Shown in pieces: positions 1-21,085 of a DNA stretch of 21,085 nucleotides. The stretch lies in the IMG/VR virus record IMGVR_UViG_3300042516_003420; one strand, written 5' to 3'. Both the position numbers and the translations under genes were made by a program. Under the pieces are notes generated by a model. It worked only from the letters and a program-made list of their open reading frames with translations, was not told where the DNA came from and did no database searches. Numbering within the stretch: the first letter of the stretch is position 1; each line of letters opens with the position of its first letter. The stretch is from an uncultured virus (IMG/VR IMGVR_UViG_3300042516_003420). Lineage: Duplodnaviria > Heunggongvirae > Uroviricota > Caudoviricetes.

Positions 1-1389
1 AGTGCTTTAGCTGCCAATGCAACAGGTACCAGTAATGTTGCCATAGGCGTAAACGCCCTTACTGCTCATACAACAAGTAATACTGTTGCCGTAGGCGTCA
101 GTGGTCTTGCATCGAATACCACGGGCGTAGGCAATACTGCAGTAGGTTACGTTGCGCTTTTTGCCAACACAACAGGCATAGGTAATACTGCATTAGGTTT
201 CAGTGCGCTTCAAAACAGTACAGCAGGAACTGCCAATACTGCTCTTGGATCTAATGCACTTCGTCAAGCAACAACAGGAAACAATAACACTGCAGTTGGC
301 TCCAGTGGTCTTACTTTAAATACAACAGGATCAAACAATGTTGCCGTAGGTGCTAGTGGTCTTGCTTCTAATACAGCGGGTCTCAATAATACTGCCATTG
401 GTACTAATGCGCTTGCTGCTAATACAACAGCTAGCGGGAATGTTGCTATTGGTTTTAACGCTCTTGATGTAAATACAGTAGGCTCAATTAATGTTGCTAT
501 AGGTGTTAATGCACTTGGAAGCTCTACAACAGGATCTGGTAATACTGCAGTTGGTGCCAGTGCATTGCTTTCCAATACAACAGGTGTCAATAATATTGCC
601 ATCGGCGTCAGTGGACTTGCTTCTAACACAATAGGAACGGGCAATATTGCAGTCGGCTCAAGCGCTTTAGCTGTTAATACAACAGGCGTTCACAATACTG
701 CTGTAGGTCAGCAAGCTTTATTTACTAATACAACAGGTGTTAATAATGTTGCAGTTGGTCGGGATGCTTTAAATGCTAATATAACAGGCGCTTCTAATGT
801 TGCAGTTGGTTCTAGTGCGCTTCAAAACAATACGGCAGGTAATCAAAACGTCGCAGTTGGTCGACAAACGTTATTATCAAACACCACTGCAACAGGAAAT
901 ACCGCGCTTGGACATTCTGCTGGTTCGGGTCTTACTACAGGCGTTAATAACACCTGTATTGGTAACGAAGCCCAGGCTTCTGCGGCAACTGTTACTGGTG
1001 AGTTTACACTTGGTAATGCTGACGTTGTCAACCTTCGTTGTGCTGATACGACAATTTCAACACTGTCGGACCAGCGGGATAAAACCAACATTAAGGATCT
1101 TCCTTATGGTGTAACCTTCATTAACGCCCTACGTCCAGTGCAGTTTGACTGGGCAACACGCGATGGTTCTCGCAAAGGAAGAAAAGATTTTGGTTTTATT
1201 GCCCAGGAATTAGATGCAGTTGAAACTTCTTTTGGTACAGCCGAATACACACGTTTGGTACATAAGAACAATCCTGATTGCTGGGAAGCTGATCCAATGA
1301 AGACGTATCCAATCTTGATTAAAGCAACGCAGGAACTTGCTAAGCGTTTGAAAGAATTGGAAAATAAAGTATCGGGATTAACGCCGTAA
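1..1389 (+). CDS. Tail fibre/adhesin, 5'-truncated: about 19 tandem 17-aa beta-roll repeats plus C-terminal intramolecular chaperone (Peptidase S74-like)
   Basis: Frame 1 is open from base 1 to TAA at 1387-1389 (the ORF track starts it at an internal TTG). Repeats of the form N(T/V)A(V/I)GxxALxxNTTGxx; C-terminal SDQRDKTNI...LRPVQFDW...GFIAQEL followed by a coiled coil. Confidence 0.9.
   Translation, partial: SALAANATGTSNVAIGVNALTAHTTSNTVAVGVSGLASNTTGVGNTAVGYVALFANTTGIGNTALGFSALQNSTAGTANTALGSNALRQATTGNNNTAVGSSGLTLNTTGSNNVAVGASGLASNTAGLNNTAIGTNALAANTTASGNVAIGFNALDVNTVGSINVAIGVNALGSSTTGSGNTAVGASALLSNTTGVNNIAIGVSGLASNTIGTGNIAVGSSALAVNTTGVHNTAVGQQALFTNTTGVNNVAVGRDALNANITGASNVAVGSSALQNNTAGNQNVAVGRQTLLSNTTATGNTALGHSAGSGLTTGVNNTCIGNEAQASAATVTGEFTLGNADVVNLRCADTTISTLSDQRDKTNIKDLPYGVTFINALRPVQFDWATRDGSRKGRKDFGFIAQELDAVETSFGTAEYTRLVHKNNPDCWEADPMKTYPILIKATQELAKRLKELENKVSGLTP
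34..972 (+). repeat. Degenerate 51-nt (17-codon) coding tandem repeat of the tail fibre
   Basis: Units such as NTAVGYVALFANTTGIG, NVAVGASGLASNTAGLN, NVAVGRDALNANITGAS; recurring aatactgcagttgg / aatgttgc at about 51-nt period. Confidence 0.9.
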
Positions 1390-1405
1390 TGCGTTGAAAC
1401 TGACG

Positions 1406-1411
1406 TATAAT
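1406..1411 (+). promoter_or_regulatory. -10 element TATAAT
   Basis: Perfect TATAAT in the intergenic gap, 23 nt before the ATG at 1435; no -35 hexamer at canonical spacing. Confidence 0.6.
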
Positions 1412-1434
1412 AAAACCATTGACTCTTGCCAACA

Positions 1435-1743
1435 ATGGTTGTACATACCCAGGGCGCTACTAAAGCTCTCTCTAAGGCTATCCCCACCGTTAAAACCAAC
1501 GGTAAAGTCCGTAAGTGGGATCTGACTGTCGTCTACTCCTACGGTGGTTTCAACCGTGATTTCGGCACCGAAGTGGACGTGGAATACCTTGACAAAGAGC
1601 CCGCCGATTTCACCAAAGCTGAACTCCTCGGTTTCTGCAACACCGTGCACTGGGACATGGTGTTCGACAGTATGTACGGCAGCCTCACCACCCCTGCCAC
1701 AGAAAGCAAGGTTGACGACTTTGATATCACCTCCCTGACCTGA
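1435..1743 (+). CDS. Hypothetical acidic protein (102 aa), possibly tail-fibre associated
   Basis: ATG at 1435 (MVVHTQGATK...); strong C-ending codon bias (ttc, tac, aac, acc) suggesting high expression; directly follows the fibre gene. Confidence 0.75.
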   Translation: MVVHTQGATKALSKAIPTVKTNGKVRKWDLTVVYSYGGFNRDFGTEVDVEYLDKEPADFTKAELLGFCNTVHWDMVFDSMYGSLTTPATESKVDDFDITSLT

Positions 1744-1750
1744 TTCCTTC

Positions 1751-2356
1751 ATGGATCGGTTTCGGCAACGTCTCCGGCATCTAGAGCACCCCGTTACGAG
1801 TGTCCTAGATGTCGGGGCTTATCGTGGCGAATTTGCACGGTTAGCTCGCCAGTTATTTCCTGCTGCACGAATTAAATGCATTGAGGGTGACGAAAGGCAA
1901 GCGTCACTCCTCCAGGCATTTGACACAGACTTTTATCTGCTTGGCAAAGAAACCAAGCAGGTGGATTTCTACACCCTTCCAGAGGAGAGCTGAACAACAG
2001 GCAGTTCCATTTATCGCGAGAACACGGTCTACTACACCAATCCCGTGGTGCTCAAAAAATGGATGTACGCACTGGATGATCTAGAGTTCCCACCGTTTGA
2101 TATGATCAAACTTGATGTTCAAGGCGCAGAGCTTGACATCTTGAAAGGCGGCAAACAATATTTTAAACAAACACAGCCACGGTATTTGCTCCTGGAAACA
2201 TCAGTCCAGCAGTACAACCACGGTGCTCCCTTGGCAGGACGTGTTATCGGATATCTGGATAAAAATGGATACTGCTTGCGAGACATCATTGATGTCCTCT
2301 ATGATCAGAACAATCAGTTGCTCCAGGTTGATTTCCTGTTTGAACGTAATGCCTGA
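1751..2356 (+). CDS. FkbM-family SAM-dependent methyltransferase interrupted by an in-frame TGA at 1991-1993
   Basis: Track ORFs 1751..1993 (VLDVGAYRGEF) and 2045..2356 (MIKLDVQGAELDILKGG) share one frame; the linker reads EES*TTGSSIYRENTVYY, giving a normal-length 201-residue FkbM protein. Confidence 0.85.
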
Positions 2357-3272
2357 TCAACCGAAAGGTGGCACAGAAATCCTTGTTGAAACACTAAAAG
2401 AGAATCTGGATTTCTCCGGAATCAACTTGATTGTTTCTGTGTGCAGACCCGAGCTGATCGTTCCAGGTAAGAAGAATATCCTCCTGCAGGAACTGAGTTA
2501 CGATCAAGAAAACGTACAGGGGATGAGAAGCCCTAGCTTCGTTGATAAAATTGACTGTTTTATTTACGACTCTCATTGGTGCTACGAAAAATTCAGAGAA
2601 AAATTCAACGCACCAGCCTGGAAATCAGTCGTCATCAAGAATGCCACGATAGAATTTGAACCAAAGCCAAAGCCCAAGGGCAAGCTCAAGTTGATCTATA
2701 CATCAACACCCTGGCGCGGACTACATGTTTTGTTGCATGCATTTCAACTCCTCAATCGAGATGACATTGAACTAGACGTTTACTCTTCTATCATCATCTA
2801 CGGCACATCTTTTGCTAAGTCTTTGGAAGGAAAATTTGATCAGCTGTTTGCAGAGCTAGAACGCACTCCTGGCATCAACGTCAAAGGGTATGCGCCAAAC
2901 GAAGAGATACGTACCGCTCTTCAAGACGCTCATATCTTTGCTTACCCCAGTGTTTTTGAAGAAACCTCTTGCATCTCCGCAATCGAAGCCATGTGTGCTG
3001 GTTGCCAGGCAGTCGTCACCAACTATGGAGCACTGTTTGAAACCTGTGGTGAATACGCTGATTTCATTGGTTATGACAGCAACCATGAACGATTAGCTCA
3101 AAATTACGCTATTCTTTTGAACAGGGTTATTGACAATTACTGGTCACCAGAAAACCAGCAAAACCTGGCTGACCAGACTGAGTTTTACAACAAGCATTGG
3201 ACATGGCAAAAAAGATTTTCCCAGTGGCAAAGGCTTCTAAGCAACCTCAGAAGCAACCAAAGCGTGTATTGA
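2349..3272 (+). CDS. Glycosyltransferase, GT-B fold (GT4-like)
   Basis: Start MPDQPKGGTE overlaps the FkbM stop; KLIYTSTPWRGL and YPSVFEETSCISAIEAM (E-x7-E) motifs. Confidence 0.88.
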   Translation: MPDQPKGGTEILVETLKENLDFSGINLIVSVCRPELIVPGKKNILLQELSYDQENVQGMRSPSFVDKIDCFIYDSHWCYEKFREKFNAPAWKSVVIKNATIEFEPKPKPKGKLKLIYTSTPWRGLHVLLHAFQLLNRDDIELDVYSSIIIYGTSFAKSLEGKFDQLFAELERTPGINVKGYAPNEEIRTALQDAHIFAYPSVFEETSCISAIEAMCAGCQAVVTNYGALFETCGEYADFIGYDSNHERLAQNYAILLNRVIDNYWSPENQQNLADQTEFYNKHWTWQKRFSQWQRLLSNLRSNQSVY

Positions 3273-3916
3273 TTGGCACCCCTGCACTCGACGGACGTGT
3301 CGATGCCTGGTACAGTTTTGCCATCCATGAGATCACCAAGCTTTGCCAGATGAGGGGCATTGATATCCAAATGCTTCTCTTGTCTTATGAAAGCATCCTC
3401 CCCATGGCACGCAACGAGCTGTTAACCGCTGCCATTAAAAATGATTTTGACAGCCTCATTTTTATTGATTCGGACGTTTTTTGTAACGCCCAATCGTTCC
3501 TAGATGTCATAACTGATGCACGAGATGTAGTAGCTATCCCCACGGTAAAGAAGTCTGATACTGAAAGTTACGATATCTTTTTTGCGGATACACCCAAGCA
3601 AGAAGGGAACTGGGTTAAGGCAGATCGGGTAAGTACCAGCTGTTTAAAGCTAGGTCGGAAAGCCTTGAAAGCATTGGCTGACAACAGCACACTCACTCAA
3701 TTCCGTGGTAAACAACTGTTTAATATTTGTCAGTACGATTTTATTGGTGAGGAGTTTATGGGTGAAGACATTTATCTCTGCGAAAAACTAAAACAACTGG
3801 GCTTTGATATTTGGGTTAACACCACATCGACCTGTATGCATATTGGTCCTAAAGTATATTCAGGAGATTTTAAACGGATATTAGACAATGTCAATCAAAC
3901 TAACGGACGCGGCTAA
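3203..3916 (+). CDS. Glycosyltransferase-like protein, GT-A fold (GT2-like)
   Basis: VLIGTP, ARNELL, LIFIDSD (DxD), GEDIYLC and GFDIWV...HIG motifs. Confidence 0.8.
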   Translation: MAKKIFPVAKASKQPQKQPKRVLIGTPALDGRVDAWYSFAIHEITKLCQMRGIDIQMLLLSYESILPMARNELLTAAIKNDFDSLIFIDSDVFCNAQSFLDVITDARDVVAIPTVKKSDTESYDIFFADTPKQEGNWVKADRVSTSCLKLGRKALKALADNSTLTQFRGKQLFNICQYDFIGEEFMGEDIYLCEKLKQLGFDIWVNTTSTCMHIGPKVYSGDFKRILDNVNQTNGRG

Positions 3917-4994
3917 GTATTACGAAGAATTACCTCATCAGATTGAAGCATGGAATTGGTTGCAGTCCCAGCTTTCTTCTGATGTCCTGGATGAATTTGC
4001 CAAGAAATATCGTAAGACCAAGCCACAAGTAGACAACAATAATTGGGATGGTGTATACGCAGCCGCTAAAGAAGCTGGAGCCGTATTTCCTGAATGCGTT
4101 TGTGCACAGTGGGCCTTAGAGTCAGGTTGGGGAAAACATATGTCAGGTAAAAACAATGTTTTAGGTTTAAAGGGGGGAGGCTCTACTGTTAGCACACAAG
4201 AATTTATTAACGGCAAATGGATAACAATCAAGGATGGGTTTCTTGACTTTCCTGATATTGAAACGTGCATTACGTATTTGGTAGATCGTTGGTACAAGGA
4301 CTATAAAAATTTCAAGGGAGTAAATCGTGCTAAGAATAGAAATGAATGTGCGGAGTTATTGGTAAAAGAGGGTTATGCAACTGACCCAGCGTACAGTACT
4401 AAATTAATCCAGATCTTAGATCAAAAACTTCAACGTCCTGGAGGAGAGCAAAAGGATGTTGTCAATGAAAAGATTTTAAACGTACCATATGAATACCAGC
4501 TCGACAACCAATCTCAGCGGGGTTATCGCGAGTGTTTCTCAAGTACTTGTGCCATGATCGCTGAGTACTATGGAAAGGTGAAGAATGACGATGAATACAA
4601 TAAAATTCGCGCACGTTATGGCGATACCACCGACAAAGATGTTCAAATTGCAGCCTTGAGATCCCTGGGTCTTCAGGCACGTTTTATAACTAACGGTAAT
4701 TATGCGTTATTAGAAAATGAAATTCGCAATGGTCGCCCCGTAGCTGTTGGGTGGCTGCACCAAGGGACCTCAAAGAATCCGTCTGGATTTGGTCACTGGA
4801 CCTGCTGCATTGGATTTACGCCAGATGCGTTTGTCCATAATGACCCCAACGGAGAAGCCGATATGGTCAACGGTGGTTATGTAATCCACAGCAAGTCATC
4901 AGGAAAAGCTGTGCGTTATAGCCGCAAGAATTGGCTTCCTCGCTGGGAATGTGAAGGAAAAAATACAGGCTGGGCAATTTTGGTATCTAAATGA
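3888..4994 (+). CDS. Endolysin: GH73 glucosaminidase-like domain plus C39-like cysteine peptidase domain
   Basis: AQWALESGWG, NNVLGLK and GYATDPAY (GH73); QLDN...RECFSSTCAM, GHW and HNDP (papain-like Cys-His-Asp). Confidence 0.85.
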   Translation: MSIKLTDAAKYYEELPHQIEAWNWLQSQLSSDVLDEFAKKYRKTKPQVDNNNWDGVYAAAKEAGAVFPECVCAQWALESGWGKHMSGKNNVLGLKGGGSTVSTQEFINGKWITIKDGFLDFPDIETCITYLVDRWYKDYKNFKGVNRAKNRNECAELLVKEGYATDPAYSTKLIQILDQKLQRPGGEQKDVVNEKILNVPYEYQLDNQSQRGYRECFSSTCAMIAEYYGKVKNDDEYNKIRARYGDTTDKDVQIAALRSLGLQARFITNGNYALLENEIRNGRPVAVGWLHQGTSKNPSGFGHWTCCIGFTPDAFVHNDPNGEADMVNGGYVIHSKSSGKAVRYSRKNWLPRWECEGKNTGWAILVSK

Positions 4995-5152
4995 AACGCA
5001 ATAAGGAGCCCAAGATCCGGGTGAATATGTGCTGGGAATTAGACAAAGAAAGAAAATGCGCCACCCTAGAAAGGAATGACGCATACAAAACACGAGAATG
5101 GGTTGAAGCTAATAATGGAATCGTGTTTTGGTTCCAGGCGTTGCCAAACTAA
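4991..5152 (+). CDS. Small hypothetical protein (53 aa)
   Basis: Not in the track. ATGA overlap with the endolysin stop; MKRNKEPKIRVNMCWELDKERKCATLERNDAYKTREWVEANNGIVFWFQALPN. Confidence 0.7.
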   Translation: MKRNKEPKIRVNMCWELDKERKCATLERNDAYKTREWVEANNGIVFWFQALPN

Positions 5153-5317
5153 TCAACGTTGCTTGGCACGACCAATCACAAGACCACCGATCTCAATGAT
5201 CTTGTAGAGTTTACGCACAAGTTTGTCGTCCTTTGGGGTAGGTGTTAAGGCACAGATTGCAGAACAAGCTGCGTGGATTGCAAGGGCAACCTCTAAATAC
5301 TCATTAAGTTTGCTCAT
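5153..5317 (-). CDS. Small membrane protein, holin-like (54 aa)
   Basis: Not in the track. MSKLNEYLEVALAIHAACSAICALTPTPKDDKLVRKLYKIIEIGGLVIGRAKQR: hydrophobic helix, TPTPKDD turn, basic C-terminus; TAGAAT 20 nt upstream. Confidence 0.7.
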   Translation of the reverse strand: MSKLNEYLEVALAIHAACSAICALTPTPKDDKLVRKLYKIIEIGGLVIGRAKQR

Positions 5318-5335
5318 GGGTTTATCCCGTTTTCT

Positions 5336-5773
5336 TCATTCTAAAGGTTTTGATCTATAGAAAAAGAAACTTTTACTTTCTTCATAAATATTCCATTTCA
5401 TGTTTTCATGCCTCATAAACCAACGTTTCCAAACTCGAAACTGTTTATCTGCTTTTGCTGACTGACAAAAGAAAGTAATAGAGTCACCGTAAGGGATTTG
5501 CGTTTCCCATTCACGAAGAGTACGCACCGCTAAAGCCTGGAACAGGTTGCCTTCTTTACCTGTCAAATTTATATCCAGGCGGCGGGACCTTTTGTTGTTT
5601 CTTCGATTCAACCAATCGCTCGCTTGTCTGTTTGACCGTGCCACGACCATGCTGGCTAGCCACACACAACCATTCGTGGTCCAAATCCAGGGGATAAGTC
5701 GTACCCTGAGGAATATCCCAGTCGGTAAAGAAATCTTCCCAGTCTTCTTCCGTCGCCTCACTCGGTGGGACAT
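5336..5773 (-). CDS. Hypothetical basic, Trp-rich protein (145 aa)
   Basis: ATG-started ORF that fills the gap up to the holin-like gene. Confidence 0.65.
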   Translation of the reverse strand: MSHRVRRRKKTGKISLPTGIFLRVRLIPWIWTTNGCVWLASMVVARSNRQASDWLNRRNNKRSRRLDINLTGKEGNLFQALAVRTLREWETQIPYGDSITFFCQSAKADKQFRVWKRWFMRHENMKWNIYEESKSFFFYRSKPLE

Positions 5774-5795
5774 GTTTAATTTGTTCTTCAGACAT
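5556..5795 (-). CDS. Hypothetical protein (79 aa) with acidic N-terminus, overlapping the 145-aa ORF out of frame
   Basis: ATG shares a base with the upstream TAA (TAATG coupling); MSEEQIKHVPPSEATEEDWEDFFTDWD. Confidence 0.5.
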   Translation of the reverse strand: MSEEQIKHVPPSEATEEDWEDFFTDWDIPQGTTYPLDLDHEWLCVASQHGRGTVKQTSERLVESKKQQKVPPPGYKFDR

Positions 5796-5929
5796 TAGAG
5801 ATCATAAATGCGACATTCAGGAGCAGATGGGTTTTCCTGGCAATACTTTTGAAAATTAGTCATCTTTACCTTGGGTTTTTTGTTGTATTTAAAAAGATTG
5901 CGTTTTAACCAGAGATAGAGAGAGGTCAT
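5795..5929 (-). CDS. cp12: Truncated CP12-like peptide (44 aa), C-terminal disulfide motif only
   Basis: ATGA overlap with the upstream stop; ends FQKYCQENPSAPECRIYDL, matching the CP12 C-terminal motif (F/Y)CxxNPxAxECRxYD. Confidence 0.7.
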   Translation of the reverse strand: MTSLYLWLKRNLFKYNKKPKVKMTNFQKYCQENPSAPECRIYDL

Positions 5930-6669
5930 GGTTGTGTTGCGTAAGGTACAAGAGCCTCTGGGAAAGGAAGGCCCTGCTGGTGCTCTCGTCTCCATGCTTC
6001 GTCCCATTCTGATAGTGAATGCGTATGTAAATCATTCTGAACGTAATCAGACGTTGTGTCGGCTACAACGTAACTTTGGTCAGTGTTTTCATACAAAAGC
6101 AAGCCGTAATCTTCAAGCAAAATATCAAAGGTTGTTACTGGAAACTCAACAACAAAAGATACTTCATAACTCAGTGGTTCGTTTCGTGTTGTAGAAATAC
6201 AAAGGAGATAACTGCCACGATCAAGTGGATAGTAACGTTGGTCCCCTTTATCTAAACGATTTGCAAAAAATTGATTGTAAAGATTTGACTGTCTATTCAT
6301 TACATGCCCAAGATATGGAAAATAAACATCACCATCAATAATTTCAGGGATACTATCGGTGTCAAAAATAGCTCTGCCTTGTATAGGAGCAAGATTTAAA
6401 TCAAAGGTAGAAACATTGATGTATTCAGGTCTTGGACCCCCCTTGGCAATAATGATCCAAGCAGATGATTCAAGGTCAATACGAAACCAGTGGTTGTATG
6501 TTCCTTGTCCATAGCCTCCATTAGAGCTGGAGTTTGTATCGGCACGCCCAACTACTTTGTTCTGAGGCCCCAAAGCCCCTGTTAATTTTCTAACTGACAA
6601 TTGGCTGAAGGGTCCTAATACAAGAGGATTGTCCTGAGTGCGCTGTCTTTGGGCTTCAGAATTGCGCAT
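5926..6669 (-). CDS. Hypothetical protein (247 aa), possibly virion-associated
   Basis: Likely start MRNSEAQRQ at 6669, because the longer track start lies inside the terminator; beta-rich composition; no motif recognised. Confidence 0.75.
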   Translation of the reverse strand: MRNSEAQRQRTQDNPLVLGPFSQLSVRKLTGALGPQNKVVGRADTNSSSNGGYGQGTYNHWFRIDLESSAWIIIAKGGPRPEYINVSTFDLNLAPIQGRAIFDTDSIPEIIDGDVYFPYLGHVMNRQSNLYNQFFANRLDKGDQRYYPLDRGSYLLCISTTRNEPLSYEVSFVVEFPVTTFDILLEDYGLLLYENTDQSYVVADTTSDYVQNDLHTHSLSEWDEAWRREHQQGLPFPEALVPYATQP

Positions 6670-6731
6670 TATTACAGTTACGTTGATGTACTTATATTTT
6701 ACTCTTCGTTTTTTGTAAATAAACGCCAAAG

Positions 6732-6752
6732 AAAAAGCCCCCATTTGGGGGC
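6732..6752 (-). terminator. Rho-independent terminator after the GT4 gene
   Basis: Minus strand GCCCCC-AAAT-GGGGGC followed by TTTTT. Confidence 0.85.
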
Positions 6753-6769
6753 ATTAACTAAAGCCGGTT

Positions 6770-8014
6770 TTATTTTCCTTTCTTTTTATTGCGAGCTTTA
6801 GGTTTTACAATCATTGCTTTCTTCTCTTGTGTCACGAGTACTTCCTGGAAGACCTCGTCAAACTGAGCAGCAACACTTTCCCATTCAAAACATGGATCCG
6901 TGGCCCGTTGATAACAAGCTTCGGCAACACTATCAAGTTTTTGACGGTCTTCGTACAGTTCCCCAAGGAGTTCTGCAAGGTGATTGTCATCAGGGCAAGG
7001 CATGATGCGGCCAAAGTTGGTGTCCACATCGGCATGCAACGATCTAATTAAGACCCCAAATCCATCAAAGATTTCTTTACATGACGTGTGATCTGGTACT
7101 ACTTGAGCAACACGACATGCCGCGTGTTCAAAGTTGACCAAACCCCAGCCTTCACCTTTGCAAGTATTAACACCAACATCAACTGCGTTATAGATGACGT
7201 TTAGAAGTTCAACATCAACGTTTGGCGGATTAGGATGAGGAGTTGTCATGATGATCCGGTTGTTTGGATCAAGACCTTGACGTTGCATCTCTCGAGCAAA
7301 GAGTGGCATGATGTCCCAGCCCTGATCCTTCAAGCCCATATGAAGGTAGAGCTTTGTATCTGGACGGCCAACTGCAAATTTTGCAAAAGCACTGATCGTT
7401 AAGTCAATACGTTTGCGGAATTGATTTCGGTTTCCGTTGAACACAATGAAATCATCTGGACTCAAGCCCAGCTGTTCACGCGCCTTAAGCTTGTCAATCG
7501 GACGGAACTGACCTGCCGTCACGCCGTGGGGAATGACACTGATTGGTTTTTGGGAACCAGCGGTGATAGTTTCTTGTGCGCCAAATTCCGTGTAGCAAAC
7601 AGCAGCATCCCAATCGTTGAGAGTATCAAGGATTGCGCCATACCAACCATAGGAGTCCATGGGGTAGTAGCCCACGAATTTGAAACCGATGGCTTCGCGT
7701 AAGTCAGCAATACGTTTCCATTGTTCGTTAATGATCCAGATGTCGTTCATCGTGAAGACAACATCAGGACGAATCAACTCAACGATCTCACGAATCCGTT
7801 CTTCCCCAAACGGAGCTTGCTGGAATCGGTTGGAAGCAGGATACATCCTGTACTCTTCCTGGAGCGGGGTGTAATCCCCATGCCAGTTGCAGCCCAGGAC
7901 ATGAATTTCGTATTTATCTTTCAGATTACTCAGCACATTCTCTGTAACACGCGCAAAGCCGGTCATGGCAACGATGTCACCAATCCAGAGAAGTTTAGGC
8001 TTGTTCTCAGTCAT
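6770..8014 (-). CDS. Glycosyltransferase family 4 (GT-B)
   Basis: TGFARVT, VIPHGV, NRNQFRKRID and KGEGWGLVNFEHAAC (E-x7-E). Confidence 0.9.
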   Translation of the reverse strand: MTENKPKLLWIGDIVAMTGFARVTENVLSNLKDKYEIHVLGCNWHGDYTPLQEEYRMYPASNRFQQAPFGEERIREIVELIRPDVVFTMNDIWIINEQWKRIADLREAIGFKFVGYYPMDSYGWYGAILDTLNDWDAAVCYTEFGAQETITAGSQKPISVIPHGVTAGQFRPIDKLKAREQLGLSPDDFIVFNGNRNQFRKRIDLTISAFAKFAVGRPDTKLYLHMGLKDQGWDIMPLFAREMQRQGLDPNNRIIMTTPHPNPPNVDVELLNVIYNAVDVGVNTCKGEGWGLVNFEHAACRVAQVVPDHTSCKEIFDGFGVLIRSLHADVDTNFGRIMPCPDDNHLAELLGELYEDRQKLDSVAEACYQRATDPCFEWESVAAQFDEVFQEVLVTQEKKAMIVKPKARNKKKGK

Positions 8015-8071
8015 TACTTACAAATTGACTGAAATTAGTATACTTATTTTCCCGCAAACAAAGTAAGAAAG

Positions 8072-8755
8072 TTATTCGGCTTTCTCTGCAAGGTACTCAG
8101 GATTTGAGATCACGTTCTTGTACTCGCTTCGTATCACCTGTTGCACACCAGTCTCAGTATGAGATTGGCGGTTGTACAGCATGAGTTTTTCAGCTTTGAA
8201 GTCCAGCTCAAGCGGTGTCACGTTCTTGGGTGGATAGCCGCGATTAAAGGTGGACGCCATGTGCAGAGGGTTGCCGCACTTGGGATTGCCACATAACCGC
8301 GTGACGACCAGCACCCCCACATCCCCCCAGGCGCACTGGTACAGGGCCTTGTGGATGTTGACGTTCTCAGACTTCTGCTTGCTGTAGCCGGAGCGGTAGG
8401 AGGGCAAGCACACTCTCCTGGGGGTCGTCTCACCAGGAGTCTCAATCTCCCAGCACTCTTCCGGGAAAGTGACCTTAACTTTCTTCCAGAGCTTGGCGTA
8501 CTTGTGTTTGTAGTCGGCATGCAGGTAGTTGATGTCAAACCCGCAGACGTTGCTCAGGATCTTCCGGCCACACTCATAGCACCAGTGTTGGTTTGAGTCT
8601 CGAATGAGATGACCGTGAGGGCAGGGGAACCCCCGGTAGTAGCCCAGTTCCTTAAGGCGTTCCTCCTCCATCCCCTCGATGCCGTGGACATGACGGAAGG
8701 ACGGCTCCCCGAAGTCGTTCGCTACCTGCTGGAGCTTCTTCACAAGGCTTGCCAT
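8072..8755 (-). CDS. Zinc-finger plus degenerate HNH/His-Me endonuclease-like protein
   Basis: CPHGH...CYEC finger; ECW...IHKALY...VVTRLCGNPKCGNPLHM resembles the phage HNH pattern CW...AHRxxY...HxCxNxxCxNPxHL. Confidence 0.7.
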   Translation of the reverse strand: MASLVKKLQQVANDFGEPSFRHVHGIEGMEEERLKELGYYRGFPCPHGHLIRDSNQHWCYECGRKILSNVCGFDINYLHADYKHKYAKLWKKVKVTFPEECWEIETPGETTPRRVCLPSYRSGYSKQKSENVNIHKALYQCAWGDVGVLVVTRLCGNPKCGNPLHMASTFNRGYPPKNVTPLELDFKAEKLMLYNRQSHTETGVQQVIRSEYKNVISNPEYLAEKAE

Positions 8756-8810
8756 GACCGGACCTGTGGGTGGGTAATGACATTCTAGGGGGTAGGAGTG
8801 TCATTGTCCC

Positions 8811-8932
8811 GTGCAGACTTGCAGACTTTGACCCCATTTTTATCTTTATATAAGCTAAATTACACTGTCATCTCATAGTGTCATTTACATCACGTAAGGG
8901 TTAAAAGCCCCCCAAAGTCTGCATCTCTGCAC
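8811..8932. repeat. 20-bp inverted repeat around an 82-bp spacer with an AT-rich tract; candidate replication origin
   Basis: GTGCAGACTTGCAGACTTTG (8811-8830) versus CAAAGTCTGCATCTCTGCAC (8913-8932), 18/20 complementary. Confidence 0.75.
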
Positions 8933-8987
8933 CGACATCTGAGTCTCACCCTGGGATTTAAGTACATGCGTACTTCTTGCGGCCATG

Positions 8988-9011
8988 AAAAAAGCCCTGC
9001 CGAAACAGGGC
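8988..9011 (-). terminator. Rho-independent terminator of the nuclease-primase-speD unit
   Basis: Minus strand GCCCTG-TTTCGG-CAGGGC followed by TTTTTT, 20 nt after the speD stop. Confidence 0.88.
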
Positions 9012-9031
9012 CTCAACCTTTACCGTTGCTC

Positions 9032-9388
9032 TCAGGCTTCAGGAGGCGCCGTTGAGCGCACCAGCTCCTGTTCCTCTGCCTTCTGGGACTTGAGCTTGTA
9101 CTTCAGGAAGTCAGCAGCCTTGTGCGTGTTGGTGGTATCCCCGCAGGTATAGAGGTCGATGGCGGCGTACCCAAGCTCAGGCCAGGTATGAATAGACGCA
9201 TGAGACTCAGCCAGGAGCGCCAGTAGCGTTACGCCCTGCGGCTCAAATTTCTCGCCAATGATGCGAAGGATTGTGGCTTTCGACATCAAAAGGGCAGCCT
9301 CCAGAAGTTCAGACAACCTGTCGTAGTCGTCCAAAACCTCTGGATCACACTCATACAAATCTAAAATTAGGTGACGCCCATTAGACAT
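9032..9388 (-). CDS. speD: S-adenosylmethionine decarboxylase proenzyme (pyruvoyl-dependent, short class 1B type)
   Basis: GRHLILDLYEC, FEPQGVT, LLAESHASIHTWPE (E-S autocleavage site) and DLYTCG. Confidence 0.92.
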   Translation of the reverse strand: MSNGRHLILDLYECDPEVLDDYDRLSELLEAALLMSKATILRIIGEKFEPQGVTLLALLAESHASIHTWPELGYAAIDLYTCGDTTNTHKAADFLKYKLKSQKAEEQELVRSTAPPEA

Positions 9389-12023
9389 CGACTATTTCCA
9401 ACTCATCTTCCATTGTCGCATCCAGGTTTGCTTCCAGTGACATCCCATAAAATTCTTTGTATTTATCTTTGTCTGCAGACACCTCAACAACGGAAGGCCA
9501 ATCTTCATATTTAGGACTGGACTCACGGACAGCCACATTTACCACCCGCATCCCCCTGGTATTGCGTAAGGGGTAGACGTTGATCTTGAGCTGGTGTTTG
9601 CAGATGTCCAGGAAGAGGGGTTCAAATCGGTTACGCGACATGATGCCCACATTGCACTGGCGACAGAACTCTGCATAACTTGCGTACAACCACTTGTCCT
9701 GGTTGGCATAGATATGTGAAGAACCCATCGGTGCATTCTTCGTGAAACCAACAGCTGAGCTGATGCCTGGGTCGTAGATGATCTTGTGCTCCATCCAATC
9801 CAACAGGGGGTTGGACCGGAGGTTCTGCATCTTCTCGTACTTCTTGAAGAACTTCACCTTCTTCGAAGTTTCCATCAGGTACTCACGCATCTCCTCCTCA
9901 CTCATATCCAGCAGCCAGTTCACCAGTCCTGGCAGCAGAGGGGAGAACACACCTTGGGGCTCACCCTTGGAATTGAACTTAATTAATTCTTTTTGTTCAT
10001 TCGGCCCGCCCGTGAACGGACGGTCGAAAGGAATGGTGAGGCGACGACGGGCAAGACCAGAGGTGTAGTCAGTGGACTGAATTGCTTCGTTGGCGGTGAT
10101 CATCACAACACCGTGGTACTGGAAAGGATCCAGACCTTCACCTTGATACTTACGTTCGCTACGGATCCAGTCACTTCCAGTGATGGCCTTCAACCTGGAG
10201 ACAGAACCACCCCAACGATCAGCATCCTGGAACAGCAGAAGCTTTTTACCCATGTAGGCGGCAGCTTCAAAACGGTTCTTCTCCATATTCTCGAAGTCCG
10301 TTGAGTAAGTATTGCTCTTACCCACCAGTGCTACCGCCAGGTTTGCGTAGGTGGATTTACCCGACTTACCCGGACCCACGATTTCCACAAACTTCTGGAT
10401 CTCATAACGACCCAGGAGTGTGGCCCGCAACCAGGCCCGCAGAACCTGAGTACGTTCCCAGCTGTCATGCTGTGTACTTTTCAGCCATTTAACAATTTCT
10501 TCACAGGTGGCTGCCGGGTCATAGGGATACGGCATCAGTTGGGTCAGGTGAAGCTCCCGGCCAAAGGGAAGCAGCTCCCTGGTCTGAACATTCAGCACAC
10601 CATTGGTGAACAGCAGCAGCTCGCTGTTGTCATACCAATCTTCAAAGGCAAGAACCGACTGCAGCTGAGTGCAGACATCGTTCATCAAGTTGATACTGAA
10701 ACCGTTAGGCAGGAAGTCACCTAACATTTGCAGTTTGTTACGGATGTCACCAAGGATTTCGATCTTGGTTAAAGGCGACCACAGACCAGGTGCTTCCTTC
10801 TGATACAGGAAGAACTGGTTATGGGGTTGACTAAAGAGCAGATCCCCCTTATACAGGTCGAGCACAACGTCGGTAACTACGTTCGATGAAGGGTTTCTTG
10901 ACCGTTGGTCTTTTCCTGATTTCTCTTGAGGCGCCCGTGTTTGCCGCTTCTTCCACACTGGTTCAGTTTGAGTTGGAGACTTGGTTTCCTCAAGTAATTC
11001 CGGTGCCATCAGTAAATCCTCTTCAATTTCAGCAAGTAGCTTCGAAACGTGATTTAATGTCTCATCATCAACATTCAACGCACGGTGCTCCTGGGAAGGC
11101 TTCCACCCATGCTCCTGGGCAATGTGAATAAGAGATCCCAGGCCGCGACCACCGTTCTTGGAGAAGGAACGCCACCGCCTGTGGCACTCACCTTCCTTGT
11201 ACTTCTCTGACTGCTTGGACCATTCATCCCAGCTATCAAGCAGAGATTCATCCAAGCTGTGAAGCGTTTGGCCGATAGTGATCCAAATGTCGTAATCATC
11301 AGCGGCATCTGGCGGCAGAGCCCACATTGCTTCTGTCGCCAGTTTCATGTCCCGCTCTAGCGAGATCTCAGCGTTGATAGCAAAACCAGGACCAACGATC
11401 CGAGTGCGTTCTTTCGCAGGTGTACCCTGACGAACGTTCTTATTAACGATGAGATTAAGAAGCCATTCCGGAAATTCAGGCAGGCGTTCCACCCACTCAA
11501 AACCCATCCCTTCAGCTGTGTAATAGCCTTCGGTTTCAGGGTGCAGACCCATCAGCACGCCCTGGTGCTTAGACCAAAGGATCTCAAGTTTCTCCTTGTT
11601 GGTCTCAGCGTGCCAGGTGTATTTGTTTCGTGCAAAATGTTTTTGTTTTTCTCGGCTTAGCTTGTAGAGTTTCCGTTCACGACCCGCCTTACCACTGCAG
11701 ATAGTCAGCGTGGGAGGCAGTGCAACATCAAAATCCTCCTGATCCGACAGCTGTTTAACAAGTGTGTAGACGCTAGGGCCATCAATATCAACCCAAACCA
11801 AACCATAGGGATGGTTATAGACCGGACCACCCAGCAATCCAATGGCCTTACAGTTGCCAGTTACGATCTCTTCTTCAATTTCACGAACGCTAAAAGGCTT
11901 GTTCTGCCAGCCATTCACATACGGATCTTTCTTTGCACCCAGGGGTGTTAAGGGCCAATCGATGGGAATGTATCCGAGATTGATTTCTCCCGGACGAAGA
12001 GCTTGCTGATTTTGGCTGGTCAT
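9381..12023 (-). CDS. Primase-helicase: bifunctional prim-pol N-terminus, PriCT-2-like domain, D5-like SF3 helicase
   Basis: PLGAKKDP...GWQ and VWVDID (prim-pol); DDYDIWITIG...WDEWSKQSEKY...RWRSF (PriCT-2); FTNGVLN; Walker A GPGKSGKST; LKAITGSD...ERKY. Confidence 0.92.
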   Translation of the reverse strand: MTSQNQQALRPGEINLGYIPIDWPLTPLGAKKDPYVNGWQNKPFSVREIEEEIVTGNCKAIGLLGGPVYNHPYGLVWVDIDGPSVYTLVKQLSDQEDFDVALPPTLTICSGKAGRERKLYKLSREKQKHFARNKYTWHAETNKEKLEILWSKHQGVLMGLHPETEGYYTAEGMGFEWVERLPEFPEWLLNLIVNKNVRQGTPAKERTRIVGPGFAINAEISLERDMKLATEAMWALPPDAADDYDIWITIGQTLHSLDESLLDSWDEWSKQSEKYKEGECHRRWRSFSKNGGRGLGSLIHIAQEHGWKPSQEHRALNVDDETLNHVSKLLAEIEEDLLMAPELLEETKSPTQTEPVWKKRQTRAPQEKSGKDQRSRNPSSNVVTDVVLDLYKGDLLFSQPHNQFFLYQKEAPGLWSPLTKIEILGDIRNKLQMLGDFLPNGFSINLMNDVCTQLQSVLAFEDWYDNSELLLFTNGVLNVQTRELLPFGRELHLTQLMPYPYDPAATCEEIVKWLKSTQHDSWERTQVLRAWLRATLLGRYEIQKFVEIVGPGKSGKSTYANLAVALVGKSNTYSTDFENMEKNRFEAAAYMGKKLLLFQDADRWGGSVSRLKAITGSDWIRSERKYQGEGLDPFQYHGVVMITANEAIQSTDYTSGLARRRLTIPFDRPFTGGPNEQKELIKFNSKGEPQGVFSPLLPGLVNWLLDMSEEEMREYLMETSKKVKFFKKYEKMQNLRSNPLLDWMEHKIIYDPGISSAVGFTKNAPMGSSHIYANQDKWLYASYAEFCRQCNVGIMSRNRFEPLFLDICKHQLKINVYPLRNTRGMRVVNVAVRESSPKYEDWPSVVEVSADKDKYKEFYGMSLEANLDATMEDELEIVDV

Positions 12024-12205
12024 ACCTTACGTGCTTCCTTGAGTTCTACTTTAAAGTCCCGATCAGGGAACCATGTCTCCTTTACCAGTTCATAAGCATG
12101 AAGATGCATATGGGAAGGCAGACAAAAACAATCCCCATCAACCGCACTGTTCATGCGGCCTTGGAGCGTATTCATCCACTCCCCCAAGGAAATGTAGATT
12201 TCCAT
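12020..12205 (-). CDS. Hypothetical protein (61 aa)
   Basis: MEIYISLGEW...; its stop overlaps the primase ATG (ATGA); TAGGAT 25 nt upstream. Confidence 0.7.
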   Translation of the reverse strand: MEIYISLGEWMNTLQGRMNSAVDGDCFCLPSHMHLHAYELVKETWFPDRDFKVELKEARKV

Positions 12206-12275
12206 GGTGGTTGGAGTTGAGTGTCTCTTCATCCTACGGCCGCCAATCCGAGAGGGCCATCACAGATTCTTAAAA

Positions 12276-12488
12276 TTATTCGGACTCATTGGACTCATCT
12301 AGAGCCATGTGCCCGTACATATCTACAGCCTGGAATTCATCCAGCATACGGTTGTAGATGTCAACTGGATTCTCACCCGTCTCAATTGCACATGATGTTG
12401 CGACAGACCATGCGGTCCGGCGCCTCCGCTCTTCAGGACTGTGAGGATCCCAGATCACATGTTGGTTGTCAGGAGTCCACTCAGTCAT
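12276..12488 (-). CDS. Hypothetical protein (70 aa)
   Basis: MTEWTPDNQH...; TGATG overlap with the nuclease stop. Confidence 0.7.
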   Translation of the reverse strand: MTEWTPDNQHVIWDPHSPEERRRRTAWSVATSCAIETGENPVDIYNRMLDEFQAVDMYGHMALDESNESE

Positions 12489-13342
12489 CAGATCAAGTCC
12501 GGATCGTAGACACCACAATTCTCAATTTGAGTGTAATACTCTGCAACAATCTTGTACCAATCTTCATGCAGGATATCGAGATACCGCCTGGAGATCTTGA
12601 ATACCTGAGTGCGAACCGGGGTTGAAACCAGAATTGCAGCTTGCTGGACCCTCATCCCCAAGGTTTGTTGAATGGCAAGGTCATATGCAGCCAACTGCTT
12701 GCAGGTTTTTTTAAATTTCATGTGACCACCCAAGAGATCACGCCATTCCGGCGACCCTTTCTCCAAGTCCTTGGGCCACTTCCTGCTGTATGGTTTGACA
12801 CTGGTCTTGAGGTCAGCAAGTGTCAGCTTGTTATTAACCACACCAATAATGTCAGGGGCACCAGCCCAGGCGCGTCCTTCCTCGTCACAACCCCAGACGC
12901 GAGCAACGTCGTCAGCGCCGATAGTGAAATTAAACTTTTCAAGAATAGGCGATTCTGCCCAAAGCACTTCTTCAAATTGATCCAGGATCGGCGGCATACC
13001 AGCCCAAAAATCCTTGTAATCCTCTGGTATGTCTGGATTCTTGTTTCCTTTGAGATAGCATTCCATGCCATAGTGGATGGCAGTACCCCGCTCAGCCGCC
13101 GCTTCTTTAACACCTGGATTTGCCTTTGACCACATTTCGAGCTTCCGCTTGTTCGCTTCGGAAGCTGTCTCACCAATAATAGTAGTTACGGACGGTGCAG
13201 GTCCAGTGGGTAACGGAGTTGTATAGTGACGTTTTCCGTTAAGCGTAATTCTGGCTGCGGTCCTGTTCAGGTCCCGCATCATCTTTGGTTGCTGTTCCTT
13301 GGCTAAATCCCAAGGATCCGATGCATTAACTTTAGCAACCAT
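12488..13342 (-). CDS. PD-(D/E)XK superfamily exonuclease (phage recombination/replication type)
   Basis: PSVTTII, AAERGTAIH, WAGAPDII, LADLKTS and QLAAY motifs. Confidence 0.88.
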   Translation of the reverse strand: MVAKVNASDPWDLAKEQQPKMMRDLNRTAARITLNGKRHYTTPLPTGPAPSVTTIIGETASEANKRKLEMWSKANPGVKEAAAERGTAIHYGMECYLKGNKNPDIPEDYKDFWAGMPPILDQFEEVLWAESPILEKFNFTIGADDVARVWGCDEEGRAWAGAPDIIGVVNNKLTLADLKTSVKPYSRKWPKDLEKGSPEWRDLLGGHMKFKKTCKQLAAYDLAIQQTLGMRVQQAAILVSTPVRTQVFKISRRYLDILHEDWYKIVAEYYTQIENCGVYDPDLI

Positions 13343-13387
13343 CGAAGGTTTTGTATATTATTCAGAGTATAAAGTATTTTTCCTCCA
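13343..13387. promoter_or_regulatory. Compact AT-rich divergent promoter region
   Basis: 45-bp gap between divergent starts; TATACT on the minus strand at 13371-13366. Confidence 0.55.
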
Positions 13388-13492
13388 ATGAAAGAGTTTG
13401 AGATTGTGATCCTAACGCTACTGATTGCCCTCTTCCTTACGGCTACAATCGACATATTCATTTTATTTGGCGGCCTCCATTGGATCCACTAA
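13388..13492 (+). CDS. Small single-pass membrane peptide (34 aa)
   Basis: Not in the track. MKEFEIVILTLLIALFLTATIDIFILFGGLHWIH; fills the gap before hli. Confidence 0.6.
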   Translation: MKEFEIVILTLLIALFLTATIDIFILFGGLHWIH

Positions 13493-13728
13493 CCAAAGCC
13501 AAGCTCTGGCTCGTAGGCCTTTGGCATTGCTTCTCCTGGATTTTTAAAGCAATCTGGGATGAGTACCTGGTCGACCTGCACCCCAGCAAAATTCCCTGGC
13601 ACCCAAATGACTATATATGGTATGCGGAACGCTGGAACGGCAGGGTTGCCATGATTGCCGTCATCACTATCCTGCAGTTGGAATTGATCTACAAGGTCAG
13701 CATTTGGGAGTTTATTGGTGTCCTGTAA
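13480..13728 (+). CDS. hli: High-light inducible protein (HLIP)-like, N-terminally extended
   Basis: AERWNGRVAMI chlorophyll-binding motif (ExxNGRxAM) followed by a hydrophobic helix; start codon (TTG) uncertain. Confidence 0.8.
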   Translation: MDPLTKAKLWLVGLWHCFSWIFKAIWDEYLVDLHPSKIPWHPNDYIWYAERWNGRVAMIAVITILQLELIYKVSIWEFIGVL

Positions 13729-13900
13729 CATCACTCGGTTTTATTTTTGCCAGTCCAACATCACTCTTCAAGAGTTCATAAGGCGTGACTTGCGCAGCCG
13801 GATGGGCATTGCTTTTGATGATGTTGAAACCGTAGAAGCAGATGCTTACGAAGCTAAACTGATCGCAGAAGACGAAGACTACTTAAGGGTGGACCTATGA
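13718..13900 (+). CDS. Hypothetical protein (about 60 aa) with acidic C-terminus
   Basis: GTG/TTG start overlapping the hli end; stop overlaps the next ATG (ATGA). Confidence 0.6.
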   Translation: MSCNITRFYFCQSNITLQEFIRRDLRSRMGIAFDDVETVEADAYEAKLIAEDEDYLRVDL

Positions 13901-14646
13901 CAAAAACTATTCCCATGATTGGCACCATGATTCTCAATGGCGCAGATGACTTGTGGAAACAGTTTGAAAGCATTGATCACCCTGTTGATCGTTACTTTAT
14001 CCTTGACAACTCAATGGGTAAGGATAAAGATGTGTTGCAGATGATCTACGATCTAAAGAGTGACGTAGATTCCTTTGGCCACAAGTACATCAAGAAGGTA
14101 GAGGTTGTACATAACCACATGAACGTTGGCTTCTCTGGTTCTGTCAATCAAATCATCAAACAAAATATCGACTGCCCTTACTGGTGTGTTTTGTCGGTTG
14201 ATTGGCATCCAGAGCCAGGTCAACTCAAGAAACTAGCAAAGCGCTTGGAAGATCCCTTTGTTGGAATTTTGTGTGACGAAAGTCAGAATGGATATTCTTC
14301 CCTTGTGATTGCACCAGAACTTCTTTATGAAGTTGGCTACTTGGACGAAAATTTCTTTCCTGCTTATTACGAAGATAACGACCACCGTTACCGCATGAAG
14401 CTTGCAGGGATTGAGTGGGAGTACTTGCCTTTGAAATACAAACATACTGTTAGCGCAACAATCAAAAGAGATCCTCAGATCTACGCAAAGAATCAGATGA
14501 CCTTTAAAGAGAACGGACGATATTACGTTGAGAAATGGGGTGGCCTCCCTGGTCAAGAGACCTACACGTCTCCTTTTGATATGGACCTCCCCCTTGACTA
14601 TTGGATTTATGATCCTGTTCGCAGCCAGCGACAGCGATGGATCTGA
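13897..14646 (+). CDS. Glycosyltransferase, GT2-like
   Basis: YFILDN, NVGFSGSVNQ, VGYLDENFFPAYYEDNDH and YVEKWGG. Confidence 0.85.
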   Translation: MTKTIPMIGTMILNGADDLWKQFESIDHPVDRYFILDNSMGKDKDVLQMIYDLKSDVDSFGHKYIKKVEVVHNHMNVGFSGSVNQIIKQNIDCPYWCVLSVDWHPEPGQLKKLAKRLEDPFVGILCDESQNGYSSLVIAPELLYEVGYLDENFFPAYYEDNDHRYRMKLAGIEWEYLPLKYKHTVSATIKRDPQIYAKNQMTFKENGRYYVEKWGGLPGQETYTSPFDMDLPLDYWIYDPVRSQRQRWI

Positions 14647-15503
14647 GCGTTTACGGGGCCACGGGAATCATCGGAACCTACTTTAGCGGTTTGTTCCCCT
14701 CCTTTTCAATACCCAGAGAACAGCTGGAGCCCGAGACCGAGAATGTTTTGTATCTAATCAGTACAACTGACAACTCAACATTTATAGAAAATCCCCACAT
14801 TGACATCAATACGAATTTAGTTGAGCTGATGCGCAGGCTTGAAGCTTGTCGCAACAGTAACGTTGAGACCTTCAATTTTGTAAGTAGTTGGTTTGTCTAC
14901 GGACCAAACCATGTGTATCCCGACGAGCAAGTCATCTGCGATCCCAATGGTTTCTATTCAATCACCAAGTACGCAGCTGAAAAACTTGTAAAAGAATATT
15001 GTCAAGTCTTTGGTATCAACTACCGCATCTTCCGGCTGGGCAATGTGTACGGTGGTCCCGACACCGGAAACCAAAAGCGAAACGCCCTGCACTACTTGAT
15101 CAACAACCTGAGAGAAGGCAAGGACATTAATGTACACACCAACGTGTCACGCGACTTCATCCACATCATGGACACCTGCAGGGCCATGGAGTTTCTGTGT
15201 GAGCATGGATATACGAACTGTATCTACAACGTAGGCACAGGGCTTTCCACCAAACTGACCAAAGCCCTTGACAAAGCCAAGAAAATTGGTGGTTTTCATG
15301 GTCAAGTACATCACCATTCCGTCCCGCAGAACTACAACCAGGCGGTAAGTTTTGGTTTAAACTGTGGCAAGCTTGCCTCTCACGGCTTCAAACTTTTAAT
15401 TTCCTTTGAGGAAGGATTGCTCGACCTATGTCTAAATCAAAAGTTCTGTACTCCGGACCGTACTTTGATGGAGCAGAAGTTGAAGCAGCGATTGCCAGCC
15501 TGA
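14637..15503 (+). CDS. NAD(P)-dependent nucleotide-sugar epimerase/reductase (extended SDR)
   Basis: GATGIIG, FVSSWFVYG, YSITK (YxxxK), RLGNVYG and RDFIHI. Confidence 0.88.
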   Translation: MDLSVYGATGIIGTYFSGLFPSFSIPREQLEPETENVLYLISTTDNSTFIENPHIDINTNLVELMRRLEACRNSNVETFNFVSSWFVYGPNHVYPDEQVICDPNGFYSITKYAAEKLVKEYCQVFGINYRIFRLGNVYGGPDTGNQKRNALHYLINNLREGKDINVHTNVSRDFIHIMDTCRAMEFLCEHGYTNCIYNVGTGLSTKLTKALDKAKKIGGFHGQVHHHSVPQNYNQAVSFGLNCGKLASHGFKLLISFEEGLLDLCLNQKFCTPDRTLMEQKLKQRLPA

Positions 15504-16645
15504 GGGAAGGAGCCTGGTTCCCTGCTGGCAAAGAGGTTGACAAATTTGAAAAGCAATTCTCCCGCAAGTTTGGATTCAACTCCTCACTGATGGTGAACAG
15601 CGGCAGCTCTGCCAACCTGGTCATGGTTGCCGCCCTTAAGAAGTACTTTGGTTGGGCAGATGGCTCCGAAGTGATTGTTAGCGTGGTTGGTTTCCCAACG
15701 ACAATTAACCCAATCCTGCAAAACAATCTGGTCCCTAAGTTTGTTGATATCACTTGGGACGACCTGAATTGGGATCTGGATCAAGTTGAAAATGCAATCA
15801 ACAGCAAAACAGTAGCTGTTTTCAGCAGCCCAGTGCTAGGCAACAGCTACGACCTGGACCGACTGCTTGAAATCTGCGACAAAAACAAGATCCAATACAT
15901 TGCCGACAACTGCGATTCCCTTGGTTCCAAGTGGCGTGATGATTACCTGACCGCCAATGCAGTTGCTGCATCTTGCTCCTTCTATCCAGCGCATCACATC
16001 ACAACGATGGAAGGGGGTATGGTGTCCTCCAACATCCCGGAAGTTGTTACGCTTGCACGGCAGTTTGCCTGGTGGGGCCGCGATTGTTATTGCGTTGGCG
16101 CCTGCAATCAGCTGATCAACGGTAGTTGCGGCAAGCGTTTTGACAAGTGGCTCCCTGGTTATGACGGGATTGTTGATCACAAGTATGTGTTCAGCCAGAT
16201 CGGTTACAACTTGAAACCCCTGGATCTACAAGGAGCCGTGGGTCAAGTTCAGCTTTCTAAATTTGAGGAAATCCACACAAAGCGTCGCTATAACTACAAA
16301 CAAATCAAAGAGATCCTTGCGTTATTAGGTACAGAAGTTCGTGTTGTTGACGAGCAACCCGAAGCAGAAACCTCCTGGTTTGGTGTGCCTATTGTTTGTA
16401 ACAATGCAAAAGTCAAGGAAGGTCTTCAGCTTTGGTTAGAAGAGAACGGAGTGCAAACCCGTAATTACTTCGCAGGCAACCTACTGCTCCATCCTGCGTA
16501 TCGGCACTTAGGTGAGGCAAAGAATTATCCCAATGCTTACCAAGTTCTTAAGAATGTGTTCTTTATGGGTACTGCACCTACGCTGACCAAAGAAAACCTG
16601 GATTACATTTCTGAAGTTGTTGGTGAATATTCCCTACAAAAGTAG
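15428..16645 (+). CDS. rfbH: NDP-4-keto-6-deoxyglucose 3-dehydrase (E1; RfbH/DdhC type, DegT family)
   Basis: NSGSSANL, DNCDSLG, SFYPAHHIT (His at the usual Schiff-base Lys position), and WGRDCYC...SCGKRF...DHKY Fe-S ligand loop. Confidence 0.88.
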   Translation: MSKSKVLYSGPYFDGAEVEAAIASLREGAWFPAGKEVDKFEKQFSRKFGFNSSLMVNSGSSANLVMVAALKKYFGWADGSEVIVSVVGFPTTINPILQNNLVPKFVDITWDDLNWDLDQVENAINSKTVAVFSSPVLGNSYDLDRLLEICDKNKIQYIADNCDSLGSKWRDDYLTANAVAASCSFYPAHHITTMEGGMVSSNIPEVVTLARQFAWWGRDCYCVGACNQLINGSCGKRFDKWLPGYDGIVDHKYVFSQIGYNLKPLDLQGAVGQVQLSKFEEIHTKRRYNYKQIKEILALLGTEVRVVDEQPEAETSWFGVPIVCNNAKVKEGLQLWLEENGVQTRNYFAGNLLLHPAYRHLGEAKNYPNAYQVLKNVFFMGTAPTLTKENLDYISEVVGEYSLQK

Positions 16646-16668
16646 GAAGCCAACCGAACTAGCAGTCA

Positions 16669-16727
16669 AACGTAACTGTGCCAAACTATAAGTAGATCAA
16701 CTGTCTACCATGCTTGGCACAGTCGTT
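16669..16727. repeat. Intergenic long hairpin / inverted repeat
   Basis: ACTGTGCCAA (16675-16684) and TTGGCACAGT (16714-16723) are perfectly complementary; inner GTAGA/TCTAC and outer AACG/CGTT pairs. Confidence 0.7.
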
Positions 16728-16754
16728 ATAGTAAGGGAACCAACAGCATCCGAA

Positions 16755-16952
16755 ATGGCGCTTTCAAATCAAGTAAAAGAAGCAGTCAAACTTGCGACCG
16801 ACAACCTTCGGGATGCTTTGGCATTTGCTGCACGAGCCGAACACCCTATTACCATCAATGCCATCTCTGATATTTTAATGCGCCTTGAATCACTAGAATG
16901 CATGGATGAATTGATGGAAAAGTTTGGACGGCCCCAAAGCCCGAGCTTATAA
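16755..16952 (+). CDS. Small helical hypothetical protein of a cyanophage-type family (65 aa)
   Basis: MALSNQVKEAV...LRDALAFAARAE, recalled from cyanophage hypotheticals; TATAGT 22 nt upstream. Confidence 0.75.
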   Translation: MALSNQVKEAVKLATDNLRDALAFAARAEHPITINAISDILMRLESLECMDELMEKFGRPQSPSL

Positions 16953-17040
16953 ATTACCAACGGAAGAAGAACGGCTAGAGAAATTCCTTGGCCAATTAGA
17001 TTCCGTTTTTCCTGGCCTGCCAAACCCATATGAACCGCGC

Positions 17041-17592
17041 ATGAAGGTTTATCCTTTAAGTTTTGATGGCGTCAAGCTAATCACAGTTGATCGTTACGAA
17101 GATCAGCGCGGAACGTTTTCAGACCACTGGCACGAGATCAAACATAAGGAGATCTTTGGCGACGTTACGTTCAAGCAAGATTCTTATGTGATCTCAAACC
17201 GTGGTGTGATTCGTGGCCTGCACTACCAGATCCCACCTCATGACCAGGGGAAATTGGTGCGTTGCATCCGTGGCAGCATCCAAGATGTTGTGGTTGATCT
17301 GCGCAAAAGCTCCGAAACATTTGGGCACTGGTTGCAGGTCAGGCTTGATGGAGACATCAGGCACCAGGATATGTTGTGGATCCCACCTGGCCTTGCCCAT
17401 GGGTATTGCGTTCTTGGTGATCGAGCAGATGTGCTGTACAAGATGACGCAAGTGCATGATGTTGAGCACGAGCGTACACTGCTCTGGAACGATAAAGACC
17501 TAGATATACCTTGGGAAAAAGCAAGGGTACCAATCCTTTCAGACAAAGATAAAAAGGGAACTCCGTTTAAACAAGCTGATCTTTTTGACTAA
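17041..17592 (+). CDS. rmlC: dTDP-4-dehydrorhamnose 3,5-epimerase family (frame is open upstream to TTG 16924)
   Basis: DQRGTF, RGLHYQ, QGKLVRC, VVVDLRK, LWIPPGLAHG and LSDKD. Confidence 0.92.
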   Translation: MKVYPLSFDGVKLITVDRYEDQRGTFSDHWHEIKHKEIFGDVTFKQDSYVISNRGVIRGLHYQIPPHDQGKLVRCIRGSIQDVVVDLRKSSETFGHWLQVRLDGDIRHQDMLWIPPGLAHGYCVLGDRADVLYKMTQVHDVEHERTLLWNDKDLDIPWEKARVPILSDKDKKGTPFKQADLFD

Positions 17593-17601
17593 TATAAACA
17601 C

Positions 17602-18573
17602 ATGGAAAAAATTCTTGTCACCGGCGGTGCCGGTTTTATTGGACGGCATTTGATTAAGCGCCTGTTAACCACAACAGATGCGATGATCTACAGCTTTGAC
17701 AAGTTGGGATATGCCAGTAATGCAGCAGAGTTGAATACCTATCCTGATGCGCATAATCGCTACCAGCTGTTGCCGTACAACCTGGTAGACGAGGGTACTA
17801 TTGAAGAATGGATTAAGATCCTGCAACCCAGCAAAATCTTTCATCTAGCCGCTGAAAGCCACGTAGACAATTCCATTCGTTCACCAAAAGATTTCATCTA
17901 TAGCAATATTGTTGGAACATTTAATCTCCTGGAGGCATGCCGCATTTATCTTGAAGACCCGTTTAAGTTCTTACATGTCAGTACCGATGAAGTGTTTGGT
18001 TCTCTTCATCCAGACACTGTTGATACTTACTTCGTTGAGACAACACCCTATAACCCACGTTCCCCATACTCAGCCAGCAAAGCAGCCAGTGACCACCTTG
18101 TGATGGCCTGGTACAACACCTATAAGTTTCCGGCGGTCATTACAAATTGCAGCAATAACTACGGTCCTGGACAGCATCCAGAGAAGTTGATACCCATGAC
18201 TATTACCAATGCATTGAAGGGGGAGAAGATTACGATCCATGGAAAAGGAGGTAACATCCGTGACTGGCTTCATGTTGAAGATCATATTGATGCTCTTCTT
18301 CTTGTTATGAAGAAAGGTGTGATCGGTCAGCAGTATTGCATTGGAGGAGACGGAGAAAAAACCAACATGGAAGTTGTCACAACCATCTGTCAACTGCTGG
18401 ATGAACTACGACCAGAGCATGCTCCCCATAGCCAACTAATCAAACATGTCAAGGATCGTCCTGGTAATGACCTGAAGTATGCCATTGATCCAACTAAGAT
18501 TAGGAATCTTGGCTGGAACGCCAAGATTAATTTTGAAACAGGATTAAAGAAATTGATTGAGGGTTACTTATAA
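17602..18573 (+). CDS. rmlB: dTDP-glucose 4,6-dehydratase
   Basis: VTGGAGFIG, HLAAESHVD, HVSTDEVFG, PYSASKA, NCSNNYGP and DRPGND. Confidence 0.95.
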   Translation: MEKILVTGGAGFIGRHLIKRLLTTTDAMIYSFDKLGYASNAAELNTYPDAHNRYQLLPYNLVDEGTIEEWIKILQPSKIFHLAAESHVDNSIRSPKDFIYSNIVGTFNLLEACRIYLEDPFKFLHVSTDEVFGSLHPDTVDTYFVETTPYNPRSPYSASKAASDHLVMAWYNTYKFPAVITNCSNNYGPGQHPEKLIPMTITNALKGEKITIHGKGGNIRDWLHVEDHIDALLLVMKKGVIGQQYCIGGDGEKTNMEVVTTICQLLDELRPEHAPHSQLIKHVKDRPGNDLKYAIDPTKIRNLGWNAKINFETGLKKLIEGYL

Positions 18574-18593
18574 TAAAGAAAAACATTAGTTTT

Positions 18594-18878
18594 GTGTCGC
18601 AAGATAATAGTAAATATACAAAGCCTGGTTTACGCGAGAACATTAAAGATCGCGTGATGTCCGGATCGAAAGGTGGTAAGCCGGGTCAGTGGTCTGCACG
18701 CAAGGCCCAGCTTGTTGCTCAAGAGTATGAGAAAGCAGGTGGGGGATATAAGGGAGGCAAGGGAGAGAAACAAAAGTCCCTGGAAAAGTGGGGCAAAGAG
18801 AAGTGGATGACCAAGGATGAGTATGAAAAACGCAGTAAAGCTAAAGCTGTTGCCAAGAAATATCAGGAAAACAAATAA
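18594..18878 (+). CDS. Basic protein, N-terminal half of a DUF5872-like family
   Basis: KYTKPGLRE...KGGKPGQWSARKAQL...GGGY...SLEKWGKEKWMTK; TATAAT at 18569-18574. Confidence 0.8.
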   Translation: MSQDNSKYTKPGLRENIKDRVMSGSKGGKPGQWSARKAQLVAQEYEKAGGGYKGGKGEKQKSLEKWGKEKWMTKDEYEKRSKAKAVAKKYQENK

Positions 18879-18894
18879 ACGGTAATTATCAACA

Positions 18895-19998
18895 ATGGAA
18901 CTATTTCAACGTTTTCTTAATGCATATAGACAAGCGGATAAAAAGCTTGGAGGTTTTTTACCTGGCGGGGGGACGGGTAATCCTTTAAGTAATGTAGTAA
19001 AACAAATTAATCCTTCAGAGGTTGCGGCTTTTTACGGAGCCAATACCTTAAATATAGCGCGCAGGCAAGCAACGAAAGCCTTAAAGTCCCGCATTAATTC
19101 TTCGCCAGAAACCACAACCTTACGGCAATTACCTGGTTTGATGGACGCAGCCTCAAAGCGTATGGCATCTGCCGGTTATCCAGGTGCTTGGAGTCCGTTT
19201 GTACCTGGCTATGAAACAGGAGAAGTACGCGGAGGGCGAGCAGGGACAAAAATTGATTTGCAAGGAGGCATTGCAGATTTATTTGGTGGACCTGCGTTTA
19301 GTAATGTCAATCCTTTAATGGGAGTTGAAGAGCCTACTGTTTACGCAACAACCAAAACACCTGGATGGGTAATAGCTCATGAATTGGGGCATGCTGTTGA
19401 TGCCATAAAACGTCCTTATGATTATGCTCTTCCAAGAGAATATGATCTTACGGGTGGTGATAAAGAGCTTATGAAAGGTGTAGAAAAATTTTCAGCCAGA
19501 GACGCAATTCGTACGGCTAGCCCAGGGGCCTTGGTAGTCAGTGCCGGAAGTTTAAAAAATAACGACGACAAATCATTATTGAGTGCTGGTTTTGAAGGTG
19601 CTCTAGGAGGACTCGGAGCCAATCAACAGGTTTTGCGGAAAGAAATTATGGCAGATCGTTTTGGAATCCCTATTGCAAAAGAAGCAGGAGTTCCCTGGAG
19701 CACACGAGGAAATGCACTGGCAAAAAGTACTTATGTATTAGGCGCAACAACCCCAGGTTTTGCTCAAGGCGTAATTGGAGAATTGCTTAACAGAGGTGTT
19801 AATGTCCTTACTGGTTTGGCCGGAGCAGGTATGCGTGCAGCACAAGGGAACCGATTAAATAAAACGGAAGCTGCACTAGCAAAATATGGATACAACCCTG
19901 GGCAGTACAGCATGACACCAGCAGGAAATGAAATAAAAATTGGAAAAAGAAATGAAGCAGAAAAAGCCCTTTATAATTTTATTAATAATTTAAGATAA
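18895..19998 (+). CDS. Gly/Ala-rich protein with a zinc metallopeptidase motif (367 aa)
   Basis: WVIAHELGHAVD (HExxH) and a downstream EIMAD (ExxAD third-ligand pattern as in M48-like peptidases). Confidence 0.7.
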   Translation: MELFQRFLNAYRQADKKLGGFLPGGGTGNPLSNVVKQINPSEVAAFYGANTLNIARRQATKALKSRINSSPETTTLRQLPGLMDAASKRMASAGYPGAWSPFVPGYETGEVRGGRAGTKIDLQGGIADLFGGPAFSNVNPLMGVEEPTVYATTKTPGWVIAHELGHAVDAIKRPYDYALPREYDLTGGDKELMKGVEKFSARDAIRTASPGALVVSAGSLKNNDDKSLLSAGFEGALGGLGANQQVLRKEIMADRFGIPIAKEAGVPWSTRGNALAKSTYVLGATTPGFAQGVIGELLNRGVNVLTGLAGAGMRAAQGNRLNKTEAALAKYGYNPGQYSMTPAGNEIKIGKRNEAEKALYNFINNLR

Positions 19999-20204
19999 TG
20001 GCAGACAGGGCTATACAAAAGGGATATACAAAGCGGTACCTACCGGAAAGCGCCTGGGCCTCACTGTCAAAAGAAGAACGTCAGGAGACCGACCAAAAGA
20101 AACGCACTGGTAGCCAAAAAGGAAAACAGTTTGTTCCCAATACAGAAGCAGCGGAAAAAGCTGGACGTGCGGCGCGTGCAGCCAAGCGTTACAAAAACAA
20201 ATAA
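19998..20204 (+). CDS. Basic protein, C-terminal half of a DUF5872-like family
   Basis: KRYLPESAWASLSKEE...TDQKKR...GKQFVPNT; TAATG coupling to the upstream gene. Confidence 0.8.
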   Translation: MADRAIQKGYTKRYLPESAWASLSKEERQETDQKKRTGSQKGKQFVPNTEAAEKAGRAARAAKRYKNK

Positions 20205-20237
20205 CCCACTTATACTTAATAAAGATTCCTGATTATC

Positions 20238-20387
20238 ATGGAAAAGAAAAAGCCTGTTCCCCCCAAGAAAGCTGTGCCTCCCACCAAGGGAAAAGGTGGC
20301 GCATCTGCCAAGCAAACCGAGGCTCGCGATAAGTTCAAAGAGATGATTGCCAAGAAAAAAGAAGCTGCTGCCAAAAAGAAAAAGTGA
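20238..20387 (+). CDS. Lys/Ala/Pro-rich small basic protein (49 aa)
   Basis: Not in the track. MEKKKPVPPKKAVPPTKGKGGASAKQTEARDKFKEMIAKKKEAAAKKKK; TATACT at 20211-20216. Confidence 0.8.
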   Translation: MEKKKPVPPKKAVPPTKGKGGASAKQTEARDKFKEMIAKKKEAAAKKKK

Positions 20388-20410
20388 CGCTCTTGTTGTG
20401 ATATCCTGAC

Positions 20411-20526
20411 AGCGGAGCAATTCCGCTCTAAGGGTAATAGTCGAAACCCTTTCCACGTTACGAATGTAGTGTTCCCGAAGGAGCGGTAAGGAAGCTATGA
20501 TCCCGGTATAACAACCGGGATTTTTT
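20411..20526 (+). ncRNA. Candidate structured small RNA or leader/attenuator of about 115 nt
   Basis: Extended -10-like TGATATCCT (20399-20407), several hairpins, ends in an intrinsic terminator; no ORF on the + strand. Confidence 0.55.
20500..20526 (+). terminator. Rho-independent terminator
   Basis: ATCCCGGT-ATAACA-ACCGGGAT followed by a T tract. Confidence 0.85.
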
Positions 20527-21085
20527 GTGACAACTCTTGTTGCCAACGTACCACCAACCAAAGTGTGGGTAAGGCGAGAGTACCTGCGCGACCTAAGGGA
20601 TGGCCATGGTGAATACACACCTGGTTATTGGGTGACCTGCAAATCACTAACAGGTCGTGCTCTGTATTTTGAAACGTACCTTACCGAGTATGGTGCGCTG
20701 TATGACAAGCTTCCCATCAGTGCATTCCTTGCCTGGAACCCAGATTATCCAGACAAACCCCAAGCACCTACGCCTGATCTGGAGCTGACTGATCTGCAGT
20801 TCTGGAACGGGTTTGATACAGGGCTTACGGTCATCGAAAAAAACTTGATCTATAACATGGAGTTCCAGGTGATGACACGTAGTGCAGGTGTAATGAAGGG
20901 CACATATCTATTTACGATTGACAATTATCATCCACATAGAAATGAACCGGATTTTTATTTTGCGGAATTTCCTGACGAGCATAAGTCCCACAACATTGTG
21001 GCTTTGGACAACGGTCAAATTGGCGCTTATCCCAACAATCGTTGTCGAATGGTTGATCCATCGCTCACCAACCACGACCTAAAGA
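20527..21085 (+). CDS. Conserved phage hypothetical protein, 3'-truncated
   Basis: Not in the track because it has no stop in the window. GTG start, MTTLVANVPPTKVWVRREYLRDLRDGHGE...YGALYDKLPISAF...HKSHN...NGQIGAYPNNR, open to the window end. Confidence 0.85.
   Translation, partial: MTTLVANVPPTKVWVRREYLRDLRDGHGEYTPGYWVTCKSLTGRALYFETYLTEYGALYDKLPISAFLAWNPDYPDKPQAPTPDLELTDLQFWNGFDTGLTVIEKNLIYNMEFQVMTRSAGVMKGTYLFTIDNYHPHRNEPDFYFAEFPDEHKSHNIVALDNGQIGAYPNNRCRMVDPSLTNHDLK

Follow-up and report, generated by a model that had tools for sequence, protein, structure and literature searches.

A cyanophage gene that encodes only the GAPDH-binding tail of CP12, a possible competitor of host CP12

Background

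Virome studies have counted phage cp12 genes as an indicator of Calvin-cycle shut-down (e.g. in passages of PMC11421388). In the host complex, as described in parts of PMC6800369, CP12 inserts its residues 55–75 into the active site of GAPDH and plugs a positively charged cleft of PRK with its acidic hairpin; assembly is sequential, CP12 being placed on GAPDH before PRK is bound. The stretch of DNA analysed here, 21,085 nucleotides from an uncultured virus (IMG/VR record IMGVR_UViG_3300042516_003420; "the window" below), carries a 44-codon reading frame that resembles only the GAPDH-binding end of this protein, and the question that it raises is what such a tail, detached from the rest of CP12, does in an infected cell.

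The phage and the position of the gene

By its sequence the window is that of an S-EIV1-like cyanophage. S-EIV1 is a Synechococcus phage from a high Arctic lake with a latent period of over 7 days (second-hand in a passage of PMC8790148), and among 50,697 phage records it alone matches the gene just upstream of the CP12-like frame (59.6%) and alone matches the primase over its full length (57.6% identical); primase, upstream gene and gene order are common to the two. The upstream gene has no confirmed relative in prokaryote genome contigs. The window also encodes an endolysin, a primase, an exonuclease, a SAM decarboxylase (9032–9388, minus strand), an hli-like protein (13480–13728, plus strand) and a cluster of sugar-nucleotide enzymes (epimerase, DegT-type aminotransferase, RmlC and dehydratase; 13897–18573, plus strand).

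The tail-only CP12 gene occupies positions 5795..5929 of the minus strand, a strand that the earlier note on this DNA did not give, and runs from the ATG at 5929 to the TAA at 5795. Its 44-aa product ends in YCQENPSAPECRIYDL, contains only two cysteines (residues 30 and 39) and has a net charge of +6; its N-terminus is Lys-rich and not acidic, as had been noticed at first sight, with 6 Lys, 1 Arg and no Asp or Glu among residues 1–23 (leader charge +7). The start overlaps the stop of the upstream gene in an ATGA (5926..5929), from which we infer translational coupling of the two genes, and at the other end its stop shares a TAATG (5793..5797) with the start of the following ORF. No Shine-Dalgarno-like sequence is evident before the start at 5929, and promoter-like sites are at chance level (5 found, 5.0 expected). 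The contig from one RNA run covers 5105–5318 only, outside the gene, and is silent on its expression.

The upstream neighbour (5926..6744, minus strand) is a conserved phage gene of 272 codons from its first ATG; it matches no Pfam or PHROG family and is the fixed neighbour by which the family described below was found. Its protein may be a PPC-like beta-sandwich (an Atlas lead only); ahead of a conserved C-terminal motif it has an insertion that varies, and its relatives are 247–374 aa long. The next ORF downstream, of 79 aa (5556..5795, minus strand), is present in part of the loci; it and a 145-aa ORF (5336–5773) overlap by 218 bases in different frames within 5336–5795 of the minus strand, and both are intact in a related locus, L002.

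CP12 homology of the tail

Sequence comparison assigns only about the last 21 residues of the 44-aa peptide to CP12. Pfam family PF02672 (CP12) is matched with 37.3 bits against a cut-off of 22.7 (E 4.9e-09), residues 19–43 lying on profile positions 46–70 only, and the best match in the PDB is 3zdf_C, a 23-residue CP12 peptide (E 3e-06), with further matches to 6gfo_E, 3b1j_C and 5nmu (CBS-CP12). These searches, the profile search proposed in the earlier note among them, bear out its identification of a CP12 C-terminal loop. Residues 22–43 align with the GAPDH-binding domain of CP12 in the PDB comparison, and alignment of the short peptides to host CP12 is confined to 21 C-terminal columns. 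The module so delimited, residues 24–44 (5798..5860, minus strand), comprises a short helix, a C30-x3-P-x4-C39 loop and an RIYD-L end. The loop, C30-QEN-P-SAPE-C39, contains the C-terminal CxxxPxxxxC pair by which the CP12 family is defined (in passages of PMC9406205), and E38 within it would be the equivalent of Glu69 by the alignment with 6gfo_E.

Profiles of the canonical hairpin and of the N-terminal region of CP12-C(M) found no match in any of the six frames of 118 records, the window included; three full-length loci included as controls scored 62–86 bits, although those controls formed part of the profiles. A frameshifted full-length CP12 is ruled out by this lack of a hairpin remnant. 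At E 0.01, 41 of 42 selected short homologues match PF02672, and automatic Pfam labels are already attached to such proteins, for instance to a 40-aa cluster of 77 members (79% CP12). Other searches were less informative: Foldseek with the 44-aa model, which is too small for an informative search, gave no match, the first ESM Atlas matches (0.86–0.89) are a lead only, and a word-based search for homologues gave back nothing but the query protein, which reflects the limit of a short query and is no proof of uniqueness.

Relation to known CP12 proteins

The canonical CP12-N/C of Thermosynechococcus elongatus (6GFO/6GVE) matches residues 22–43 of the peptide through its GAPDH-binding domain, and the phage gene is a natural counterpart close to the CP12 C-terminal peptides crystallised on GAPDH (3ZDF, 3B1J); in contrast to CP12-N/C, the window peptide has no PRK-binding hairpin, has one disulfide only and is positively charged. 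The CP12-C(M) proteins of picocyanobacteria and T4-like cyanophages (S-CREM1, P-HM2), 70–72 aa long and in the latter also phage-borne, share with it the CxxxPxxxxC loop and the R-I/V-Y-D/E end, and a phage consensus of this type inhibits both GAPDH and PRK (in the portion of bioRxiv 10.64898/2026.07.21.739770 covered). They retain an acidic N-terminal region of ~50 residues, whereas the short family has instead a basic and hydrophobic leader of 15–30 residues.

The earlier note had pointed to the missing AWDxVEEL core and N-terminal Cys pair. Both are indeed absent, but this is not distinctive, because picocyanobacterial and ~70-aa phage CP12s lack them too: the CP12s fetched from Cyanobium, Synechococcus and Prochlorococcus are 72 aa long without AWD_VEEL or N-terminal Cys, that of S-CREM1 is alike, and the same is described for 80 cyanophage CP12s of ~70 aa (same preprint). 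What is new in the short family, as far as its sequences tell, is that a basic, hydrophobic helix takes the place of the entire acidic hairpin and that Glu69 is frequently lost.

The use of a CP12 tail without a stand-alone hairpin has parallels in the GapB C-terminal extension, ADK3 and CBS-CP12, but in these it is fused to an enzyme or to CBS domains and acts in cis or on other targets, whereas the phage peptide is free; no GAPDH fusion of the GapB type is present here, the ORF standing alone between two non-GAPDH genes. S-EIV1 itself (KJ410740.1) has a 45-aa homologue on its minus strand (ORF 5931–6068), left unannotated in the record, with the same upstream neighbour and 41% identity over the whole length; it differs in having Ser for Glu69 and in being followed by a gene annotated as PurM.

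Cyanobacterial CP12s have been divided into eight classes according to Cys pairs, core and CBS fusion (passages of PMC3906501 and PMC9406205), and a 2026 survey of 1,421 CP12s discarded sequences under 50 aa (part of bioRxiv 10.64898/2026.09.10.750766). In the literature searched we found no description of a tail-only phage CP12, although supplements or the S-EIV1 genome paper could mention short forms; the passages covered of PMC11421388, PMC10665884 and PMC11257934 give neither lengths nor short forms.

Distribution, conservation and selection

Among 30 viral loci found via the upstream gene alone, 28 have a tail-only CP12 at the same place (27 by script from the tail motif and L002 on inspection), and the other two, L020 and L023, are cleanly without it. 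Metagenome loci, partly the same contigs as the viral set, have the gene in 31 of 38 cases (29 by script and 2 on inspection); four lack it, two end too early and one is left over. With further loci added by pattern scans, the tail motif is present in 142 records, and 118 of these (the window and repeated fetches counted) adjoin the upstream gene. They give 69 distinct peptides of 37–55 aa (63 are shorter than 50 aa), which a limit of 70% identity reduces to 35 representatives, so that the first impression of a product shorter than the ~70-aa cyanophage CP12 holds for the family. When 1.84 billion representatives were searched with the family profile, 140 matched, 87 of them at most 55 aa long and 61 under 50 aa; some of these may be fragments. 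In a set of 23 phage records a CP12 match is found in 21, of which 20 are S-EIV1-like with the short form only, and the remaining one, a fragment, has a full-length copy.

The window copy has two other in-frame ATGs. The one at 5863, which the earlier note had remarked upon, would give 22 aa, and the one at 6007, which it missed, 70 aa; the extension from the latter sits within the upstream gene and adds no CP12 match in Pfam. Of the 69 distinct peptides only 4 have an ATG 21–25 codons from the end and 5 a start that would yield at least 65 aa; in 54 the frame is closed earlier. The start overlaps the upstream stop by four bases (−4) in 54 of the 69 and lies at −1 to +6 in the rest, homologue starts having been picked by closeness to that stop. 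The 44-aa form from the ATG at 5929 is the gene, since the overlapping start is kept across the family and the shorter and longer starts are rare.

Both parts of the peptide are under purifying selection. In 20 non-overlapping pairs (pS about 0.39), dN/dS is 0.11 for codons 2–14 and 0.10 for the last 21 codons; these had been selected to match in length and to share at least 65% protein identity, a choice that lowers the ratio to some extent. The conservation by which the earlier note proposed to judge the ORF is thus found in the leader as well as in the tail.

Within the tail both Cys, the Pro and the Tyr are invariant in 18 distinct peptides found by the neighbour gene, an invariance partly built in by a detection motif that required the Cys pair and the Tyr; one Cys is missing in a few short homologues (P0012, P0019). 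The Glu69 equivalent is variable: 16 of the 35 representatives have it, compared with all 10 of the full-length phage CP12s that the same scans gave (Fisher p 0.002), and among the 18 neighbour-found peptides 7 do. On a tree built from the neighbour protein, with 34 of the 35 rows, its state switches 5 to 10 times. Mean tail charge is −1.2 in the short family and −4.2 in full-length phage CP12. Two further figures are not used as support: the 66 of 68 counted for Glu69 in hosts come from a search pattern that fixed this residue, which makes the count largely circular, and the frequency of W or S after the Pro is biased by the search patterns.

The leader

Residues 1–15 (5885..5929, minus strand) form a basic, hydrophobic leader that by sequence is without homology to the CP12 hairpin. 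It is joined to the tail by a Lys-rich linker, residues 16–23 (5861..5884, minus strand), which is variable in length and sequence and contains the non-conserved ATG at 5863. AlphaFold2 predicts helices at residues 2–15 and 25–32 of the peptide (mean pLDDT 79). The leader charge is +2 or more in 33 of 35 representatives and neutral or acidic in the other two, compared with a mean of −4.7 for host and phage CP12 hairpins, and 31 of 35 have no acidic residue at positions 2–14; an extra Cys is present in 14 of 35. Leader hydrophobicity is 0.68, against 0.23 for other N-termini of the same loci (n=176). On the Eisenberg scale, which was tried first, amphipathy of the leaders falls short of significance, with a single leader of the 35 at p<0.05 and a combined p of 0.08; on the Fauchere-Pliska scale their helical moment is 0.44 against 0.32 in shuffles (p 0.0002). 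This amphipathy is a property of the family, the window leader's own moment being low (0.33 against a shuffle mean of 0.32).

Predicted interaction with Gap2 and proposed function

Homology and modelling together make it probable that the tail binds Gap2. A complex model of the peptide with two copies of Cyanobium Gap2, a stand-in for the enzyme of the phage host, and NAD scored 0.76, against 0.00 for the best of three controls; the mark applied to this score, rough in this case, is attained by 116 of 157 solved pairs and by 2 of 215 mismatched ones. Model runs agree in at least 97% of contacts with a partner pLDDT of at least 69, and they place residues 26–44 on the catalytic Cys157/His184 and the 187–203 loop of Gap2; the leader makes no confident contact. 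Structure prediction with Gap2, suggested in the earlier note, thus puts the tail in the active site, a result that is to be read as likeness to known complexes and not as binding, because similar complexes are already solved.

We would picture the action of the gene as follows. The phage would produce the 44-aa peptide by translation coupled to the upstream gene, and its tail would fold as a Cys30–Cys39 loop and enter the active-site cleft of the host Calvin-cycle Gap2 as the host CP12 tail does. It would not bridge Gap2 to PRK, because the acidic hairpin is absent and the basic leader would be repelled by the positively charged PRK cleft. The peptide would thus fill CP12 sites, inhibit Gap2 in part and exclude PRK from the dark complex, and the host's off-switch would be weakened during infection. 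The composition of the conserved hydrophobic-basic helix hints that it might tether the peptide to a membrane surface.

Our preferred reading, to which sequence and model lend somewhat less than an even chance, is thus a competitor of host CP12 that occupies Gap2 without capturing PRK, and the earlier suggestion of a dominant-negative competitor to the GAPDH-CP12-PRK assembly stays viable in this form. Competition is the expected net effect because Gap2 binding precedes PRK capture and because NADP(H) use is fully blocked only with the avidity that the ternary complex provides (passages of PMC6800369). According to the same source the binary GAPDH-CP12 complex keeps its Vmax with NADP+ at a higher apparent Km and only the ternary complex is fully blocked, so the tail alone may inhibit weakly, which favours a competitor. 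Glu69 keeps NADP(H) out of the neighbouring site by a clash (same source), and its frequent loss in the family would be expected if inhibition matters less than occupancy. S-EIV1-like phages are also mostly without the Calvin shut-down companion genes of T4-like cyanophages: with positive search controls throughout, transaldolase is found in 0 of 23 phage records, zwf in 0 of 17 and ribonucleotide reductase in 1 of 17.

Several points count against a competitor. The window copy retains Glu69, and the lost acidity of the family's tail may weaken Gap2 binding. An excess of CP12 fills all four Gap2 sites (at 10-fold excess, passages of PMC6800369), which should result in inhibition. For CBS-CP12, whose tail is near-perfect, neither a ternary complex nor a pull-down partner was found (in the part of PMC6142219 covered), so that such a tail need not act on GAPDH. 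PRK capture by the 72-aa host CP12 itself rests, in the passages covered, on a phage-type consensus in Synechocystis and on simulations.

A more far-reaching version of the competitor, which we offer as speculative and rather doubtful, is that the S-EIV1-like tail-only CP12 would act as an anti-CP12: a membrane-tethered decoy on Gap2 that blocks PRK capture, is unmoved by NADPH where Glu69 has been dropped and leaves carbon fixation on through a long infection, tail-only forms having arisen in several phage contexts. If true, this would reverse the role that textbooks give to phage CP12.

Alternative explanations

Sequence and model together present the tail-only CP12 as a real, widespread and selected variant whose effect may have either sign, and the opposite sign, that of an inhibitor of Gap2 only, comes a close second to the competitor, although it too is less likely than not. 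The tail would block Gap2 and spare PRK, saving NADPH and stopping the reductive step; the leader would replace the avidity of PRK by a membrane tether or self-association, or high expression would fill the four sites, and Glu69 loss would give resistance to displacement by NADPH in the light. The docking model serves this explanation as well as it does the competitor, and the purifying selection on the leader agrees with it. The GapB C-terminal extension is a precedent (passages of PMC6800369 and PMC9406205), the binary complex does raise the apparent Km for NADP+ and slow NAD+ turnover, and full-length phage-type CP12 inhibits in the light (bioRxiv 10.64898/2026.07.21.739770, in part); a 47-aa tail-only gene of another phage, directly before ribonucleotide reductase (below), would also fit. 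On the other side stand the unlowered binary Vmax with NADP+ and the scarcity, in the records above, of consumers of the spared NADPH. The earlier note had thought of a redox-gated inhibitor; the inhibitor survives, but gating is doubtful, because full-length phage-type CP12 inhibited even under reducing conditions (same preprint).

Still less likely is co-option of the tail for a different partner or function (a host enzyme, a thioredoxin decoy, metal, virion or lysis), GAPDH binding being lost or incidental. The less acidic tail and the at least five changes of Glu69 would suit this, as would the CBS-CP12 precedent (PMC6142219, in part), the extra leader cysteines and the coupling of the gene behind a PPC-like protein near the endolysin; but the residues that are kept, the Cys loop and the R-I-Y-D/E end, are those of the modelled Gap2 interface, and full-length phage cp12 genes likewise sit amid unrelated large genes. 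A virion role is further disfavoured by the one clade cleanly without the gene (L020, L023 and the four metagenome loci), which indicates that it is not essential for the virion. The two near-identical records of L020 and L023 (G017/G018), which have no short cp12, are the only ones of 17 with psbA, a single event and so anecdotal.

We regard as improbable an ordinary phage CP12 in miniature, in which the leader stands in for the hairpin and the peptide still bridges Gap2 and PRK: phage-type CP12 without AWD_VEEL still lowered PRK activity (bioRxiv 10.64898/2026.07.21.739770, in part) and the leader is conserved and predicted helical, but the positively charged PRK cleft binds an acidic patch (PMC6800369, in part), nearly all leaders have no acidic residue at positions 2–14, and the leader is a single helix and no hairpin. 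Very improbable is a true product of 22 or 70 aa, or an ORF that is a decaying remnant or chance match, since for the alternative starts there are only the two ATGs of the window copy and the lack of a Shine-Dalgarno-like sequence, while their rarity in the family, the prevalent −4 overlap and the low dN/dS of the leader all speak against it.

Many short cp12 matches, which by their sequence cannot bridge PRK, may do less than the shut-down for which they are counted, or the reverse. The peptide would also be a natural separation-of-function allele, the GAPDH arm alone, in which the role of Glu69 in NADPH sensitivity can be addressed; a synthetic peptide and a cultured phage make both CP12 questions testable, and the peptide may serve as a compact Gap2 regulator for engineering.

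Other tail-only genes and minor observations

Other tail-only CP12 genes have unrelated acidic or neutral leaders and lie in other gene contexts, which suggests repeated origin of such genes. Two loci of a different phage (L122:1408–1551 and L143) have a 47-aa form whose leader is acidic and whose gene lies directly upstream of ribonucleotide reductase, with a primase nearby, and forms of 51–57 aa are found in yet other contexts (L102:1387–1551, L114:1378–1551, L130:1494–1649 and L134). The cultured siphovirus S-CBS4 encodes an 80-aa "hypothetical protein", gp008 (L032:2839–3081), that ends in a CP12 tail and whose N-terminal part has no other match among phage records. A second CP12 paralogue is present in three of five picocyanobacterial genomes (L283, L284 and L282), in two of them with Asn for Glu69.

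Elsewhere in the window, a conserved hydrophobic ORF of 54 aa (5153–5317, minus strand; phrog_9685) faces the endolysin gene, and its description as holin-like is a guess; the 214-base RNA contig mentioned above (5105–5318) spans it. A FkbM-type methyltransferase frame (1751–2356, plus strand) is interrupted by a single in-frame TGA at 1991–1993, and both halves match methyltransferase families; this TGA, an ordinary stop elsewhere in the window, may be a sequencing error, a nonsense change or a site of read-through.
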